From positions 15,811 to 79,810 of IMG/VR virus record IMGVR_UViG_3300047551_002099: 64,000 nucleotides of DNA; one strand, written 5' to 3'. Numbering within the stretch: the first letter of the stretch is position 1; each line of letters starts with the position of its first letter. This document shows positions 1-64,000 of the stretch, in pieces. The translations under genes were made by a program, and so were the position numbers. This DNA is from a virus. The notes beneath the pieces were generated by a model. That model was not told where the DNA came from and made no database searches. It saw nothing but the letters and a program-made list of their open reading frames with translations.

Positions 1-1
1 A

Positions 2-193
2 CCCGGTGTTTACATGCGCGTCAGCCCCATGAGCGCACCCCCGGCACCTCCCGGACGGGTAATGCAAATGGGTGATGCCTTCTTACCCTTTGCTATCTAT
101 CCCCACTGGATTTGTCTGCTGGATGTTTGTGAGCCTGATGAACTCAAAACCAAGATCATCCTACAAGCTGACCTGAACTATGGAACGTTCTAG
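2..193 (+). CDS. 3' end of probable major capsid protein (truncated by window edge)
   Basis: Open frame from nt 2: PGVYMRVSPMSAPPAPPGRVMQMGDAFLPFAIYPHWICLLDV...QADLNYGTF*. Resembles the C-terminus of lambda gpE-type capsid proteins and lies at the start of a structural gene block. Confidence 0.55.
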   Translation, partial: PGVYMRVSPMSAPPAPPGRVMQMGDAFLPFAIYPHWICLLDVCEPDELKTKIILQADLNYGTF

Positions 194-320
194 ACCACCG
201 GTGTCTATACTTGTTCACTCCTCTGATAAGGTTATTGACTTGAAGAACGAGAAGATTAAGCAGGAACAACCGAATACGCTTCGCTTTCTTCAGTCAAACC
301 TTTCTTATGGAACTTTTTAA
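180..320 (+). CDS. 46-aa ORF ending in a duplicate of the capsid C-terminus (possible remnant)
   Basis: ATG at 180, TAA at 318-320. Ends FLQSNLSYGTF*, versus ILQADLNYGTF* for the upstream ORF. Confidence 0.35.
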   Translation: MERSRPPVSILVHSSDKVIDLKNEKIKQEQPNTLRFLQSNLSYGTF

Positions 321-351
321 CCATCATCTGATTAAGGACGGCAATAAATAA

Positions 352-1398
352 ATGGCTACAGTACCTTTAACTGGAACTCCTGGATTTCGTTTTTTATGGC
401 ACCTCTACCCGAGTGCCCGTAGTGGCGGTCTTAGCTACTACCCCTATTACAGCACCGTAGAGCAAGGTCTGGCTCCTAGCTGGACTCCTCCGGTTGCTTC
501 TGGTTTGACCACGGCTCCTACTTCCTATACGGTTGCAATTTCGGCTGGTCGTGCCTACCTGGACGGTGAAATCGCTGTCTTGACCGCTGGTCAAAACGTC
601 GTGGTTAACCCTGGTGATCCTCTGTTTGCTCCCCCGGTTAACGGCGTTAACGACTACCCTATTTACCTGAGCCCCACCCGGATTCTTCAACCCGTGGTTA
701 AAGGTGACACTCCTCCGACGACTTATCTGAACGGAGCTGCTATCACCGCTGGTGCCCAGTACGCTGAATGTATTGATTTCGGTGAGTACCTTGGAGCTAC
801 TGATTTCTATCAATATAACGGGACTACCTGGGCTAAATACGACCCCACCTTCGCAGCTCCGATGTTACCTGCTCAGGCTGGTAAGAACCGGATTTACGGT
901 GGTGGTATGGTTCCTTCTGTTGGAGCTAACAACCTAACGGTTCGGGCTCAAGAGAAACGAATCTACATCGAGAACAAGTACCCCCCGTACACCAACTCTA
1001 ACTCCAAAGCACTTCTCCGGGATGGCTGTTCCTTGGAGTTGGCTAATGTTTCTCTGTACTACTTCGTTCTTCCCCTCAGCATTAAAGTTGCCACAACGGC
1101 TAGCTCTGCTACCATTACGACTGACGCTGCTACGGCTGCCGTACTGGCTGATATGGTTGCTGCAGCTGGTAGTGTTGGCGCTCTTGCGGTCAAACTTACT
1201 GGACCTTCTGGGTTCTTCACCGGCGGTGGAGCTTCTTCTAACATTACTGCTATTAGTGGTACTAACATCACTACAGCTGCTACAGTAGTAGCTAACAACG
1301 CTGAAGTTACTCTGACCATCGAGCCCCAAACGGCTGGCCGTATCTACCTTCTAGCCCCTGCTAAATCTGCGTTGTTGGTAAACAGCATCCCCGTCTAG
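352..1398 (+). CDS. virion structural protein (head decoration/minor capsid candidate)
   Basis: 348 aa, Ala/Thr/Gly-rich, strongly biased codon use like the sheath gene, AAGGA upstream, directly follows the capsid gene. Confidence 0.5.
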   Translation: MATVPLTGTPGFRFLWHLYPSARSGGLSYYPYYSTVEQGLAPSWTPPVASGLTTAPTSYTVAISAGRAYLDGEIAVLTAGQNVVVNPGDPLFAPPVNGVNDYPIYLSPTRILQPVVKGDTPPTTYLNGAAITAGAQYAECIDFGEYLGATDFYQYNGTTWAKYDPTFAAPMLPAQAGKNRIYGGGMVPSVGANNLTVRAQEKRIYIENKYPPYTNSNSKALLRDGCSLELANVSLYYFVLPLSIKVATTASSATITTDAATAAVLADMVAAAGSVGALAVKLTGPSGFFTGGGASSNITAISGTNITTAATVVANNAEVTLTIEPQTAGRIYLLAPAKSALLVNSIPV

Positions 1399-1410
1399 AT
1401 TTAACTTCCA

Positions 1411-2013
1411 ATGCCTAAGCAAATCTTAGCTGTCGCGCCTGTCAATCTTAGAATTGCCGGGCGCGTTTATTCAATTGAAGCTGGCAAAACTCTACCTGTG
1501 TCTGACGACGAAGCCTCTATGATTTTTGCCAGTCCCAGCTCTAGCAAGTTTAAACTTGTAGGTGACTTTATGTCAGAAACTCCAATTAGCATTCATAACG
1601 CGGGTCTTCCTGCGTACACCCCACCTAAAACCGTAGCCCCAGACTTGGCCGCCCACAAAGATTGGGCGACGCCGTTTGTCCCTGGAACTGTTCTTGACCC
1701 AATCCTTTCCCCGGTAGCCCAACCGGTTCAAGCTGGTGAGGATTTTTTCGACGCGGTAATGGACACGGCGAGTGTTTCATTACCGCTGCCGGCCCAACAG
1801 GATACGGATTATCCTGAAGCTTCTATCGACGTTGCTCCAGAACGAACTTCAATTACTCCTGACACCCACTGGTCAAAAGTTAAGGTTCATCTTTCCTTAC
1901 TAGAGAAGGAAGAGCCAATCAACTACACGGCTGTCCAGGAAATCAAATTGATGTTCCCTAAATCTGTATCTATCCAAGCTCAGTGCGACCGTATTTTAGC
2001 CACCCAAGGATAA
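1411..2013 (+). CDS. hypothetical protein (head module)
   Basis: 200-aa ORF in tight operon. Confidence 0.6.
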   Translation: MPKQILAVAPVNLRIAGRVYSIEAGKTLPVSDDEASMIFASPSSSKFKLVGDFMSETPISIHNAGLPAYTPPKTVAPDLAAHKDWATPFVPGTVLDPILSPVAQPVQAGEDFFDAVMDTASVSLPLPAQQDTDYPEASIDVAPERTSITPDTHWSKVKVHLSLLEKEEPINYTAVQEIKLMFPKSVSIQAQCDRILATQG

Positions 2014-2023
2014 AGGACTGACC

Positions 2024-3793
2024 ATGGCGACCACCTTTAACTTTGAAGACCGCTTTTCCTACCCCCAACCCAACGGGATTAGCCCTGGTGTTGATGCTGA
2101 AACTGCCCAAACTTTGGCAGACGATGAAATCGAGCAGGAGTCCCCAGAGTTAAAGAGTATGGCAGCTATGGTTCGTCAATACTCGGTGCTACTAAAGCGA
2201 AAGCGCACCCTAGATATTTTTAATGTTATTACTCAGCAGACAGACCCACGCTGCGCGTTAATTCTTTCGGCAGCGCGCCGACGCAACACTAATCTTCCGC
2301 TTTTCAAAGGGATTAACGAAGTCCGGCAGGTCATGTTCAATGATGATGCTCGTAATCCTGACCCCAACCGTCCCTTAGACCAGACGTTGAACAACCGGTT
2401 GTTCAGTGACGGGGTTCGTAGGGCTAGTGCAGCGCTTGCAGCGTCTATTTTAATGGCAGAACTACCTGAAATTCAGCGGGAGTATGCTGCAAAAGTTGAA
2501 GAACAGGCAATTGCTGACTTAGACCGGATTATTGCTACATATGAAATTCAATCCCAGTTGCCCTCTACAGATAAAACATCTGAGCCGGCACCAATTGCTT
2601 TCTACTTTGAGCCGCTAGACTTTGAAATAGACCCGGCCTTGGAATTAGCCGTTGAGTGGTACTCCCCGTCTATTGTTAATAACTGGACAGCTGTACAGAC
2701 CTATACAGGTAAGACATCAACTTGGCATATTGTCAGCGACTTAGCTGACTCAATGAATATGTACACCAGCCAGGATGTCGATAAAGCATTGCTTGCTTCT
2801 GCTGACCTGTCTGGACCTTTACTAGGTTCTTCTTACTATCACACCTTATCTTTCTACCCCCGCAAGCCTATCAACGGGGTGCTGGGTTACTCTATTAACG
2901 TCAAGATTGAACTTCGACCGACTGGGTCCCCCCAAGAGCCCCCGATTGTGATGGGTGGGGCTACAGCTAACGAAGCAGAAGATATTTACGGGTTGTCCCC
3001 ATTTAAGTGGGGCCCTTACCCCAGTTCTATCGACACTTATCCTATCAACGGTAAGATTATCGTCCTGTACTTTGGTAAGTCGGCTGCCTTGACCCCACAG
3101 GAGCTAAACGATGCCTACATACCCACAGTACTTTACTTCCGTAATAAGATTCATTACACCGGGCAACCGACAGCTCTGCTTGACCCAGATGACCCGCTAA
3201 GCCCCCCAGACCCTGCTAGTATTATAGAACCGCTTCAGCAGGCAACTCTCCGTTTTCGAGTTCAGCCGTGGCATCCTAATATAGCCGCGATCGATAACCA
3301 ACCTGTTGAAGTCAGTGTTCCTTTTGAGCGGCTTTTAAGCGACGGCACAATAAGCCAAGTTGATCTAGATAACAGCCGGTATTCCCAAATCGCGGTTCAG
3401 CTACTATACGAAATGTCTTATATCGACTTGTCTACTAAAGCAACTGGGTGTATCGTTCGTAATGACCCTGTAGAGCAAGCACAGCCACTATCTGGACTAG
3501 AGTTAGTAGCGTGGGGGATTAGCAAGTCAGTATCTCACATTGTCTTGGACGTTTTAGAAATACCCCCGGATTTAGAAATGGCAACAGGTGATTTAACTGG
3601 CCCGAAAACCTCTTTTAGCTCCAATCCCCGCTCCCTGCGGGTGAAGGTTCAGAACGAGGCATTTGCAACAAACCCTCTTCTTGAAGCTGCCGCTACGCGG
3701 GAGCCTATTGGAGTTGTCCCCAAAGCAAATACCAAAGTATGGCGAGCCATCTTAGAGGAATCTAGCTCTGTAGAAGATTCCCGGTACTACTAA
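2024..3793 (+). CDS. putative head-tail connector/neck structural protein
   Basis: 589 aa, AAGGA RBS, lies between head genes and tail sheath. Function is inferred from position only. Confidence 0.4.
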   Translation: MATTFNFEDRFSYPQPNGISPGVDAETAQTLADDEIEQESPELKSMAAMVRQYSVLLKRKRTLDIFNVITQQTDPRCALILSAARRRNTNLPLFKGINEVRQVMFNDDARNPDPNRPLDQTLNNRLFSDGVRRASAALAASILMAELPEIQREYAAKVEEQAIADLDRIIATYEIQSQLPSTDKTSEPAPIAFYFEPLDFEIDPALELAVEWYSPSIVNNWTAVQTYTGKTSTWHIVSDLADSMNMYTSQDVDKALLASADLSGPLLGSSYYHTLSFYPRKPINGVLGYSINVKIELRPTGSPQEPPIVMGGATANEAEDIYGLSPFKWGPYPSSIDTYPINGKIIVLYFGKSAALTPQELNDAYIPTVLYFRNKIHYTGQPTALLDPDDPLSPPDPASIIEPLQQATLRFRVQPWHPNIAAIDNQPVEVSVPFERLLSDGTISQVDLDNSRYSQIAVQLLYEMSYIDLSTKATGCIVRNDPVEQAQPLSGLELVAWGISKSVSHIVLDVLEIPPDLEMATGDLTGPKTSFSSNPRSLRVKVQNEAFATNPLLEAAATREPIGVVPKANTKVWRAILEESSSVEDSRYY

Positions 3794-4656
3794 TGGATTT
3801 TATCTTTCCAACGGAACGACAGGCTGTCAGGGCCTTACTTAACGCTATTGCTAACCACCGTGACGTTAAGAACGCCCCTGTTTACTTTCCTGTTTTGGTT
3901 GGAGAACGTAACGCCCCACAAAAAGTCCCTGTCGTAAGTTTTAGAACCTTTGGTGGCACTGAGTACATTGAAGATGGGGTGACCTTAGCAGTCTATCCCG
4001 TGACTAGCGGTATGGGCCTGGGTAATGCGTTGACCTATCGGGATAACGTTTTAGGGAACGTTGTAGACCCTAACTATAACGTTAAAGCAAAGCTTAAACT
4101 CGTAGTGCAGTTATTTTACCGGGAAACAACCTATAACGCCCCGTTAAAGCTGTACTCTGACGCGTCTTCCTTAACTAAAGACATTGTTAAACTGTTGCCC
4201 TACGGTCGATTGATTAAGTTTAAAGAAGATGGCTTGGACTCAGCTCCTTTAGCTGACCAGTTACCCTTAGACCGGTTCGTGACTGAAAATACTATTGAAG
4301 TTAACGTCCTACCCGGCGAAGAAGTTCTTCGAGATTGGATGGCTATTCTAAGGGGCGTGATCCGGGACTTACCAGTGTTGTATCCCTTCGCTATGAGAAA
4401 TCCTAATATTACATTAGTGGAGTACCAAACAAGTAACTGGTTAAAGCCCGAAATTCAAAATCTAGTTTTTCACTCAGCCTACATGGTAGTCGAATACGAC
4501 TTGTTTGAACCGGCGCGGACTCCCGACTACCGCCTACCGTCTATTGGAGAGAACTTATTTGTTGAAAACGACCCTGTCGTACCGCCGGAAATCCCACCTG
4601 TTCCTTTGTACAGCCCGCCTTTAGCTGACCCACCTTCAACCATAGATGTTATATAG
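3793..4656 (+). CDS. putative tail completion/terminator protein
   Basis: 287 aa, TAATG translational coupling, immediately upstream of the sheath gene. Positional inference. Confidence 0.35.
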   Translation: MDFIFPTERQAVRALLNAIANHRDVKNAPVYFPVLVGERNAPQKVPVVSFRTFGGTEYIEDGVTLAVYPVTSGMGLGNALTYRDNVLGNVVDPNYNVKAKLKLVVQLFYRETTYNAPLKLYSDASSLTKDIVKLLPYGRLIKFKEDGLDSAPLADQLPLDRFVTENTIEVNVLPGEEVLRDWMAILRGVIRDLPVLYPFAMRNPNITLVEYQTSNWLKPEIQNLVFHSAYMVVEYDLFEPARTPDYRLPSIGENLFVENDPVVPPEIPPVPLYSPPLADPPSTIDVI

Positions 4657-4761
4657 TTTCTTTCTTTGTTGGAACTAATAGTCTATTTGTAAGGTAGTCA
4701 TTACGAATATTACGGTTGCCGTACAGAACAGGCTTTATGTGTTTGTAGTATAGGTAAAAAG

Positions 4762-7700
4762 ATGGTAGATTACTCATTTCCGAACATTTCCTTCAACTCT
4801 AAGGTTATTGGCCCCGCACCTGTTAACCCCGGCTGGCGCGATAAATATGCCATTATCGGTGAGTTTGACCGTGGCCCTGTTGTACCTGTTCAGTCTGCAG
4901 ACCGGTCTGTTTTAGCTTCCCTCTACGGGGAAGATACCAGCTCTGGTTCTATTGCACTGCAGCAGGCGATGCGCCAAGGTGCTACAAACGCTGTTGTAGC
5001 CCGTGTCGTACCCAATAGCCTTCCCTCCCAACTCTATTTTGAGATTGCTGGCGACAGCCTTTTTGTTCAACCCTCGACGGGTTACGAAAGCGCAATCGCC
5101 AACACCAACGTATTAGATACGTTTAATTACACCACCGGTTTCAAGTTCACTCTGGATTACATCGGTGAACCTAACTTTGTTAGAACTGCTTATGGCGACA
5201 TCAGCAGCCGTAACCGCCCCATCGACCACCCCACCTTCAACGGTCGGGCTCAGATGAACTACATGGTTACGCGTGTACAGTCTGCCGACGCTGCCCAACG
5301 AGTTGTTTACGAAGATAGCAACGAGGTTCTTGAAGTTACTCTTCACAACAGCAGCCGCGACGACTACCAACTCGTTACTTTCGAAGAAGGTAACAACGTT
5401 TACGTTGAGCAATACCTAAAGCCCGGCTTTACCCTGCGCTCTTCCACTAGCGCTCAACAAGAAGGTCTTGTGATCGCTTGTGAACCCTACGAATATAGTG
5501 AAGGGGTAAAAGCTGTTCTGGTTAAAGGTCACTACAGCCCGGCTAACGCTTACAGCGGCGCTGTTGTTACAACCAGCGGGCTTTACAACGTTACGGTTAC
5601 TGACTTTAAGAAAGGGTCTAACGTAAACAGCCCCACCCTATCTATCCTGGCTCAATCGGTTGCCCTGGTTGGTGGCAGCGCCTATGAAGTTAGCGCCGCT
5701 GTTAACAACGGTGGGAACATTGATGTCACCTTAGCAACTAATGTAACCGGCAGCGCTAAAGAAGACGCTCCTGTTTCCTTTGTTCCTAAGGTCACCACTG
5801 TCACCTACGACTCGGTTGATAAAGTTACCGATATTACCTTGACTGGTGTCTTGGCTAACACGGACATCGCTGTTGGCAGCAAGCTAACCTTTAGTGCTAA
5901 AGATGCTTCTTACACTGTTTCGGCTATCAGCACTGCCTGGTCTTCCGGCACTGTTACTGTCGAAGTAGAAGGTGACGTTCGCGCTGGTGTCAAAGTCAAA
6001 GACTACGCTTTGGTAACGACCGCTGATTCCAACGAACAGTTAGACACCTTTAAAGTTCACTTCCCGTCTGTCACGCAGTATATTCTGGGTTACAGTCTCC
6101 GCTCCTTTGACAACAGCGCGCTGCAGTCCCGGTCTACTAGCCGCTCCTATCTGACGATTGGGTCGTCTGCTACTAAACCAGTTCGCTACTTCGATGGTTT
6201 TGTGAACTACGCTGTTGATGCTTGCCTAGTCTTCCAAGAAGGTGACGGTGGTGTTTATCATAAGATTCCTTACCTGACCGGTCTGAAGAACCTACAAGAA
6301 GCCCAGCTTCTTGAGCGGGAGTACTTTGGGCTTGAGCTTTACTTTGGTCGTCCCAATGACCGTAAAGTTTACCTAGCTGAAACCACCATCTTTAACATTC
6401 CGCTTGTTAAGAGTGAAGCGGTAATCGGCGGTGAAAGCGGCAGTGAAACGGCTTACCCGAAAGGAACCCTGGCAACAACGATTCTTCGTGACCTTGAGTA
6501 TGCTATCTACGGTGACCCGGCCATGGCGTCCATGGTTAAGGACATCAAAGTAGATATTACGCTGCTGCCCTTTAAGTTCAGCGGGGAAGCTTCTTTTGTT
6601 GGCGTTAAATCCAACCGCCTGCGCTGGAACTTGGAACGTTATGTTGCCGGCCCTAAAGCGGTTTACTCTTCTAAGTCTGGGGCTGTACTGACCTTTGACG
6701 CGGTGCCTGATATTATCCTGGGCAAAGAAGACGACTACAGCGTCATTATCGACGGTGTTGCCTACCCCCTGACCGCTGCGTCTTCTACTACAGTTACTGT
6801 AGACGTTGATGATCTAAGCGTCCTGGATATTCTATCCACTGGTGACGAACTGGAGTTCCGCTCCCAAGTTCAGACCAAAGATATCCTAATCCGTCGTCAG
6901 CCTGAAGTTGACTTCGACACTCTAGACTACGGGCTAGACAAGTTCTATCCCTTCATCAACGGTCGGGATACGGCTTCCCACGCCTACGCTGATTTCTACG
7001 CACTGAATGGTAAATCCCTGATTCGCGTCGTTGCTTTAAACCCTGGTATTTACGGCAACAACATTAAAGTCAGCATCGTCCCCGATGAAGTTACCGTTAA
7101 TAGCGCTAAGTTCTACCTACAAGTAGAAGACACCAACCCTGGTGTGATTCTTGGTGGGCCTAAAACTGAACTGTGGTACCTAGACAACCGGGAAATTGAC
7201 CCTGAAACTGGCGCTTACCTGTCGGTTAAGCAGTCGAACCTAGTTCGCGCTTACTTCCTACCTGTAATCGAGCCGGTTAACGTTAGCGACTTAATCAACA
7301 CGATTGATGAGTCTCTGTTCCAAGGGCTGCCTCTGCGGATTGCACCACCTTTAGAAGTCCAAGATTCGGCTTATGCCTCTGGTATCACCCGTGTCACTTC
7401 CCAAGGGGGCTCTTTCATCCGTAATGTTACCCTCTCTGGTGGAACTGAGTTTGTTGACCCTGCCCCTGACGCGGCTATCCGCGCTCGCCGGGATGGTTAC
7501 CTAGCTGCTCTCCGCTCTCTGGAAAAAGAAGATGTTGCTTGGATTGCTATCGCTGGCATCTACTACGGCGACAACGACTACCAAGAAGTCTTTGACGAGC
7601 TAAAAGCGCAGTGTGAACGCGCCACCACCTTGAACGGCCTCCGTCGCGGTGTTGTGAGCCTGGCTCCTAATGTGTCTCCCCGTCAAGCCTCTGTCCTCCG

Positions 7701-8358
7701 TGACCGGATTAACAGCGACAAGATTGTTCAAATTGCTGGTTCTATCCAAGGGGTTAACCTGAACGGTCAGATTTACCAAACTCAAGGCGCTACTGGCATC
7801 TACGTTGGTCTCCGCTGCGCCCGTCCGCCCCATATCTCTACCGCTTCTACCTACAGTGGTGGTTACGCCGAAAACGTAAGTTTCAGCAACATCAAATCTT
7901 CTCCTGATGTGTTAGACGCCTACACCCGCGGCGGTACGGAAGTGCTCTTCTACGATTCCGGTCTGAAGCTCTTTAAGTTCTTGAACGGGATTACCACCAG
8001 CCGCGACCCCAACAAGAAGTATGTATGTGTGCTTGAAGTTTGGGACCAAATGAAGCACGACCTTTACAACTACTTGCAGTACGTCCGGTCTGAGCCCAAC
8101 ACTCGCGACCTTCAAAAACGGGTTGCCTCTTCTGTAGATGCTTATCTACAACAGAAGTACCGCGACGACTGGTTCATGCGGATTGCTCCTACGATCTGTG
8201 GGCCTGCTAATAACACCGAAGCCGATATGATTCGTGGCAAGCTGTTTATCACGGTACGGGCTACGCCTACGTTCCCTGCTGACTTCATTGTCGTTAACGA
8301 CATTATGGATCTCAGCGAGACCTTCAGCTTTGAAACGCAGCCTATTAGTTCTTTCTAG
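4762..8358 (+). CDS. contractile tail sheath protein
   Basis: N-terminal AIIGEFDRGP, central ALNPGIYGNNIKVSI, TLSGG, and C-terminal ICGPANNTEADMIRGKLFITVRATPTFPADFI, all typical of sheath proteins. Confidence 0.92.
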   Translation: MVDYSFPNISFNSKVIGPAPVNPGWRDKYAIIGEFDRGPVVPVQSADRSVLASLYGEDTSSGSIALQQAMRQGATNAVVARVVPNSLPSQLYFEIAGDSLFVQPSTGYESAIANTNVLDTFNYTTGFKFTLDYIGEPNFVRTAYGDISSRNRPIDHPTFNGRAQMNYMVTRVQSADAAQRVVYEDSNEVLEVTLHNSSRDDYQLVTFEEGNNVYVEQYLKPGFTLRSSTSAQQEGLVIACEPYEYSEGVKAVLVKGHYSPANAYSGAVVTTSGLYNVTVTDFKKGSNVNSPTLSILAQSVALVGGSAYEVSAAVNNGGNIDVTLATNVTGSAKEDAPVSFVPKVTTVTYDSVDKVTDITLTGVLANTDIAVGSKLTFSAKDASYTVSAISTAWSSGTVTVEVEGDVRAGVKVKDYALVTTADSNEQLDTFKVHFPSVTQYILGYSLRSFDNSALQSRSTSRSYLTIGSSATKPVRYFDGFVNYAVDACLVFQEGDGGVYHKIPYLTGLKNLQEAQLLEREYFGLELYFGRPNDRKVYLAETTIFNIPLVKSEAVIGGESGSETAYPKGTLATTILRDLEYAIYGDPAMASMVKDIKVDITLLPFKFSGEASFVGVKSNRLRWNLERYVAGPKAVYSSKSGAVLTFDAVPDIILGKEDDYSVIIDGVAYPLTAASSTTVTVDVDDLSVLDILSTGDELEFRSQVQTKDILIRRQPEVDFDTLDYGLDKFYPFINGRDTASHAYADFYALNGKSLIRVVALNPGIYGNNIKVSIVPDEVTVNSAKFYLQVEDTNPGVILGGPKTELWYLDNREIDPETGAYLSVKQSNLVRAYFLPVIEPVNVSDLINTIDESLFQGLPLRIAPPLEVQDSAYASGITRVTSQGGSFIRNVTLSGGTEFVDPAPDAAIRARRDGYLAALRSLEKEDVAWIAIAGIYYGDNDYQEVFDELKAQCERATTLNGLRRGVVSLAPNVSPRQASVLRDRINSDKIVQIAGSIQGVNLNGQIYQTQGATGIYVGLRCARPPHISTASTYSGGYAENVSFSNIKSSPDVLDAYTRGGTEVLFYDSGLKLFKFLNGITTSRDPNKKYVCVLEVWDQMKHDLYNYLQYVRSEPNTRDLQKRVASSVDAYLQQKYRDDWFMRIAPTICGPANNTEADMIRGKLFITVRATPTFPADFIVVNDIMDLSETFSFETQPISSF

Positions 8359-8366
8359 ATAGATTG

Positions 8367-8393
8367 AGCCCGGTTAGTTAAGCTAGCCGGGCT
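8367..8393 (+). terminator. stem-loop between sheath and tube genes (no U-tract; attenuator or RNA-stabilising hairpin)
   Basis: AGCCCGGTTAGT-TAA-GCTAGCCGGGCT inverted repeat with G-U pairs. Confidence 0.55.
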
Positions 8394-8427
8394 GGTCTGA
8401 TAACCACTGCACGTATGGAGTAAGATT

Positions 8428-9189
8428 ATGGAATTTATCACTAGAGCCGCGGTAAACAACGCGATTTTAGACCCTCTTCAAGGTTTTGACTGTGATGTCT
8501 ACGTTCAAGACCAAGCCACTGGTAAACAGCTTATTATCGGGCGCTTCACCAGTTTTCAGTTCACGGTTCGTAATGCCACTGAGCCCTACATGGAGTTCAA
8601 CCAACGAGTAGCCCGTTTACTTGACGGTGAGTTCCAGTTTGGTTGGGTGCTAGAGCGCGGTTTAATTGACACCCGCTTTCTAGAAGATACCTTTGGTATA
8701 ATGTCCTTGTCCCGTGAGCAGCGGATTTCCCGTAGCCCCCGCTTCCAGATTACGGTTGAACTGAACGCCCCTGAACTGGCCAATCCTATTGATGGTAAAG
8801 CAACAGAAGGCGCTCAAGAGTTAATGGGCGGTGAAATTGTTGTTAACAACCGTGTGACCCGCGCTGCCACTGGTAAATATCGTCTGGTTTATGCCAAGAC
8901 TGATTCTTTTACCTTCGGCGCTATGGCTGGTCGGAATGTAATCGCTACCCGCTGGGAAGGTCTCTGTGAAGGGATTTACTACAGCAATCAAGCCGATATC
9001 TGGCCTGGTCAAACCCTTGGTAAAGGCGTTAGTGTTAACAGCAACTCGCCGACGAGTAAGACTATTCTTACTGGCCGGTCGCTGTCTGATACGCCTGGTA
9101 GTGCCAAAGGCCCTGAGTGGGATATTTGGGGATCTCAACTGGGCGAAGCAGCCTTACCTGACGGTGGCTCCAACGGTATTCCCGAATAA
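8428..9189 (+). CDS. tail tube protein
   Basis: Follows the sheath gene, GGAG RBS, beta-rich 253 aa with tube-like segments (IGRFTSFQFTVRN...EPYMEFNQR...GWVLERGLID). Confidence 0.75.
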   Translation: MEFITRAAVNNAILDPLQGFDCDVYVQDQATGKQLIIGRFTSFQFTVRNATEPYMEFNQRVARLLDGEFQFGWVLERGLIDTRFLEDTFGIMSLSREQRISRSPRFQITVELNAPELANPIDGKATEGAQELMGGEIVVNNRVTRAATGKYRLVYAKTDSFTFGAMAGRNVIATRWEGLCEGIYYSNQADIWPGQTLGKGVSVNSNSPTSKTILTGRSLSDTPGSAKGPEWDIWGSQLGEAALPDGGSNGIPE

Positions 9190-9193
9190 GTAG

Positions 9194-9208
9194 CACGAAC
9201 CGTTCGTG
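9194..9208. repeat. 15-bp palindrome CACGAAC-N-GTTCGTG, copy 1
   Basis: cacgaaccgttcgtg just after the tube stop codon. Same motif (other orientation) at 29476 and 62111. Confidence 0.85.
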
Positions 9209-9235
9209 TTTAGTTAAGCTGTACAACCCTTTTGG

Positions 9236-9266
9236 AAAGCACTCTATACTAGTTATAGAGTGCTTT
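9236..9266 (+). terminator. intrinsic terminator-like hairpin after the tail tube gene
   Basis: Perfect 13-bp stem AAAGCACTCTATA-CTAGT-TATAGAGTGCTTT. Confidence 0.7.
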
Positions 9267-9280
9267 GAACTAATTTACTA

Positions 9281-12200
9281 ATGTCTGACTCAACTAACAC
9301 TCCGCCCGCGCCCACGAACAACCAACCCACCGAGCGCCAGCAAATAAAACTACAACCTAGGTTTCCGACAGATCCTTTGGTATTGGGGGCTGTCTGTCAT
9401 CAGCAGCAGCAAGCCCAGTACCCTGTTTTTGCGGTTACAGACTTAGACGACAATATTATTTTTGCTAACTTTACGGAGTGGAAGTTAACCAAGGCCCGCA
9501 CGAATATCAACCGCTACTGGCAGTCCAGCACTGCGTTCTTTCAATGTACGGTTGAGTTAACCGACTTAGCTAAACTAACGCCGCTATGGCCAGCTCCAGT
9601 GTTTCGCCACCAAACGACTATCCCGGCTACTAGCACTGCTTACACTCAAGGTTTGAGCTCAGAAGTTAAAGATGAACTTAAAAAACTTGTTGAGCGGTTT
9701 AAAAAAGAGTCACAGTCCTTTCAAAACCCTACGCAGGGACAAGAACTAATTGACAAATTAGTAAAAGAAGCAAGCGATGATGCTAAAACTGCTATCGCAG
9801 ATATTAATACAACTGACACCTCTGGTGGTTCCATTATCTATAAGCTTGAGCAGGCATTAGATAAAGCTGAAAACAGCGACCCCCAACAACAACAGCAACA
9901 ACTGGCAATTGACGCTGCGATAGCAGCGTTCCCGTTAGGCTCTTACGACGAAATCTGTATCTACGGAGGTTATCTAGACCGGCTTCGTCCCGTAGTATCT
10001 GAAGATATTAAAGCCAACCGACTGCTACGCAAAGGTGTCTGGTCGGTAGATACCATTACCGTCAGTGGCAGTACCCCAACGGGGATTATTATCACAGTGC
10101 AGTGCCGTGACCGACTGAAGTATTTAATGGATACTTTTGGTAGCTACAACACCGCCGAGTCCAATGAACTACTTGTTGACAAAAATGACAAGCCTGACAA
10201 CAACAACGCTATTAAACGCTCACAGGTAATCTTGACCCTAGCCCGTCGAGGGATTGGTGAATACAAACAGCAAGAGTCTATCGGGGGTCGGTTTATTAAT
10301 TCAGGGGTTATTTACGATATTTCTGACGCGGGTAATGAAAACACTCAGTCTGGCAATGTCTTGATGGACTTTGACCCTTACTATATGTACAACATCGACG
10401 GTGGCGCGTTGCTGGTGTCTAACGGAACGGTAACCCAATCTAATGGCCAAACAAGCGCGACTTCGACCAACGCAACTATTTACAACACCAATACTCCTGA
10501 AGGGAAAGCCCAATTAGAAACAGCTCTCGCAGAACTTAAAGCAAAAGCGCAAGCTCAAGCAGACAGCGAAAAAGACGACGCGGACGTTCAGGCAAAAAAT
10601 GCTGAAATCCAGGCTTTGACCCCTGACACTTTTATGGCTTACCTAGACGCAAACGGAGTCAAAAGTGGTACTAATATCGGAGACATAAACGTTAGCTCTG
10701 CGGGCAGCCTACGTGGCTCTACTGCCAACTCGCCCGTTGCTAAGGAAATGGTCTTTAATATCGTCAGTGGGCGGGTGCCTTATACCACAGCCGCTGACCA
10801 GTATTTTGGTCAGAACTTCATTGTTGCTGACCGTGTACCTCTAGACTACATACGGTTTCTGTCTCAACAGGAACCTTGGCCAACAGAAGTGTTTCAAGAC
10901 AGCCGTACCGGTGAGTTCTGGTACGCACCGCGGGGGTTAGACTTGACCGGGTTGTCTGATAAGTCCCGCTTCTTTCGGACTTACTACTTTAGAAACTGGC
11001 CCAATGATTTAGCTCAAACCACTGTAGCCCCCAGCAGTAATACTCAAGCCCAACAGGCCCAACAAAGTGAAAAGTTAAAAGAGCTGACAGAGGTTAGAGA
11101 CGCCCTAGCCCAAGCAATAAAGGATAACGCAGTTACCAATGCTTTAGACCAGTTTGAATCAAAATATGGGGCTAGACTTGACAAACTAGTCGGTTCTAAC
11201 TCTAATTACAACGAAGCTTTGGCTAAATTAGACCAACTTATTAAAAATGAGCAGCAGTCTAGTAATACTCCGGCTCCTGCAAGTTCCACGTCAACCCTTT
11301 CTGAGCGGGCTGATTTAGACATCAGGTCGGCAACGTTAGTGGATGTTTATAAAGACATAAGCAAGGCTCTACAAGAAAACCTAAATGAGTTAAGTGGTTT
11401 TTCTGGGTACATAAATAACACCGAAGAGGAAAGAGGCCCTTACATTCGTAACTTACGTAGCTTGTCTGTCGAAGCAGCAAATTACATGAATGTTTATAAA
11501 GAAGAAGATTACCGTATAGATATTGTTAAGTATAGAGAAGAGGTGGAAGGACGGGATGAAAAGGCAGTAATTGAAACAGCCGAGCGCTGGGCAGAAGAAT
11601 TAAATGTTGCAATAGCCGATGGGGAAAAAGCTAAACAAGAACTCCAGAAGCAGGAAGGGGTGGATGAGTTGAAAGCGGCTCAAGATAAAGTCATCCCAGA
11701 CTTTGGGATTGCGCACCCCCACCCTGCCCAAATGATTCATACCTTCCGGGAAGAAGTCTCTTCAGTGTCCGTCCGCACTAATATCATTGTTCAGTCCCAC
11801 TCGCCTAGTACACCGGATACCATTACCCAAATTCTACATCTGTCTGTAGAGCCTTGGTTTATGAAGACCCGTGCGTATCCCTGTTCTTTTTTCACGGTAA
11901 CGGACGACAGCGCCGGGACTATGAGCGGTGACAGTACTAAACGGGGCGCTCTCATTGCTTTAGCTTTATCCTACGCCCGGGTTATTGCTAAAGAACTACG
12001 GGTATCCGCTGCAACTGTTCTAGGCGACCCGTCCTTTGTCCCTGGGGAAGTTATTCAAGTGATTGGGTCACCGATGAACCCTTATGCGCTTGACCCTAAA
12101 AGTCCCTATTACTGGACGGAAGACCGAAGACAGATTGTAGATATGAACCGGCAGTACCAAGGATTAGCTAATGATTTAGCAGTGGTAGCCCGCTCAAATC

Positions 12201-12466
12201 CAGATACACCATACAGTCCACCAGAAGGCGTTGACGTTCTTACAAACCCTATCCCAGGTAAAAAGATAGTGATTTCTCCCAGCGGTACTGGACAGACTAC
12301 CAACAGTGATTTTGCGCAGGCAAAGGAAAACAGAAACCAAGGGGTTAACTATATTACCTTTAAGCGGGAGCCGCCTTCGATGTGGCGGGTGGAAGGTGTT
12401 GTTGACCGCTTTATGGACGGGGTGCCTGGATACTATACCGAGTTGGCTTTACTAAGTTGCTTTTAA
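9281..12466 (+). CDS. baseplate hub (gp27/gpD-like) with inserted coiled-coil segments
   Basis: ICIYGGY, VDTITVSG...ITVQCRDRLKYLMD, EVFQDSRTGEFWY, TVLGDPSFVPGEVIQV and WRVEGVVDRF...GYYTELAL match hub-protein patterns. Confidence 0.7.
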   Translation: MSDSTNTPPAPTNNQPTERQQIKLQPRFPTDPLVLGAVCHQQQQAQYPVFAVTDLDDNIIFANFTEWKLTKARTNINRYWQSSTAFFQCTVELTDLAKLTPLWPAPVFRHQTTIPATSTAYTQGLSSEVKDELKKLVERFKKESQSFQNPTQGQELIDKLVKEASDDAKTAIADINTTDTSGGSIIYKLEQALDKAENSDPQQQQQQLAIDAAIAAFPLGSYDEICIYGGYLDRLRPVVSEDIKANRLLRKGVWSVDTITVSGSTPTGIIITVQCRDRLKYLMDTFGSYNTAESNELLVDKNDKPDNNNAIKRSQVILTLARRGIGEYKQQESIGGRFINSGVIYDISDAGNENTQSGNVLMDFDPYYMYNIDGGALLVSNGTVTQSNGQTSATSTNATIYNTNTPEGKAQLETALAELKAKAQAQADSEKDDADVQAKNAEIQALTPDTFMAYLDANGVKSGTNIGDINVSSAGSLRGSTANSPVAKEMVFNIVSGRVPYTTAADQYFGQNFIVADRVPLDYIRFLSQQEPWPTEVFQDSRTGEFWYAPRGLDLTGLSDKSRFFRTYYFRNWPNDLAQTTVAPSSNTQAQQAQQSEKLKELTEVRDALAQAIKDNAVTNALDQFESKYGARLDKLVGSNSNYNEALAKLDQLIKNEQQSSNTPAPASSTSTLSERADLDIRSATLVDVYKDISKALQENLNELSGFSGYINNTEEERGPYIRNLRSLSVEAANYMNVYKEEDYRIDIVKYREEVEGRDEKAVIETAERWAEELNVAIADGEKAKQELQKQEGVDELKAAQDKVIPDFGIAHPHPAQMIHTFREEVSSVSVRTNIIVQSHSPSTPDTITQILHLSVEPWFMKTRAYPCSFFTVTDDSAGTMSGDSTKRGALIALALSYARVIAKELRVSAATVLGDPSFVPGEVIQVIGSPMNPYALDPKSPYYWTEDRRQIVDMNRQYQGLANDLAVVARSNPDTPYSPPEGVDVLTNPIPGKKIVISPSGTGQTTNSDFAQAKENRNQGVNYITFKREPPSMWRVEGVVDRFMDGVPGYYTELALLSCF

Positions 12467-12469
12467 CCC

Positions 12470-14356
12470 ATGCTAAACACAACTGATTCCTTTTACTTTT
12501 CAAATAAGCCAACTGACCAAGAGCGTTGGGTTACTAGTAATGACCAAAAGAACAACACTCAATATGAAGGGGTTGTTCAGGCTATCTCCCCGCTGGGTTA
12601 TCTAAACGGCAACTGTGTAGTTTATATTCCTAATCTGCGGATGTACGTTAAATGCCAAACGAACTTTGGCTACAACTCGCACTTTGTCGGTAACACTGTT
12701 GCGTACCGCCCTGGAGACTTCGTGCGGGTTAGTTTTGTTAATGGTAAAACAGAACGTCCGACGATTATAGGTAGCCTTAGCAACCACCGTTCTGAAGGTT
12801 ACATGCTTAAGGAAGGAAATCCTATCCCTCAGCATTGGACCGAAGACAACGAACTTAGTTATACCGTTACTCCTAACGCTTATATTCCTGAAGCTGCCCG
12901 CTGGGGTTACCGAGTGACCGGTCAAGTTTATGACTATCCGGGGCTTATCACCAAGAATAAAGACACTAACCTATTTACTGAAATCCCAGGCACGGCTATC
13001 TGGGACATGCATGGGGACTACCATATTTATCCCCTAGGTACCCTAAATATTGCCGCCACCAAACTGAACTTCAAGATTACCGCTCCACGGGTAGACCCAG
13101 CCTTATACCCACTGGAAACACTCCGAGCGCACATGATGTACTACGGGGACTACGAAGGTAAGAACACTCGCAAGTACATCAAGAACAACAGTAAGTTGTC
13201 CTACGACAAAATCCTGGACGTCACAATTGATTATGTCGCAGATAAAACGCTACAACCAGACTCTGAGGTTAAGCAAGCCTTAGCAGACGCGGCTAAAGAA
13301 GAAGTCAAGTCTATTCTTCATTTGGAAGCTTGTGTTGACCGCAACCGGAATATGGCTCAAAGTCTGTTTAGCAAGATTTTTGGGGCACTGGCTGGTGGTC
13401 TCCTGGGTGATATCGGTAATATTATTGATGTCGGCGATGAGCTGTTAAACCAGATTTTAAACGCTGGGCTCAGTTGGGCAATGCAGGAAGTTAATGGTAT
13501 CTTACCAGACTGGGCTCAGCTCAGTGTTCAGAATGGAGCCATCGGTATTGGGCCATTATCGATTGATCCAGTCACCGGGAACGTTGGGATTAACGGCGGT
13601 GTTTTTAACGCAATTGTTGGTAAACAACTAGACTCAGTTAACAAGGCTTTACCGAGCTGGCTACAAATTAGAATCAGCGGTAATATCTTTTCCTTTGGAG
13701 GTAAAAATATTCCTTTAGAAGACCTAATGCAAGACGGACTTTCCATTGGCATTGGGGACTTTGTTATTCGGAATGACAAGGGAAACATTACCATGTCTGT
13801 AGACGGCCTGGTTGTGGGAGACTTGACTCAAGCTGTTACAGCAATGGCAACTAACATCGGGATAGGTTTTATTAGCGGTGGTTTAGCTGAGCTTAACCAA
13901 AATCTACCTGATGAATTTCAAATAGGCGTTAGTATGGGGGCAGACGGCCTTCCGACGTTCAGCGTTGGCCCGCTTTCTATTACCCCCTTTGGTAATAACG
14001 CGGGCATTTCTCTAGACAAAGCTGCTTTAGGTCAGGCATTGGAAAGTCTACTGGGCGGCTTGTTAGAGCAATTCCTATCCCAGTTACCTCTACCCTTGCA
14101 ATGGATTGGACGAGTTCTTTGGAATGAAATTAACTTTGGAGCCTTATTTATGGACGCCCCGAAAGAACCTTACGGAAATGCTAATGAAGTTGAAGGAATT
14201 ATCCGTTCGGGTCGTTATACCTGTGTTAGTGGGCCAATTGACTTTATTAACGCTCCGGTCACAATATCCCCATTACCGCCACCGTCACAGTTTGAAGTGG
14301 ATACTAGCGGGGAAAATAACCTTCCTGTTCAGCAACCCGCCGCTGGAGGTCAATGA
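12470..14356 (+). CDS. baseplate spike-like protein, N-terminal gp5/VgrG OB-fold plus Gly-rich repeats
   Basis: EGVVQAI...VYIPNL...YRPGDFVRVSFVNGKTERPTIIGSL is an OB-fold signature of gp5/gpV. Follows the hub gene. Confidence 0.65.
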   Translation: MLNTTDSFYFSNKPTDQERWVTSNDQKNNTQYEGVVQAISPLGYLNGNCVVYIPNLRMYVKCQTNFGYNSHFVGNTVAYRPGDFVRVSFVNGKTERPTIIGSLSNHRSEGYMLKEGNPIPQHWTEDNELSYTVTPNAYIPEAARWGYRVTGQVYDYPGLITKNKDTNLFTEIPGTAIWDMHGDYHIYPLGTLNIAATKLNFKITAPRVDPALYPLETLRAHMMYYGDYEGKNTRKYIKNNSKLSYDKILDVTIDYVADKTLQPDSEVKQALADAAKEEVKSILHLEACVDRNRNMAQSLFSKIFGALAGGLLGDIGNIIDVGDELLNQILNAGLSWAMQEVNGILPDWAQLSVQNGAIGIGPLSIDPVTGNVGINGGVFNAIVGKQLDSVNKALPSWLQIRISGNIFSFGGKNIPLEDLMQDGLSIGIGDFVIRNDKGNITMSVDGLVVGDLTQAVTAMATNIGIGFISGGLAELNQNLPDEFQIGVSMGADGLPTFSVGPLSITPFGNNAGISLDKAALGQALESLLGGLLEQFLSQLPLPLQWIGRVLWNEINFGALFMDAPKEPYGNANEVEGIIRSGRYTCVSGPIDFINAPVTISPLPPPSQFEVDTSGENNLPVQQPAAGGQ

Positions 14357-14970
14357 TGCTAGACAAGAAACCGACCAGTAACCAGATACTAAAGCCAACC
14401 GGAACAATTCTAGAAGCTGCCGCTTCACCAGATGATCTGGAGTTCTACATTGGTAACCTGTTGACAATTTATGGGGTGCCTAACGCTATGAAGATTAGCT
14501 ACGTAGCTGGAGACTTTATTAAGACTTCGAGTTTCTATAGCTATCTAGACTTGGTAAAACTAACAACGAACTACGGGTTAGCCTTTTCCTTAACAGCGTT
14601 GCAGATTGGTTTGGGCGCCGCGGTTAGTCAAGAACTCAACAAGTTAGAACTTCTTTACCCCGCCGTTAACCGGGCTTTTGGTTTAGATGAACCTGACTTA
14701 AGCCTAATAAAGACTATTAACCCTTTTGGTATAGTAGAGGGCCTTGAGGAAGTCTTAAGTTGGTTTGGTTACGATAGTCTTGATGTTGGTACTGCTTTAG
14801 CAGACTTTGACTATTTTAACCAATGGTTGAAAGAGCAGGAGCCACGCTACAGCACTTTGTTGATAATACCTTTTGACGCCGCTAAGTATTTTAATGAACT
14901 TATAAAACTTAAAGCTGGTTTTGTTATTACTCCCGAACTTGTTTCTTATCTTAAAAAGGCTTATTACTAA
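14353..14970 (+). CDS. hypothetical protein (baseplate module)
   Basis: 205-aa ORF, ATGA overlap with the upstream gene. Confidence 0.6.
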   Translation: MMLDKKPTSNQILKPTGTILEAAASPDDLEFYIGNLLTIYGVPNAMKISYVAGDFIKTSSFYSYLDLVKLTTNYGLAFSLTALQIGLGAAVSQELNKLELLYPAVNRAFGLDEPDLSLIKTINPFGIVEGLEEVLSWFGYDSLDVGTALADFDYFNQWLKEQEPRYSTLLIIPFDAAKYFNELIKLKAGFVITPELVSYLKKAYY

Positions 14971-16067
14971 TGGACTTCACAACAATCCAAGAGCGCCCGC
15001 TTTACAGCATGGCTGGATTACCAGTGTCTCCCTTCGCGCAGCGGGTAGGTTATCGTAATCAGACCCGTTACAAGACCGACCGGAACCGAGTCGTGGCTAT
15101 CACGTTAGGGCAGCTTGAATTAAGCCGGCTGCAAGACCAATACCAACAAGGTTATAACAACGGTTTTAATGCAACTGTCGGGCAGTACCGAGATTTGATG
15201 ATAGCCAAAGCAATTGAGGCGTCTTTAGTTAACGTTCAGTTTACTGATATAGACTCTAACAAGTTAACCACTCACGCAGATAAGGTTTGGGGTTACTACA
15301 CTTATGACGAAATCTGGGACTATATCCAACCCGGAGAAGACATAGATTACCCTGCGCTGTGGGCTAGTCTAGGAACCCCTGCTTATTACTTTTACTATGC
15401 AAAGCCTGACCTGGCTGACGGTATTCTTAGCTGCTACGAGCGGTTAATCACTTTCTTCTGGGCTACGTTGGGTATGAGTGCCAAGCGAACACCCAAAGAC
15501 CGGCTCAACCGGCTTATCAATGCAACGGGGCTTAATGACGTCTTTCTAGAACGGCTGTCCTTACTCAACAAGAAAATTGATAAGATAAGCTTCCTGCGCC
15601 GTAATAACATCAGCAAATCAACAGGTCTTAAGGAAGACTTACTGCTCGGGCACTACAGTTCTGATTACTTTGCCGCTTTGCTAGAAGACGCCGACCCCGA
15701 TCTTAAAGACGAGTTTAGTTCTATAACCAAGGCTATTTACTCTATTGCTAAACCTTGTGGTCTTTACTACGTCGCTCAGTTCTTTACTGTAGAAGCCTAC
15801 ATTAGAATTGCCCGTCTACTGGAGTTGGATTCTTATACTGCCCAACTACCACTAAGCCAGTTTGTAGCGTCGCAAGAGTATAGTGCCAAGTCAATCCGGC
15901 TATCTATTGCGGATTGGTTGAGCACTGCTAACGACGCGCATCTAATACTTAATTGGTATACTAATAATGAAGATAAGTTCTTACGCTCTAACCTAATCTT
16001 TTGGCTGGCAGCGCTAGAAGATCAAAAGTTGTCTTACGCTTCAGAGTACCGGTTGACTGATTTTTAG
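14970..16067 (+). CDS. hypothetical protein (baseplate module)
   Basis: 365-aa ORF, TAATG coupling. Confidence 0.6.
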   Translation: MDFTTIQERPLYSMAGLPVSPFAQRVGYRNQTRYKTDRNRVVAITLGQLELSRLQDQYQQGYNNGFNATVGQYRDLMIAKAIEASLVNVQFTDIDSNKLTTHADKVWGYYTYDEIWDYIQPGEDIDYPALWASLGTPAYYFYYAKPDLADGILSCYERLITFFWATLGMSAKRTPKDRLNRLINATGLNDVFLERLSLLNKKIDKISFLRRNNISKSTGLKEDLLLGHYSSDYFAALLEDADPDLKDEFSSITKAIYSIAKPCGLYYVAQFFTVEAYIRIARLLELDSYTAQLPLSQFVASQEYSAKSIRLSIADWLSTANDAHLILNWYTNNEDKFLRSNLIFWLAALEDQKLSYASEYRLTDF

Positions 16068-16077
16068 AGTTTTTGGA

Positions 16078-18438
16078 ATGTCTAAGTTTATTAACTATGA
16101 TTTGAGCACGCTAGCACAGTCGTCTCCGACAACGCTAGGAAGCACCGTTGATACTACTCTTGTTTTAGAAACAAGCGCAGCGGCTATCCCAGGCAATCCG
16201 ATTACAGCAACACTCAAAGCTTACCCACCGCTGGCTACTGCAGAGGACATCAAGTTAGAAAGTATCACTGACCAAAGTACTTTTATAGCTAGTTCATTTA
16301 CAGAAATCACTCCCGGTGTTTACCAAGCGTCTATTACAGTAGAGAGCGGTAGCGGGGACCTAGAGTTTATCGCTAAAGACAATAAAGGAAATAGCAGCAA
16401 TGGCTCTGTTGTGAATACTATTAGCCCACCGTTATCTGCTAACAGCTCCAACCTGGACAAACAAACTCTCAGCGCTTTGAACCAAACTTCTGCTATGGCA
16501 GATACCGCAGAGCCTACTAGGGCTAAGTCTGGTACATATCAACAGGCTCTTAAGAAGCGGGGTAAGAGCGAGCCTACCAGCCGAAGCACTGAAACTCAGA
16601 AAGGGCGGGTGCCTGGGGCAGTGGAAACTGCGGTCGCAGGCTACCGCTCTCTATCCGAAACCTTAGCTGCCAACCACAAGTATGACGAGTTTAGTAAGTT
16701 AAGGTTATGGGCTAACTTAACCAAACCAAAGTCTTACCGTATTAAGCGACTCAACGACTATCGTAAGGCATTGGACGAATGTATGGAAAGGCTGGCAATT
16801 GTAATGCAGAACTACGACATTGTTGAAGTAGGAAGCGCCGCTAAAGACCATACCAACGCGGAAAACTCAAACGCCTTATCTTTCCGGTTCAATGCTGGTA
16901 CGTTCTTTGACGTTTACGCTCCAGCGTCAGTCTTTAACACGGAGTACTTAATTCAATACAGCTCCAGAGCAACTTTTCGGCAGACCGCATTAGACCAGCT
17001 CAGTAGTTTCTATACTTGGCACCGGGCGCAGAACAACATGGTTCACCAAGCGCGGGATTACTTCAACTACTCAACTCAACACTCCTTCCTGGGTGGCAAC
17101 ATTAATACCACTGTTTACCGTGACAAGAAAGAGCGCTACGAGTATTTGGTAACTCAGATCGGACAGGTACAGGGTGGGGCTAAAACAGAAGGAAAGCTTA
17201 GAACAGCATCTAAAAAGACAGCAGAGTTCAATGGACAAACCGCCCAACTACCTGATATGGGTGGAAGTGGAGCATCTGGAGGTGGGGGCTTTTCAGTAGA
17301 CGGGGTAAGTGGTACTGCTAGTGACACAACTTTACCAACCGGGTCTAGTGCTGCAGACGCTGCTGGTGCTCAAAAAGGGAGCGCTGCAGGCCCTGCTGAA
17401 GACGTTGAAAAAGAAAAGATTTCTAATTGGGATATTAGTGTCAAGAACGACTATAATTTGAAATCCGTTGTTGGGGGGATTATTCAAAAAGCCAAGGATT
17501 TATTCTACCAGCAAGCTAAAGCAATTGTGCTCCGCGCCGCCGAAAGCTTTTATGTAGATTCCGAAAAGCATGTCTGTATCGAGTCTGGGGGAGACCTTTA
17601 CTTAAAGGCGAAGGGTACTTTGTATATCAACGCGGGCGATATGGTTATTCGCACAGTAAATGGTAACATCCGTCGGCTGGTGGGCTACGCAGGCATTCAA
17701 GATTATATCGACCGCAACGGGATTAATATAGCCAAGAAGGATAACGGTGACCCCATTTTTGATACGGACGGTAACTTTGTTACTCAGCAAGGCAGTGAGT
17801 TTATCCCAGTTAGAATGCCGGCTCCTAAGATAGGCACAATAACAGAGTTTATCCGCCCAACTTCTTCTATCCACGTCCCCAGTCCGAAACTAATTGAAGG
17901 AGATAATAGTCTGTTCACCGATTTTCTAAAGGATGTTGGTCTTGAGCAGATTACTAGTTTAGGTGGCTTACTCGACACCAGCGGACTTACTGGTGCTTTA
18001 GGTGATGGCATTCTTAACACGTTTGGCTCTGGGGATATTGGTAACTTTATTAAGGACGTAGCCACCAGCGGCTTGGAGCAGATGCTAGACCAGGGTTTAG
18101 ATTTAATTCCTGGGGCTGGAGATGCTGTTGATGTCGCTAACGATGTAGCTGACCAACTTAACGCTTTTGTCGACGAACTTATAGAAGTCAAAACTAGCTC
18201 TGTAGAGGTTACAGGGTCAGACTTAAGCTATACCGTTACTTACAAACTCCCTGATGAGCCTGGCACCGCTTTGATTACCTACCCTACTGAGTTACTGGAC
18301 TACCCTAAAACGGCAGTTCCTAAACCAGCTAAAACCGGTAGTAACGACTTACGCAATATGCCTATCTTACCTAGTGCCCGTTTAGAACCCCTGTGGCAAA
18401 ACGGTGTTCCTTTTGAAGAACAAACTCCCACTGAATAA
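16078..18438 (+). CDS. structural protein with N-terminal Ig-like domain and gp5-like beta-helix repeats
   Basis: FTEITPGVYQASITV Ig-like motif, and roughly 8-residue periodic strands DISVKNDYNLKS...VCIESGGDLYLKAKGTLYINAGDMVI. Confidence 0.5.
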   Translation: MSKFINYDLSTLAQSSPTTLGSTVDTTLVLETSAAAIPGNPITATLKAYPPLATAEDIKLESITDQSTFIASSFTEITPGVYQASITVESGSGDLEFIAKDNKGNSSNGSVVNTISPPLSANSSNLDKQTLSALNQTSAMADTAEPTRAKSGTYQQALKKRGKSEPTSRSTETQKGRVPGAVETAVAGYRSLSETLAANHKYDEFSKLRLWANLTKPKSYRIKRLNDYRKALDECMERLAIVMQNYDIVEVGSAAKDHTNAENSNALSFRFNAGTFFDVYAPASVFNTEYLIQYSSRATFRQTALDQLSSFYTWHRAQNNMVHQARDYFNYSTQHSFLGGNINTTVYRDKKERYEYLVTQIGQVQGGAKTEGKLRTASKKTAEFNGQTAQLPDMGGSGASGGGGFSVDGVSGTASDTTLPTGSSAADAAGAQKGSAAGPAEDVEKEKISNWDISVKNDYNLKSVVGGIIQKAKDLFYQQAKAIVLRAAESFYVDSEKHVCIESGGDLYLKAKGTLYINAGDMVIRTVNGNIRRLVGYAGIQDYIDRNGINIAKKDNGDPIFDTDGNFVTQQGSEFIPVRMPAPKIGTITEFIRPTSSIHVPSPKLIEGDNSLFTDFLKDVGLEQITSLGGLLDTSGLTGALGDGILNTFGSGDIGNFIKDVATSGLEQMLDQGLDLIPGAGDAVDVANDVADQLNAFVDELIEVKTSSVEVTGSDLSYTVTYKLPDEPGTALITYPTELLDYPKTAVPKPAKTGSNDLRNMPILPSARLEPLWQNGVPFEEQTPTE

Positions 18439-18440
18439 TT

Positions 18441-18707
18441 ATGAAGCTTAACGACCAGCCGATTGCTAACCAACTTAAGGCTAATCAGATAAGTAAAGCG
18501 TTTACTGTGCTCAGACAAGACCGGAACAAGGTAACGCTGGTGCCAAAGGAAACCAACTCAGTACGTCTTTCCTTAGGAAATATTATCAGCTTTAACCAAG
18601 GTGTTGTTGGTATTGTTGTTGAAGTCAACAAGGACAACACAGTTTACACCGCGCTGCTTAGTTTAGACCACCCAGTCAAAGAAGGCACCAAAGTACAGTT
18701 AGCCTAG
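18441..18707 (+). CDS. small beta-barrel protein resembling the ATP synthase alpha N-terminal domain
   Basis: LGNIISFNQGVVGIVVEVNKDNTVYTALLSLDHPVKEGTKVQL parallels the AtpA N-terminal pattern GE-x-V-x-F-xxGxxGxxxxLxxDxVxxxxxGxxxxIxEGxxV. Confidence 0.4.
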   Translation: MKLNDQPIANQLKANQISKAFTVLRQDRNKVTLVPKETNSVRLSLGNIISFNQGVVGIVVEVNKDNTVYTALLSLDHPVKEGTKVQLA

Positions 18708-18737
18708 GCTGAAAGTAGGTTAGTTTCTGTTTATATC

Positions 18738-19253
18738 ATGGCAGCTCTTAAACACCGGTTAGACGTCTACGACAACGTTATTGGCTCTGATGTGAAGATA
18801 GCACCTCTAGGGGATTTAGCTTTAGACCCTTTAGACTCTGATTTAAGTGTCTTAAGTGGCTCTGAAGCGCTGGGAGCGGCGGTACGCCGACGGCTGTCTA
18901 CACCGCTTACTGGCTATGGTCGTATTGTTAAAACCGCTCGGGGCTACGAGTATGTAGACGCGGACTATGGTAGTACTCTATCTAACTTTTTATCTGCCCC
19001 GATTACAGACCTGGCGTTAGATGACGTTGTTGAAGTCGTCCAACAAGACGCAAGCAAAGACCCACGCTTAGCCCAAACAGCTGCAGCCATTACAGAGGTC
19101 AACCAAAACGGCTACGCCATCCAACTTTACTACCTACCTAAAACGGTAGACGAGTTAATCGCGCAAGGACTTACTGTTGGTAATTACGCTGAAAACACAG
19201 TCTTTAGTGCGCAAGTTGCCACTAACTATTCTTTACTGTTACCGCTTTATTAA
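18738..19253 (+). CDS. baseplate wedge gp25/gpW-like protein
   Basis: GDLAL...LSGSEALGAAVRRRLSTPLTGY...DYGSTLSNFL...KDPRL is a typical gp25 pattern. Confidence 0.8.
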   Translation: MAALKHRLDVYDNVIGSDVKIAPLGDLALDPLDSDLSVLSGSEALGAAVRRRLSTPLTGYGRIVKTARGYEYVDADYGSTLSNFLSAPITDLALDDVVEVVQQDASKDPRLAQTAAAITEVNQNGYAIQLYYLPKTVDELIAQGLTVGNYAENTVFSAQVATNYSLLLPLY

Positions 19254-19258
19254 GACCT

Positions 19259-20335
19259 ATGGCCTACGTACCTAAGACGATTGAAGAAGCGCAACAGCAG
19301 TATCTCCAGGCGCTAGCGGACGCTAATAGCGAAATTAAGATTGACAAGATTCAAGGGTCAGTTGCTTATACCTTTGCTCGGGGTTCCGCTGCAGTAGCAG
19401 TGCTCCAAGACCTAGAACTCAAAAGCCTAGCAGATTCAATCAACCTTTCGACAGCGGTAGGTAGCCAGCTTGACAGTTTCAGTTCTTTTGGTATCACTCG
19501 CTTACCCGCAGCCCGGGCGACTGGCACTGTTCTTTGTTTATCTAAGGAAGAACCAGCAGAACTCCAACCTAACACTTTGGTTACAGAGATTAAAAGCGGG
19601 CTTCAGTTCACTACGTTAAACACGACCCCTTTAACAATTAGTTATTTAGAAACTCCCGTTCGGGTTCAGGCTCTGTCAACTGGTGCTGCCTACAATCTCG
19701 GCGCTGGGAATATTCTTTACGCTGCCGGACTTCCTTACTTCCGCGCCGTTGTTGGTAATATCCACACGGAGAACAATGAATACCTTGGTAGTCTTAGCGG
19801 CGGTGTTTCTATAGAAGACGACAACGCCTTCAGAAATCGGATAGCTAGCTGGCTGCTGAGCCATACTACAGCTAGCCGCGCGGTGGTGATTAACCGGCTC
19901 TTATCTTTCCCTGGTGTCACCCGGGCTTATACCTACACTAAAGCCGGGGGTGTTTTAGAAGTCTGGGTGGACTCGCTTCAATCGCTTAACCAATCCCAGA
20001 AGACCGAGCTGATTAACTACCTCCGGCCTTATACCTCTGACGGTATTGTGATCGCGCTGTCCCAATTGGTTACTGTCCCAGCTAACTTGACTCTTGAGAT
20101 TATTCCTTTTACTGGCAGCAATATGGATGCCACCACCAGCCGCATCCGCCAGATTATCAGTTCCTACATTGCGACTTTAGAAGTTGGGCAGAGTTTATCC
20201 CTTACCACCATTGCTGAGCTGCTCCGACCACTTGCCGTTAGGGTTCGGGTTATTGAACCTAGGGTGGACATTAGAGCAGGTCTAGGAAAGATTCTAATCC
20301 CAGGCGAAATCATTGTTAAATACCCAATTGAGTAA
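19259..20335 (+). CDS. baseplate J-like protein
   Basis: STAVGSQLD...GITRLPAARATG, VQALSTGAAYN, SGGVSIEDDNAFRNRI, FPGVTRA. Confidence 0.9.
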   Translation: MAYVPKTIEEAQQQYLQALADANSEIKIDKIQGSVAYTFARGSAAVAVLQDLELKSLADSINLSTAVGSQLDSFSSFGITRLPAARATGTVLCLSKEEPAELQPNTLVTEIKSGLQFTTLNTTPLTISYLETPVRVQALSTGAAYNLGAGNILYAAGLPYFRAVVGNIHTENNEYLGSLSGGVSIEDDNAFRNRIASWLLSHTTASRAVVINRLLSFPGVTRAYTYTKAGGVLEVWVDSLQSLNQSQKTELINYLRPYTSDGIVIALSQLVTVPANLTLEIIPFTGSNMDATTSRIRQIISSYIATLEVGQSLSLTTIAELLRPLAVRVRVIEPRVDIRAGLGKILIPGEIIVKYPIE

Positions 20336-22911
20336 TGATAGACAACCGACAGATATTACAGCTTTCCCGTCTTGGCTACTACGAAGTGCTGCTGACCCAT
20401 GCTGGGCAGATGTCTGTACCGACAGAAGACTGTCTATTTTTGGACTGGGATTTAACTACCTTTGACCCTGACTTGCCCGCCCGTTCAGTTAGCTATTCGT
20501 TTGCCCGGCGGGAGAATCGCTGCATTAAGGTTGATTACAAACCTTTCCAAACTAACGTCCGGTTGTCCCACCCTGTTAAGTTATCGAGCAAAGCGCGTTT
20601 AAGTTCTACTGTAACCGTTAGTAACTACAACGTAATTACGAACACAGACCTCACTGAAGCAGAGCTCCGCATTGCTAACTATGAGCAGCCTGACGGGTTC
20701 AATTACTTCACACTTAATCGTGAAGTCTTTGTAGGTGACGGCGTCGCTGAGTACGTTTATAACGCTACGCAAACGGCAGACGACCTTCTAACGATTAAAA
20801 CGATTAATAAACTTCCTGTCAGTCAAGCCTACACCTATCTTTTAGACGGCCCTACCATTGATAACTACAACCAGAGGCAGACTTACCAGGCTTTATCCAA
20901 ACTTTATCAATCAGATACCCGTGACGGGCTAGTTCCAGGCAGTAGTATTGCCACTGACATGGGACATAAAAACCCAGCTAACGTTGCTTGGGCTTTGCTG
21001 TATGCCTGCTCAACCAGAGCCGACCTTTATGTTTTACTGATTCTGCGGGGATTAGTAGAAGAAGCATTCCGCCGGGGTTACTTAACTCGAATAGCCGAAG
21101 GGGACATCCAAATCAATCCGAACGCGTATTGGGGATTCGAGGATTCTTTTTTGCCTGGGGCATTACAGGATGACTCAATTCGGGACATTGGGGATAACGC
21201 GCTGTTGGGCTGGGCAGTCTGCTCAGCTATCCGGTATCTCCAAGACCGCCGGCCTTTAGATAGTAACTTGATAACTGGGAAGTACCGGGACTTTGATAAG
21301 GCTTTAACCCAATTTGCGTTGTCTTTAGGTTACCTCTGCGCTTACGCTATTTCCCCTATCGTTTGGTGGAGTTGTGCCCGCTTTGAGTCTGGGTCCTTTA
21401 ACTACGAAGCGGTCTCTTTAAAAGCTTCCTATTTAAGCGATATATTTCTAAACGAGCTGTTGCAGATTAAGTACGACACATTTATCCATACTCAAGCAGC
21501 GCGGCTCCACGAAGCGATTAGCTACGCCCCAGAAGAGACTAAAGACCCTTACTACAACTCTTTTATTGACTATTCACATAACAGCAGCCAAGTTTACCGG
21601 CTGTACTGGAGTTGGAAGTTTGATGATATTATCCTAGACATTGAATTATCTAAGTACATCCCTGACGCCACCTACCTAGACAGTTACGTCGGTTATCTCT
21701 ATATGGTAGAGGATTTGCCTTTACCTACTTGGTTAAATGACCTTGCTGACCAAAGAGCAGAAGTTTTGAATGCTACTGATATCACCGCTGCCAGAAGTTT
21801 AAATACTAAGAGCTTCTTACCACTCCTGCTGGGTATGTCGCTTTATAACGCTAAAAGCCCCACGAACTTTTATTACTACTGTCACGAAGCTACGGCCAAA
21901 GTCACCTATGTTCTTAACGAATTGAGACGGATGTGGCCGGTGGGGTATCAGTGGACTAACACAGAAGTTCTTAATACCGTGACCAGCGTTCTAGGGTCAA
22001 TGCTCTATGCTGAAGCCAGTCTTTATTATGATTACTACTTACTTTACTTCCTAATTAGAGACGGGCTGGCGTTGGATAAGGCGCAAGGCGACCAAGCCCG
22101 AAATTGGGTTAGTCTATTTATTCAATCTAAGTCTTTAACCTCAGACCAATTTATAACGACTTGGACCTATGAGTATCTAAACCGGGACATCAATCAACAT
22201 GATGACTTGCAGGCTTTCCTGCGCCAGCAGTTTGCTTATGAAAGCCTAACCATTACCCATCCAACGCCGGCGGATTACAGCACCTTAGACAACTTTGACT
22301 TAATTGAAGATGATTTCTTTAACTACACCTCCGAAAGTAATAACTACGAAGACGAAGTTTTCAGTGAAGCAGAGAACCGCAGCATTGTTTATAAACCGGG
22401 TTCTGCAGTTGACCTTTCCGCTGATTACGGTATTGACACCAATGAGCGTGTTAACGCCTACGGCGACTTCGTCCAACGGCGTGTGCCCGGCTTTCCCTAC
22501 CGTAACTGCTTAATTAGCTTTAATATCTTTAATTGCTCAGACTCGCTCCTGTTGAATACCGAGTACTACGACATGCCGGTAACGGAGCGATTAATGTACC
22601 GGCCCTATTTATCAATTTCTGACCCGGATGCGCCTGACTGTAGTCATGACTATTGGTATAATCCAGACCTTTATATCTTAGATGGGCCTGTCATGTTGAA
22701 AAGATTACATGATTACATCCCGAAGACAACGATTATCTTAAACGACCAACTAGTGCCACATCTAGATACAGTCCTCTATAACACAATGCCGGCGGGGGTG
22801 GGCTACAGGGTAGTAGCTAATAACTACTATATTGAAGTTAAGGACAAGATTGTCACTGATACTTGGTTCTTTGACGACTACGACCGCTTAGAGAATACCG
22901 TTTACACTTAG
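20335..22911 (+). CDS. baseplate wedge (gpI/DUF2313-like) with a central helical-toroid-like insert
   Basis: Follows J. Has LRRMWPVGYQW, LALDKAQG and terminal MPAGVGY wedge-like motifs, plus NVAWALLYA and GDNALLGWA repeats. Confidence 0.5.
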   Translation: MIDNRQILQLSRLGYYEVLLTHAGQMSVPTEDCLFLDWDLTTFDPDLPARSVSYSFARRENRCIKVDYKPFQTNVRLSHPVKLSSKARLSSTVTVSNYNVITNTDLTEAELRIANYEQPDGFNYFTLNREVFVGDGVAEYVYNATQTADDLLTIKTINKLPVSQAYTYLLDGPTIDNYNQRQTYQALSKLYQSDTRDGLVPGSSIATDMGHKNPANVAWALLYACSTRADLYVLLILRGLVEEAFRRGYLTRIAEGDIQINPNAYWGFEDSFLPGALQDDSIRDIGDNALLGWAVCSAIRYLQDRRPLDSNLITGKYRDFDKALTQFALSLGYLCAYAISPIVWWSCARFESGSFNYEAVSLKASYLSDIFLNELLQIKYDTFIHTQAARLHEAISYAPEETKDPYYNSFIDYSHNSSQVYRLYWSWKFDDIILDIELSKYIPDATYLDSYVGYLYMVEDLPLPTWLNDLADQRAEVLNATDITAARSLNTKSFLPLLLGMSLYNAKSPTNFYYYCHEATAKVTYVLNELRRMWPVGYQWTNTEVLNTVTSVLGSMLYAEASLYYDYYLLYFLIRDGLALDKAQGDQARNWVSLFIQSKSLTSDQFITTWTYEYLNRDINQHDDLQAFLRQQFAYESLTITHPTPADYSTLDNFDLIEDDFFNYTSESNNYEDEVFSEAENRSIVYKPGSAVDLSADYGIDTNERVNAYGDFVQRRVPGFPYRNCLISFNIFNCSDSLLLNTEYYDMPVTERLMYRPYLSISDPDAPDCSHDYWYNPDLYILDGPVMLKRLHDYIPKTTIILNDQLVPHLDTVLYNTMPAGVGYRVVANNYYIEVKDKIVTDTWFFDDYDRLENTVYT

Positions 22912-22917
22912 AACATC

Positions 22918-25900
22918 ATGGCTGTAGCAGACGATTATGAATCGCTGAGAATACCAGTATTAGAAGGTATTAATGATGACCCTCAAGAGCCTAACTATTT
23001 AGACAACGGTCGGGGGTGTAATGGTTCTTTCTTTGTGGACCGCTACAATGCACTAATCGATATTCTTAAAGGCATTCCTGAAGGTCCTCCGGGTCCTCAA
23101 GGAGTTCAAGGTAACCCAGGGCCTCAAGGTATTCAGGGAGTTCAAGGGCTTGTTGGGCCAGAAGGGCCCCAAGGAGAGCCGGGCCTAGCAGGTATTACTT
23201 GGCGCACAGGTGATGGAGTTCCCAGTGACTCCTTAGGAGTAAATAACGACTTATACCTAGACCTACTGACGGGAGACGTCTATAAGCGTATCAATGGAGT
23301 CTACTATACCGTCCTTAATCTTATTGGGCCGGCTGGCCCAGAAGGGCCCCAAGGCGACCCTGGCTTAGACGGTTTGGACGGGATTAACGGTGCTACTATC
23401 CGGGTAGGCGGCACCACCCCAGATAATACTTTAGGTAACAACGGGGATTACTATATTGTCTCTACGTCAGGCGACTTACACCTCAAAAGTGGTGGCGCGT
23501 ACTCTGTTGTAGCTAACTTAAAAGGCCCCCAAGGTATTCAAGGTATCCAAGGTATTCAAGGTATCCAAGGAGAGCCTGGAACTTCTATTACGGTCGTCGG
23601 AACGCTTGCTAACGTGGGAGACCTCCCAGTAAGCTCTACAGTAGGGAGTACCTACTTAGTAGGTGGTTCGGGAGGAGACCTCTACGTTTGGAGTGAAAAT
23701 AATACCTGGGTAAATCTAGGACCCTTCCAAGGCCCGGTTGGCCCCCAAGGTTTGAAAGGGGATACTGGCGACACTGGCCCTCAAGGTATACAAGGTATAC
23801 AAGGTATACAGGGTATACAAGGGCCTTCTGGGAACGTTTGGCGGAGCGGGCCTGTTAATCCCTCAAACGGAACTGGGGTAGATGACGATTACTACGTCAA
23901 TACTACCAGTGGGGATGTCTTTAAACGGGCTGCGGGTGCCTACGTTTTGCAGGGTAATATTAAAGGGCCGATCGGCGACCCTGGGCCTCAAGGTAACCCA
24001 GGCGATCAAGGGCCCCAAGGCCCCATCGGGGTAGCAGGGACTGTTTGGCGGAGTGCTGGGGCAGTTCCTAGTAATAGCCTTGGGGTAGACGGAGATTATT
24101 ACCTAAACACCGCCACCGGAGACGTACTCAGACGGACGTCTGGAGTTTATGTTCTACAAGGTAATATCAAAGGGCCGATTGGTGACCAAGGTATTCAAGG
24201 GCCTCAAGGTGACCCTGGCCCTCAAGGTAATACGGGTATTCAAGGGCCGACCGGGCCGGCTGGGGATAAAGCTGGTGTTAAATACTACTACTCATCTACC
24301 ACAACGGAAGGCGACCCTGGCAACGGGACGTTCCGCTTTAGCTCCACTATTCTAGGAGCGATTACCTACCTTTATATTGACAACGCGGATTTTAATAACA
24401 CTAACCAGACAGCTTGGTACAATGCCTGGGATGATTCTACCTCTACCATTAAGGGCCAGCTCTACGTTACAGGTAACACCGGCGGCAGCGCGGCGATGGC
24501 AGTGTTTAACATCACTGGGGATGTCATTATCGCCTCTGGCTACTACAAGGTGCCAGTTTTAAACGTTACTGGCACGCTACCCGCTAACGGGGAGGTATGC
24601 ACGATTACCTTTGTGCCGGCAGGCTATAAAGGTGACCAAGGCATCCAAGGTATTCAGGGAATCCAAGGAGAGACAGGCACTCAAGGGCCCCAAGGTAACC
24701 CAGGAGTTAACGGAGCTACCGGGCCAGCCGGCGCGACAGGAGATAAAGGTGGTATTAAATATGTCTACTCCACGACAACCACAGACGCTGACCCTGGCAG
24801 TGGAATATTCCGGCTGAACAACGCGACGGTGGGCAGTGTCACTTTTATCTATATAGATAACGTGGACTCCGGCGGGGTCTCCCGAACGAACTGGTATGAC
24901 ACCTGGGATGACTCAACTTCTACAACCAAAGGGCATCTCTACATCGCAGCTAACTCATCTAGTAACGCAACTCAACTGGTTTATAACGTTACTGCGGTTA
25001 CAGTAGCTACTGGGTACTACAAGATAGCGGTCAGTTACGTCAGCGGGGTTAACACCTTAGCAAATAATGATGCTTGTACCTTGACCTTTGTGCCTACTGG
25101 AACAAAAGGAGATACAGGCCCTCAAGGGACTCAAGGGATTGAAGGTCCAGCTGGCGCTGGTGGCCTCCGAGTTGGTCTACGTTATAACTTCTCAACCATC
25201 ACTAATGCCACCGGTATTGCGGCAGGAACGATTCGGTACAACAGCTCAACAGTAAGCTCTGTAACAGTATTGTTCATTGCTAATACCGACGTTATGGGGC
25301 TTACCCAGAACACTTGGTTAGCCGGGCTAGATGATTCGTCGAATACTAATAACCGGGGGCTCATCACCATCATGGGAGCTGACCCAACTAGCAACACTGC
25401 AACAGTCTTTAAAGTAACCGGGGTTGCTACTGTTTTCTCAACTTATACTTCTGTAGCGGTTACCTACGTTTCTGGCACCCGGCCTGCGGATGCACAAGCA
25501 TTAGCAGTTGAATTTAGTCCAGCAGGAGACCTTGGTCCTACTGGCCCCGATGGAGCTACCGGGCCAGCCGGGCCGGCAGGCCCCGCGGGGACTACTGGCG
25601 CCACTGGGGCTGATGGCGGCTGGCAGAGTGCCCAAACAGTAACGACCTTTACCGCAAGTGGTAACCTGACGGCTACCCACGTTGGGCACCTAGTCAGAAG
25701 CAACTCGGCTTCAAACATTACGTTAACCATTACTCAGTTCACTCCAACTACTGGGGTTCATATTGACTTAATGCGTTACGGCACCGGTGGGTTAACGATT
25801 GCTGCCGCGGCTGGAGTAACGATTCGGAGTGTAGCCAGCTATCGGGGTCTAAACTTCCAATACTCCTGTGCGTCTCTAGTCCACCTGGGAAGTAACGAAT

Positions 25901-25929
25901 GGCTATTGGCTGGAGACCTTAAAGCATAG
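22918..25929 (+). CDS. collagen-like tail fibre
   Basis: Multiple Gly-X-Y runs alternating with repeated globular modules. C-terminal [21 protein letters not shown] fibre-end motif. Confidence 0.85.
23530..23570 (+). repeat. 9-bp tandem repeat CAAGGTATy (QGI)n inside the fibre gene
   Basis: Four and a half units. A similar array (CAAGGTATA) lies at 23782-23820. Confidence 0.9.
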
Positions 25930-25932
25930 ACT

Positions 25933-26856
25933 ATGCCTTACACCATCGGGTTCCACAAGTTTAATCCTCCTTACTGGACGGCACAAGAAGTCTTCAATGA
26001 AGGCGGGTCTATCAGCCTGTGGTTATCTGGAAACACTGCTGATAATTATCAAGGAACGCTACCAACGACTATTACTAAAGACGGGGCGGGTTATGTTTCT
26101 GCTTGGTCTAGTAGTTGGGGCGCAGCAGTAACAAACGCTGGTGGGTCGTCTGTAAAACCATATGTTGTTGGGGGTAACCCTTATATAACTTTCCCTAACA
26201 ACACATTCCTAAACGTGGGGCAAGAGGTAGTCATTAACCCCTTGACGACGTCTAGCCCAGCGAACAACATCGCTGCCTTCTTTTTAGTAGTTAGCATAAA
26301 CGCGGCGTACTTTGGATATAACAAAAGCTGGTCGTTGCTTGCTTCTTATAATGGTTCTAACCCTAACTACTTCCATTCATTTGCGTATCTACAATCCGAC
26401 TCGACCGACCGGTTTTGGTTTGGTCAGCGAGCTCAAACAGCAACAGGCTCTGGGCAAAATATTCAGAGTCAGATGTACAGCTCTAATTTAATTTTTAATG
26501 ATAAATACACTCTTATTACTGGCTTCATTAATAATAACAGCTCAACCTTCCAAGCGTCGTCCTATTTCTATAACGCTGACGGTTACGGAAATCTAGTAAG
26601 TCAGACTACTAACATTACAGGAATACCCTCAGCTAACTACGGTAATCTGACCGCTACCACCTTAAATACCATTCCTGGTGGGGATGCGACTACTTTAGGG
26701 CTAACCAGCTACTTTAACTGTCACGAACTTTTACTAGCTGACCTAACCTACTCCTCTAATCTATTCACAAAGGTGGAGGGGTCTATGGCTTGGAAGTATG
26801 GGATTCCTCTACCTAACACTCACCCCTACTATAGCTCTGCTCCTTTACTTGTTTAA
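25933..26856 (+). CDS. LamG/concanavalin A-like fibre-associated protein (receptor-binding candidate)
   Basis: SLWLS...VSAW...PYITF near the N-terminus and KVEGSMAWKYGIPLPNTHPY C-terminus, characteristic of phage LamG-like virion proteins. Confidence 0.6.
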   Translation: MPYTIGFHKFNPPYWTAQEVFNEGGSISLWLSGNTADNYQGTLPTTITKDGAGYVSAWSSSWGAAVTNAGGSSVKPYVVGGNPYITFPNNTFLNVGQEVVINPLTTSSPANNIAAFFLVVSINAAYFGYNKSWSLLASYNGSNPNYFHSFAYLQSDSTDRFWFGQRAQTATGSGQNIQSQMYSSNLIFNDKYTLITGFINNNSSTFQASSYFYNADGYGNLVSQTTNITGIPSANYGNLTATTLNTIPGGDATTLGLTSYFNCHELLLADLTYSSNLFTKVEGSMAWKYGIPLPNTHPYYSSAPLLV

Positions 26857-26861
26857 TTATT

Positions 26862-27668
26862 ATGGCTGTATCTCCAATCGTTATACTAGGTGACCAATTT
26901 ACAGGTAGCGGCTCTGATGACACTACCCAAGGTTTTCGTAAGTACAACACACACGTTCATAGTGAAGCCCGGGTCACTGACTTTCTAGCCTACGACGTGG
27001 CAATGGCAGACCCAGTTTATCTATATAACGTTGACGACCAGCTTGTTTACAACACCATCACCCCGCCAGAGATTACCTATCTTTCTGCTACCCAACTTAG
27101 GTTAAGCACTACGGTTAATCAAACCTTAACAGACACGGTTCTTTATGTAAAAGCGCCGAAGGAAGAACCGGAAACCGCGGTTGTCATTCGGGGAGTCACG
27201 ATTGAAGCAGGGTCCAATATTATTGAATTCACTGGTGATTTATCCAGTGGGTTTATCGCGGACAGTCAACTCCAAGCGCTATCCGCCGACCAACTTAACC
27301 ATACATTTACGATACCGTCAGGGGTGGCTAACTATACCTACCCGTTGGTTTTCCCCTCTGCTAATAAAACTTGGGTACGCTCCCTAGCTATTGCGTCTCA
27401 CCACGGTAAAGGGATTTACCAACTTATAGCCAAGCGGGAAAACCAAGAACGGCTGTTGGTGGACATTGACATCCAAAACCCTGGTGTTATCCACAACGTA
27501 GACCTTACCGATGCTAGTGTTGACGGCTCAGTCTTTAGTTATCCTAATAACTTACTGCCCAGCCCGCTAGATGAATATAGCTACTTAAACTTTAAGGTTC
27601 TCCAAACAGAGCCGACTATAAACCATGTTGTAGTTAGTCTCTCTTTGGAAATTCAGAAGGTACTATAA
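26862..27668 (+). CDS. virion structural protein
   Basis: N-terminal GSGSDDTTQGFRKYN resembles the GxGDxxRxAFxKxN fibre-anchor motif. Confidence 0.45.
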   Translation: MAVSPIVILGDQFTGSGSDDTTQGFRKYNTHVHSEARVTDFLAYDVAMADPVYLYNVDDQLVYNTITPPEITYLSATQLRLSTTVNQTLTDTVLYVKAPKEEPETAVVIRGVTIEAGSNIIEFTGDLSSGFIADSQLQALSADQLNHTFTIPSGVANYTYPLVFPSANKTWVRSLAIASHHGKGIYQLIAKRENQERLLVDIDIQNPGVIHNVDLTDASVDGSVFSYPNNLLPSPLDEYSYLNFKVLQTEPTINHVVVSLSLEIQKVL

Positions 27669-27670
27669 CA

Positions 27671-29452
27671 ATGGCAGGGTTAGATAACTCCTTGGACTTC
27701 AGCAACTTTTTTGAAGAGTTAGCTGCTGAAGTCCGACAAGAATACTCAACTGACTGCGCTGCTACCAATATCATGGAGTTCCTTGAGAACGAAGTGGATA
27801 TTACCAGCTGGTTAGGGGAAGGGGGAAGTTTAACACCACAACAAAGAACCATTTTAAAGATTTACGATGGGCTTGAGTTAGACGATGACGAGCTGGCACT
27901 GGTAGAAGCTTGGAAAGCACTAGATAGGACAACCTACGACTTTGAGTTAGGGCCTAAGTCACGGCAAGCTTTTGTGATGGAGGCAGGGCGCAGCTCAGGA
28001 AAAAGTTTTTTAGGTAGTATTATCTTGGGTTACGAGTGGTATAAGCTTTGCATGATGCCTAACCCCCAAGCGTTTTTTGGAGTAGCTGCATCTACCCTTA
28101 TTTCTATCTATTGCTTAGCCCCGTCATCTACCCAAACCAAGAAAACCATCTTTGGGATTTCTAAGGCATTTCTAAACTATATCCCTAAGATTAAACGTCT
28201 AATTGATAACAAAAGTATCGTCGTTGGGGAAGAAGAAATTAAGTACCCTGAAAAGCTACTGTACATCTACGCCGGGAACAGCAAAGGGAGCACCCAGGTC
28301 GGTAGCCGTGTCATTCTAATGGTTATGGATGAGGTAGCTCGTTTTGAGTCTAAAGATGGGGACTCTAACGCCTTGGAACTATGGTCTAACGTAGGGGTGT
28401 CAGGTATCACCTTTGGGGAGTTTGCTCGACGGGTAGCTATCTCTTCAGCGTGGGAAGAAGGTGACGCTATTCAAAAGCTGTGGAATGCCTCTAAGTTAGA
28501 AGACTCTTGGATTGGTTTTCGTTTTCGTACTTGGGACGTTAACCCCAAAATGGATAGGGACAACCCTATCATCGCTTCGGAGTATAACTTAGACGCATCT
28601 AATGCAAAGCTTGAGTTTGAAGGTGACCGTTCAGCCAATGCCTATTCTTTCTTTGCTGAGCAAGAGGTTCACCGAGCCTTCAGAGGTCGAGTACGTTGTG
28701 ATATTCAAGTGATGCCATCGTTAGGTGACGGGCTGATCCGCTTGGAAGCAAAGTCCGTTGAGCAGTTCAGCGGGTTGACCTATATGCACTTAGACCCGGC
28801 GGTAGTGCGGGATGCTTATGCTATGTGTTTTGGCCACGGGGAAACCAACAGCGGTGGTCAAAAGATTGTAGTCATAGATGGACTCGCGGCTTGGGAGCCT
28901 AAACCAGGAGAAGTTGTTAGTTTATTAAACGTTTATGACATTATTTATAGTATTCATGGTCAGCGTCCAATACATAAAGTAACCACTGACCACGCGCAAC
29001 AAGCAGAGACAATTCAACGACTACGGATGAATGGGCTGAACGCCAGCAGTCTATTCTTTTCCAACCGGCTGCAAGTTGAGATTTACGATGCCACTCGTAA
29101 GCTGTTACATGAAGACCGACTGATTCTGCCTAAGGACTCCCCCTGGTCAAACTTGCTGCGCCACGAAATGATGACCATTCAGTACGACCGGCAGAAAAAT
29201 AAGATTTACCATAATCCCGATTCCAGTAAAGACGTTCTTGACTGCCTATGTTCTGTGGTTTGGCATATCGCTGGCAACCAAATAGGTAGCGCTAATTCTG
29301 TTGTTATTTCCAAACGGCAGACTCTATTTAACCAAGCAATGGATAAGTTCGGTCGGACAGTAGACGATGATGATTTTGTCACTAGCCGCCGGGAGGTCGT
29401 TAGAAGCGCCCGTACCGTAAAAAGCGGGCTGTTTGACGAGTACGATTTTTAG
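27671..29452 (+). CDS. terL: terminase large subunit
   Basis: LTPQQ adenine-binding motif, Walker A AGRSSGKS, Walker B ILMVMDE, coupling motif ISS, nuclease acidic residues HLDPA...DAYA and SKDVLD. Confidence 0.9.
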   Translation: MAGLDNSLDFSNFFEELAAEVRQEYSTDCAATNIMEFLENEVDITSWLGEGGSLTPQQRTILKIYDGLELDDDELALVEAWKALDRTTYDFELGPKSRQAFVMEAGRSSGKSFLGSIILGYEWYKLCMMPNPQAFFGVAASTLISIYCLAPSSTQTKKTIFGISKAFLNYIPKIKRLIDNKSIVVGEEEIKYPEKLLYIYAGNSKGSTQVGSRVILMVMDEVARFESKDGDSNALELWSNVGVSGITFGEFARRVAISSAWEEGDAIQKLWNASKLEDSWIGFRFRTWDVNPKMDRDNPIIASEYNLDASNAKLEFEGDRSANAYSFFAEQEVHRAFRGRVRCDIQVMPSLGDGLIRLEAKSVEQFSGLTYMHLDPAVVRDAYAMCFGHGETNSGGQKIVVIDGLAAWEPKPGEVVSLLNVYDIIYSIHGQRPIHKVTTDHAQQAETIQRLRMNGLNASSLFFSNRLQVEIYDATRKLLHEDRLILPKDSPWSNLLRHEMMTIQYDRQKNKIYHNPDSSKDVLDCLCSVVWHIAGNQIGSANSVVISKRQTLFNQAMDKFGRTVDDDDFVTSRREVVRSARTVKSGLFDEYDF

Positions 29453-29475
29453 TTTAGGTTGAGAGTAGTAAGCCA

Positions 29476-29490
29476 CACGAACGGTTCGTG
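29476..29490. repeat. 15-bp palindrome CACGAAC-N-GTTCGTG, copy 2
   Basis: cacgaacggttcgtg, 2 nt before the ATG at 29493. Confidence 0.85.
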
Positions 29491-29492
29491 CA

Positions 29493-30152
29493 ATGCCTGA
29501 GTCTAACCCCTACAGTCCGATTCTGCCACCACCCCAACCTAGTATCTGGCCCGCTACGTCCGAGGCTCAAATTCTGCAGACGGTAGAAACCCGGCTGACC
29601 TACACGCCTATTGTGGTTCAGTTCTTATCCCCAATTCTGAACGAAGACAGCTCCCCTTACACAGATAAACAAGGTAAGAAACGTTACGCTCTTCGGATTA
29701 GCTGTCCACCCAGCAACCGTCCCGGTGAGTGGCAGTACATCCCTGATAGTTATTACTATGAAATCCCTGACGATGGATTGCTACGGCTGCAGCTAGTCCC
29801 TTCTGACCGTTACTTGCCGATTGGACGTTATGTTGTAGAGTACTTCCGCATTGGTAAGAAGTTACCTGTCTTAACGCAGCGTTGGGTTGTTCCTAAACCC
29901 CCACCAATGGGAACCTATTCTTTCACTTATGAACTCCAACCTCCAATTCTTCCCGTAGATGTTTGGAAGGTTACCAGTGTTTCAGCAGGTTATGAATGGG
30001 TAAGTAACTACAACTCACTGACTTGGGGCACCCCGCCGGCGCTAGGTGATGTAGTTAACGTTCGCTACCAACGCGCGGTCACCCTTGATAAGTTAATTGA
30101 CTATAGTTTGAATAACACTAATATTAAAGAAACTGACCGAGTTCGATATTAA
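29493..30152 (+). CDS. hypothetical protein (probable virion or tail assembly protein)
   Basis: 219-aa ORF between terL and the giant gene. Confidence 0.6.
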   Translation: MPESNPYSPILPPPQPSIWPATSEAQILQTVETRLTYTPIVVQFLSPILNEDSSPYTDKQGKKRYALRISCPPSNRPGEWQYIPDSYYYEIPDDGLLRLQLVPSDRYLPIGRYVVEYFRIGKKLPVLTQRWVVPKPPPMGTYSFTYELQPPILPVDVWKVTSVSAGYEWVSNYNSLTWGTPPALGDVVNVRYQRAVTLDKLIDYSLNNTNIKETDRVRY

Positions 30153-30157
30153 ATAGA

Positions 30158-33100
30158 ATGATTCAGTACGAAACCAGCGTTGACGGTCGTCTTAAGTTTA
30201 CACTCAACGACCAATATAGGGAGATAGCCCGTCAAGAGTCTGGTGGGAATATGTCGCTGCGGGGCACAACCAATAGGGAACAGAGTCCCTATGGTGTGGT
30301 CGCTTATAAGCACGACACCCGTAAGTATAGTGATTTCGTACAGGGATTAGAAAATCTGGATGTAATTCAGTTTGCTGCACCGTTTAACAACGTCCAGAAA
30401 AGTTTGTCTTCCCAGCCGAATATAGCTACCAACATACTTGAAAGTGCTTACGAAAACATTGGGTTAGTTCAGCGGATGTTCCCATCGGAAGTTGGGATGT
30501 TAATGCGTACAGGGAAGCTCAAGTCGTTGTTGCACGACCAAACCTACTTTAAAAGTACGGTGCAGCAACCCATTGGTTTTTACGACCAGCAGGAAACCGT
30601 TATAAAGAACCAATACCAAGCGTCCCGACACCAGAATAAAGATGGGTCTAACCCGTTGATTATTGGACATGACCCTTTAGAGCTGCAGCACGCCAAAAGT
30701 ACGGAAGGGTTATATTCTAAAGAGCGTTATCAGCAGATTAAAGAAGAGTTTGCGGCTAAAGGTTTAAAAGAGCCTGTTCCTACTGGTAAAGCGCAATTCA
30801 CTGGCGCGATGTTTACAGACTTAGCTGTTGGTGGGCTGTCTTTGAGTGGTTCCGGTGGGGTTCTTGGTCAGTATGAAGACTACTCCATTGGGTTTGAAAA
30901 CCCAACAATTGTTGATTGGATTAGCGAATTTAGAAAGACTGGTCTTGAGAAGGAATATTTTGTACGTGAATCAGAAGCCGCCCGCGGGGTTAAGGTCACT
31001 GGTAACTTGTCTATTTATGAAGAGCGCAACAAGCAACTTCGAGACGTTGCCGAAATTCTTAAAATCGTAGACCCCAAAGGTGAAAAGGGTCTAGCCCAAA
31101 TAACCGTTGGTAGTCCTTCAATGGACTGGAACGAGTTTGCCAGAGACTCTAGTTCTAAGGATGCCCGTCAGAAACAAAGCGTAGGCACATTTATTAAGTT
31201 GCTGCAAGAAACCGCTAAGTACGGCTCCAAGAACGTTTTGATTATGGACCCCAGCCGGATTAACATCCCGGAGAATGAACAGCGCCGGCTAAAACGAAGT
31301 ACATACATCGGAAAGTCCATTCGGGGTAAAGCGCAGCATAGCAACACGATGGGTATTACAATGCGGCCCATCACAGGTTTAACCCCAGAGCAAACAAAAC
31401 TACTTGAAGCCAAAGGGCTGTTGGAGAAAGCGAAGACCGGCGTCCATACGTTGAACGTAGGTAACGCCCGACCAACAGGTAACTACTCCATTAACCAGGA
31501 GATAATTATTGACATGAACAAAGCGGACGCTGCTACCCGCGCGGGCGCAGCTTTCATTGAAGCAAACATAGCCGCTAGTCATGTCGCGTTCTTACCCCGC
31601 CGGGATATCGCTAAAGAAGGAATTGCAGGCTCGATGCTGCAGCAGTTCTATATGCCCACTTTTAAAGACTCTCAAAAGAGTGGTTTTACCCAAGAGGGCC
31701 TGTTACCGAACATGCCCTTATCTATGCCCCAGTCGTTCTTCCGATACTTCAAACCAGGGACTAGAACTCATATCTATAGCGACCGGTATCGAGCGCTAAC
31801 TGGAAAGTATGCTACAGGGCTCCAAGGGGATGTGCTACGGGAGTTAGACGCTAAGTTAAGCGACCCTGGGCCTGGAAATCAGATTAACTACTTCCTGCGG
31901 CAGCGTGACTTATACGAGCCAGGCAAAGGCATAATCGGGACAGCTGCTGCCACGGTTGGTCGGTTTATTGATACAGCTACTGGTTTTTATACCATGCAGG
32001 CCATCAAGGCGCGGGAGTCTGGTCAGTTAGGGGGTTCGTTAAGAGAGCTATACGAAAAACGCCAGTACGACCCTTACGACCAAACAGAAAACCGTGGGTT
32101 CTTTGAAAACTTATTGACTAAGACAGCTGGGACGTTATCTGCCACGACGACGGCTATGGCGGCTTACTTTGGGGTAACCCATGCTTACACCATGGCGCGG
32201 GCTCAGATCGAGCAGGTCGGTGTGGATTATGTACTGGAGTCTATTGCTAGAGGGCACACAGAAGGAGTCAAGAGTTTATTTATTACCCAATTACTAGACC
32301 CATCGCACCAGGAATTAATCCTAGGCGCTAGCACTATTTATAACGCCGATATTCCCCACCTGACGGTGCGTAATACCGGTACAGCTATGGAAGCTTACTT
32401 CAATTTAACTGTTAACCGAAGCTTACAAGCATTACAACATACACAATATGCAGGAATAATCACTGACGAGATGATTGAAGCTGTAGCTTCTAGTGACACC
32501 TTCGGTGACTTTGTCATAACTGATAGTAATGTCACTCGGCTCAACAGCCAAATTATGGGGGATTCTTTTGAAGCGGTTATGGACCCCACCAGCAATAAGC
32601 GGACGATGGCAGCAGTGGTGACTCGTAAGTTGAGTCAGAAACTGGCTGCTTTACCGGAGGGTGCGGTTATTAGCGAAAGTACTATCACGCCTTTGATTGA
32701 TGACATCTATAAAGAGATGGGTATCGACCGGCAGTCTGGTTTGATTGATTTGGGGCGGGGTACAGATAGCCTTGACATTAAACGGGGAACTCAACCCGCT
32801 GGCTTTAGTAATCTAGCTGGTGTGCGCCGAATGGACTCTAGCAACCTGCAGCACATGTTTCTGCCCTTGCTAGATGACATGGTCTTTGACAAGGGTGCTA
32901 AGAAATATCAATCAGCCAAACAGAACTTACTACGGCTGGCTCAGTCAACCCCTGCGTTGACTTATAAGAATACTGCCAATAACATCGCCGCGGCGTCCGA
33001 CCTTCGTATTTATAACTATGGTTATGAGCGGATGCGTCAGCTGGCGGAAGTCTTTGACGAGTTAGCAACCCACCTACCTGCTAATCCGCTGATGTGGATT

Positions 33101-36100
33101 AAACCCATCCGGGAAGTGTTTGCTGGGTCTCCAACCACTGGTGCAACGACTGAGCAGACAATCGAGCACGGAGCTATTACAACGACTCGAGCTTCTTTTA
33201 AAGATTTGATTGGCCCTGGCTTTACCGGCTTAATTAATATCCAAGGTGAAATCGTCCGGGAAGTTGGTCGTTCAATGAAGGTTGGATTGACGCAACAGCT
33301 GAAAGATAAGTTTGAGCTTCTTCAGACCAGCCGTGCGGTTGAGCGAAGTGAGGCCGATTTAGTTAAGCAGGTCGCCCGGCACGGAGACGTTGAAAGCTTT
33401 ATTAATACTATTTGGGGTAATGACGTTGGGGATTCTATGTTCCTAGGTCATGTTAACCGTCAAAGACGTTATAACCAACTGCTGCGAAACCAACGTAAGG
33501 ACTACGACGAACTACTTAACGCTGATACAGCTAACCCAGCCTTTAGCGGTCTCCGCAAAGCGCTTCTAGGAGTCGGTACGGTCATGATTGTTGACCGGCT
33601 GTTTGACGCGTATGTTCTCCGCCCGCAGGGTGTTGATTACTTTGATTCAGTCATGTCTGATGTTATTGGTAGTCGCAGTCCTAAAGCTGGAAGCGAAGAA
33701 GATGCTAAGTGGCAGTCGTTATATGACACAGAATACAGTAATGCGATACCGAGTATTATTAAGTATCCCGCGGCGGCGGCTGGTTTTTTTGTTGGTGGTC
33801 ATTTATTACCCAGCTACGAAGCCACCGATAGCTTGGTCTATGAAGCAGTTAGTAAAAAGTATGGAGTTGCCGCGGTTAACACGCTTATGTCAGAAGCTGC
33901 TGGCGCTGCGTCGGATGATGTAGCAGATGCGCTCAGACTTTCTCCGAAGGTTATTAGAAGTAAGTTCGGTACAGCAGGGGCTTTGCTGGGTGCATCGGCG
34001 GCGTTGATTGGCTCCCAGTTAGCAGTTAACTACCTATCCGCTATCAGTAAGCCAGTCATCCGGGGATTAGATAATCTTTTCGGCGGGCGGTGGCGTGAAG
34101 AAGAATCCGGTCTAGATGTTGACCCAGTTAAAGGAACTGCAGCGTCTGCCTTAGCAAATATCGTGCAGTATAGCGTCCAACGTCAGAGCGTTAACTATCA
34201 GAAAGGTTGGGGTGCCACAGCCGAAGATAAGACTGATGTTTATCTGTTAAACCTAGCGGCGCAAGGCTTGATGCAGTCGCGGTCAAAGCCAACGCAGATG
34301 TTCTACCCATTTGCAACGCAGATTGCATCACCATTCTTCCAGTTTGCGACGGTCGCAAAGGTTGACCCTGGAAAGAACATTATTCAACTTAACACGGGTT
34401 TCCAACTGTTCCCTTTGTTGGGAGCCGGCTTAATGCTACCGTCTCCAATTACGCCGAAGGTTCAATACACCGCTCCTTTAAGTAACCGAGCGATTGCTAA
34501 CTATCTGAAGAACTACCCAGAGGGTATTATTATGCCGGGCCAGCCCAGTACCATGGCCCAACATCAAGAGACCGAAGCTTTTGTCAATATGCAAGAGCTT
34601 AGTAAAACAGGCTCGATGCTTTTGGGTGGGGGTGTTAACCTATCCTTTGACGGCAAGCCTTTGGTATATATGGCGATGCTCGGCGCTGCTAGTGAGTTTG
34701 CTAAGAGCGGGGTAGACCGATTCTTAGCTTATAAAGCAGAAGAGCAGAAATGGTTATACGAAAAACGACAGCCCCTATACCGGGAATTACAGAATTACGA
34801 GACGTTATTTCACGCGGGCAGAGTTGGTCTGGATACCTTAGATAGAGTGTCCCGGGCTGCCTACTCTCTGTCAGTGATTATGCCTAACTACCTAGCTAAA
34901 GCGGGCTCAGCATTCTTAGGGGCGTCCGGTGGTACGATGCACCAGCTCGGCCCGTTTGCCCGGAAAGCCGCGCCCTTTGCTTTAGCATTTGGTCTGCTAG
35001 GTGCTTCTTTCCGTCTTAATGATAAGGCTATGGAGTCAGAGCTACCTAATTACAGTCGTCTGCAAACTATGTTTAAGCAGAAGCAGTACGAAGGGCTGAC
35101 CCATGAAATGATTAAAGCAGACGCTATTAATATCGGTCAGGTCTTCGTCGGAACTGGTTTATTAGGAACGACTATTCTATCGACGGGGGCCTTTGAGTCA
35201 GCGCGTAGTTTTGGTAACGCTTACAACATTGTTGAAGCAGGCGGGCCATCGACTTACATTCAGCGGCAGAAACACAAACTCTACAGCATGTGGTTGGAGC
35301 ACCTTCAAAATCAAGGCGAAGTGTTAATGCCTAGCTTAGAAGGACAAACAGTAACGTCGTTAAGTAAACGCTCTGTCGCAACAGCAGAACAAGCATTAGG
35401 GGTTTACGGAGAGATTAATCAAGCAGTGGGTAGAGCTGGGCAGATGCAGCGCCGGCACTTAATGAAAGCTGCTAGTCAAATAGACTTACCTTTAATCAGA
35501 ACTGCTCCGACCCGTTTGGCTATGGCTGCTCGCCGGGTAGCGCCGGTAATGGTAGGGGCATTAGCCGTCGCTCAGGTACTAGCGACAACAGAAGGTTTTA
35601 AAGATTCACCTTGGTTATCCTTACTGAAGAACTTTACCAGTACCGGTTCTAGCGAGTATTCCAGTGAGCAGCGGGCGATGCTGACTAAACTTGGCATCAA
35701 CCAACCCCGTTACCAGCCGAAAAACCTGGGAGACGCGTTTAACAACGTTAGGGATTATGTTGTTAGCTCAGCTTTGTTACCTTTTGGCGGGAATACTTTT
35801 GGGGTTTACCAAGACAATCCTAACCCCTTTAGTCCCATTATCGGGCCGTTGGGATTGTCCTTAGGTTCAGAAGATGAAGCGCGGGTTTATAGTCAATCTC
35901 AATCTGTAGCAGCTGATATTAGCGGCTCTTTATATTTAATGCCGGCGATGACTAATGAGTTGGCTAACGCCATGAACCTTGGCCCGCTGCTTAGCTACGC
36001 GAAGAAATTAGAGAAGCGACCCGGCGCGGCTAGCTTAGCTAAAGCTTTAATCCGGGGTGCTGGTTTACGAACAAAGGCTGCTAAGTTTAAAGGCGGACCC

Positions 36101-39100
36101 AGCCAAAGTGACATGCAAGCGGTGTCCAGCCCAGAGCTGCAAATGGCATTAACCAGACGTTATGACCGTCTGCGGAACTTGTCTTGGCAGACTTCCGGTG
36201 AGTTAATGATGGATGTAATCGGTGAGTTCCAGCGGTCAGGACGGATTATTAGTGATTACCGAGATGGACGAATTGACGGAACGCCTCTGAACAAAACGAC
36301 GGCAGCCGACACTATGATCTACGATACGTTAGGAAAAATGCGTATCGTTCCGATTGGGTCTGACGGGTCGTTCCGTCTACCGAAGAAGACAACAGAGCGG
36401 GACTTGCTGAAGTTTATCAGGACAATGACCGCGCAAGGAGCTGGCTTTGGTGAAGGTGTTCGTCTAGAAGCATCGGAAGACCCAGCGGATATCATGTACG
36501 GACGTAGTCAAGACCGGGGCGGTATTCCTGTTCTAAGTTACTTTGGTGGATTGTTCAACTACGCTTTCAATAGTTTTTACGATAAAGACACTGACCTTTT
36601 AACTCCTGATTCTAGTAATATTGTCGGCGCTACGTTAATGGCTGGTTCCGCGCTAGTGTTGGGCGCATCGTTTATTGGAACTTCAGTTTCAACCGTGATT
36701 CAATTGGCTGGGTCTTTAGCCGCGTTGTCAGAGTACGGCACTATTAGCGATGCTAAGACTAGCGTTAGAGACTTACGGATGTCCGTGGTCAAGAAGCTTA
36801 AACAAAGCTCCTTTGCGTTGAGCAGTGGGGGAGGGCCAGCTATCATTCGCCCGCGGGCACATGGGTATAGCCGGGTGTTAACTCCAGCCCATGATATTGC
36901 TGAAGAAACGCTTGAGCAAATTAACCTTAAGTTTACGGGTAATACAGCGTTCAATAGATACACCAGTGGTAACGCGCTGGAAACAATCGTCACTGAAGAG
37001 TTTGGTAATGTCTCCCGTAAGTTAGCCAACCAGTACTCTACTGTAGAGTCCCTAAGCGACTTTATTGTTCAAGAAGTAGACGTTCTGAACGCCCAACTGG
37101 GCGACCAACTTAACGTCGTTGTGGGTGGTGAATCGAAGAGCATCGCTAGCATCTTCACTCCAGGCAGTGAAGCAATCCAAGGAATTGACTCAAAAGCCTT
37201 GACAGAAATAAACCAGATTTTGGTTAGCGGTAAACATAAACAAACTCAGGCCCTGGAAATCGAACGTGTGTTATTAAACTCGTTCCACCGTAACTTGGGT
37301 TTAATTACCGCTGAAGGACAGTTTGTTAACGATGGTAAGCTTCCTGCGCACCAGCAGAGTGCTAAGACTCAGTACGCAAAAGAAGCAGCTAAACAAGCGG
37401 TTGAGCAACAAGCTGCTGCTTTGACTGGCGAAGTAACCCCGACTTATGACCCGTCGATAGGCTTCCTACGCTCGAAGATTCAAGAAAAAGGTTATAGCGG
37501 TTTGATAGCGGAAGGAACCGGCGGGGCTTTACGGGCAGCCGGTGAGTTAATCAACCTTAAAGCGTATTACGAAGTTCTATCCTATACAGCAGCAATGGGA
37601 ACGACTGACCAGTTTGAGCGGCGCCGGGCGAGTCAAGCGGCGGCACAAAACACCGTTCAAGCCTTTGGTTTGATTATCCCCATGCAGTATGCGTTAGGTG
37701 CTGTCCGAAGACATCCGGCTATTGCAATGACTGTTGCCTTAGGCGCAGCGGTTGCCGGTGGGGTTGCGTTACAGAACAAAGGGTTCCGCCGCTTCTTGGA
37801 AAAAACTACTCGCCCGGTTTTCTCTTTCTTAGATACTTACGCTTATAAACCAGCGGTACAAGGTTTAGCTGGTATGTACGAAGGGCTTGCTAAGTTTACT
37901 CCGCTACCCCAACTACTTCGTCCAGTTACGGCTATATTTGACCCTATCTTCAGCGGTATGCGGCGGGCTGTGCAAGACGACCCGGCGCTAAGTATGCTGG
38001 CTAACTTCTTTGTACCAGAAGGGGTAGAAGACTTTTACCGCCGTAACGCGCTTTTAAAGACTCGGATGACGCCTTGGGGTGACTCCTACGAGATGTACTC
38101 TAAGGCAGAGGTAGGCCAGTACCGAGCAGCGCGGTTAACAGCTAAGCGTAGACGGGCTCGTACCGCTCAAGCTGGAATTGATGAAGACTTACTCCATCCG
38201 TTTTTAATGGGGCGGTCGGCGGATGTCCAATCCATTTCGTTGTTTGAAGAGCGGTACCTAGGCGGCGACGGGCGGATTATGGAGCAATTCCAAACGGAGC
38301 GCTTAACCAGCAATTTAATGATGATGGCTATCCGCCGCCGTCAGGGCCTGGTTGACCAACATGTTGGAGGTAGTTACATGCGTCAGCCTTACTATAAAGA
38401 GAATGTTCACCATCACTTCGCTACGGTTGCTGCTTTAGGAACATACAGCTACGCCCAGACGGGTGACGTCTTCTCCGCACCGGTTAACCAGGCAACGCGT
38501 GGACTAGAAAAATTGTATAACCTACATGCTGAAATAATGAATCGGTTAGGCCCAGAGGCCGGGCCTATTATTAAACGCACGCTAGCCGGGGCTGCCCTTG
38601 GTTACTTAGCCGGGGCCCAGTTTAGTCATTTTGGTGAGACGGAAGATGAACGCCGGCGTAACGCTGCCATCGGTGGACTTGCTGGTAGCGCTATTGGTGG
38701 CAGTACCACGTTATTCCTAGGCCCCCACTTTGCCGCGCGAACGGAGTATATACTAAGCCGACTAGGGCGTAATCCTTTCTTTAGAGGTATTGCTGGAAAA
38801 GCTGTGGCTTTTGGTAGTGCGGTCGGTAACGTAGCTAAAGCAACCTTCAAAGGTTTAGGGGCTTTTGCTAACAAATCTTTCCCTTACGCTAGTTTCTGGG
38901 GGTTATCTACAGCTGCGACTTACAGCAATTATGACGCTGCTGTAAATTGGGTGGATGGCGAAGACCCCGCGAAGAAACATCCTTTATATAATCCTTGGGT
39001 TAAGTTAGGTATCTCGACTGGGGTTGGAGCGGTGGTAACTTTAGCTGGTTACGGCGCTGCTGGAAGTCAGTTTACTTCAGGGGCCTTAGCGGCTGGTATT

Positions 39101-42100
39101 GGTAAATCAGCAGCCGCTTTGGGCACAGCCGGAGGGTACGGAGCTAACTGGTTGTTGTCTTCGTTCTTAATCAACTTTATGTTGAGCAACCCTTATACTG
39201 GGGCGGCCCCCAGAGCGTTGGCTAAAACGATTTATGACCGTTTTGGTTTAGGTAGAGATGAAGACTTTGGGAACTTCTATAACACCGGTGTTCTAACTTC
39301 AGCCGCGGTAGTTGGTAGTGTAACTCCTTGGCTATCCCAGAAAACCCACGAAGATTATATAACTAGACTGCAAAGACAGCTGGGTTATACAGACGTTGAC
39401 GCTGACGGTCGGGCTCAAAGAGCAGTTGCTGAATTGGATGAACTAAAACGAGTACTTGCTGCGGTAGAAGGAACCAGCGGTGCTGTGGTTGCAGCCAGCC
39501 CAGAAAGTAAACTACAGCAGTTAGGTATAGCTCCACTGGTTGGCCCTTATAACCACGAATACGTTGATGAGGTAATTCAACAAGGTATTGCTGAGAAGCG
39601 TGGTCGGATGTCTTTAGTGGAATCGCTTATCGATGCTCAAGTCCAGCGGGGCTTCTTACATAACACTTTGCGTAGCACTAAAGGTATTCTTAAAGCAACA
39701 GGGCATATCGGAACGTTGGGTTTTGGTTACGTTCTGAAAGGTTTAGCAAAGACTCGTAGGAACTTGGGTCTTGGATTTACAATAATGGGCGCCGGTACAG
39801 CTGGTGGCTATCTATTCAGCCAGCTTACTGCTAATGATACTGATAGCGGGGCTCAATTAGAAACAACAGTTAGTACTTTAGGTGGGACTTATATTGCAGC
39901 AGGATTATACGGAGCCTTTGGTCGCCACCCAGACCAAGTAGACGTGGCAGGAACTCAAGTTATTCAGAGGTTAACCAACTGGTATACTCAGAAGTTCGGC
40001 GCAGGGCCTGATGCACCAAGATACCAACCGTTTAGAGCGGCATGGCGAAGCTTACCTAGAAAGTTCCGTCGCAATACGAGGTATAACTTTAATCGTGGGT
40101 GGACTTGGCTCAAAGAGCGATTCAGAGACCCCCGGAGCAGCGAAGCTTTCCCTGATGGGTTTACCTTTGGTCGGTCTAACTTTGGACAGCAGTTTATGCA
40201 ACTCAAGGATAAGGCCCTGCCCGTTGCTGCGTTTTCGATTGACGTGCTTAACCTCTACACCAGCACAAGCCAGATTAATAACCTAAAATATGCTCGCTCC
40301 CAAGCCGATTTTATGAAGGCCTATAGCAGCTACAGCTCGGTGGTTGCTACGACAACGTTTACATCGTTAATGTCACTCTTTGCACGGAACGCGTCGTTTA
40401 GTTCGTTTGCGATGTCAACTTTACAGATGTCCCAAATAAGCTACGCCGCTGGTATGCGTCGTTCGGATTACGAGTACGCTAATGCGGTGGACGACCCCAC
40501 AGCATTCCAAGCAGATAAGCAGAAAGACTTTCTTATGGCCGGGGGAGTCGCCGGATTGTCTTTAGTATCCGCTGCAACTAGTTACGCTAGAGCCGGTAAT
40601 CAACTACCTTTCCAGAGTAGAATTGCGGCGACGTTGGGTAGACGGGTACCGTTTGTTTTACAAGGGGGAAGCAAGTTTGCTGCAATTGCTGACTTTGCCG
40701 CGCTACCAGTGGCTCAGACAGCTGTGACCGGTTACGAAATCCAGCGGATTGCTAGCGACCGCAATCAGAAGTTTGGTTATAGTACGAACGTCGCAACAGA
40801 CGCCGCACGAAATCAAGTTGACCTTTGGGCAGCGTTTCTGTTTTCTGTGAGCGCAATGGCTTTGTCTCGTCGACCAACTACTAACTCGGGGTTATGGTTT
40901 GGTAAGGTCATTCCTGGTCTTACCACTGGGGGTGTCGCCTTAGCTAAAGACGCCTTTGTACCCAGGCTTCAATACAAACTTACGGAACGATTCAGAGAAG
41001 CGGGGATTACCAATACCTATGCTCAAAACGTAATTACGCGTAAAGCAGCCAAGAGCGCCAGTGATAACTACTGGCTGACGCTAGGGTTAAGCACTGCTGC
41101 CGCAGGTGCAATCTTTGTTCTAAGCAGAGGCCGGGCTAGCAAGCCAATGCTACTTTCGTTGCCGGCTGTAACAACAAGCGGTGTTGCATTGTATAACTAC
41201 GAAAGCACCTTAAGTTCAGAAATAGAAAAGCGTAAAGCTGCTGGTTTGGGTGGGCTTACTAAAGACGATATGGTTGCCTATCGGGAATGGCAACAATCCG
41301 GTGCTATTATCCCTGAAGCGTGGAAAGACAGTAATCAGTATCGTAACTGGATGATCCACCGTAAAGACCAACAGCGCCGTTGGGATAACTTTTCAGCAAA
41401 CTTCTTCAAATCGAACCGGTCGTTCGAGGGTCTGGGTACACAGCGGATTCAGAATGATTGGATGATTTCAAAAGATGTGTTGCGGGCTAACGCTGAAAAA
41501 ATGCACTCCAAAGCCTTAGGTAAGTATGAGTCTAACCCTTGGGCTACTGGTAGCGCTGTTGCCGGTGGTGGGGTGTTACTTGGGATGATGCTCCGCGCCC
41601 AACCCCATAGAATGGATGGTTTGGCTGTTGGGGAGAGCTTCTTAGATAAGAAGCATATTGGAAAGTTAGCTAAGTTCGGTATAGGGGAGTTAATACTACC
41701 AGCGGTAGCAGTAGCACGTAAACTTTCTACGGATGCTGAAATTAGAAAATTAGCGACTCGGTCGCTGTCACCAGATGTCGATGGGGAGATTCAATTCGCC
41801 CGGGCGTCAGCGGATATTTCTAGAATGCGGGACGTTGTTTGGCAGGAAACCTTACTGGCACAGATGCCCCTTGGCGGCCAGAGCTTGTTAGGGCGGGTAA
41901 CCCGACACGCTGTTGCACATGGTATTGGCAAGGTTATCTTTGACTTTAATCTCAACCCAATGCTCTTGGACTTAGAGCAGAAGGAAATGTTGAAGTACGT
42001 TAGAGAGTCAAGAGATAAAAATCTACTAACAACAGAAAGAATGCAGCGGGCATTGAAGGCTCAAGCAAACACTAATGCTGGCACTATCCCGGCGTTGGGC

Positions 42101-45100
42101 CTAACAGCACTACAAATGATCGCTACAGGACGAACCAACCCGATGCTACTGATAACTGGGTTTAAAGATTCTGTGCTCACCTACGTTGGTGTTAAAACAG
42201 CTTTACAGTCTGCCATTGGTAAGAAGCGCGCGGTGAATGTTTTACTCAACAAAGGCAATACTGTTACAGGTGCTGTACCTGATCCGACAGGAGCGTCTAA
42301 CATTCGCGCTGCTGGTGTTAGTAAAGAAGACGAAGAAAGTAATATCGTCAGTGACTACTTTACTAACCAGTTTATGCTGACTACAGCCCTGCCCAGACTG
42401 GTGCCGACGTTGGTTGGAGCAGGGTTGTCGATGTGGCTTAACCGGCGGGCTTGGAAACATATGAAGGGTGCTACAGCAAAAGAGGCTCCTAAAGTTGAAG
42501 TTGTAGAACCTACTCAGTTACCCGTAGAGCCTGAAATTGTAACGCCTAAACCCCCGGGTGGAACAGCTAGCAAAACGATAACTACGACTGTACATGGTGA
42601 GCCTGGTGTCACTGTTGGGCCTAGTGAACCATTAAAACCCGTTAGTACTGAAGCAGTAGTCGAGCCTGTGAAACCGGTTCAACCTACGCCTCCAGCGCCC
42701 ACCGCCAGTCCTAAACCACCGCAAATAACACCTACGGTTGAGCCAGTCGTTTCTGCTGAGCCGCCGCCGGTCGCTAGCAGACAGGTTATTAGTAAAGTAA
42801 ATCCTGACGTAATTACGTCTTCGGGTGAATCTGGTTCGGTTGGCTTGGAAGAGCAAACACAAAATCTTTTGAACCAATTGAGGCAACAAGACTCTAACCC
42901 TACTGGAATTAATAAATCTAAAGCTGCTCTTAACACAATTAATAACACACCGGTAGAGACAAGACAAACTGTGGCTCAAGTGACTATACAACGAAGCGTC
43001 CACAGCACCGAAATGGATTCTTTCATATTAGACACGCCTGACCAAACTAAAATAGAAAAGCTTGTCAATCAAATGCGGCAAGTGCAGACGGCGTTTAATT
43101 CCCTTTCTGGACAGCTAGAACCAGTTATAAGACAAAAGACTGGAAAAGATGCTGCTCAAGGAGTCATAGATGTTTGGCAAAAACGAATTGACCAGCTCGT
43201 TGAAAAAATTAGCGCTAGCACTACCAATTATGACGCGCTTACTACATATTCCCGCTTCTTAATTGAACTAGAAGGGTCGTTCTTTATGGAAGGCAACGAC
43301 CATTTTTCACCTTTACATCAAGGTAAAATTGGTGGGCCTGTCAGTGGTTTTGGTCAGGCGAATCTAGCTTTACTTCAATCCGCCTTAAAGGCTCCGTTTG
43401 TTCAATCTCAACAACTTGCTTTTGACTTATACGGCTTATCCCCAACGCAAGACTTTACCCCCGGCATGCCTATGCCAAATGATACTATGGGGCTATGGGT
43501 ATTTGGTTATGTGGAAGGTTCTGGAGTTGATGGGTCAGGCAAACGTGATGGGGGCGTTCGTTGGAATAGCGAAGCTGGAACGAGCAGTAATTTTGTTACC
43601 TTATTAAATAGAGGGTATCATATCAACTTGTATCCAATTATTCCCGCCGAAGTTGTGACGACTAAGCCAATATCAGCACCTGATATTAAGCCCGCTCGGC
43701 CAGGGCAAAGTCGTAGGCTAAAGCGTAATTATATCTCTCCGCGAGGAGTCAAGATTAATAAATATAGAGACCCTGACTCTTTTAGACAGCAACAAGCTTC
43801 AGAGGCACAATCTTTAAGCTCGGAGAAATTACAGGCCAATCGTTTAAACAGCGCATCGAGTGGTAGTGTTAATGCTAACTCTATTAATAAGACCTATTTA
43901 GAAACATATAAAGAGTCAAAACGGCAGGCCCTTTCAACTGCTAAAACATTTGTTTCTACTTTAAGCAACAACGAGCTTACTGATTTCATTGAAGATATGA
44001 AGTCTTCAGTTGAAGAACTTCGGTCTAAGGGACTTAGCAACCTCAGCTCTGACGAAGTAAACACCTATGGTCTATATAGCGGTAATCTTCAGGCTGCTCA
44101 ACTAGACCAGCGACGACGTCAACAATTGAAGCCAAAGTCTCAAGCTGTTGAAATATTTAAGCATATTAGAAATAGTGTTACACAGGATGCTTTTAATTAT
44201 GTAATCACTCTAAACGACAGTGATTTGGATTCTTTTATTGACGAGACTCAAGCTAAAGTGTCTCAGCTGCAGCAAAAAGGCTTTAATGCCTTTACGTTAG
44301 AAGAAGCAGCAGACTACGGTATGGAGGTTGGTAGGTTGCGTGTGGCTAAAGCTGCAAAAACTCATAGGTCTTTGGAAGACAATACTAGTTCTACTAAGTC
44401 AAGCAGTAAGCAAGTTATTAACAAAGTAACTAATCCTGAACCAACGCCTGCCCCTACTGTAACCACGCCGCCAGCCCCTGAGCCTATAGGGCCTGGTAAA
44501 ATTGAAACTGTTGCTTCAGCACCGGAGATTACACCTAAGCCTTTAGAACAACCTACTCCGCCAATGTTGATGGATATGGTCTACGGCAAGGCTAAAGAAA
44601 GCGTCACGGGCGTCATCAGCAAAGCTAAGGAGATTGGGCAACCCTTCGTGTCTAAAGTGGGTCAAGTCGCCCGGGGTACCGCCAACCAGGCTTGGGACGG
44701 CTGGACTATTTTCGACCGCTTAGAAGGTGTAGACGCCCGCTTTGGTAACCAAGGTATCGGCGGTGGTGCCGGTTTTTGGACTCGCTTTGGTCAAAGCGCT
44801 AAGTATGAACTCAGCGGTAGAGGGATTGTTGAAGGTGGTTTCGGGATTGGTCGGAACGCTCAAACTGGCAAGGTTGGTATCCAAGGCAAAGGCGGCGCGA
44901 TGGCAGTGGCTGGGATGGGGCTACAACTAGCCGACGACATCTTAACCTTAGACTGGAGCCGCAAGAACTTTGCGAAGTCGTTAGGTACGGTAGCGAAGAA
45001 CCAAGCGACGTCCTTGGCGGCTGGGGTGGCCTTCGGGTTGGCTACTGCTGGTCTGGGGGCCTTAGCGCTGTCTTCTGTCCCGGCGTTAGCGGCTTTAGGA

Positions 45101-48100
45101 GTTGTCGGTAGCGCTGCATTAATGGGTTACGGAATCTACTCGCTAGCTGACCAAGGCTTCAAGGTTGGGGGTAAAGCCTGGGAGAAATTCGTCCTGAAGC
45201 GGAAGCGGACGGTAGAAGAACAGAAAGCCTATGAGCAACAAAGCCAAGTGTTATCAATGGGCTTTGGCGTTGGGACTTTTGTCTATGCTGGCTACAACCA
45301 AATTAAGAGTCTTCAGGGGGCTCGTCAAGCGGCTAGCGTAGTCAACCAAGCACCGGTCGTTCCGACTGTTCCCGTTCGCCAGGCAGTAGATGTAATAGAT
45401 GATGTCGCTCCGAGAGCCCCCGTCAGCCCGGCTAGAAGTGGGGCAGTGCTAAAGACCGCTGTACCGGCTGCGGTAGCCACCCCTAAACCGAATATGCTTG
45501 GAGCCACTGGCAAGAGCTTTGCGCGTAATCTAAACCCTCGAAGCTTAGTTAAGAACCCTCTAGCTTGGCTGACTGTCGCAGAAGCCGGTATAGGGGCGGT
45601 AGATGATATGTACGTTAAGAAGAAGTCTTGGCAAAAGACGTTAGTCAACCGGGGCGGACAGCTAGCCTTCGGTTTGTTAGCTTCTGCGGCAGTAGGGACA
45701 GCAATGGGGGCTCTGGTCGCCCTCGGTGTAATTACAATGCCGGCATGGTTAACTACCGCGTTAGTTATCGGTGGGTTAGCCGCAACAGCTTGGGCAGTCG
45801 CTCCTCAGGTGGCTAGTATCTACGGCAAGGTTAAAGAAGACTTCTCGAGTCAGCTAGAGGATAGTAAGACTATCGCTAGCAGAATGGACCTTAATTCTAG
45901 AGAGCAAGCTTCGGCTCGTATCTCTAGTAGCGTAGCGCTCCGGTCGGATGCGACGACCTCTATTAAAGTAAACGCCCGCGCTAGCAGAGATTTTGTTGGG
46001 TACGGCGATCGCCGAGGTGCTAATAAAGAGTTAGACTTACTTGGCTCGCCAGTAGCTGAATTTTCCCCTATTCCACACGTTCCGCTGCCCTCCTCACAGC
46101 AAGTTATTAATCAGGTTAATAAACCTAATAGAACTACACCTGCTGTAGTCCCAATTAAACCACGCAGCCAGCAAAATATAACTTTTATACATAAAGAGTC
46201 TATCTCTGACTCTGACGTACAAGGTTATCTTGTCGGCAAAACGGTAACTAGGGATTTCGATAATATTACTTATGACAACTCCGGATTTAATACTGCTTTG
46301 TACGAGGGCGCTCGCTACAGAAAAGGTTCTATTTCTGGTGCCGTTTATTTAGGTCCATTAGGAGTCAACAGTAGTAATGCTAAAGGAGAGGGTTTTGCTA
46401 GGTATTACGATAAAGATTCTAAGTATCAGTTTGAGGTTGATACTAAAACCAATAAGATATTTAAGATATTCCCTTCTGGCTCGAAGAAAACATTATCTTT
46501 ACCTACTGGGGTGGAGTTTATACAGACTACGGAACCTGGTGTTACTAATACAAGAAGAATTATAGAAGAGATAAATAATAGCAACCGGCGTGTTGTCGGC
46601 ATTATCGGACATGGATTTTTAACGACAGGCTATTCAACCTACCGGCAGAAGGATGGTTCTTATAAAGAGGCTCGTATTGGTAAAGAGGAAGCTTTACGTA
46701 TGAGTGGTGTTTACGTTGACGCTAAAGGTGTGACAAATATAGTTCACGGGTTAACAGAAGAGAAGCTGGCTCAGCTTAAAAGAGATAAAGTCAAGTCGGT
46801 AAGTTTATTCGGTATAAAGCCTGTAGAGAGCGGTAAACATAGGTATAACCGAGCGTTCCTGGTAACTAGTAAAAAAGGTGAAGTCCAATACGTTTACTTA
46901 CCGCAAGAAGTTAGACACGAAGATACCCGGAAATACATTAAAAAACAAGTTCCTAACTACAAGGATATTGTTCAGTTTGATGGTGATACCTTTGCTGGCT
47001 ATAGTTTAACTGATCCTAAGACAGGTAAGGCAGTACCAGAATCTAGGGGTAAAGTTCCTTATATGTGGGCTCAACCTATATTTCTTACAGTTCCAGATTC
47101 TTCTGTCCGTAAGAAAGATAGTTCTTCTAAGGACAACTCTTTAATAAGAGAAGCCGCTGCTAATAGAATAGGAGAGCTTAAGTCAGAGATGACGGAAGAA
47201 AAGCTAATACAAAAAGGTTACACAGGCACTAAATTAGAGGCGGTTAAAGTGCTTCAGGGGTTGGATTCAGACCTCGCCGCGGGTATTGCTTATCTTTACG
47301 GTGACGTGGCTAGAGTCAATAAAGCTGATTTACTTAACCCAGATATTCTAAATGAGGCTTTAGGTAAGCCGTTAGCCTCTATGTTTTCTAGGGGGGCACA
47401 AAAAGTCTGGACGAGTGGAAAAGAATGGCTTTCCGGTGTAGGTCAATCTCTAACTAACTCTTTAACAAGGGCACCTATTATCGGAGACCTATTCTTTACA
47501 CCCGCTGCTAAAGCTGGAGAAATCCCTTACGACTTAATGAGCCAGCGCCAACGTCAAGAGGCAGTTGACAAGGAAGTCAAGCGGCGTTCTGCTGGCAGTC
47601 AATATAACCTGAAAGCTATCCAAGGTAAAGAACAGAAAGTTGCTAAGCAGATAGAACGCCCGCGGGCTTGGTGGCGGTCGGAGGACGAAGAAGTACCGTG
47701 GTGGCAGAAACTCTTTAATTTAGCCGCCGGGGCTGTCAGTGTGACTATCAGTGGTATCGGTAGTCTTTTAAAAAGAACTTGGAACTTCCTTTACAAAACT
47801 GGGGCTTCTATCAGTCAAGGTCTTTCCCAAGCTTTGGGAGGGGTTGCCGGTGAGGTAATGGGCCCTGCTGGGATGATAATGCCAGTTATGAGTGCTTACC
47901 AACCTAACCTTACGCCTGAGTTTAGAGAAGCCATTAACAAGACAGCGGCAAATATCGGCATACCGGCTGAGTGGTTAATTGGTATTATGGCTTTTGAAAC
48001 TGATGGTACGTTTAATCCAGCTGAGCCCAACAAGATGGGTAGTGGCGCGACCGGACTAATTCAGTTTACGCCTGCAACGGCACGTAATATGTTCGGTAAA

Positions 48101-51100
48101 TCGACAGCGGAGATGGCTAAGATGAGCCAAATTGAGCAGTTAAAGTATGTAGAAAAGTACTTTAAAGCTCAAGTCGGTAAGAAAAAGTTAACCACGTTTA
48201 CAGACGCTTATATGGCAGTCTTATGGCCAGCTGCTATTGGTAAAGGCGATAACTACACTTTGTTTAAAAGGGGGACTGACGCTTATACGCAGAATGCCCC
48301 GCTAGATATAAATAAAGACGGTCGGGTAACGGCGGGTGAAGCGTCGGCTAAAGCTAAGGCGTGGCTACCTGGAGCCCAACGAACTTCTTACGCTATCGTA
48401 GGTGGAGCCTTTGGTTTAGGCCCAAACCGCGTAACTGAAACTTATATAACGGAAAAGCGCGGAGTTTCAGATCAATGGGGTGGCCCTCGTGGTGGGCGTA
48501 AACACGCTGGTCAAGATTTCAATGTGCAAAAGAATACTCCTTCACAAACATATTTAGGTGGGATTATCACTCGGGTTGCTTATCAAGCCGGTGCGGATTT
48601 GTACAATAATTACATTGATATTTACAACCCTCAATTAGGTGTTGTAGAGCGTATTGCCGAGTTCGGTAACCGACGCTTTACAGAAAAGGATATTGGTAAA
48701 TACATTCCTCCAGGAACGGTAGTCGGTATTGGTAGCACCAGTGGGCCTAGTGTCGTACACCGGGAAATCCGCACTGACCTCAACGCTCAAAAACAAGGCG
48801 GCTTTGGGTATAAGGGCACCGTTGACTACCTTAAATATTTAGAAGAGCGTGGGATTATACGAGTTGAGCAAATTAAAGGAAGCCCAGCTAAAAAAGTTAT
48901 TCCGCTAGCTAGCCCTATTGTTCTACAAAGCTCGTCAGGTCAAACTCAATCGCAGCAGGTTATTAACCAAGTTCAAGGGCCTTCTACTCAATCCGTGTCC
49001 TCTCCACAAGTTCGTAAGCAGTTAGTCTCTAGCTTGAAGACTAGCTCCTTTACGCCGTTGTTGAATTTAATGTTTAAGGGAGAAGGTGGCATCGAGTCGA
49101 TTAATGTAATTAGACGCAATGGAGACCGTACCAGCAACTACTCGTCTACTTTCCAACAACAGTTTGGTAAGAGTGCGGCTGACACAACGTTGGGTGAAAT
49201 TAGAGCGCGGCAGAGACAACGTGGTACGGTTACTAAAACTTTAAAAGATGGTCGGAAGGTTAGCTACGACGAAATCGGTGCGGTCGGCTTCCCACAACTT
49301 ATTGGGGCTACCCTTAACGATGCTATGTACGCGTTGGGCTTCTCGGAGACTCGGAAGTTTAACCAGCAAACTCAAGAGCAGTTGTTTAAGTACTTAGTAA
49401 TCATAAAGCGGGCTAACTTGGGCGCTTATCTATTAGGGCTGGAAGGGTCTTCCTTAAAAGAAGCTCGTCAGGACTTGGCTCGGGAAATAGCTTCGGTACC
49501 GTTGGTTTACCCTGAAGCTCCGTTGGCCCAGTTGCAATCCAGTCGGATTAGTAATATTAAAGACGAGTGGAAAGCTAATCAACAACGGCAAGCAGGTCAA
49601 AGTCTATACCATGGTATTTCTGGAAACGTGGCAAGGGTCTCCGGCGCTGAGGCAGATAAAGCTATTGAGCAGACCCGTCAGCTAATCGCTAAGGACCCAG
49701 CCCTCAAAGCGTTCTTACAGAAGCAGTATCAAGAACAACAACGGTTACTCGCTCAGCAGTCTGCTTATCAGCAACAGCAGTCTCAACGTAACGTTAGCTA
49801 CGTTCCAGGCGTTGGGGCGGGTAGGTCTAAAATCGTTACTAACCCGGCTAGTGGTGTTGTGACTTTTAGAAATGACCCTGACAGCCGTGAGTTTGTAACG
49901 GGTAGTGATATCCAAATTGGAGGTATCCGTAACGGCGTGCCAATTTGGAACCCCATCCAAGGATTGACCCAGGTTAAGCCTAATAGCTTCCAAGGTAGAG
50001 GCAGAGGTAGAGGTGGAGACGGTTGGGGCAACGTAACCCGGTACAGGATTGACTTAGGTAACAACCGGGTCGTAGAAATGTTAGTTGGGCACGGAGACAG
50101 GCCCTTTGAAAATTACATGGGTCAAGGTGGTCTTGTACCATTCGCCTTACTTGGTTACCAAGGGAATACAGGGCACGCAACAGGACCCCACGCTACTACT
50201 TCTTATAAACCGGTTAAAGGAACTAACGCGACTGCGGCTGACGCAAGATTAGTTGAACGCATGGTTCAGAATGCGTGGACCAGTAAAGGATCTTGGGTAC
50301 GTGTCAACGGAGAGTGGCGTTTGGTTAAGCTGAACCAGGCTCAGCAGATGGGATTACTTAATGGTACTCAACCTTCGGTTCAACCAAGTCAAACGGTTAA
50401 ACCCCAACCAGTTAGTCAGCCTGCTCGTAGCCAACAGCAACTCAAGCAGTCTTACCAACCTGCTGGCGACTTTAAACAAGTTAAAGCCACCTACTACGAT
50501 CCTGGTTTTCACGGCAAACGGACAGCCTTCGGAACTATCTACAACCAAAACGAGATGACTGTCGCCGTACCCCGCGACCGCCACAATCGCCCTATCATTC
50601 CGTTTGGTACTATTTTAGAGGTCGTTAACCCAGCTAACGGTAGACGAGTTTACGTCAAAGTTACTGATACCGGCTCGTTTGGTAGTATGGGCCGTGGTCT
50701 TGACTTGAGTTTAGCAGCAGCCCAAGCTTTAGGAACTATTCAAGCAGGAGTTGCTAATGTCCGTTATCGTGTTGTCAAGTCAGCTCCTTCTACAAAACCC
50801 CAACAGAAACAACAGAAGGGTCCAGTCTTAAATTTACCCACGATTAAACCTGCTGATTATATACCGTTAGTTCCTACAGCGCCTCCGCCGCCGTCGCCCT
50901 CACAACCGAAGAAAAAGAAATTTAACTTGCTTGATCCAAGTACTTGGTTACGAAGTGAAACTCCAACTGACCAAGCTATTTCTGCTTCAGTAATGCCTTC
51001 TAAAATGCCTTCTAATGTTCGTCAACTAAGGTCGGCTATTCCAACAGCGCCGGTAATGCTTGCACAAAATAAATCAACCTTTATTGATGACATTATTCAA

Positions 51101-53758
51101 ATAAATAATAAATACGTTCCTAAGGGAAACGTCGATAAAGACTCTATAGAAACACTAGAAGAGCAATACAACAAATTGTTCGGTGTCAATGTTGACGTTA
51201 GGGATAATAACGAAGAAGCAGTAGCCGGAACAGCGGCTTACTTCAGCAAAAAGAAAAATGAACCCTATATTTGGGTGTCGCCTACCTTAAAACAAGACCC
51301 TGACTTACTGAAGGTTATTTTACCTCATGAATACCTACATGCTACACAAGATGAGCATAAAGCAAAATCTAGTAAGATTACTAATGATAAAGACTACGCC
51401 AGTTATTTAATTAAAAATCTTAAGATTGCTGAGTCCCTTGAAAATCTAACTGCTGAGGAACGTTCACGTGTTTTACATGGGTCTATACTTTCTAGTGCTG
51501 TTTATTTAGCTAATGCAGTAAAAGCAACAAGCACTACAGACTTGCTTAATGTAATGGAGAGTATTGCTAAAGATAGAGAAAATAATAAGACGGAATTTGG
51601 TAGCAGGGGTTTAGCCTACAGCATACTTAGCGAATTGGCAGCTTACGGTCTACAAGAGTCTATTGCAAAGGCAAGTGGAAGCAAGACCCGCTTAACAGCT
51701 GAAAAGCCAGATGCAGATATGGCTTCTTATACCAGGCTTCTGTTCCGTATCATGAAAACTTACGGAGTAGATATAGAAAAAGACCTGCTTAAAGTCCCTA
51801 ATTCTAATAAGGTCAGTTCTAATCAAGGTGTGTTAATCGCTTCTGCCAGGGTGTCAGATATGGGTATGCCTATTATTGTGGCTGACTCAAGATTGAAACC
51901 TAAACAGAAGCCGGTTCCTGTATCTTTCCTACGTCAAGTTACTGGGGCTACTCTAGAGTCTCTTATCTATTCAGGTAAGGGTATTAATCAAAGCTCAATG
52001 AAGGTGCTTGAGCAGCGACTTAATAAACTGTTTAATACGCCCGGGCTCAAACTTCAATATGAATTCCGAGACGGTGGTGCTGGTTCTTACAGCTCTTATT
52101 ACAATCGAATTCGGGTTAACGCAAAGTATAACAACTCTGGAGATATCCCTTATATGGTTGATACCATAGTCCATGAATATACACATGCCCGCAACGACAG
52201 ACTGTCTAAACAGTATAGTGGTATCCAAAATCCTAAAGAGTATGCAGAAGCAATTAATAAAGCTTACAACATTAAAGCTCAGATGGATCAGCTTTCGGAT
52301 GCTGAAAGAAAGTCAATCTTTAATAGTGCCATTCTTTCGACTATTAGTTCGATTGAGCAAAGATTCGATGAAGTAGGCGCTAAAGAAGCTACTTCTTTTA
52401 TACAACTATTGGAAAGACCAGATTTAGCTAAAAACGATAAGGAACTCGCCAAGTTTTTAAATGAGTCTACTCGGTTTGTCTTTGAGCGTTTCTTAGACGA
52501 GATATCCGGGGCTGTGATGGGTGGTCAAGCTGCCAAGATTGTAGGTGGCAACATTGAAAAGTATGATCTTACTAAAGAAGAAGGACAATTTGCAGCGGTA
52601 CTAAATAAAGTTTTCAACGCCTACGGGTTTTCGTTGGCAGATAATGTTTATGGCGGTCCTGCCGGTGGAACTGCGGAACGAGGTATGCTACGCCGGATTG
52701 CCGAAAATATTCCTATTCTTGACCTGTTCTTTCCCCCTCCGGCTGTAGGGGCCACGGTTTCCCCGGTTAATGCCCGCAGACGGCTTAGTAAAGCTCAACG
52801 TGCAGCTGAAAGGAACAAGAACAATAAGGATAATGTAGTCTATAAAGAGCAAAGATTACCTTTATGGAACCCTAACGACATCTATACTGATTCGTCGGCG
52901 GTGCCTGACCCAACTTCTATCTATAACCGCTTACCTAAACCAAAGGCCCCTGCAACGGCCAGTAACGTCTGGGGAATGCCTGGACACCGCCCAGCCCCGA
53001 CGGGTAACTATCATGATTATGGTAAACGACCGCCTCAAAATCCAAACCCTGTATGGGGAGGCCCGGGTAGTCGTCCTGAACAGACAGGCAACTACCAAGA
53101 TTGGGAACGGATACCCCAACGCGACCGGCCTACGCCACCGGTACCTACAGTACCCGGACACCGCCCAGAGCCGTGGGATATTCTTCCTCCATTAGGGAAT
53201 ATCCCCGGCGCTGTGCATCCGTTGGATAAAGGTAGAAAGCAGAAAGATGACTTTAGCATTCTTTGGCAGAAACGTAAGCTTCCAGTACCGGCTCGCCCTA
53301 AACAATATCCTGAATCAATTAAAGACCAAATTAAGGTTGCTATTCCAGGTTTGATTGTTGCAACTGTTAGTGGTGGGGCTGTAGTAAAAGGGGGGTTAGA
53401 CGATGACTTAATCAGGTTTGCTCAAGAAGCTGAAGCGGCTGTGAATAGCGCGGCAGCAGCGGCTATCCAGTTGGTTCAACAGGCTCAAGAAGATAAGGCT
53501 AACGCTGTGTTATCTTTTGAGCACCCGATTACTGCCGCTGCTGTTCGCCCTATCTATCAAGTAGGTCAAGAGTTACGAACTAAGAAGCGGCAGTTAATGG
53601 CGGTGCCTGATAATCAAGACAACGCTATTTATATTAGCCAGCAGGTAACTGTCCATGCTATCCAAGCTCAGTTAGCTAACCGGGATGTCAAGGTGCCTGT
53701 TATTCCCCAAGATGAAGCAGCTTCCCAATCCCGAATACCTAATACTAGGGCCGACTAA
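30158..53758 (+). CDS. giant 7866-aa tape-measure/DNA-delivery-like protein with multiple peptidoglycan hydrolase domains
   Basis: Uninterrupted 23.6-kb ORF with a long Ala/Gly-rich body and many hydrophobic helices. SLT-like IMAFETDG...GATGLIQF (~47920-48360), M23-like HAGQD...HRE (~48460-48860), lysozyme-like KGEGG...GAVGFPQL (~49040-49700), second M23-like GH...QGNTGHATGPH (~49880-50290), RlpA/DPBB ATYY...VTDTG...LDLS (~50474-50776), HEYLH (51326) and HEYTH (52172). Confidence 0.8.
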   Translation: MIQYETSVDGRLKFTLNDQYREIARQESGGNMSLRGTTNREQSPYGVVAYKHDTRKYSDFVQGLENLDVIQFAAPFNNVQKSLSSQPNIATNILESAYENIGLVQRMFPSEVGMLMRTGKLKSLLHDQTYFKSTVQQPIGFYDQQETVIKNQYQASRHQNKDGSNPLIIGHDPLELQHAKSTEGLYSKERYQQIKEEFAAKGLKEPVPTGKAQFTGAMFTDLAVGGLSLSGSGGVLGQYEDYSIGFENPTIVDWISEFRKTGLEKEYFVRESEAARGVKVTGNLSIYEERNKQLRDVAEILKIVDPKGEKGLAQITVGSPSMDWNEFARDSSSKDARQKQSVGTFIKLLQETAKYGSKNVLIMDPSRINIPENEQRRLKRSTYIGKSIRGKAQHSNTMGITMRPITGLTPEQTKLLEAKGLLEKAKTGVHTLNVGNARPTGNYSINQEIIIDMNKADAATRAGAAFIEANIAASHVAFLPRRDIAKEGIAGSMLQQFYMPTFKDSQKSGFTQEGLLPNMPLSMPQSFFRYFKPGTRTHIYSDRYRALTGKYATGLQGDVLRELDAKLSDPGPGNQINYFLRQRDLYEPGKGIIGTAAATVGRFIDTATGFYTMQAIKARESGQLGGSLRELYEKRQYDPYDQTENRGFFENLLTKTAGTLSATTTAMAAYFGVTHAYTMARAQIEQVGVDYVLESIARGHTEGVKSLFITQLLDPSHQELILGASTIYNADIPHLTVRNTGTAMEAYFNLTVNRSLQALQHTQYAGIITDEMIEAVASSDTFGDFVITDSNVTRLNSQIMGDSFEAVMDPTSNKRTMAAVVTRKLSQKLAALPEGAVISESTITPLIDDIYKEMGIDRQSGLIDLGRGTDSLDIKRGTQPAGFSNLAGVRRMDSSNLQHMFLPLLDDMVFDKGAKKYQSAKQNLLRLAQSTPALTYKNTANNIAAASDLRIYNYGYERMRQLAEVFDELATHLPANPLMWIKPIREVFAGSPTTGATTEQTIEHGAITTTRASFKDLIGPGFTGLINIQGEIVREVGRSMKVGLTQQLKDKFELLQTSRAVERSEADLVKQVARHGDVESFINTIWGNDVGDSMFLGHVNRQRRYNQLLRNQRKDYDELLNADTANPAFSGLRKALLGVGTVMIVDRLFDAYVLRPQGVDYFDSVMSDVIGSRSPKAGSEEDAKWQSLYDTEYSNAIPSIIKYPAAAAGFFVGGHLLPSYEATDSLVYEAVSKKYGVAAVNTLMSEAAGAASDDVADALRLSPKVIRSKFGTAGALLGASAALIGSQLAVNYLSAISKPVIRGLDNLFGGRWREEESGLDVDPVKGTAASALANIVQYSVQRQSVNYQKGWGATAEDKTDVYLLNLAAQGLMQSRSKPTQMFYPFATQIASPFFQFATVAKVDPGKNIIQLNTGFQLFPLLGAGLMLPSPITPKVQYTAPLSNRAIANYLKNYPEGIIMPGQPSTMAQHQETEAFVNMQELSKTGSMLLGGGVNLSFDGKPLVYMAMLGAASEFAKSGVDRFLAYKAEEQKWLYEKRQPLYRELQNYETLFHAGRVGLDTLDRVSRAAYSLSVIMPNYLAKAGSAFLGASGGTMHQLGPFARKAAPFALAFGLLGASFRLNDKAMESELPNYSRLQTMFKQKQYEGLTHEMIKADAINIGQVFVGTGLLGTTILSTGAFESARSFGNAYNIVEAGGPSTYIQRQKHKLYSMWLEHLQNQGEVLMPSLEGQTVTSLSKRSVATAEQALGVYGEINQAVGRAGQMQRRHLMKAASQIDLPLIRTAPTRLAMAARRVAPVMVGALAVAQVLATTEGFKDSPWLSLLKNFTSTGSSEYSSEQRAMLTKLGINQPRYQPKNLGDAFNNVRDYVVSSALLPFGGNTFGVYQDNPNPFSPIIGPLGLSLGSEDEARVYSQSQSVAADISGSLYLMPAMTNELANAMNLGPLLSYAKKLEKRPGAASLAKALIRGAGLRTKAAKFKGGPSQSDMQAVSSPELQMALTRRYDRLRNLSWQTSGELMMDVIGEFQRSGRIISDYRDGRIDGTPLNKTTAADTMIYDTLGKMRIVPIGSDGSFRLPKKTTERDLLKFIRTMTAQGAGFGEGVRLEASEDPADIMYGRSQDRGGIPVLSYFGGLFNYAFNSFYDKDTDLLTPDSSNIVGATLMAGSALVLGASFIGTSVSTVIQLAGSLAALSEYGTISDAKTSVRDLRMSVVKKLKQSSFALSSGGGPAIIRPRAHGYSRVLTPAHDIAEETLEQINLKFTGNTAFNRYTSGNALETIVTEEFGNVSRKLANQYSTVESLSDFIVQEVDVLNAQLGDQLNVVVGGESKSIASIFTPGSEAIQGIDSKALTEINQILVSGKHKQTQALEIERVLLNSFHRNLGLITAEGQFVNDGKLPAHQQSAKTQYAKEAAKQAVEQQAAALTGEVTPTYDPSIGFLRSKIQEKGYSGLIAEGTGGALRAAGELINLKAYYEVLSYTAAMGTTDQFERRRASQAAAQNTVQAFGLIIPMQYALGAVRRHPAIAMTVALGAAVAGGVALQNKGFRRFLEKTTRPVFSFLDTYAYKPAVQGLAGMYEGLAKFTPLPQLLRPVTAIFDPIFSGMRRAVQDDPALSMLANFFVPEGVEDFYRRNALLKTRMTPWGDSYEMYSKAEVGQYRAARLTAKRRRARTAQAGIDEDLLHPFLMGRSADVQSISLFEERYLGGDGRIMEQFQTERLTSNLMMMAIRRRQGLVDQHVGGSYMRQPYYKENVHHHFATVAALGTYSYAQTGDVFSAPVNQATRGLEKLYNLHAEIMNRLGPEAGPIIKRTLAGAALGYLAGAQFSHFGETEDERRRNAAIGGLAGSAIGGSTTLFLGPHFAARTEYILSRLGRNPFFRGIAGKAVAFGSAVGNVAKATFKGLGAFANKSFPYASFWGLSTAATYSNYDAAVNWVDGEDPAKKHPLYNPWVKLGISTGVGAVVTLAGYGAAGSQFTSGALAAGIGKSAAALGTAGGYGANWLLSSFLINFMLSNPYTGAAPRALAKTIYDRFGLGRDEDFGNFYNTGVLTSAAVVGSVTPWLSQKTHEDYITRLQRQLGYTDVDADGRAQRAVAELDELKRVLAAVEGTSGAVVAASPESKLQQLGIAPLVGPYNHEYVDEVIQQGIAEKRGRMSLVESLIDAQVQRGFLHNTLRSTKGILKATGHIGTLGFGYVLKGLAKTRRNLGLGFTIMGAGTAGGYLFSQLTANDTDSGAQLETTVSTLGGTYIAAGLYGAFGRHPDQVDVAGTQVIQRLTNWYTQKFGAGPDAPRYQPFRAAWRSLPRKFRRNTRYNFNRGWTWLKERFRDPRSSEAFPDGFTFGRSNFGQQFMQLKDKALPVAAFSIDVLNLYTSTSQINNLKYARSQADFMKAYSSYSSVVATTTFTSLMSLFARNASFSSFAMSTLQMSQISYAAGMRRSDYEYANAVDDPTAFQADKQKDFLMAGGVAGLSLVSAATSYARAGNQLPFQSRIAATLGRRVPFVLQGGSKFAAIADFAALPVAQTAVTGYEIQRIASDRNQKFGYSTNVATDAARNQVDLWAAFLFSVSAMALSRRPTTNSGLWFGKVIPGLTTGGVALAKDAFVPRLQYKLTERFREAGITNTYAQNVITRKAAKSASDNYWLTLGLSTAAAGAIFVLSRGRASKPMLLSLPAVTTSGVALYNYESTLSSEIEKRKAAGLGGLTKDDMVAYREWQQSGAIIPEAWKDSNQYRNWMIHRKDQQRRWDNFSANFFKSNRSFEGLGTQRIQNDWMISKDVLRANAEKMHSKALGKYESNPWATGSAVAGGGVLLGMMLRAQPHRMDGLAVGESFLDKKHIGKLAKFGIGELILPAVAVARKLSTDAEIRKLATRSLSPDVDGEIQFARASADISRMRDVVWQETLLAQMPLGGQSLLGRVTRHAVAHGIGKVIFDFNLNPMLLDLEQKEMLKYVRESRDKNLLTTERMQRALKAQANTNAGTIPALGLTALQMIATGRTNPMLLITGFKDSVLTYVGVKTALQSAIGKKRAVNVLLNKGNTVTGAVPDPTGASNIRAAGVSKEDEESNIVSDYFTNQFMLTTALPRLVPTLVGAGLSMWLNRRAWKHMKGATAKEAPKVEVVEPTQLPVEPEIVTPKPPGGTASKTITTTVHGEPGVTVGPSEPLKPVSTEAVVEPVKPVQPTPPAPTASPKPPQITPTVEPVVSAEPPPVASRQVISKVNPDVITSSGESGSVGLEEQTQNLLNQLRQQDSNPTGINKSKAALNTINNTPVETRQTVAQVTIQRSVHSTEMDSFILDTPDQTKIEKLVNQMRQVQTAFNSLSGQLEPVIRQKTGKDAAQGVIDVWQKRIDQLVEKISASTTNYDALTTYSRFLIELEGSFFMEGNDHFSPLHQGKIGGPVSGFGQANLALLQSALKAPFVQSQQLAFDLYGLSPTQDFTPGMPMPNDTMGLWVFGYVEGSGVDGSGKRDGGVRWNSEAGTSSNFVTLLNRGYHINLYPIIPAEVVTTKPISAPDIKPARPGQSRRLKRNYISPRGVKINKYRDPDSFRQQQASEAQSLSSEKLQANRLNSASSGSVNANSINKTYLETYKESKRQALSTAKTFVSTLSNNELTDFIEDMKSSVEELRSKGLSNLSSDEVNTYGLYSGNLQAAQLDQRRRQQLKPKSQAVEIFKHIRNSVTQDAFNYVITLNDSDLDSFIDETQAKVSQLQQKGFNAFTLEEAADYGMEVGRLRVAKAAKTHRSLEDNTSSTKSSSKQVINKVTNPEPTPAPTVTTPPAPEPIGPGKIETVASAPEITPKPLEQPTPPMLMDMVYGKAKESVTGVISKAKEIGQPFVSKVGQVARGTANQAWDGWTIFDRLEGVDARFGNQGIGGGAGFWTRFGQSAKYELSGRGIVEGGFGIGRNAQTGKVGIQGKGGAMAVAGMGLQLADDILTLDWSRKNFAKSLGTVAKNQATSLAAGVAFGLATAGLGALALSSVPALAALGVVGSAALMGYGIYSLADQGFKVGGKAWEKFVLKRKRTVEEQKAYEQQSQVLSMGFGVGTFVYAGYNQIKSLQGARQAASVVNQAPVVPTVPVRQAVDVIDDVAPRAPVSPARSGAVLKTAVPAAVATPKPNMLGATGKSFARNLNPRSLVKNPLAWLTVAEAGIGAVDDMYVKKKSWQKTLVNRGGQLAFGLLASAAVGTAMGALVALGVITMPAWLTTALVIGGLAATAWAVAPQVASIYGKVKEDFSSQLEDSKTIASRMDLNSREQASARISSSVALRSDATTSIKVNARASRDFVGYGDRRGANKELDLLGSPVAEFSPIPHVPLPSSQQVINQVNKPNRTTPAVVPIKPRSQQNITFIHKESISDSDVQGYLVGKTVTRDFDNITYDNSGFNTALYEGARYRKGSISGAVYLGPLGVNSSNAKGEGFARYYDKDSKYQFEVDTKTNKIFKIFPSGSKKTLSLPTGVEFIQTTEPGVTNTRRIIEEINNSNRRVVGIIGHGFLTTGYSTYRQKDGSYKEARIGKEEALRMSGVYVDAKGVTNIVHGLTEEKLAQLKRDKVKSVSLFGIKPVESGKHRYNRAFLVTSKKGEVQYVYLPQEVRHEDTRKYIKKQVPNYKDIVQFDGDTFAGYSLTDPKTGKAVPESRGKVPYMWAQPIFLTVPDSSVRKKDSSSKDNSLIREAAANRIGELKSEMTEEKLIQKGYTGTKLEAVKVLQGLDSDLAAGIAYLYGDVARVNKADLLNPDILNEALGKPLASMFSRGAQKVWTSGKEWLSGVGQSLTNSLTRAPIIGDLFFTPAAKAGEIPYDLMSQRQRQEAVDKEVKRRSAGSQYNLKAIQGKEQKVAKQIERPRAWWRSEDEEVPWWQKLFNLAAGAVSVTISGIGSLLKRTWNFLYKTGASISQGLSQALGGVAGEVMGPAGMIMPVMSAYQPNLTPEFREAINKTAANIGIPAEWLIGIMAFETDGTFNPAEPNKMGSGATGLIQFTPATARNMFGKSTAEMAKMSQIEQLKYVEKYFKAQVGKKKLTTFTDAYMAVLWPAAIGKGDNYTLFKRGTDAYTQNAPLDINKDGRVTAGEASAKAKAWLPGAQRTSYAIVGGAFGLGPNRVTETYITEKRGVSDQWGGPRGGRKHAGQDFNVQKNTPSQTYLGGIITRVAYQAGADLYNNYIDIYNPQLGVVERIAEFGNRRFTEKDIGKYIPPGTVVGIGSTSGPSVVHREIRTDLNAQKQGGFGYKGTVDYLKYLEERGIIRVEQIKGSPAKKVIPLASPIVLQSSSGQTQSQQVINQVQGPSTQSVSSPQVRKQLVSSLKTSSFTPLLNLMFKGEGGIESINVIRRNGDRTSNYSSTFQQQFGKSAADTTLGEIRARQRQRGTVTKTLKDGRKVSYDEIGAVGFPQLIGATLNDAMYALGFSETRKFNQQTQEQLFKYLVIIKRANLGAYLLGLEGSSLKEARQDLAREIASVPLVYPEAPLAQLQSSRISNIKDEWKANQQRQAGQSLYHGISGNVARVSGAEADKAIEQTRQLIAKDPALKAFLQKQYQEQQRLLAQQSAYQQQQSQRNVSYVPGVGAGRSKIVTNPASGVVTFRNDPDSREFVTGSDIQIGGIRNGVPIWNPIQGLTQVKPNSFQGRGRGRGGDGWGNVTRYRIDLGNNRVVEMLVGHGDRPFENYMGQGGLVPFALLGYQGNTGHATGPHATTSYKPVKGTNATAADARLVERMVQNAWTSKGSWVRVNGEWRLVKLNQAQQMGLLNGTQPSVQPSQTVKPQPVSQPARSQQQLKQSYQPAGDFKQVKATYYDPGFHGKRTAFGTIYNQNEMTVAVPRDRHNRPIIPFGTILEVVNPANGRRVYVKVTDTGSFGSMGRGLDLSLAAAQALGTIQAGVANVRYRVVKSAPSTKPQQKQQKGPVLNLPTIKPADYIPLVPTAPPPPSPSQPKKKKFNLLDPSTWLRSETPTDQAISASVMPSKMPSNVRQLRSAIPTAPVMLAQNKSTFIDDIIQINNKYVPKGNVDKDSIETLEEQYNKLFGVNVDVRDNNEEAVAGTAAYFSKKKNEPYIWVSPTLKQDPDLLKVILPHEYLHATQDEHKAKSSKITNDKDYASYLIKNLKIAESLENLTAEERSRVLHGSILSSAVYLANAVKATSTTDLLNVMESIAKDRENNKTEFGSRGLAYSILSELAAYGLQESIAKASGSKTRLTAEKPDADMASYTRLLFRIMKTYGVDIEKDLLKVPNSNKVSSNQGVLIASARVSDMGMPIIVADSRLKPKQKPVPVSFLRQVTGATLESLIYSGKGINQSSMKVLEQRLNKLFNTPGLKLQYEFRDGGAGSYSSYYNRIRVNAKYNNSGDIPYMVDTIVHEYTHARNDRLSKQYSGIQNPKEYAEAINKAYNIKAQMDQLSDAERKSIFNSAILSTISSIEQRFDEVGAKEATSFIQLLERPDLAKNDKELAKFLNESTRFVFERFLDEISGAVMGGQAAKIVGGNIEKYDLTKEEGQFAAVLNKVFNAYGFSLADNVYGGPAGGTAERGMLRRIAENIPILDLFFPPPAVGATVSPVNARRRLSKAQRAAERNKNNKDNVVYKEQRLPLWNPNDIYTDSSAVPDPTSIYNRLPKPKAPATASNVWGMPGHRPAPTGNYHDYGKRPPQNPNPVWGGPGSRPEQTGNYQDWERIPQRDRPTPPVPTVPGHRPEPWDILPPLGNIPGAVHPLDKGRKQKDDFSILWQKRKLPVPARPKQYPESIKDQIKVAIPGLIVATVSGGAVVKGGLDDDLIRFAQEAEAAVNSAAAAAIQLVQQAQEDKANAVLSFEHPITAAAVRPIYQVGQELRTKKRQLMAVPDNQDNAIYISQQVTVHAIQAQLANRDVKVPVIPQDEAASQSRIPNTRAD

Positions 53759-54224
53759 CTTTATCTTTAGTTTTAGGCTTCTTTTTACTACTTTCAATAT
53801 GCTTAGTCGCTTGACTAGATATACCTAACTGCTCAGGAGTTAAATTACCTCTAGTTAGGGCGTCGGCGATGTTATGCTCCCGGGGAATCCACTGCATACT
53901 CCAACTCTCGAAGCAGCTAAGTAGGTCTTTTGCGTAGGTGAGGGCAATATATAAATGAGCTTGTTTGGTGTTCCAATCACCATTAGAGCACTTAACTACT
54001 AGGTCGCTATCGCCATAGATTTCGATATGCTGAACGCCCATTTGAATAGCTTTGGTTAGTCCTAGGATTAACCCACCGAACTCAGCGCTGTTGTTGGTGC
54101 CTGTGCCCATGAACTGGGAGTATTCGTGTTTTGTATCGTCTGGGGTGATTAAGACAGCGCCAGCGGTGCAATGGCCCGGGTTACTCGGTGCTGCGCTGCC
54201 ATCAAAGAATAGAATTGCTTTCAT
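53745..54224 (-). CDS. rnhA: ribonuclease HI
   Basis: FFDGS, TNNSAEF, GDSDLVV and WIPREHNIADAL carry the D-E-D-D catalytic set. Confidence 0.92.
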   Translation of the reverse strand: MKAILFFDGSAAPSNPGHCTAGAVLITPDDTKHEYSQFMGTGTNNSAEFGGLILGLTKAIQMGVQHIEIYGDSDLVVKCSNGDWNTKQAHLYIALTYAKDLLSCFESWSMQWIPREHNIADALTRGNLTPEQLGISSQATKHIESSKKKPKTKDKVSRP

Positions 54225-54236
54225 AAGCCTCCGAAG

Positions 54237-54278
54237 AAAAAAAATAAAGCCTGCTATCCTATTATATCAAGCAGGCTT
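54237..54278 (-). terminator. intrinsic terminator after the SH3 gene, with an extended -10 (TGATATAAT) inside the hairpin
   Basis: Minus strand AAGCCTGCT-TGATATAATAGGAT-AGCAGGCTT followed by TATTTTTTTT. TGnTATAAT at 54269-54261 points at rnhA. Confidence 0.7.
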
Positions 54279-54286
54279 GGTGTTAC

Positions 54287-54580
54287 TTAATCAGCGCTAA
54301 CGCAGATATAGTCGTCACGTACCCAACCGGTGCGACCACCATAGGTCTGCACAGCAGTCCAATACATGCCGTTGACGGGTACGCTACGGACTGGGGTGAT
54401 AATATTTCCGGCATATAGCTTAGCTAGGCTACGAGCGCTTGTGGAAGGCGCTGAGCGGAGATGTACAAAGCTGCCTGGGTCATTAACACAGATATAAGCA
54501 GTTGGCCGAGCGTAGACACCGGGTACTGGAACGTAGCCTGGTCCGACTTGAGCTTGCGTCAGGAGTAAGAGTTCTAACAT
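54287..54580 (-). CDS. SH3b-domain protein with short hydrophobic leader
   Basis: VHLRSAPSTSARSLAKLYAG...WTAVQTYGGRTGWVRDDYI is a bacterial SH3 consensus. Confidence 0.85.
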   Translation of the reverse strand: MLELLLLTQAQVGPGYVPVPGVYARPTAYICVNDPGSFVHLRSAPSTSARSLAKLYAGNIITPVRSVPVNGMYWTAVQTYGGRTGWVRDDYICVSAD

Positions 54581-55128
54581 TAGATACTGACCTCTAATAA
54601 TTGAATGTTGTAGCGACTGATGAGCTTATACAGCAGGTCGCGGTCAGCCACAGTAGTTGTGGCAATACAGCCTGCGGTGCCGTCTTCTTTGCGGTTCTTT
54701 TCAAAGGATGGGTCAACATGGAAGCCTAATGCAGAACGACCGGTGTTGAACAGCGGGGTAATGTCTAGAAACTTACCGCCGACTTCGTGTTCACTACTGG
54801 TGCGGGCGTAACGATTAACTCGATAGCGACCGTTAGGTGGCGGGGCTTCTGTTCCAGCGACGTGGCGGTTTTTAGATTGGGTATGAGCGCGCCCAGCTAC
54901 GGTTTCAAACTCCGCCATTACTACTCCGCTGACAATAACGGTCAGCTTATAGATGGGATTGCCGAACTTGTTTACTGTCCCGCTAGGGGTTAGCACCAGC
55001 TTAGTAACGGCTTCTTTTGTTGGAGCAGCACTAATCGGTGGTGGGATAACCTCTATGGGTTGAGAAGGAGTTGGAGTAGCCCCGCAGGCTCCCAGACTTA
55101 TTAACGCGAGTAATAGAATTGCTTTCAT
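54580..55128 (-). CDS. lipoprotein with L,D-transpeptidase (YkuD/Tlde1-like) catalytic motif
   Basis: Lipobox LGAC, PPPNGRYRV, and the H-x14-GC motif GFHVD...GTAGCI. Confidence 0.7.
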   Translation of the reverse strand: MKAILLLALISLGACGATPTPSQPIEVIPPPISAAPTKEAVTKLVLTPSGTVNKFGNPIYKLTVIVSGVVMAEFETVAGRAHTQSKNRHVAGTEAPPPNGRYRVNRYARTSSEHEVGGKFLDITPLFNTGRSALGFHVDPSFEKNRKEDGTAGCIATTTVADRDLLYKLISRYNIQLLEVSI

Positions 55129-55154
55129 TTTTGAACTTGATGTGGTTAACTAAG

Positions 55155-56288
55155 TTAAGCTGTTTGTAGAATGTTGTCGAACTTAACTGGGATTTCATCG
55201 GCGCGCCAGTCATCTGCGGTTAACGCTTTAATTCCCTTGGCTAAACCTTCAGCAGCTTCGACAGACTCAAATAGAATTGCGTCGTCGATGTCTTGACTGA
55301 AACTTAGCTTTAACGACTTGTCTAAAGCTGACTTGAGAACTTTAGCGTTAAGGTACCAAGTTTTACTCTGACGGTCGCAGAGGATTGTATGCCCGGTACG
55401 GTTTACCTCGAAACTAGTTCCGTCAGCGCTAGCATACTGAGATAAGAAGTCCTTAAGTTGCTCAGCTTCGTTGTAGGGCATCAAAAACCGTTTCTGCCAA
55501 TCGTCATCAAACACGATGCCGTTGTCTGCCATAGACATCCAGCTCCAAGATTGGTTCTGCACCCGAGCTACCGTGAATTGAGATTGATTAAACGCTTTGG
55601 TCTGGAGTTCAATTGGTGCGCTTCCTACCTGTGTAGCGTTTAGCTTGGAACTATCTTCGATTAGTCCAAAGTCGTATCCTAACCGGGTGGCTAACGCTTT
55701 AACGCCGCTACGCATCTGGTTATCGGTTAAGTTTACAGACCCCCGCCGCCGCTTAGACAGTTCTAACTGAACAATTAAGTTCCACTCTTCACAGGTATAG
55801 TGTGGGTTCTTTTTCGGCGCTTTGTTTACAGTTCCAGTACTTAAACACAGAGTAATGCCGTAGAGACCTGTAGTTGTATAGTATTTGATCGGGCGCGACT
55901 CACCCTTTGAGCTAACCCAGATGGACTCAGCCAGGAAATCGTAGGCTTTACTTAGATCTTCTGGTAGGTACCCGTAGCCATTTTCTGTGGTTCCGGTGAT
56001 ATAGTCTTTGTACCGCTGGCAGACGGAGTTCACTCGCACTTGCAAAAGAGTGCTTACTTTTTTATCAGTTGATAGACGCAGGCCTAATAAGTCTAACCAC
56101 TCTGTCTTAGTGAAAGGTCCTTGCCCAGCAATAGTGGAGAGAGGGTTAATTTCTAAGTTTTTGACGGTGGTATAGGTTAACCGCAGCTGCTCTGGAGTCA
56201 TTTCATCCAAAGTAATTCCCTTTCTTCCGCTGGAGGGAATCCATTTAATCTGTCCGGTTAGTTCTTTTAATTTTTCGATAGATAACAC
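55155..56288 (-). CDS. hypothetical protein with internally duplicated domains
   Basis: GGAGG RBS upstream. Repeats IKWIPSSG...TKTEWLDLL and IWVSSKG...TCEEWNLIV. Confidence 0.65.
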   Translation of the reverse strand: MLSIEKLKELTGQIKWIPSSGRKGITLDEMTPEQLRLTYTTVKNLEINPLSTIAGQGPFTKTEWLDLLGLRLSTDKKVSTLLQVRVNSVCQRYKDYITGTTENGYGYLPEDLSKAYDFLAESIWVSSKGESRPIKYYTTTGLYGITLCLSTGTVNKAPKKNPHYTCEEWNLIVQLELSKRRRGSVNLTDNQMRSGVKALATRLGYDFGLIEDSSKLNATQVGSAPIELQTKAFNQSQFTVARVQNQSWSWMSMADNGIVFDDDWQKRFLMPYNEAEQLKDFLSQYASADGTSFEVNRTGHTILCDRQSKTWYLNAKVLKSALDKSLKLSFSQDIDDAILFESVEAAEGLAKGIKALTADDWRADEIPVKFDNILQTA

Positions 56289-56359
56289 AGTAACCTCCTA
56301 TGAGTATAGGTAACTAAATCTGGACTAATTTTGTATTGCACTTATTTTTTGTTTAACAG

Positions 56360-56399
56360 AAAAAGACGCTAGAGGTTTGTGGTAACCTCTAAGGTCTTT
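56360..56399 (-). terminator. intrinsic terminator closing the Ubl operon
   Basis: Minus strand AAAGACCTTAGAGGTT-ACCACA-AACCTCTAGCGTCTTTTT. Confidence 0.7.
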
Positions 56400-56408
56400 C
56401 GTTTGTGT

Positions 56409-57116
56409 CTACAGAAACCGACCTTCAGTCGCCAAGGTTAATTGGGCGCCGCTATAGTTGAGCCTAAATGGCAACGGCTTGTTTTCTAGTAGCGCGTAGA
56501 CAACTTCATTAGTCATCAATGCACTGGCGAAGTTGGCGTTGATTAATTGAGGGCTGGACACGGCTTCGTAGCCACAACTACCACGGGGCTGGTCGCTAGG
56601 ACGTTCGTAGTTAGTAGCTACGTCGAAGGGGTGAACCGGACGTAGTTTACCTTCCACGCGGGAGTACCAGAGGCAGGTAGCAGTATGGAAGTCGTTACCT
56701 GGTAGGACGCAGGCGAAGTCCAACATTGGGTCGAGGTCGTCTAGGTCTTTGATAACTTCGTTGCGGGCGGACTCAGAGTCAACGGCTAATACTACCAGCG
56801 CCGCGCCGGGTTCGTCACAGTGAGTAATATATTCCTCCAGCTGGGTACGAAACTTGTACCGCCGCACGAAGTCTGGTACCGCACTGATATTACAGACAGA
56901 CTCTAACCGCTTAGCAGCGGCGGCAGCTTTGTTCATACCTACGAAGGCAGGGTCGAATAATTGCCTTACGCTATTAGACGATTCATACTCATCGCCGTCG
57001 TACACACAGACGTTCTTGGTGCCTTCCTTGTGATAAGCTAACAGCCGGACTAAAGGCTCTAATAGAATCGAACCGGTTCCACCGGCGCCAATGACGTGGG
57101 CACTAGAAAATTTCAT
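56409..57116 (-). CDS. E1-like ThiF-family adenylating enzyme
   Basis: VIGAGGTGS nucleotide-binding loop, DGDEYESSNSVRQ, GMNKA, AVDSESAR, candidate catalytic Cys in RGSCG, then QLINAN. Confidence 0.9.
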   Translation of the reverse strand: MKFSSAHVIGAGGTGSILLEPLVRLLAYHKEGTKNVCVYDGDEYESSNSVRQLFDPAFVGMNKAAAAAKRLESVCNISAVPDFVRRYKFRTQLEEYITHCDEPGAALVVLAVDSESARNEVIKDLDDLDPMLDFACVLPGNDFHTATCLWYSRVEGKLRPVHPFDVATNYERPSDQPRGSCGYEAVSSPQLINANFASALMTNEVVYALLENKPLPFRLNYSGAQLTLATEGRFL

Positions 57117-58047
57117 TCTTGGCTCCTAAGATTTCAAATTTGGATTTAGTGGATAAGGTTTTTGAGTAAAGCACCAAGTCGCGGCAGGTCGTTAAGTACC
57201 CACTGGGAGTTTTCTTTACCCAGCCAACCACGTAGGTTTTATCGTGTTTAGGCCGGTAGTGGTGGCTTAAAGGGACTGTCTCGAACAGCTTCCCGCGGTC
57301 GGTAATTACCATTGCTTGAGGTCTTTTGGTAGCGACTTTCAAGGCTAAATCAGAAGACCGAAAGGAAGTAGCTTCTTCTAGACTAAGGTGCGGCGGGGTG
57401 GGACTGGTTCGCTGGGCATACTCTTCATGGTCGTAGCTACTAAGTAGAAGTTCCGTGCTGCGGTCGTTTGTCCCCTGGGCCAGGTCTTGGTTAAAGTTGC
57501 TGGTGAAGAACGTATTGAACGCTTCCAGATGGTCGCGCGGCTGTTCTGCTCTACCCCAACAAATCTCACCGTTATGGTAAACGTTAGCTAACCGGTAGGG
57601 CACGTAGGTGCCGTCTTTGGTAACCGCAAATAGTTTCCAGCTCCCATGGTATATAGATATCAAAGACTTCGGAACGTGGATAGTCTTTGTGCCGTATAAG
57701 TGCTCTTCAACTGTGCATCCCAACCTGCATTTGTTGTCAAATACGCGGAGTGTGCCACCATCGCAAAGCTCGCACTCATCCATGAAGGCTCTCCTATATG
57801 TCTGCAGTTCGAAGAATTTGTAATCGGCCCGCTCGAAGGCAGTTGTCTTGATAAACAACTTAGTAATGTCATCTATAGGTTTGTAATAGAAACAACCTTT
57901 GCAGGTCTCTTCAAACGAGTCTTGGCGGTTATAGCGGATGTCAATGCTGAAGGGGTCAAACAAGCAGGAGATTTTTATCCTGTTGCTTTTGTTGATACTA
58001 AAAATGGCCCCCGCCGCGATGGACGGGAACCGAAGCACTTTGAACAT
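57103..58047 (-). CDS. prokaryotic E2-like protein (Prok-E2 family D/PRTRC protein B type), paralogue 2
   Basis: PYRLANVYHNGEICWG...FNTFFTSNFNQDL. Cys-rich N-terminus (CKGC, CELC, CRLGC). Confidence 0.75.
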   Translation of the reverse strand: MFKVLRFPSIAAGAIFSINKSNRIKISCLFDPFSIDIRYNRQDSFEETCKGCFYYKPIDDITKLFIKTTAFERADYKFFELQTYRRAFMDECELCDGGTLRVFDNKCRLGCTVEEHLYGTKTIHVPKSLISIYHGSWKLFAVTKDGTYVPYRLANVYHNGEICWGRAEQPRDHLEAFNTFFTSNFNQDLAQGTNDRSTELLLSSYDHEEYAQRTSPTPPHLSLEEATSFRSSDLALKVATKRPQAMVITDRGKLFETVPLSHHYRPKHDKTYVVGWVKKTPSGYLTTCRDLVLYSKTLSTKSKFEILGAKNEIF

Positions 58048-58048
58048 A

Positions 58049-59251
58049 TCAGTATAGGCAGGTGTTGATGATGTCTTCAGCTACAGGCATATAGACGTTC
58101 AAGTCTAGCTTCTGTGCTAACAGTGCAGCTAGCAACTCTTGACCGCGGGGACAAGCCATTAGAGCGTCGGCGTAGATATCCAAGTTGGTTAGAATATCTT
58201 TCAGTGTTTCCTTCTCTTCACCGTTCAGGTCAACGGTTCGCTGGTCACGGAAGTTCTTGAACTCAACTTCGTGCTTGAGTTCATGCTTAATATCCTTCTC
58301 GTAATCGCGGAACTTATTAGCCTGGTTGGTGTAGGTATAGTTCCCGTACCAGCCGTTGGAGTAGCCGGTGGTATAGTAGGTGTCGTCCCAATCGTCCCAT
58401 TCGTCAAGCCCATAGAGCTGGTCGCGGGGCATGAGGTTGGTGTTCGCTGAAGCGGGGGGTGATTTGTACTTAGTAACCCAGGAGTTAGCGCGATAAGCGT
58501 AAGCAGTAGCCCTGGTAACGTAGGTGCTGGCTAACGGAGAAATCTCTACTACCTTGCTGTCGTAAACAGTCATCACCTTACATTTGTCGTTCGAGCCGAC
58601 GGTGGCTACGCCATCCAGGTTTAACAACAAGTCAGGCTGGAAGATATACCGCTTTTTGTTTAAGACGATGGAGCAGCAGATGTCGAACGAATGCGGGGTA
58701 ATCACCCCGATGGTGCAGTGCATCCCCGGTACGCCCAGTTCGCCTTGGTCATCCCGCCCACTCCAAAAGGCGCTCATTGAGTTATGAGAATGCATGGACC
58801 CGGAATGACAGTAGCCTTCCGGTGGAAATACCGTGTATTCTTCCCCGGTAAATAAGTCGCAGCTGTGGGTCGTAACGGCGTCTACAGTGACGCTGGTCAC
58901 CGACTGCATAGGCACGACGACTTTCCACTGACTGGGGTCGTCTACCCCGCGCAGTAGGCACACTTGCACTTCGGTGCTGCCAACGACGTAGGCGGAGCCA
59001 TTGGTCGACATGTAGCTACGGAAGAAGGTGACAATGCCTTGGAGTAAGTGGAAGGGCAGGCGGTCGAACTGTTCTTTTAGCCACATGTAATCGACTTCGG
59101 CGGGCTTGTCGACGCCTTTCGGGTCTTTGATAGGTACGTAGTATTCGCCCCAGTAGCTACTCTTCTGAAGTTTGAAGCAGCCGTCCTTAGTCCGAATGAA
59201 CGGGGCTTTCTCTGTTTCTTTCACCGGCGCGGTGGTTAATGTTTGAGTCAT
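58049..59251 (-). CDS. JAB/MPN+ metallopeptidase (deubiquitinase-like)
   Basis: TEVQV glutamate, VPMQSVTSVTV, and MHSHNSMSAFWSGRDD (H-x-H-x7-S-x2-D). Confidence 0.9.
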   Translation of the reverse strand: MTQTLTTAPVKETEKAPFIRTKDGCFKLQKSSYWGEYYVPIKDPKGVDKPAEVDYMWLKEQFDRLPFHLLQGIVTFFRSYMSTNGSAYVVGSTEVQVCLLRGVDDPSQWKVVVPMQSVTSVTVDAVTTHSCDLFTGEEYTVFPPEGYCHSGSMHSHNSMSAFWSGRDDQGELGVPGMHCTIGVITPHSFDICCSIVLNKKRYIFQPDLLLNLDGVATVGSNDKCKVMTVYDSKVVEISPLASTYVTRATAYAYRANSWVTKYKSPPASANTNLMPRDQLYGLDEWDDWDDTYYTTGYSNGWYGNYTYTNQANKFRDYEKDIKHELKHEVEFKNFRDQRTVDLNGEEKETLKDILTNLDIYADALMACPRGQELLAALLAQKLDLNVYMPVAEDIINTCLY

Positions 59252-59267
59252 AATTTAGTAGGCTCCG

Positions 59268-60830
59268 TTAGAAGGTTGCTAGTTGCTCTTGCTGATCTTG
59301 CTGTTGCCGCTCTTTCATCAACTGTTTTAGTTCAGCCATGGTGAAATACCCCAGTCCGCATACCGAGTTGATTTCATTAGTCTCTAGACCAGTCTCTTCT
59401 TGAATTAGTTGGCAGTACATCAAGGCCTGCTCTAAGATGAAGTGCTGTCTTTCTCTTGACGACCATTTATCAGATACTCCAGAGTCTACAGTTGGAACCT
59501 CAGCGGCTTCTAGTTTTTTCTGTAGCCGTTCCTGAAGTGAACAGGGCTTTACTTCGGCTTTGAGCTTGTTGAGGTCGATAACCTTTAGGTCACTCAACTT
59601 ACCGCCAGCTAAGAAACGAACCAGTGCTTTCCCTGTTGAGTTATTCACTTTGTACACAAACGCCAGGCTGAAGCTAACGTAGTTTGTGTAGGAAAGCCTA
59701 ATAGAAGAGTCATAGACTGGATACGGTCGGAACTTTAAGGTCATTTCACTTCTTAAAGAGACGGTTACTGGTAACGAAGGAGACTGGCACATCAATAGCC
59801 CAATTACGTCGTTGTCGGCGTAGTAAGAGTCGTATGCTCCGTCGTAAAGAGTAAAGTCTTTTTCCAGGTGGTCTAGAAAGCTTTCGTTGCTGGTGAATCG
59901 GTAGTAGTGTTCGACCTTGGGGTAGCGGTCATCATCACTTGGGTTATACACCACAGACGGGGTTCCTTCTTCATCGTCTTCGTCTTCGTACTCCCGGGTT
60001 TCGGAGTCGTAAGGCGAGTAAGAATCGTTGTATTCATGAGGAACCAAGTCGTAGTTGAAGGCGCTACTGAAGTAAGTTGCGTAGGCACCGCGAGGGTCGT
60101 AAGGACGCCCCTGTTCACCCCAGCAGATGTCTCCGTCACCGTATACGTTACCCAATAAGTAAGGCACCCCAATAGCGTTGACAGTCTTTACTTCTTGGCC
60201 GTTGAGGGTCTTTACTTTGTCTAAAACGTGTCGTAAGGCAAAGACCTTAAAGTACCCACACCCGACTTCTTCAGCGTCGATACGTCTTAAATCCATGTTG
60301 CTCTGCCATAGTAAATTAGGCACTTTTAGATTCACAGCGGCAGAGAAGGTCTCCCCAGCCCGACACGGCTGGCCATCTTTCAGACGTTGCTCTTCTTCTA
60401 CACCGAGCAGGTAGCTATTTGACAGGCCCGGGCAAGCGTTAGGCAACTTACGGTAGTATTCTTTGTAATAGGGGGTTAAGTCCATCCAACCCAACATTGC
60501 CTTGATTTGATCCTCTTTTGAGCGGTTGAGCAGGTAGGTTCTGCGGGAGTAGGAGTGTCCAGTTATGCTGCGAAGGGTTCTGTTAAAGAACACTTCATCA
60601 TTGGTTAGTTTCTTTGTTAAATGGGTTTTGATGGAGTCTGATGCTTTGCTACGAGCGTTCTGGCTGCATTGTCTACAGCGGTTTGCACTGATGTCGCAGA
60701 CGAGTTCGTCGTCTAGCAGAATTTCTTTTTCTTCTGCTTCAGTGATGTTATAAACTGCCAGTGAGCTGTTACTCGATAGCACGTTAACATAGACTGTCTT
60801 AGTGCCTTTCGGGAAGTAGAATACTTTCAT
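59268..60830 (-). CDS. prokaryotic E2-like protein (Prok-E2 family D type), paralogue 1
   Basis: PYLLGNVYGDGDICWG...AYATYFSSAFNYDL. N-terminal CRQC and further Cys residues. Confidence 0.72.
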   Translation of the reverse strand: MKVFYFPKGTKTVYVNVLSSNSSLAVYNITEAEEKEILLDDELVCDISANRCRQCSQNARSKASDSIKTHLTKKLTNDEVFFNRTLRSITGHSYSRRTYLLNRSKEDQIKAMLGWMDLTPYYKEYYRKLPNACPGLSNSYLLGVEEEQRLKDGQPCRAGETFSAAVNLKVPNLLWQSNMDLRRIDAEEVGCGYFKVFALRHVLDKVKTLNGQEVKTVNAIGVPYLLGNVYGDGDICWGEQGRPYDPRGAYATYFSSAFNYDLVPHEYNDSYSPYDSETREYEDEDDEEGTPSVVYNPSDDDRYPKVEHYYRFTSNESFLDHLEKDFTLYDGAYDSYYADNDVIGLLMCQSPSLPVTVSLRSEMTLKFRPYPVYDSSIRLSYTNYVSFSLAFVYKVNNSTGKALVRFLAGGKLSDLKVIDLNKLKAEVKPCSLQERLQKKLEAAEVPTVDSGVSDKWSSRERQHFILEQALMYCQLIQEETGLETNEINSVCGLGYFTMAELKQLMKERQQQDQQEQLATF

Positions 60831-60846
60831 AGTTTAGAAAGGAAGT

Positions 60847-60883
60847 AAAAAAAGAGAAGACCCCGCGTTAGCAGGGCCATCTC
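60847..60883 (-). terminator. intrinsic terminator between the Ubl gene and the enzyme genes
   Basis: Minus strand GAGATGGCCCTGC-TAAC-GCGGGGTCTTCTC-TTTTTTT. Confidence 0.8.
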
Positions 60884-60901
60884 TAGTTGCAATTCTTTTA
60901 C

Positions 60902-61246
60902 TTACGCGCCTTTGGTGTCCGCGCTGGCAGAGGCGGTGACTAGTTCACCCGCTTTAGGGATGTAGTCTTTGGAGACGTAGGTGGTCTGAATTTTGAAGTT
61001 CAGCCGGCTGACGTCACTTACGCCGATGGAACCGCGGTACTCCTGGACGATTTGCTGCAGGGTTTTGGTGCCGTCCACAGTAGCTACGAACTCTTCGGTT
61101 CCGTAGCGAATGACGATTTGGGACTCAGGGTTGAACTGCTCTTCAGTAAACTCACCTTCGTCGAAATCGGGCTCGAAGTCCGCGAAGAGTTCTTCTTCGG
61201 TAGCTTCGGTGGAGTTAACGGGAGCGTTGGTTTCGTAATCAGACAT
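60902..61246 (-). CDS. ubiquitin-like (beta-grasp) protein with acidic N-terminal extension
   Basis: GAGGA RBS. C-terminal ~70 aa IVIRYG...TLQQIV...DYIPKAGELVT ending DTKGA, like prokaryotic Ubls ending in (T)KG. First gene of an E1/E2/JAB operon. Confidence 0.75.
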   Translation of the reverse strand: MSDYETNAPVNSTEATEEELFADFEPDFDEGEFTEEQFNPESQIVIRYGTEEFVATVDGTKTLQQIVQEYRGSIGVSDVSRLNFKIQTTYVSKDYIPKAGELVTASASADTKGA

Positions 61247-61421
61247 GGGAAATCCTCAATGTTGGTAATGGTTATTAAAACTTGACTCTCTCTTCTAATT
61301 AAGAAGTGCCTATAGCAAAGCCGGCTAAGGAGCCACTAATAGACTTAGGTCATAAGGTTTATTTCTTTGTTTCTTCTTGCCTTCCCTCTTCTATTTTCAC
61401 GCCCATCTACTTAAACTCCGG

Positions 61422-61682
61422 TTAAAACTCTAAGACATAACAGGTTACGGGACCCGCGTTAAACAGAATGTGCCATTTAATATTAGACCGCATCTCTTCT
61501 ATGTCCCACAGATAGCTTAAGTCTAACATAAGAGACTTATCTTCGACATACTTTTCACCGTCGTGCCAGTAGCATCTAAGGGTGCTATAAAGAGCCGGGC
61601 CGCCTTCTACTATGTCTAGGACTTCGTTAAATGTTAAGTAAGCGTATTCCTGCTCTTTGGCTAGAGCTGCAGTTGACGTCAT
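61422..61682 (-). CDS. hypothetical protein
   Basis: 86-aa ORF overlapping the upstream stop (ATGA). Confidence 0.55.
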   Translation of the reverse strand: MTSTAALAKEQEYAYLTFNEVLDIVEGGPALYSTLRCYWHDGEKYVEDKSLMLDLSYLWDIEEMRSNIKWHILFNAGPVTCYVLEF

Positions 61683-61927
61683 TGACTGTGAAACTCCTGA
61701 TACTTCATTAACCCATCGACGGCGCCGTTAACACCTATCTTGCCGGTGGGGGTGATGTAGATAGCGATTAGCTTATCTAACCGCTCAATAAACTCGATAG
61801 CTTTTTGAGCTGGCCCTGTGTTAAGTCCAATTAAGTAAAGCAGCTGTGTCTTTGTCTGCTCACTCTTTGCTTTTTTCTTTAACACGTTGAAGGTTTCTAA
61901 GTCAGTCATGATTCTTCTAGGTCTCAA
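61679..61927 (-). CDS. hypothetical protein (true start may be the ATG at 61909)
   Basis: 82-aa ORF coupled to the next gene. Confidence 0.55.
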   Translation of the reverse strand: MRPRRIMTDLETFNVLKKKAKSEQTKTQLLYLIGLNTGPAQKAIEFIERLDKLIAIYITPTGKIGVNGAVDGLMKYQEFHSQ

Positions 61928-62103
61928 GTAAACGGTATATTTCGCTACATTTATAATAGGTATTCCTCAATGGTAGGTGGGCATGAATATTAAGATAGAC
62001 AGCCGCTTGAGAAAGCAGAACAGTCAATCTATCCGCCGCAGAAATCAGACTCGGGTTCGTCTGCGGCTACGTGTACGGCAATGCTTTGGCGTTGCGTAAC
62101 ACA

Positions 62104-62132
62104 ACAACAGCACGAACGGTTCGTGCTGTTGT
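62104..62132. repeat. 29-bp perfect palindrome containing CACGAAC-N-GTTCGTG, copy 3
   Basis: acaacagcacgaac-g-gttcgtgctgttgt. Confidence 0.9.
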
Positions 62133-62136
62133 GGGT

Positions 62137-62295
62137 TTAGGCAGAGACTGCCCTAACTTTTGTGTCTACGCTTAGCCCCAGCTTCTTCCGGTTCGCGCTA
62201 TATGTTTGAAGCGCTTCTTCTTCGTCTTGGGCTTGGACGAACATTAAAGTGGTCGGTGAGTCAACTTGGGCGTCGATGATTTTAAAGAAGGGCAT
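62137..62295 (-). CDS. small hypothetical protein (52 aa, below ORF-track cutoff)
   Basis: MPFFKIIDAQVDSPTTLMFVQAQDEEEALQTYSANRKKLGLSVDTKVRAVSA*. Confidence 0.5.
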   Translation of the reverse strand: MPFFKIIDAQVDSPTTLMFVQAQDEEEALQTYSANRKKLGLSVDTKVRAVSA

Positions 62296-62345
62296 AGTTT
62301 AAACAGCTAAGTGCGTCACCTTAGTACTATGGCACATTTCTTAAG

Positions 62346-62378
62346 AAAAAGTGAAGGGGGTGCATAGTATGCGCCCCC
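62346..62378 (-). terminator. terminator of the tmRNA/tRNA transcript
   Basis: Minus strand GGGGGCGCATA-C-TATGCACCCCC followed by TTCACTTTTT. Confidence 0.65.
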
Positions 62379-62537
62379 GGTGACCTAGTTGGGTAACAAG
62401 GTTAGGTCAGACCCCGTCATTCATACCGCAACAGCGGTACGTTTGAAAGCAACCACTTGGTTGGCATTTGTTGTTTGCTCATCCGAGCAGGCTTCATCGT
62501 AGTGCCATCCTTTACCAATCGAAACCGTTGCATCCCC
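62379..62537 (-). ncRNA. ssrA: tmRNA coding piece (permuted, two-piece type); tag ANQVVAFKRTAVAV*
   Basis: Starts GGGGATGCAACGGTTTCGA, has GAAGCCTGCTCGGATGAGC, and AAACAACAAAT precedes the GCC resume codon. Tag ORF 62465-62421 resembles cyanobacterial ANNIVxFxRxAxAA tags. Downstream pseudoknot TGACCTA/TAGGTCA with GGGT/ACCC. Confidence 0.92.
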
Positions 62538-62538
62538 G

Positions 62539-62573
62539 TGGTACAAGGTACAGGAGTCGAACCTGTCTAAGCG
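62539..62573 (-). pseudogene. 3' half of split tRNA-Ile2(CAU)
   Basis: CGC-TTAG-ACAGG-TTCGACT-CCTGT-ACCTTGT-ACCA. ACCTTGT pairs with the GCAGGGT start at 63304. Confidence 0.8.
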
Positions 62574-62577
62574 GGCG

Positions 62578-62665
62578 TGGGCAAAGCGGGAATCGAACCC
62601 GCGACCTCTGTTAGAGGCTGCCGGCTTATGAGGCCGGTCCTAGAAACCAACGCTAGTCTTTGCCC
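62578..62665 (-). tRNA. atypical tRNA with CAU anticodon and long variable arm
   Basis: GGGCAAA/TTTGCCC-A acceptor, CTAG/CTAG D-stem, CCGGC-CTCATAA-GCCGG anticodon arm, GCCTCT-AAC-AGAGGT variable arm, GCGGG-TTCGATT-CCCGC T-arm. No encoded CCA. Confidence 0.85.
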
Positions 62666-62717
62666 TGGAGACCCGAACCTAGATGTATAATAGAAGTATT
62701 TTAGCTTACTATTTATC

Positions 62718-63272
62718 ATGCAAGAACGAGAAAGGTATTTGAACGGCTATAAACTGGTGCATGCTCCTGACAATTTTTCTATTATGGATAGTGAAAATTG
62801 GTCGGGATGGGTGTATGAGCATAGATACGTAATGGAGCAACATTTAGGTAGAGCTCTGACCTCAGAAGAGGTTGTGCACCACTTGGACGGTAATAAGGAT
62901 AATAACCATATCACTAACTTGATAGTGCTCTCTAAGATAGACCACGGTAAGTTACATCGTTGGATGGATAGTAAGATAATCGTGGATAAACCAGAAACTC
63001 AACCTATTATCGTTGAGTGTGCCCACTGCAAAGCTAAATTTAAAAGACTTAATAAAGACTCTAAATATTGCTCTAATGAGTGTGCTCATTATGCCTCAAG
63101 GAAAGTCGTTAGACCTACTGCGGAGCAGTTAGCCAAATTAATCTGGCAATATCCTATGACTCAGCTTGGAGCTATGCACGGTGTTAGTGATAAGGCTGTT
63201 AAAAAGTGGTGTAAAGCCTACGGTATAACCGAGTTTCCTCCTAAAGGTTACTTTTTACGAAAGCTTGCATGA
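62718..63272 (+). CDS. HNH homing endonuclease (inserted antisense in tRNA-Ile2)
   Basis: VYEHRYVMEQHLGR...VVHHLDGNKDNNHITNL, followed by CxxC...CxxxC and an HTH-like tail. TATAAT at 62686. Stop codon lies on the tRNA anticodon loop. Confidence 0.92.
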   Translation: MQERERYLNGYKLVHAPDNFSIMDSENWSGWVYEHRYVMEQHLGRALTSEEVVHHLDGNKDNNHITNLIVLSKIDHGKLHRWMDSKIIVDKPETQPIIVECAHCKAKFKRLNKDSKYCSNECAHYASRKVVRPTAEQLAKLIWQYPMTQLGAMHGVSDKAVKKWCKAYGITEFPPKGYFLRKLA

Positions 63273-63304
63273 GTTCGCTGCCTTAACCGCTCGGCCAACC
63301 CTGC
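63269..63304 (-). pseudogene. 5' half of split tRNA-Ile2(CAU)
   Basis: GCAGGGTTGGCCGAGCGGTTAAGGCAGCGAACTCAT ends exactly at the CAT anticodon and closely resembles the cyanobacterial tRNA-Ile(CAU) 5' half. Confidence 0.85.
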
Positions 63305-63308
63305 AAGG

Positions 63309-63379
63309 CACCTCCTGAAGGAATCGAACCCTCGTATTCGGTTTTGGAGACCGACGTTCTGCCACTGAACTAAGGAGAT
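63309..63379 (-). tRNA. trnW: tRNA-Trp(CCA)
   Basis: ATCTCCT/AGGAGGT-G acceptor, GTTC/GAAC D-stem, TCGGT-CTCCAAA-ACCGA, GAGGG-TTCGATT-CCTTC. Confidence 0.95.
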
Positions 63380-63380
63380 T

Positions 63381-63410
63381 TGGTGGAGATGGGGAGAGTC
63401 GAACACTCCA
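63381..63410 (-). ncRNA. ssrA: tmRNA acceptor piece, 3' segment (T-loop, acceptor 3' strand, CCA)
   Basis: GTTCGACT-CTCCC-CATCTCC-ACCA. CATCTCC pairs with GGGGATG at 62537-62531, giving the AlaRS G3:U70 pair and A73. Confidence 0.88.
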
Positions 63411-63416
63411 TAGAGT

Positions 63417-63445
63417 TTGACTCTTATACAAGTATAAGCTATCAT
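63417..63445 (+). promoter_or_regulatory. sigma70-type promoter for the second HNH gene
   Basis: TTGACT-N17-TATCAT, 6 nt upstream of ATG 63452 (near-leaderless mRNA). Confidence 0.65.
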
Positions 63446-63451
63446 ATACTT

Positions 63452-63934
63452 ATGAAAAAAGCAAAAGCTGACAAAACCCCAAGAACTTGCTTCACCTGTA
63501 AAGCTGATTTTGTCCCTTCTAGCAACCACAAAAATTGTCCTGTATGCCGTTCTTTAGCAAGAAAGCATTTTTGTGACTGCGGCAAGGAGATATGGGAAAA
63601 GTCTACTAGGTGTTTACGATGCCATAATCTCAATAAAACAGGTAAGTCATTGGGTGTTACTTACCACAAGAGAGGTTATGTCATGCGGAGGGTTCATAAG
63701 GAATATGTTTTTGAACATATTCTTGTTATGGAGCGCCATCTCGGTCGTAAGCTACTAGAAGGTGAAAATGTGCACCACATTAATGGTGTTAAAGACGACA
63801 ACCGTATCGAGAATCTTGAGCTGTGGACTCGACCCCAACCGGCTGGAGTTCGCGCCAAAGATATTCTTAAATGGGCTAGACAAGTTATTGAAACCTATGA
63901 GCCTATAGAACATCTGCTTTCAAGTTCTGAGTAG
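63452..63934 (+). CDS. HNH homing endonuclease with Zn-finger N-terminus (inserted antisense in tmRNA)
   Basis: CxxC repeats, then YVFEHILVMERHLGR...NVHHINGVKDDNRIENL. ATG at 63452 is preferred over the ORF-track start. Confidence 0.92.
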   Translation: MKKAKADKTPRTCFTCKADFVPSSNHKNCPVCRSLARKHFCDCGKEIWEKSTRCLRCHNLNKTGKSLGVTYHKRGYVMRRVHKEYVFEHILVMERHLGRKLLEGENVHHINGVKDDNRIENLELWTRPQPAGVRAKDILKWARQVIETYEPIEHLLSSSE

Positions 63935-63939
63935 CGTTG

Positions 63940-63971
63940 CCGTCTTGGCAACCAGCCGCTACGACTATCCC
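63940..63971 (-). ncRNA. ssrA: tmRNA acceptor piece, 5' segment (helix-2 3' strand plus GAC); true 5' end uncertain
   Basis: TCGTAG pairs with CTACGA and TTGCCAA pairs with TTGGTAA of the coding piece, followed by the conserved GAC and the first GG of the T-stem. Confidence 0.75.
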
Positions 63972-64000
63972 AGTTTAAAGACGTATGGAAGGTCTATTGT

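Follow-up and report, generated by a model that had tools for sequence, protein, structure and literature searches.

How could a homing-endonuclease gene come to lie inside a tRNA gene when no intron surrounds it? The question is raised by a locus in a metagenome-assembled viral contig (IMG/VR record IMGVR_UViG_3300047551_002099, positions 15,811 to 79,810), of which the 64,000 nucleotides analysed are referred to as the window. Homing endonucleases are thought to persist in useful genes only if an intron or intein splices out, and otherwise between genes. The preliminary description of the locus had proposed a selfish HNH cassette that split a tRNA-Ile2(CAU) gene at the anticodon and brought in a replacement tRNA with the same anticodon.

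Interruption of the resident tRNA(CAU) gene

The features of the locus are listed in Table 1. On the minus strand the 5' half of the resident gene stops right after CAT, as had been described, and this left junction was backed by contigs from another study (runs X4 and X7). The 3' half was described correctly as missing exactly AATT, but its start was off by one base: comparison with L002, a related 216-kb phage, showed that homology to the intact gene restarts at 62574 and not at 62573, which sets the limits of the insert at 62575-63268. The insertion point lies between U36 and A37, within the anticodon loop.

Table 1. Coordinates of the RNA genes, HNH genes and inserts at the locus, in positions of the window.
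Feature	Position	Strand	Details
tmRNA coding piece	62343..62537	-	Tag ANQVVAFKRTAVAV, then stop; terminator-like hairpin at end
3' half, resident tRNA(CAU)	62539..62574	-	CCG of anticodon stem, CTTAG, T arm, acceptor strand, ACCA
Inserted cassette 1	62575..63268		694 bp; takes the place of AATT of anticodon loop and stem
Nested tRNA(CAU)	62577..62665	-	89 nt, 5-bp variable-arm stem, stems fully paired, A73, no encoded CCA (ARAGORN)
Spacer between divergent HNH1 start and nested tRNA 5' end	62666..62717		52 bp; promoters presumed
HNH1 homing-endonuclease gene	62718..63272	+	Intact, 184 aa, antisense to RNA genes
5' half, resident tRNA(CAU)	63269..63304	-	Acceptor strand, D arm, 5' anticodon stem, CTCAT
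tRNA-Trp(CCA)	63307..63379	-	Intact upstream neighbour, same RNA operon; ARAGORN; Rfam 63.3 bits
tmRNA acceptor piece, 3' part	63381..63404	-	T loop, 3' T stem, CATCTCC, ACCA; identical to L002
Inserted cassette 2	63405..63939		535 bp; splits T stem of tmRNA acceptor piece
HNH2 ORF in cassette 2	63452-63934	antisense	Pfam HNH_3, E 4.7e-12
tmRNA acceptor piece, 5' part	63940..63973	-	CTGGGATAGTCGTAGCGGCTGGTTGCCAAGACGG; from L002 comparison

In L002 the gene is uninterrupted. It was called by ARAGORN as a 76-nt tRNA-Met(cat) at 8180-8255 (54.4 bits with the Rfam tRNA model), and it lies between tRNA-Trp and the tmRNA coding piece. The 5' half in the window matches 33 of 36 bases of L002 8180-8215, and the 3' half matches 34 of 36 bases of 8220-8255. 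In the X4 and X7 contigs, 62574 is joined straight to 63269 with AATT between them and the 694 nucleotides skipped; an unbroken gene with AATT at the break site was present in L002 and in contigs from two unrelated metagenomes. Because L002 and X4/X7 carry the same gene without interruption, the halves are true tRNA remains and not a chance match. The related phage with an intact gene that had been proposed as a check therefore exists, and together with X4/X7 it maps the borders to a precise empty site, so that insertion into a formerly intact tRNA(CAU) gene is well supported. Presence/absence polymorphism of this kind among close relatives is a mark of a free-standing homing endonuclease. Megablast of the region against GenBank phages returned no match, and neither did a search of viral contigs for the exact pattern of the 5' half.

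The CAU anticodon of the proposed tRNA-Ile2 is present, but the Ile2 identity was not established. AUA makes up 13.6% of the isoleucine codons, a figure that does not discriminate between Met and Ile2 identity, and the gene is called tRNA(CAU) here. In the anticodon stem of the halves, the 5' strand GCGAA has no match to the remaining CCG, and ARAGORN did not call an outer tRNA from the halves with introns allowed. A tRNA(CAU) allele with the GCGAA stem occurs in runs X1 and X3. With AATT missing and the stem strands non-complementary, a whole tRNA cannot be made from the joined halves. Compared with L002, 5 of 72 bases are different in the halves, 1 of 73 in tRNA-Trp (72 bases identical) and 0 of 83 in the parts of the tmRNA acceptor piece, a pattern that may reflect relaxed constraint on the halves.

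A two-piece (permuted) tmRNA gene surrounds the locus, which falls within its intervening segment, and the ancestral arrangement was a compact RNA operon of tmRNA acceptor piece, tRNA-Trp, tRNA(CAU) and tmRNA coding piece. The coding piece, which starts 2 nt after the ACCA of the broken tRNA, was recognised by matches to the Rfam cyano_tmRNA and tmRNA_permuted models and by ARAGORN at a lowered threshold, and it differs from that of L002 in the terminator hairpin only. ARAGORN reported a permuted tmRNA with the same tag in L002 (tmRNA_permuted 86.8 bits, cut-off 47). The acceptor piece of the window lies upstream of the coding piece with its tag reading frame, CATCTCC pairs with GGGGATG to give G3:U70, and the 5' part is identical to L002 at 59 of 59 bases. 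This acceptor piece is itself split by a second cassette, for which X4 and X7 again give the empty site: 63404 is joined to 63940 with TC between and 535 nucleotides skipped. A promoter scan of cassette 2 found a promoter-like TTGACT-17-TATCAT, and the closest relatives of HNH2 lie directly 3' of phage tmRNA genes.

Contents and lineage of the cassette

Cassette 1 contains an intact antisense HNH gene and a long-arm tRNA(CAU), the tRNA gene lying just upstream of the HNH1 start codon. The overlap that had been noted between the HNH stop codon and the anticodon loop is real, the TGA at 63270-63272 being the complement of TCA in the CTCAT of the tRNA. No strong sigma-70 site was found by consensus scan in the spacer between the two genes. 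An 11-mer in this spacer, AAGCTAAAATA, is shared with the region upstream of the L002 tmRNA gene; its reading as a repeated phage promoter gained no support, the window having a single exact copy.

No ribozyme was found in the window by Rfam searches of both strands, whether 4 kb were searched at E ≤ 1 or 761 nt at E ≤ 10, and neither strand gave a match to the group I catalytic core (RF00028) or to group II. Since the exons also lack four nucleotides, the invasion appears to have been intron-free, as had been suggested. Neither terminal repeats nor a target-site duplication were found at cassette 1, and no helix closes its ends (duplex energy -10.6 compared with a shuffle mean of -11.0). The scans returned no second copy of the cassette or of the nested tRNA, so that mobility as a unit is conjectural.

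HNH1 matched Pfam HNH_3 (E 9.6e-11). Its motifs are kept in 12 homologues and comprise HH...N...N...H, a CxxC...CSxxC zinc ribbon and a C-terminal GVSDKAVKKWCKAYGI; the catalytic His and Asn and the zinc-ribbon Cys residues are invariant in the alignment. HNH1 is therefore an intact, recognised homing-endonuclease ORF, and it lies outside any self-splicing intron or intein. Its closest relatives (37-43% identity) are inside group I introns that split tRNA(CAU) at the same site, between CAT and AA. Six of these (L142, L145, L148, L149, L150 and L151) have the homologous ORF within a tRNA that breaks off after CTCAT and resumes with AA; five gave Rfam group I matches of 55.9-81.8 bits, and L151 is placed by its ARAGORN exon context only, with no Rfam group I match. 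A truncated seventh intron case, L144, gave a group I match of 74.3 bits. Scores with RF00028 were about 55-82 bits in L059, L142-L145 and L148-L150, compared with no match in the window. Other arrangements occur as well: the HNH gene lies 26-50 nt downstream of an intact tRNA(CAU) in L143 and L003, and in L059, of the same HNH clade, it adjoins a tRNA(CAU) carrying an ORF-less intron. The selfish-element reading gains from these relatives, which place HNH1 in a lineage of homing endonucleases associated with the anticodon loop of tRNA(CAU), and this lineage link is well supported.

In nearly all of the 98 relatives' loci the HNH gene is co-oriented with the RNA genes, whereas in the window it is antisense, which points to a single illegitimate event. 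L141, which ranked first in the metagenome scan (41% identity, lowest E-value), is a ribozyme-less unit of tRNA-Thr and HNH gene within another tRNA. Across the family, some tRNA lies at most 300 nt away in about 50 of 97 loci. Same-anticodon tRNAs flank the family genes in 2 of 17 cases, compared with 15 of 177 for neighbouring tRNAs generally, and same-anticodon flanking as a general rule is unsupported. The closest database homologues of HNH1 are P0002 and P0003, and a viral scan with P0002 returned distant relatives only. HNH1 is also encoded on a 92-kb contig.

The complete tRNA with a CAU anticodon that had been reported between the halves was recovered by ARAGORN and by the Rfam tRNA model (39.5 bits, cut-off 29); the tRNA-Sec model gave 41.4 bits, under its cut-off of 47. 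The nested tRNA has U33, a purine at 37 (A37) and the T loop TTCGATT, as expected of a cloverleaf. Its core is not canonical, with G8 in place of U8, C at the first D-loop position where A14 is expected, and two bases (GA) instead of a single nucleotide 26 between the D and anticodon stems. The C at the closing pair of the T stem may pair with G8 instead, so that the 7/5 and 8/4 folds contain the same number of pairs. The nested and resident tRNAs share A73 and CAU and differ in their acceptor stems. Their anticodon loops, CTCATAA, are identical, so that cleavage resistance of the nested tRNA is not readable from its sequence; for the idea that it had been swapped in as a tRNA resistant to host anticodon nucleases, there was no evidence at all.

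The relative with the unbroken gene (G001, 96% complete) encodes three tRNAs, namely Trp, CAU and Ala, and no homologue of the nested tRNA was found in it. The pattern is one of replacement, in which the window phage has the nested tRNA and a broken gene, and the relative has the intact gene and no nested tRNA. The anticodon arm of the nested tRNA gave at least 118 viral matches, many of them tRNA(CAU) genes; only six of these matches are long-arm, and none is homologous beyond that arm. Among 185,579 cellular genomes there were only two long-gap matches to the nested tRNA, neither related. In L049, L041, L079 and L136, long-arm tRNA(CAU) genes belonging to other sequence families are present with no HNH gene. 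In L059 and L136 a long-arm tRNA(CAU) is found alongside an ordinary one, and the long-arm form may therefore be of the other isotype (Met versus Ile2), which weakens a like-for-like reading. We give about even odds that the nested tRNA compensates for the broken gene.

Proposed break and replacement, and the alternatives

With no ribozyme found on either strand and halves that cannot be joined into a tRNA, the locus is best explained as a break-and-replace cassette, free of a ribozyme, at a site of classical intron homing. We put the probability at roughly 0.6 that a homing-endonuclease cassette without a ribozyme occupies the homing site of its own lineage here. The 694-bp unit entered tRNA(CAU) between U36 and A37 with removal of AATT. 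HNH1 would cut the DNA of the intact tRNA(CAU) gene in or near the anticodon-loop region, and the cassette would be copied or captured into that break. The resident gene would now be a dead pair of halves, and its loss would also leave the genome that encodes the enzyme without a target. The nested long-arm tRNA(CAU) may supply the lost decoding function, in which case the invasion would cost the phage little and the replacement gene would do what self-splicing does in the intron-borne relatives. The selfish-element interpretation in the preliminary description is supported in part, by the once-intact target, the HNH lineage, the intron-free invasion and the absence of the nested tRNA from the relative; the anticodon-nuclease idea gained no support. 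A tentative proposal, to which we give somewhat less than an even chance, is that 'break and replace' is a general and so far undescribed homing-endonuclease strategy: the nuclease gene would carry along a diverged version of its own target tRNA that resists the nuclease, and every round of homing would destroy the resident tRNA gene and put the carried one in its place.

A real if on balance unlikely possibility is that the locus is a neutral wreck: the HNH element would have hit a dispensable tRNA, and the nested tRNA would be a piece of the donor cluster, of another isotype or inactive, that compensates for nothing. A passenger tRNA is expected of an HNH family that lives in tRNA clusters, with a tRNA within 300 nt in about half of its loci, and CAU is common among phage anticodons. 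The lack of enrichment for same-anticodon flanks, the coexistence of long-arm and ordinary tRNA(CAU) in two loci and the non-canonical core of the nested tRNA point the same way, as does the second HNH cassette, which splits the tmRNA acceptor piece and brings no replacement. Yet the nested tRNA is fully paired and above the Rfam cut-off, the pairing of a split tRNA with a nested one recurs in L141, and the relative, with only three tRNAs, has CAU among them, so that keeping a CAU tRNA looks selected.

That the insert is a true intron, the 694 nucleotides being removed from the RNA, or that the halves assemble in trans as a functional split tRNA, is very improbable. The site between U36 and A37 is that of the relatives' group I introns, and the halves are still well conserved (67 of 72 bases compared with L002). 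Against this stand the lack of a group I or other ribozyme match on either strand, the antisense ORF, the absent AATT with unpaired stem strands, and insert ends that no helix closes; bacteria are also not known to have protein-based tRNA splicing. No spliced joint was seen in the RNA-library contigs, but rare forms are lost in contigs and this evidence is weak. Contigs of the metatranscriptome (X3) span the nested-tRNA junction and, at similar low depth, both HNH genes, so that DNA carry-over is possible and they are evidence of neither expression nor processing. It is highly improbable that the nested RNA, instead of decoding as a tRNA, replaces the broken acceptor piece of the two-piece tmRNA. 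The Rfam cyano_tmRNA and permuted models do align its T arm with the coding piece (42.7 and 41.4 bits), and ARAGORN at a lowered threshold gives the same alignment, but both scores are under the family cut-offs of 70 and 47. The nested RNA has its own perfect 7-bp acceptor stem, and its 3' strand TTTGCCC pairs poorly with GGGGATG, giving G3-C70 in place of the G3:U70 needed for alanine charging. This candidate was rejected because the real acceptor piece, identical to L002 and with G3:U70, was found upstream. An assembly chimera, in which the assembler joined the cassette to the tRNA halves, might be suspected in a metagenome-assembled contig with the locus within 1.5 kb of its end. It is scarcely credible here, since an independent 1558-nt Logan contig from the freshwater source sample spans both cassettes (62443-64000) with no differences, and two junctions are crossed by RNA-library contigs of another study: the right junction of cassette 1, between nested tRNA and 3' half (62443-62652, metatranscriptome), and the 63940 junction of cassette 2 (63706-63983).

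Relation to known systems and significance

Phage T4 SegB cuts inside a tRNA gene of a nuclease-less phage, and its homing brings neighbouring tRNA genes in with removal of the recipient's markers (PMC2330249; review PMC3984707). The ribozyme-less cassette resembles this intronless homing in that a nuclease gene in a phage tRNA region is absent from close relatives. It differs in that SegB is a GIY-YIG enzyme encoded between intact tRNA genes, whereas the HNH gene of the window interrupts a tRNA gene, whose two halves are kept as a scar, and is accompanied by a nested same-anticodon tRNA. Mobile group I introns occur in bacterial tRNA anticodon loops, as in Azoarcus pre-tRNA-Ile (PMC13168695), and an endonuclease of the cyanobacterial tRNA-fMet intron targets the tRNA-fMet anticodon region (Bonocora & Shub 2001, as cited in PMC3984707). 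The window shares with such introns a tRNA(CAU) target, an anticodon-loop insertion after U36 and an enzyme homologous to those in introns of this kind at CAT/AA on phage-like contigs. The cyanobacterial tRNA-fMet intron enzyme belongs to a different nuclease family from HNH1. Unlike these introns, the window has no ribozyme, its ORF is antisense, four exon nucleotides are lost, and a nested tRNA takes the place of splicing.

Collaborative (trans) homing relies on a free-standing endonuclease directed at the site where an intron inserts, as in cyanophage psbA and T3/T7-like phages (PMC3984707). L059, with its ORF-less tRNA(CAU) intron and adjoining HNH gene, has exactly that layout; in the window, too, an interrupted target would protect the carrier genome, but the interruption is a nuclease gene and a tRNA and not a self-splicing intron. 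In 'fractured genes', homing-endonuclease genes split protein genes whose halves are rejoined by split inteins (PMC2677866). There as here, the two parts of a useful gene are separated by a homing-endonuclease gene, and function is, or here may be, restored by a second means; in place of protein trans-splicing, the halves in the window are seemingly abandoned and a separate whole gene is supplied. The nested tRNA also recalls the allo-tRNAs, which in the available text of Mukai et al. (PMC5389517) have a 12-bp acceptor/T branch split 8/4 or 9/3 and a long variable arm, and are found, with other long-arm tRNAs, in phages and next to mobile elements. As in those tRNAs, a long variable arm is combined with an anticodon that does not usually go with such an arm. 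A drawing with acceptor and T stems of 8 and 4 bp is possible, and the 7/5 fold is equally so; the discriminator is A73. The same portion of PMC5389517 does not discuss a CAU anticodon for allo-tRNAs.

No published description of a tRNA-carrying HNH cassette splitting a tRNA was found in the literature. What appears to be new is a ribozyme-less HNH cassette at a classical intron homing site, with a same-anticodon spare tRNA that may stand in for the broken one. In addition, tRNA genes on viral and probably viral contigs were found here to harbour group I introns with nuclease genes, of which a 2014 review knew none in phages (PMC3984707). One HNH clade is seen in three states at the tRNA(CAU) anticodon loop: within group I introns, beside an ORF-less intron, and within the gene with a spare tRNA in place of a splicing element. 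The order of steps in the formation and decay of mobile introns, and whether a replacement gene can substitute for splicing, become directly testable. For annotation this means that a half tRNA gene in a phage genome can be the scar of an insertion, and that the functional copy may be the odd 'extra' tRNA beside a nuclease gene. If 'break and replace' is true, HNH clades would switch between intron-borne, free-standing and tRNA-carrying forms at one site, and this would drive the rapid turnover and odd shapes of phage tRNAs, the long-arm tRNA(CAU) included.

The split tRNA(CAU) gene and its empty site

A tRNA(CAU) gene in the window is split by a 694-bp insert, cassette 1, which holds an HNH nuclease gene (HNH1) and a complete nested tRNA of the same anticodon. 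The comparison locus L002, on a contig from a 216.5-kb phage record rated 96% complete, adjoins a gene for a 520-aa protein with 85% identity to its window counterpart. In L002 the locus is unbroken, tRNA-Trp being followed by a 76-nt tRNA(CAT) which the window halves match at 33/36 and 34/36 bases, and AATT occupies the place of the window's 694 nt. In X4 and X7, metagenomes from another study, contigs run from 62574 through AATT, and nothing else, into 63269. An independent assembly of the source sample covered the whole region with zero differences, and metatranscriptome contigs from a third study span the junction of the nested tRNA and the 3' half. From the intact L002 locus, the X4/X7 joints and the independent contigs, it follows that the layout is real and that the empty site can be placed with single-base precision. 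Insertion of cassette 1 into a once-real tRNA(CAU) gene is well supported.

The preliminary description had asked for a related phage with the intact gene and for mapped cassette borders, which L002 and X4/X7 now supply. It had correctly placed the end of the 5' half exactly after CAT, the antisense HNH gene with its TGA over the anticodon loop, and the complete CAU tRNA between the halves. The lack of AATT in the 3' half was borne out, and its start was moved from 62573 to 62574.

Positions of features in the window and in comparison loci
Feature	Position	Strand	Remarks
tRNA-Trp(CCA)	63379-63307	minus	
5' half of resident tRNA(CAU), first 36 nt	63304-63269	minus	acceptor strand, D arm, 5' anticodon stem, terminal CTCAT; begins three bases past tRNA-Trp
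Cassette 1, foreign DNA, 694 nt	63268-62575		
HNH1 ORF, 184 codons	62718-63272	plus	opposite to RNA genes; TGA stop is complement of TCA within CTCAT
Spacer, 52 bp			between HNH1 ORF and nested tRNA
Nested tRNA(CAT), complete, 89 nt	62665-62577	minus	RNA-gene strand; 3' end 3 nt ahead of resident 3' half
3' half of resident tRNA(CAU), final 36 nt	62574-62539	minus	CCG, CTTAG, T arm, acceptor strand, ACCA
Cassette 2, 535 bp, antisense HNH2	63405-63939		splits T stem of tmRNA acceptor piece
tRNA(CAU) interrupted between CAT and AA	L142 2865-3722		
same	L145 2884-3731		
same	L148 787-1628		
same	L149 2883-3725		
same	L150 2940-3709		
same	L151 1647-2449		no Rfam group I match
same	L059 2522-2832		
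Long-arm tRNA	L161 2885-2972		
same	L199 5692-5784		
same	L201 3408-3501		
same	L155 595-675		
Further long-arm tRNA contigs	L036, L041, L049, L059, L079, L136		

The proposal that the gene had been invaded without an intron was upheld. The Rfam group I model, which does detect introns in relatives' tRNA(CAU) genes, gave no match here on either strand, whether over 4 kb at E<=1 or, at E<=10, over just the 761 nt of the split locus. The HNH1 ORF is antisense to the split gene, four exon nucleotides are lost, the 5' stem strand GCGAA is mismatched to the remaining 3' strand CCG, no helix closing the insert ends was found in cassette 1, and ARAGORN with introns allowed did not find the outer tRNA. 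Compared with L002, the halves have changed at 5/72 nt, tRNA-Trp at 1/73, the tmRNA acceptor-piece parts at 0/83 and the tmRNA coding piece nowhere outside its terminator hairpin, while the neighbouring protein-coding DNA is only 62-74% identical. The halves thus evolve faster than the adjoining RNA genes, and are read as a probable recent scar under relaxed constraint.

Contigs of the source sample (X1) and the metatranscriptome (X3), with loose ends at 63269-63303, carry other intact tRNA(CAU) genes. Their 5' halves are almost the same as the window's, GCGAA stem allele included, and continue as AATTCGC... with a different T arm; they may come from the host or from other phages, or may have donated a co-conversion tract.

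The surrounding tmRNA gene and cassette 2

A two-piece (permuted) tmRNA gene (window 62343-63973, minus; L002 8011-8464) encloses the whole locus in its intervening segment, and this segment consists of the Trp and CAU tRNA genes. In L002 the ACCA of the acceptor piece ends 1 nt ahead of tRNA-Trp; the coding piece, with tag ANQVVAFKRTAVAV, begins 2 nt past the tRNA(CAU) ACCA. Cassette 2 has its own TTGACT-17-TATCAT site and brought no replacement piece along; its empty site is present in X4/X7, and the acceptor-piece parts flanking it are 100% identical to L002. The split tmRNA, if it still works, may do so as a three-piece form. The closest relatives of HNH2, the cassette 2 nuclease (46-52% identity; L225, L226, L230), are directly 3' of one-piece phage tmRNA genes.

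In a sub-threshold Rfam cyano_tmRNA alignment the nested tRNA contributes its T arm and the tmRNA gene its coding piece, but the nested tRNA was rejected as a tmRNA acceptor piece because of its G3-C70 pair and its own acceptor stem. X4 and X7 contigs also join the coding piece (62496) to the 5' part of the acceptor piece (63965), skipping 1468 nt, which could mean that a relative has its genes arranged differently, or that the assembler made the join. Elsewhere in the window, adjacent genes at 56409-58047 (minus) match the Pfam families ThiF (E1-like) and Prok-E2_D, which suggests that the phage has a ubiquitin-like conjugation module some 1.2 kb away from the tmRNA gene, and a single ORF of 7866 codons spans 30158-53758 (plus).

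The nested tRNA as a possible replacement

All stems of the nested tRNA are fully paired (7, 4, 5, 5 in the variable arm, and 5 bp). U33 and A37 are present, the D loop contains GG, the T loop reads TTCGATT, and the Rfam tRNA model gives a score of 39.5 bits (cut-off 29). The tRNA is unusual in combining a CAU anticodon with a long variable arm, in having G8 and two bases separating the D and anticodon stems, and in lacking an encoded CCA. It can also be drawn with 8 bp in the acceptor stem and 4 bp in the T stem, a fold that recalls the allo-tRNAs as outlined in PMC5389517.

The L002 phage has three tRNAs only (Trp, CAU, Ala), with no homologue of the nested tRNA in its 96%-complete record. 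The pattern across the two genomes is therefore one-for-one replacement. No other copy of the nested tRNA was found among viral contigs or 185,579 cellular genomes. Six other viral contigs contain long-arm tRNA(CAU) genes that share the anticodon arm but are otherwise unrelated in sequence; such tRNAs are almost absent among the cellular genomes. In one of the six, L059, the long-arm gene adjoins an HNH1-clade gene and an interrupted tRNA(CAU). The other five have no HNH gene near, and two coexist with an ordinary tRNA(CAU), so these long-arm tRNAs may be a distinct isotype. Phage tRNA clusters repeatedly contain long-arm tRNAs (81-94 nt; anticodon UAU or CAU), several with an 8-bp acceptor stem as drawn by ARAGORN.

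The HNH1 lineage and intron-bearing tRNA genes

The HNH1 protein is intact, belongs to the HNH_3 family and carries a zinc ribbon together with a C-terminal motif conserved among homologues. We collected 98 loci with relatives, the closest at 37-43% identity; tRNA genes lie within 3 kb in 62 of them, and in about 50 a tRNA lies no more than 300 nt from the ORF and nearly always shares its strand. The ORF is inside a tRNA gene with exons ending CTCAT and resuming AA in L142, L145, L148, L149, L150 and L151, and L144 is a further, truncated case. Rfam group I matches were obtained in all of these but L151 (55.9-81.8 bits, cut-off 50). An intact tRNA(CAT) precedes the HNH gene by 26-50 nt in L143 and L003, and in L059, where the intron itself has no ORF, the gene is 3' of the interrupted tRNA(CAU). 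The intron-borne and tRNA(CAT)-adjoining relatives thus tie the HNH1 clade to the tRNA(CAU) anticodon loop. Given their lineage associations, both HNH1 and HNH2 occupy the kind of RNA gene typical of their own lineage. The site of the HNH1 clade is the position of the group I introns in these tRNA(CAU) genes; the exact site of the Azoarcus tRNA-Ile intron is likewise after CAU. PMC13168695 places that intron, too, in the anticodon loop.

The data establish that cassette 1 was inserted, to which lineage and site its enzyme belongs, that a ribozyme is lacking, that the halves have decayed and that the two genomes show a replacement pattern. To this a conditional course of events may be added. 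HNH1 would cut intact tRNA(CAU) DNA near the anticodon loop, and a unit of the enzyme gene and the tRNA gene directly upstream would be captured into the break. Splitting the gene would take the enzyme's target out of the carrier genome, and the nested tRNA would make up for the loss. The interpretation in the preliminary description is partly supported: its selfish-element reading is well supported, as are insertion and the intron-free state, and compensation by the nested tRNA is plausible. No flanking homology or repeats were found at the cassette 1 ends, which, with the opposite orientation of HNH1, suggests that the unit was captured illegitimately and did not arrive by routine homing.

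The nested layout is not unique. In L141 (2820-3571), which ranked first in the metagenome scan (41% identity) and is also ribozyme-less, a complete tRNA-Thr(UGU) (2880-2954) lies together with an HNH gene (about 2969-3540) between the 5' and 3' parts of another tRNA, all co-oriented. The 3' part of that outer tRNA presumably resembles tRNA-Thr, set against the E. coli sequence. Among described systems T4 SegB comes closest: this free-standing nuclease, encoded within a phage tRNA cluster, cleaves a tRNA gene of nuclease-less relatives, and its homing carries its neighbouring tRNA genes along (PMC2330249). 'Fractured genes' (PMC2677866) are a protein-level analogue of the split locus. Our search, which did not span all journals, found no paper on a nuclease gene and a same-anticodon tRNA nested in a tRNA gene.

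Most introns between CAT and AA encode an HNH enzyme, and their contigs also bear tRNA arrays; L059 is from the IMG/VR viral collection and the other intron-bearing loci are metagenome contigs. With L059 included, group I scores are about 55-82 bits at all of these loci but L151. In L143 a group I intron of 749 nt also interrupts a tRNA-Leu(UAA). A further metagenome contig with tRNAs and an HNH1-family gene, L154, has a twister-sister ribozyme match at 1798-1878 (39.8 bits, cut-off 34). According to a 2014 review, every phage intron then known was in a protein-coding gene (PMC3984707), and the intron-bearing tRNA(CAU) genes in L059 and the metagenome contigs may therefore deserve reporting in their own right.

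What the first reader, a model, noticed from the sequence alone, without database searches (positions are those of the whole stretch)
62578..62665. Class II-shaped tRNA with a CAU anticodon and non-canonical core
Long variable arms are normally limited to Leu, Ser, Tyr and Sec tRNAs in bacteria. This 88-nt tRNA has a 6-bp variable stem, G rather than U at position 8, and two nucleotides between the D and anticodon stems, yet all stems pair fully. C4:G69, A37, A38 and A73 fit Ile identity (lysidine-modified CAU), while A73 plus a long arm could recruit LeuRS and mistranslate AUG/AUA. A decoy role against tRNA-targeting defences is also possible.
Basis: partly seen in the sequence, partly recalled or inferred. 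Interest (0 to 1): 0.7.

Follow-up and report, generated by a model that had tools for sequence, protein, structure and literature searches.

The report
Odd CAU tRNA on homing cassette
The long-armed 88-base tRNA is real, and it is the end piece of a selfish endonuclease insertion that split the phage's own CAU tRNA, so it is most likely a spare part replacing the gene the insertion destroyed.

Summary
The gene lies on the minus strand at 62665..62578. It is an 88-nt cloverleaf with anticodon CAU, G8, a two-base D/anticodon linker and a 6-bp variable stem. ARAGORN and Rfam both call it.

The context changes the reading. The window is a fragment of a ~216-kb uncultured phage. In a 96%-complete relative (L003), a permuted two-piece tmRNA gene carries tRNA-Trp and an ordinary 76-nt tRNA(CAU) between its two pieces. 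In the window, a 694-nt insertion (62575..63268) splits that tRNA right after its anticodon. The insertion holds an antisense HNH endonuclease gene and, at its far end, the odd tRNA. Contigs from two unrelated metagenomes carry the uninterrupted allele. A metatranscriptome library from another sample carries the interrupted one.

The odd tRNA has no homologue in any collection I searched, so variable-arm covariation cannot be tested. Its fold is ambiguous between 7/5 and a tRNA-Sec/allo-tRNA-like 8/4.

Best reading (~0.5): a replacement CAU decoder (Met, or Ile after lysidine) carried by a homing cassette. Rivals are an inert passenger, a mischarged allo-like tRNA and a decoy.

This scan has noted long-armed phage tRNAs with class-I anticodons on other DNA before. 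I rate this a new variant of a known kind.

The parts
62578..62665 (-). Odd 88-nt tRNA(CAU). Acceptor 5' strand 62659-62665; D arm 62640-62656; anticodon arm 62621-62637 (CAU = 62630-62628); variable arm 62604-62618; T arm 62586-62602; acceptor 3' strand 62579-62585; A73 = 62578.
   Evidence: ARAGORN. Rfam tRNA 39.5 bits. tRNA-Sec model 41.4 bits. Folds.
62575..63268 (.). Insertion 1 (694 nt). It replaces the 4 nt AAUU of the resident tRNA's anticodon loop and stem. It contains HNH-1 (antisense), a 52-nt spacer, the odd tRNA and a final CGC.
   Evidence: Contigs of runs X4 and X7 join 62574 to 63269 with AATT between. L003 has the uninterrupted gene.
62718..63272 (+). HNH-1 homing-endonuclease ORF (184 aa, P0001). 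Its last codon and its TGA stop (63270-63272) lie in the antisense of the resident tRNA's anticodon loop.
   Evidence: Pfam HNH_3, 41.6 bits. Translation. 201 relatives found, many in phage tRNA clusters.
63269..63304 (-). 5' half of the resident tRNA(CAU), ending exactly at the anticodon CAU (63271-63269).
   Evidence: Alignment to the L003 tRNA at 3177..3102. blastn gives 97% identity over 63269-63404.
62539..62574 (-). 3' half of the resident tRNA(CAU): CCG-CUUAG-T arm-ACCUUGU-A-CCA.
   Evidence: Alignment A1. Joint shown.
62356..62537 (-). tmRNA coding piece. It runs from GGGGAUG through the tag ORF (ANQVVAFKRTAVAV*) to a terminator hairpin.
   Evidence: Sub-threshold Rfam cyano_tmRNA and tmRNA_permuted matches. 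Apart from a few differences in the terminator hairpin, it is identical to the L003 tmRNA, which ARAGORN and Rfam call.
63307..63379 (-). tRNA-Trp(CCA). It is the first tRNA of the intervening segment.
   Evidence: ARAGORN. Rfam 63.3 bits.
63381..63404 (-). 3' part of the tmRNA acceptor piece (T loop, CAUCUCC, ACCA).
   Evidence: Joint shown.
63405..63939 (.). Insertion 2 (535 nt, replacing 2 nt of the T stem). It carries the HNH-2 ORF (63452-63934, + strand).
   Evidence: Joint 63404->63940 with TC between, in X4 and X7. HNH_3, 45.8 bits.
63940..64000 (-). 5' part of the tmRNA acceptor piece (helix-2 strands), running to the end of the contig.
   Evidence: 100% identical to L003 3280-3340.

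Best explanation
The 88-nt gene is a genuine tRNA-shaped RNA. It forms the last part of a 691-694-nt mobile cassette made of an antisense HNH homing-endonuclease gene, a spacer and the tRNA. The cassette inserted into the anticodon loop of the phage's resident tRNA(CAU) gene and deleted 4 nt, which inactivated that gene. The resident gene sits with tRNA-Trp in the intervening segment of a permuted two-piece tmRNA gene. The odd tRNA has the same anticodon and lies in the same transcription unit. It therefore most likely serves as the substitute CAU decoder. I infer that it is cut out of the operon transcript by RNase P and a 3' nuclease, given CCA, and charged by MetRS, or by IleRS if host TilS makes lysidine-34. 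The long arm and unusual core would then be tolerated oddities of a phage tRNA body rather than a change of amino-acid identity. Shown here: the gene, the insertion and its exact limits, the intact allele elsewhere, and the HNH family's habit of living in tRNA clusters. Inferred: expression, processing, charging and the compensation role.
For: The relative L003 has acceptor piece, tRNA-Trp, a 76-nt tRNA(CAU) and coding piece in an unbroken row. In the window the same tRNA is cut after CAU, and its remainder resumes 694 nt away. Contigs from runs X4 and X7, from another study, bridge both insertion sites without the inserts. Each run's bridging contig is a single contig with 55-136 nt on either side of the joints. 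An RNA-library contig from a third sample bridges the junction between the odd tRNA and the 3' half with 0 mismatches. The cassette is tightly built. The HNH stop codon is supplied by the target's anticodon loop, and the odd tRNA's A73 lies 3 nt from the other end. All 27 stem pairs of the odd tRNA are intact. U33, A37, G18G19, G15:C48 and the UUCGAUU T loop are canonical. The anticodon arm, the AGGUC element and the T arm match ordinary phage class-I CAU tRNAs such as the one in L035. Of 94 loci with relatives of HNH-1, 62 carry tRNA genes. The split halves carry 5 differences in 71 nt against L003, including an uncompensated CG->GC change in the anticodon stem. That fits a dead resident gene. 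From established knowledge: the CAU anticodon with A73 is the main MetRS identity set, and class I synthetases bind with the variable region facing solvent.
Against: I found no homologue anywhere, so there is no covariation or conservation evidence for the arm or the core. G8, C14, U21 and the extra linker base break near-universal tertiary positions. Its RF00005 score (39.5 bits) is the lowest among the long-armed phage tRNAs I scored (42-64 bits). The tRNA-Sec model scores slightly higher (41.4 bits), which hints at a non-standard 8/4 fold. It has no encoded CCA, unlike the resident tRNA and the tmRNA acceptor piece. The insertions may be recent, so the intact stems need not reflect selection in this phage. 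The RNA-library contig may come from carried-over DNA. Long tRNAs are not enriched next to HNH genes (7/73 against 10/143).
Confidence: 0.5

Rival explanations
1. Inert passenger. The odd tRNA is a crippled or never-functional tRNA copy that was dragged along when the HNH gene moved out of a donor tRNA cluster. It does nothing in this phage.
For: It has no homologue. It has the lowest tRNA-model score among comparable genes. Several near-universal core positions are broken. The variable arm looks like a 13-nt insertion (CAGCCUCUAACAG) into a class-I 3' half. The second HNH insertion, in the tmRNA T arm, brings no spare part, so compensation is not a rule here.
Against: All five stems pair perfectly, and the anticodon and T loops are canonical, which decay would not preserve. 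The anticodon is the same as that of the destroyed gene. The gene sits flush at the end of the cassette.
Confidence: 0.25
2. Allo-tRNA-like molecule. It folds with an 8-bp acceptor and a 4-bp T stem plus the long arm. It is charged by SerRS or LeuRS, or used outside translation, so that it misreads AUG/AUA or acts as a toxic or regulatory RNA tied to the selfish cassette.
For: G8 can pair with C65, and the 8/4 fold costs only 0.8 kcal/mol more than 7/5. The tRNA-Sec model beats the tRNA model for this gene but not for six other long-armed phage tRNAs. Allo-tRNAs were discovered as tRNA-Sec false positives, carry many anticodons and are linked to mobile elements and toxin-antitoxin loci (PMC5389517). 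A73 is the key LeuRS determinant (established knowledge).
Against: It has A73, not the G73/U73 of Ser-type allo-tRNAs. The D arm has a 4-bp stem and a 9-nt loop, not a long stem with a tetraloop. The sixth anticodon-stem pair would be A.C. CAU with A73 strongly favours MetRS. Replacing a CAU tRNA with a missense CAU tRNA would harm the carrier phage.
Confidence: 0.12
3. Defence-evading decoy. The unusual arm and core make the tRNA resistant to, or a sponge for, a host tRNA-targeting nuclease.
For: Phage tRNAs are known to counter tRNA-cleaving defences. [quoted passage not shown] Long arms on class-I anticodons recur in phage tRNA clusters.
Against: Nothing in this locus points to a particular defence. 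The anticodon loop is the canonical CUCAUAA. The relative L003 manages with an ordinary tRNA(CAU).
Confidence: 0.08
4. Part of a spliced element. The whole insertion is removed from the RNA, restoring the resident tRNA, and the tRNA-like fold helps that removal.
For: Group I introns, some with endonuclease genes, are known in the anticodon loop of cyanobacterial tRNA-fMet (own knowledge) and in the tmRNA T loop (PMC11915505).
Against: There is no group I or other intron match at E<=1. Four nucleotides of the tRNA are missing, and the two anticodon-stem strands no longer pair. The ORF is antisense.
Confidence: 0.03

Closest known systems
Free-standing homing endonucleases in phage tRNA clusters, such as T4/T6 SegB (GIY-YIG; PMC2330249 as cited in PMC13096335) and the HNH enzymes of the phage T5 tRNA region (own knowledge)
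   Same: An endonuclease gene lives among phage tRNA genes and is present or absent between close relatives. It moves together with neighbouring tRNA genes.
   Different: Here the gene sits inside a tRNA gene, in the anticodon loop, rather than between genes. It is antisense and of the HNH_3 family. It brings a complete, sequence-unrelated tRNA with the same anticodon.
allo-tRNAs and other tRNA-Sec-like irregular tRNAs (Mukai et al. 2017, PMC5389517)
   Same: Both have a long variable arm on a non-Leu/Ser/Tyr anticodon and a possible 8/4 acceptor branch. Both are picked up by the tRNA-Sec model and are linked to mobile DNA. Both occur in phage tRNA clusters.
   Different: This one has A73 rather than G73/U73, an ordinary-length D stem with a GG loop and a 5-bp anticodon stem. 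A 7/5 fold is equally good. I did not find CAU named among the anticodons in the text passages I read.
Other long-armed phage tRNA(CAU) genes (IMG/VR loci L021/L141/L142, L034, L044; L064/L121; L026/L143)
   Same: They are 86-88 nt, have the identical anticodon arm CCGGC-CUCAUAA-GCCGG, lack U8 (A8 in the first group) and occur in phages only.
   Different: Those form conserved families with a covarying 3-bp GAAA-capped arm. One lies 1 kb from a TilS-like gene. The window's tRNA shares little beyond the anticodon arm, has a 6-bp arm, and has no family.
Integrative elements that target tRNA/tmRNA genes and carry a replacement 3' end (own knowledge)
   Same: A mobile element lands in a tRNA-type gene and brings the means to keep the function.
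   Different: Those use integrases and restore the same gene with a short duplicate. Here an endonuclease cassette leaves the target broken and supplies a whole different gene.
Group I introns in tRNA-fMet anticodon loops (own knowledge) and in the tmRNA T loop (PMC11915505)
   Same: The insertion sites are the same kind: the anticodon loop of a CAU tRNA and the T arm of tmRNA. An endonuclease gene is inside.
   Different: There is no ribozyme signature, target nucleotides are lost, and the ORF is antisense.

Membership tests
tRNA (Rfam RF00005) | Score above the gathering threshold, with a cloverleaf, a 7-nt anticodon loop with U33, a GG D loop and a UUCRA T loop | tested here: met
   39.5 bits against 29. 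ARAGORN call. Sequence read.
tRNA (canonical core) | U8, A14, A21 and a single nucleotide 26 | tested here: not met
   It has G8, C14, U21 and GA between the D and anticodon stems.
Bacterial class II tRNA (Leu/Ser/Tyr/Sec) | A long variable arm with a stem | tested here: met
   15-nt hairpin with a 6-bp stem (one G.U) and a 3-nt loop.
Bacterial class II tRNA (Leu/Ser/Tyr/Sec) | An anticodon for Leu, Ser, Tyr or Sec | tested here: not met
   The anticodon is CAU.
Elongator tRNA-Met | CAU anticodon, A73 and a paired 1:72 | tested here: met
   CAU, A73 and G1:C72 are present. These features are shared with tRNA-Ile2, so they are not diagnostic.
Initiator tRNA-fMet | A 1:72 mismatch and three G:C pairs at 29-31:39-41 | tested here: not met
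   G1:C72 is paired. The stem is CCGGC/GCCGG, so position 31:39 is C:G.
tRNA-Ile2 (lysidine) | TilS determinants or an isotype-model score, and a TilS available | not testable with these tools
   No isotype models were on hand. C4:G69 is present but 5:68 is A:U. No PF01171 match in G000 or G001. A host TilS cannot be assessed.
allo-tRNA (8/4 or 9/3) | A 12-bp acceptor branch split 8/4 or 9/3 | tested here: inconclusive
   G8:C65 is possible. The 8/4 fold is -36.3 and the 7/5 fold is -37.1 kcal/mol. The tRNA-Sec model aligns it as 8/4 at 41.4 bits, below its threshold of 47.
allo-tRNA (8/4 or 9/3) | A long D stem with a tetraloop, a 6-bp anticodon stem and G73/U73 | tested here: not met
   The D stem is 4 bp with a 9-nt loop, or 6 bp with a C.U mismatch. 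The sixth anticodon-stem pair would be A.C. The discriminator is A73.
tmRNA acceptor piece | A 3' strand that pairs with the coding-piece 5' end through G3:U70, helix-2 strands and an ACCA end | tested here: not met
   UUUGCCC pairs with GGGGAUG at only 5 of 7 positions, with no G:U. There is no helix-2 strand and no CCA. The true acceptor piece is at 63381-63404 plus 63940-64000.
Homing-endonuclease cassette | An endonuclease domain, and presence or absence at the same site in related genomes | tested here: met
   HNH_3 domain. Absent from G001. Empty site in X4 and X7.
Homing-endonuclease cassette | Cleavage of the empty allele | not testable with these tools
   This needs an enzyme assay.
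Group I intron | A ribozyme core, and exact restoration of the exon | tested here: not met
   No RF00028 match at E<=1. The 4 nt AAUU are missing.

The most novel reading that the evidence does not exclude
The selfish HNH cassette carries a tRNA-Sec/allo-type 8/4 tRNA with a CAU anticodon. This tRNA is not an ordinary Met/Ile decoder. It would be charged with another amino acid (Ser or Leu), or act as a toxic or addictive RNA, so that the cassette both destroys the resident CAU tRNA and rewires or polices how AUG/AUA is read in the infected cell.
Probability: 0.08. Interest if true: 0.85.

Novelty: new variant of a known kind. Interest (0 to 1): 0.55.

Why it matters
It suggests a way for a homing endonuclease gene to invade a structured-RNA gene without an intron. 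The cassette breaks the gene and brings a spare with the same anticodon. If the spare works, it also shows that a tRNA lacking U8, A14 and A21 and carrying a 15-nt extra arm can still serve a class-I identity. That is of interest for tRNA engineering and for understanding why phage tRNA bodies are so plastic. There is also a practical point for annotation. ARAGORN labels the gene plain tRNA-Met, and a sub-threshold Rfam tmRNA match swallows it. The broken resident tRNA and broken tmRNA are invisible without a comparison to a relative.

Tried and rejected
Homologue searches for the odd tRNA all came back empty:
- Exact scans of IMG/VR with the 5' part, the D-to-anticodon segment and the T-arm/acceptor segment.
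- A gapped pattern in JGI metagenomes.
- blastn against INPHARED phages, where the best hit covered 40%.
- The relative G001.

Other searches and ideas that led nowhere:
- An anticodon-arm scan was too generic. It mainly returned ordinary CAU tRNAs.
I therefore could not examine the second contig (92 kb) that encodes HNH-1, or the closest relatives P0003 and P0004. The search for related loci with P0003 found only distant copies.
- Reading the tRNA as the tmRNA acceptor piece was rejected on pairing.
- The intron reading was rejected.
- Enrichment of long tRNAs next to HNH genes was not seen.
- No repeat of the variable-arm sequence occurs elsewhere in the window.
- The promoter scan found no promoter specific to the tRNA.
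- In one search, some bins of the RNA run X3 and of X4/X7 had no cover. I draw nothing from that. A low-depth match of X4/X7 within 62585-62641 was not listed, so I could not inspect it.

Full report
OBSERVATION. The feature is real and sits at the stated coordinates, but on the minus strand. ARAGORN reports tRNA-Met(cat) at 62577..62665(-). Rfam's tRNA model gives 39.5 bits against a threshold of 29 at 62578..62665(-). Read in the RNA sense, it has a 7-bp acceptor stem, G8 A9, a 4-bp D stem with a 9-nt GG loop, two linker bases (GA), the anticodon arm CCGGC-CUCAUAA-GCCGG, a 15-nt variable hairpin with a 6-bp stem, a canonical T arm and A73. Every stem pairs. C14 and U21 are further departures from the usual core, and no CCA is encoded. 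The cloverleaf is within 0.5 kcal/mol of the minimum free energy, and the z-score is -2.7.

CONTEXT. The window is the last 64 kb of a 79.8-kb IMG/VR virus record. Sub-threshold Rfam matches to permuted tmRNA families begin inside the 'tRNA' and run downstream. An exact scan with the tmRNA 5' end found one relative, a 216-kb, 96%-complete viral contig (L003/G001). There ARAGORN and Rfam call an intact permuted tmRNA with tag ANQVVAFKRTAVAV. Its gene order is acceptor piece, tRNA-Trp, a normal 76-nt tRNA(CAU) with encoded CCA, one base, then the coding piece.

The window has the same order, but two genes are split. The tRNA(CAU) stops exactly after CAU at 63269 and resumes at 62574. The acceptor piece is cut in its T stem between 63940 and 63404. 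Each gap holds an HNH_3 endonuclease ORF on the opposite strand. The first gap also holds the odd tRNA. G001 has neither HNH-1 nor the odd tRNA.

INDEPENDENT CONFIRMATION. Public runs were laid on 62300-64000. Two metagenomes from another study (X4, X7) each contain one short contig that spans the whole operon without either insert. The joint 62574->63269 skips 694 nt and has AATT in its place. The joint 63404->63940 skips 535 nt and has TC in its place. This matches L003. A metatranscriptome library from a third sample (X3) has a 210-nt contig (62443-62652, no mismatch) bridging the coding piece, the 3' half and most of the odd tRNA. It has others on HNH-1 and on the HNH-2/acceptor junction. 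The interrupted form is therefore not an assembly artefact. It occurs in at least two samples and may be transcribed, although carried-over DNA is not excluded.

ANATOMY OF THE INSERTION. Insertion 1 spans 62575..63268. At one end, the HNH-1 ORF runs 4 nt into the target, and its TGA stop is the antisense of the anticodon loop. At the other end, the odd tRNA's A73 is followed only by CGC. The 5' half in the window has GCGAA where L003 has CGGAA, while the 3' half keeps CCG, so the halves no longer pair. Loose ends in runs X1 and X3 show intact tRNAs in the same samples with a GCGAA...UUCGC or UUCGU stem. I infer that the cassette first sat in such an allele. Its final CGC would be that allele's remnant, and the unit proper would be 691 nt, flush from the HNH stop to A73. 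This is inference only.

Background identity to L003 is 89.5% in coding DNA. By contrast the tmRNA coding piece up to the tag stop and pseudoknot is identical, tRNA-Trp differs at 1 of 73 positions, and the split halves differ at 5 of 71. The resident tRNA looks dead. The insertions may be recent.

WHAT KIND OF tRNA. The 3' half equals an ordinary phage class-I CAU tRNA (for example L035: GCCGG-AGGUC-GCGGGUUCGAUUCCCGC) with 13 nt (CAGCCUCUAACAG) inserted after position 43. With lax filters, the tRNA-Sec model scores 41.4 bits (below its threshold of 47). It aligns the RNA with an 8-bp acceptor stem (G8:C65) and a 4-bp T stem. Six other long-armed phage tRNAs scored as controls all prefer the general tRNA model, at 42-64 bits. 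The 8/4 fold costs only 0.8 kcal/mol more than 7/5. The gene thus resembles the tRNA-Sec-like allo-tRNAs of Mukai et al. (PMC5389517). It lacks their long D stem with tetraloop, their 6-bp anticodon stem and their G73/U73.

It has no relatives. Four exact scans of IMG/VR, one of JGI metagenomes and blastn against cultured phages found nothing.

LANDSCAPE. Long arms on class-I anticodons are not rare in phages. Among unique tRNAs in the loci I fetched, 11 of 216 and 18 of 241 were 82 nt or longer, with clear hairpin arms (Thr, Asn, Lys, Ile-UAU, Arg, Trp, Gly, Cys, Gln).

Long-armed CAU tRNAs with the same anticodon arm occur in 8 other IMG/VR contigs found by the gapped scan, plus one more (L044) seen earlier. 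They occur in a single contig out of 185,579 species genomes. One family (L021/L034/L044) has A8, a covarying 3-bp GAAA-capped arm, and in L034 a TilS-like ORF 1 kb away. This agrees with an earlier scan note on other DNA. Neither G000 nor G001 has a TilS gene.

Relatives of HNH-1 are typical residents of phage tRNA clusters, with 62 of 94 loci carrying tRNAs. Long tRNAs are not enriched beside them.

MECHANISM AND RIVALS. The simplest account is a homing cassette that destroyed the resident CAU tRNA and supplies its own. The supplied tRNA would be cut from the same operon transcript and charged by MetRS, or by IleRS after lysidine formation. CAU with A73 is the main MetRS identity set, and class I synthetases leave the variable region in solvent (established knowledge). 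I give this about 0.5. An inert passenger gets about 0.25, an allo-like mischarged or non-translational RNA about 0.12, a defence decoy about 0.08, and a spliced element about 0.03.

COMPARISON AND NOVELTY. Endonuclease genes that travel with phage tRNA genes are known (SegB; PMC13096335). So are irregular long-armed tRNAs (PMC5389517). A tRNA gene inside a permuted tmRNA's intervening sequence has been reported once as unique (PMC11915505). What I did not find described is an endonuclease cassette inside a tRNA's anticodon loop that carries a complete, unrelated, structurally aberrant tRNA of the same anticodon at its tip. I rate it a new variant of a known kind.

LIMITS. No experiment was possible.

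Noticed in passing
window 62356-64000 (-); L003 2893-3346: A phage-encoded permuted two-piece tmRNA carries tRNA-Trp and tRNA(CAU) in its intervening segment. It is intact in L003 (ARAGORN tmRNA*, Rfam tmRNA_permuted 86.8 bits, tag ANQVVAFKRTAVAV). The 2025 tmRNA database paper calls a tRNA inside the intervening sequence a unique feature seen once.
   Followed up: partly
window 63405-63939: A second antisense HNH_3 gene with a TTGACT-N17-TATCAT promoter is inserted in the T stem of the tmRNA acceptor piece, replacing 2 nt. It brings no spare part, so the tmRNA looks broken. Even so, the coding piece up to the tag stop and pseudoknot is identical to L003, against about 10% background divergence.
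   Followed up: partly
L126-L140, L144-L226: Relatives of HNH-1 have an HNH_3 domain, a Cys4 ribbon and a C-terminal GVSDKAVxKW motif. They sit in phage tRNA clusters in 62 of 94 loci, mostly on the same strand as the tRNAs.
   Followed up: partly
L021 554-641, L034 5571-5658, L044 2211-2297, L078 (tRNA-Lys, 87 nt): A shared long-armed phage tRNA scaffold begins GGGCCGA-AC- (A8 C9) and has a 3-bp arm capped by GAAA that covaries (UCA/UGA, AAC/GUU, GGA/UCC). It is used with both CAU and UUU anticodons. L034 has a 240-aa TilS-like ORF 1 kb away.
   Followed up: partly
all fetched phage loci: 5-7% of unique tRNAs with class-I anticodons are 82 nt or longer, with hairpin variable arms often capped by GAAA, GCAA or GUAA.
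   Followed up: partly
L044 2556-2760: A group I intron match (RF00028, 55.2 bits) lies about 260 nt downstream of the long-armed tRNA(CAU).
   Followed up: no
window 63269 (loose ends in runs X1 and X3): Other contigs in the same samples share the 5' half of the resident tRNA and continue as intact tRNAs with a GCGAA/UUCGC or UUCGU anticodon stem. These may be a host or donor allele.
   Followed up: no
L227 7285-7370: This is the only long-armed CAU tRNA with this anticodon arm among 185,579 species genomes. It lies on a 108-kb contig of a Phycisphaerae MAG, which may be a phage contig.
   Followed up: no
window 30158-53758 (+): A single 7866-aa ORF sits in the structural-gene region.
   Followed up: no

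Follow-up and report, generated by a model that had tools for sequence, protein, structure and literature searches.

The permuted tmRNA gene and its two interruptions

The window analysed here is the last 64 kb (64,000 nucleotides) of a 79.8-kb IMG/VR virus record, with position 64000 at the contig end; the record is estimated to be ~64% complete, leaving 36% of the phage genome outside the contig. A permuted (two-piece) tmRNA gene occupies the last 1.7 kb of this freshwater phage contig on the minus strand, in the order acceptor piece, tRNA-Trp, split tRNA(CAU) and coding piece. A helix-2 strand, the T-arm, the acceptor 3' strand and CCA precede the coding piece, which is the order that defines a permuted gene, and because of this permutation the tag, G1-G7 and the pseudoknot are found 0.85-1.6 kb downstream of the acceptor piece. 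Permuted two-piece tmRNAs have been described in alpha- and beta-proteobacteria and in cyanobacteria (RF04321). As in these, the acceptor piece leads and the coding piece follows, with the acceptor stem and helix 2 joining the two; the phage gene differs from the usual permuted form in that tRNA genes lie in the intervening segment and the acceptor piece is additionally cut.

The upstream part of the acceptor piece (63940..64000, minus strand) comprises the helix-2 strands GUCGUAG and UUGCCAA, the GAC linker and T-stem nucleotides 49-50 (GG). It is the same at 61/61 nt in L002, a 216.5-kb viral contig (96% complete) carrying an uninterrupted allele, and the pairing partners were taken from the RF04321 alignment of L002. 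The downstream part (63381..63406, minus strand) consists of T-stem nucleotides 51-53 (GTG), TTCGACT, CTCCC, CATCTCC and ACCA, and from the T-loop to CCA it is identical (23/23 nt) in L002 and 17 other phage contigs. Both halves are present as the initial annotation had read them, the first (...TTGCCAA-GAC-GG) ending at 63940 and the second resuming with GGAGTG-TTCGACT-CTCCC-CATCTCC-ACCA and ending at 63381. At the contig end itself (63971-64000), the assembly graph of the source sample forks into two continuations, the depths of which (6.6 and 18.5) add up to that of the main path (25.3), which points to two variants in the sequence preceding the acceptor piece.

The coding piece (62344..62537, minus strand) begins with G1-G7 (GGGGAUG) and contains the GGUUUCGA D-loop analogue and the helix-2 strands, followed by the pseudoknot region and by a terminal hairpin and U run (terminator). 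The tag ANQVVAFKRTAVAV* (62421-62465, minus strand) was called by ARAGORN on L002 and on the window minus both inserts, and its frame ends in the hydrophobic tail expected of a tmRNA tag. The 164 nt from G1 are the same as in L002, and GGGGAUG pairs with CAUCUCC in a 7-bp acceptor stem that includes G3:U70. The earlier description of the remaining tmRNA elements (G3:U70, helix 2, tag and pseudoknot) as intact is thus borne out at 62344-62537.

On the native window, ARAGORN gave no tmRNA and no intact T-arm was found, while RF04321 scored 41.4 bits against a gathering score of 47, with a match that borrows the T-arm of the neighbouring tRNA. ARAGORN calls a permuted tmRNA once 63407-63939 and 62575-63268 are both removed in silico. 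Genes of this kind are therefore missed by tmRNA finders, as both programs fail on the native window.

The tRNA-Trp(CCA) gene in the intervening segment (63307..63379, minus strand) was found by ARAGORN and by the Rfam tRNA model (63.3 bits), and this arrangement is shared with L002. A search of an annotated phage collection for closer relatives of the locus matched the tRNA-Trp only. Whole tRNA genes thus stand inside the intervening segment of a permuted phage tmRNA gene both in L002 (3102-3252) and in the window (63307-63379); one case of tRNA genes in this position, called unique, has been recorded (PMC11915505, 2025 tmRNA database).

The second interruption (62539..63304, minus strand) is a tRNA(CAU) split after the anticodon by a cassette at 62575-63268. 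This cassette carries HNH gene no. 2 (62718-63272, plus strand; HNH_3 41.6 bits) and a complete, 89-nt tRNA(CAU) with a long variable arm (62577-62665), an apparent replacement. L002 lacks the second cassette and has an intact tRNA-Met(CAT); it is also absent from X4, a DNA contig from an unrelated metagenome, which skips from 62574 to 63269 with 'AATT' between. All of the nucleotides at which the split tRNA halves differ from L002 lie within ~30 nt of the junction, as co-conversion from a donor would produce, and these differences do not date that insertion.

An HNH homing cassette in the T-stem

The element that splits the acceptor piece is an HNH homing cassette of 533 nt (63407..63939) between T-stem nucleotides 50 and 51. 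Its HNH endonuclease gene (63452..63934, plus strand) is antisense to the tmRNA, in agreement with the initial annotation, and its product of 160 aa has two CxxC zinc-ribbon motifs at the N-terminus and an HNH_3 domain (Pfam PF13392, 46.1 bits against a cut-off of 24.8; PHROG 20891, HNH endonuclease). The promoter TTGACT-N17-TATCAT, previously noted on this strand, was located at 63417..63445 as a promoter-like site matching 10/12 consensus positions. Its second hexamer ends 6 nt ahead of the ATG and no Shine-Dalgarno sequence is visible ahead of this codon, so that the HNH mRNA is probably leaderless. A weak outward promoter-like site, TTTTCA-N16-TATACT (63431..63458, minus strand; 9/12), could provide a new start for transcription of the T-loop/CCA part and of the RNA genes beyond it; over the whole region, promoter-like sites were in no excess relative to shuffled sequence. 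The cassette is a minimal autonomous gene, consisting of a promoter and a compact, probably leaderless ORF.

Comparison with uninterrupted alleles of related phages, which had been proposed as a check, yielded two empty sites. In L002, with flanks ~90% identical, the tmRNA gene has neither insertion; the permuted tmRNA that ARAGORN calls there shares the tag of the window and has tRNA-Trp and an intact tRNA-Met(CAT) between its pieces, RF04321 scores 86.8 bits (gathering score 47), and the T-arm reads GAC-GGGAG-TTCGACT-CTCCC. No HNH homologue was found in the 96%-complete L002 genome. The X4 contig likewise represents the empty allele, running from 63404 to 63940 with 'TC' between. From these two alleles the insert therefore replaces 'GA': 535 nt stand in its place, that is, 533 nt inserted together with an A52 to T change, and no target sequence was duplicated or lost. 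The HNH gene is thus polymorphic for presence and absence at a fixed site, L002 and X4 lacking it at exactly this point.

A chimera in which an assembler joined an HNH gene into a tmRNA gene is extremely improbable, even though 60 nt separate the insert from the contig end, where the assembly graph branches. Logan unitigs from two runs (X1 and X2) of one sample, the probable source, continue unbroken over 62443-64000 at the depth of the flanking genome, and the contigs had been built by a different assembler; no empty-allele joint was seen in these runs. In addition, the left junction is crossed by an RNA-library contig of another study (63706-63983). Because both junctions stand in two runs and the left one also in this further contig, an assembly artefact is unlikely, and the same architecture in a second phage lineage from three other metagenomes (L022-24, see below) also argues against it.

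The tmRNA forms known are the standard, the permuted and the group I intron-containing ones, and in a census of 97,179 tmRNA sequences every interruption reported was a group I intron in the T-loop, with no endonucleases other than LAGLIDADG ones (PMC11915505). The phage gene resembles group I-interrupted tmRNA genes (Williams 2002; PMC11915505) in having a mobile element in the T-arm region that is sporadic among relatives, and group I tmRNA introns may carry a homing endonuclease gene, as the insert does here. It differs from them in its site, T-stem 50/51 without a group I core as opposed to four T-loop subsites, in carrying an antisense HNH gene where group I tmRNA introns carry sense LAGLIDADG genes, and in ends that break the group I rules.

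An intron was considered and rejected. A search with Rfam release 15 found no intron family at E<=1 in 60000-64000 (this collection being without a dedicated tmRNA_intron model) and none at E<=10 on either strand of 63300-64000. Neither a group I nor a group II intron accords with this lack of any family at permissive thresholds, nor with the absence of a core signal and of room for a core: the ORF nearly fills the insert, as had been pointed out initially, leaving only ~50 nt non-coding, with 5 nt between the left junction and the HNH stop codon. For a group I intron, moreover, the site lies outside the four known T-loop subsites (PMC11915505), position -1 is G where U (rarely C) is needed, and the terminal G is missing, the last base of the insert being A for the product that restores GGGTG. 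The first bases of the insert can form the hairpin with the upstream exon that had been described, as can its last bases (ACTC-TATG-GAGT), but the energy of the junction hairpin is ordinary (z -0.9) and a role of the hairpins as processing signals is not backed. We therefore regard the element, with high confidence, as an HNH homing cassette of a tmRNA-specific clade sitting in the T-stem, and not as an intron.

A clade of HNH genes at tmRNA gene ends

The closest homologues of the window HNH protein are 44-62% identical to it, and ~1,170 proteins match at E<=1e-20 in the protein collection. No closer relative representing an older copy was found, the best matches being 52% (viral and metagenome contigs) and 62% (protein collection). 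The homologue loci, those of the closest viral homologues included, nearly always adjoin a tmRNA gene end, and the window HNH gene also abuts the T-arm/acceptor end of a tmRNA. All residues invariant in the clade are present in the window HNH (alignment A2), among them the invariant VHH..G.KDDNRIENLELW block, and the catalytic His/Asn motif is thereby retained.

Three arrangements were distinguished. In class A (antisense, with a replacement end), the HNH gene is convergent to a complete tmRNA, usually one without an encoded CCA; metagenomes supply at least 44 such loci, and of the 80 loci taken from representative bacterial genomes at least 50 are of this kind. The commonest gap from the discriminator base to the HNH stop codon is 7 nt, with the spacer AGAGYGC. 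Class A is found mostly in Actinomycetota, with some cases in Saccharibacteria and other Patescibacteria; chromosomal examples among loci L104-L263 are L111:1480-2363, L186:1192-2062 and L219:1150-2043. Relics of the displaced T-loop/acceptor end lie beyond the HNH start in several loci, for example L129, L143, L106, L130, L202, L212 and L232. In class S (sense; L020, L021, L025, L145, L116 and L120), the HNH gene comes after the tmRNA end and has the orientation of the tmRNA, and in L020 a relic stands directly after the HNH stop codon. Most members of the clade thus supply a new T-arm/acceptor end, with the displaced one surviving as a relic in some. The cassettes at tmRNA ends have the look of an element driven by its endonuclease and equipped with a tmRNA 3' end of its own.

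Class B, a plain insertion without a replacement end, comprises only the window and the phage lineage L022-24 from three metagenomes. The HNH protein of L022-24 is 48% identical to that of the window, and the phage lineage is unrelated; the gene sits exactly at 50/51 and is antisense. L022 reads GGAC-TG, antisense HNH gene, GAG-TTCGACT-CTCCA-CATTTCC-A, and clean removal gives a perfect T-arm at the same 50/51 site. It too is without a replacement end between T-stem nucleotide 50 and the HNH stop codon, and the ~31 nt between the HNH start and the exon leave no obvious room for a promoter. A search for an uninterrupted relative of the L022 gene found none. The HNH tree does not discriminate between a shared and a separate origin of the two plain-insertion HNH genes, because both are placed on long branches with weak support. 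L128 had been taken up as a further disrupted case; on re-reading of its ORF end, it is more likely a class A locus.

The gene interrupted in this second lineage (L022:1400-2320, minus strand; also L023 and L024) is a short tmRNA-like gene with the acceptor strand GGGAATG, GGTTTCGACGG and a T-arm. It has no clear tag frame, and a near-duplicate of its 5' part lies upstream and ends in a terminator. This gene may be a tag-less phage tmRNA like that reported for phage DS6A.

Fate of the split tmRNA

Our preferred reading, to which we assign a probability of about 0.55, is that a recent selfish insertion disables the tmRNA, an RNA that serves in ribosome rescue. The enzyme of this clade would presumably cut the T-arm/acceptor DNA of empty alleles, and copying from a donor would then have put the cassette into the acceptor piece in antisense orientation at T-stem position 50/51, with the neighbouring A52 probably co-converted to T. 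The acceptor piece would thereby have been split into a helix-2 part and a T-loop/acceptor/CCA part. Because the cassette came without a substitute end, unlike those of most relatives, the acceptor piece is physically cut, and because a normal T-arm cannot form from the parts, the tmRNA is most likely non-functional. The event would be too recent for further decay to have accumulated, and the phage would tolerate the loss since the tmRNA is presumably an accessory gene.

The lack of a replacement end in the window copy points towards a broken gene: there are only 5 nt between T-stem nucleotide 50 (63940) and the HNH stop, and none of these constitutes such an end. In a multi-strand fold, the intact two-piece RNA forms the acceptor stem, T-arm and helix 2 (-40.5 kcal/mol). 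With three pieces, the acceptor stem and helix 2 are kept while the T-arm is absent, and the leader derived from the insert pairs with the T-loop.

The intact state of the other elements had been held to argue against long decay; conservation in fact does no more than limit how old the insertion can be. Relative to L002, the tmRNA pieces have 0/248 nt changed, compared with ~10% in the flanks, 1/73 in tRNA-Trp and 5/71 in the split tRNA, and this identity fits a recent insertion as well as it fits retained function. With a neutral expectation of ~12 changes, which is a crude figure, a disabling event would have to date from roughly the most recent quarter of the period since divergence from L002. 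Two further observations speak against disabling. The interrupted allele is the sole form in the source sample and recurs in a second study, and the precise recurrence at 50/51 in the window and in L022-24 resembles the pattern of tolerated, intron-like elements.

That the split is tolerated, with a tmRNA working from three pieces or with its acceptor parts rejoined by a non-ribozyme route, is a minority reading that we consider unlikely; if it were true, the recurrence at 50/51 would represent a new kind of 'RNA gene in pieces' made by a homing endonuclease. In the first of these forms, also unlikely, the T-stem would be completed across the nick: the upstream part would be held on the coding piece by helix 2, and the T-loop/acceptor/CCA part, released from the outward promoter or by precursor cleavage, would bind through the 7-bp acceptor stem. 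Both intermolecular helices do survive in the three-strand fold, the pieces are perfectly conserved relative to L002, and a promoter-like site faces out of the insert; the same 50/51 split in L022-24, and a joined arm (GGGTG/CTCCC) equal to a natural, working-type allele, are further points in its favour. The three-piece idea was already raised by the initial annotation, but it found no support in the fold, where no T-arm forms, just 2 bp span the nick and the leader sequesters the T-loop. Moreover, the outward promoter is weak and within background, L022 has no obvious promoter in its ~31 nt between HNH start and exon, and most relatives evolved a whole replacement end, suggesting that a split arm is inadequate.

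Removal of the insert from the RNA by a mechanism other than the known ribozymes appears quite improbable. It might proceed by cleavage of a sense-antisense duplex with the HNH mRNA followed by ligation, for which the two promoter-like sites would supply the convergent transcription, or by a new self-splicing fold within the antisense coding sequence; either would accord with the fact that two unrelated tmRNA genes have a clean insertion at an identical point of the stem. No excision restores a perfect T-stem, as was originally observed, and the best one joins the exons as GGGTG/CTCCC, with one U-U mismatch. The RNA-library contig over the left junction is unspliced, and a search of the RNA run, made on assembled contigs that are blind to rare spliced forms, turned up no spliced joint. 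These RNA data are assembled Logan contigs, which cannot show small structured RNAs or RNA ends, and the gaps in RNA cover over 63348-63683 carry no weight. Removal from the RNA is also disfavoured by the absence of any intron family at E<=10, by a non-coding part of only ~50 nt, and by end nucleotides that differ between the two lineages, the L022 insert ending in C, and break both group I and group II rules.

Function could also be supplied by a second acceptor piece or a whole tmRNA gene outside the contig, the split copy being a tolerated relic. Only ~64% of the genome is estimated to be in the contig, whose end is 60 nt away from the insert, and class A relatives keep a working copy beside the relic. 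We nonetheless judge this improbable, since no second acceptor end was found in the 79.8-kb contig, L002, at 96% completeness, likewise has a single acceptor end and no second, and the downstream part of the split copy is the one that faces the coding piece.

The finding is best described as a homing endonuclease invasion, and possibly as a gene in pieces. Free-standing homing endonuclease genes are known from phage tRNA clusters, as exemplified by SegB of T4 and the HNH nickases of T5. The cassette resembles these in being a small autonomous gene, of the HNH or GIY-YIG type in such clusters, that lies among phage RNA genes and varies between relatives, and the tRNA-cluster endonucleases spread by cutting the empty allele, as is probably the case here. 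They differ in that they sit between RNA genes, whereas the present one is inside a structural RNA and splits a stem.

Genes split by endonuclease insertion include nrdA of Aeromonas phage Aeh1, into which mobE is inserted, and T4 gene 39/60. In these, as here, an endonuclease gene without an intron splits the host gene at the DNA level; their halves, however, are proteins that reassemble and work, whereas here they are RNAs whose T-arm is predicted by folding not to re-form. If the split gene works, it would be the first three-piece tmRNA and the RNA counterpart of the split nrdA of Aeh1.

HNH genes in tRNA clusters have also been noted in the literature (PMC6582537), and genomic islands integrate at the 3' end of tmRNA genes with a replacement end (PMC11915505). 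HNH classes A and S are similar to these islands in bringing a substitute T-arm/acceptor end, in some cases leaving a relic; the islands, in contrast, use integrases and attachment sites and span many kilobases, while the window holds a single ~0.5-kb HNH gene and no replacement end. The literature searched for HNH genes at tmRNA genes describes HNH genes within tRNA clusters and T-loop group I introns, but neither an HNH family associated with tmRNA gene ends nor an insertion that splits a stem. An intron-less antisense HNH gene in the T-stem of a two-piece gene adds a fourth way in which a tmRNA gene may be interrupted. The large HNH clade on the tmRNA 3' end, spread over phages, Actinomycetota and Patescibacteria, has no description in the searched literature and would be a small, endonuclease-driven parallel to the integrase islands at tmRNA genes.

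Replacement T-loops in classes A and S are often non-canonical, namely CGCACAT, GGCGGTA, GGGCGGA, TCTCGGAT and GGCAGTA as compared with TTCGAAT (L104:1990-2080, L138, L112, L021:1415-1455, L202, L212, L228 and L232), and these may protect the cassette's own copy from cutting. The GGGTG/CTCCC arm obtained by excision is the natural arm of three uninterrupted permuted phage tmRNA genes with the U-U mismatch in the T-stem (L012:7187-7678, L018 and L019), where this endonuclease family may have left it behind, as a scar or as an allele that resists cleavage. Directly ahead of the HNH start, 7 of 110 loci (for example, L111:1440-1480, L108, L191 and L203) carry an inverted repeat, TCGAA-N6-TTCGA, compared with 0.12% of background windows. 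The homing endonuclease I-TevI has an operator that resembles its target site, and by analogy the inverted repeat may be such an operator. In the window (63397-63424), the tmRNA T-loop itself pairs with GTTTGACT, a stretch that shares bases with the first hexamer of the promoter (TTGACT).
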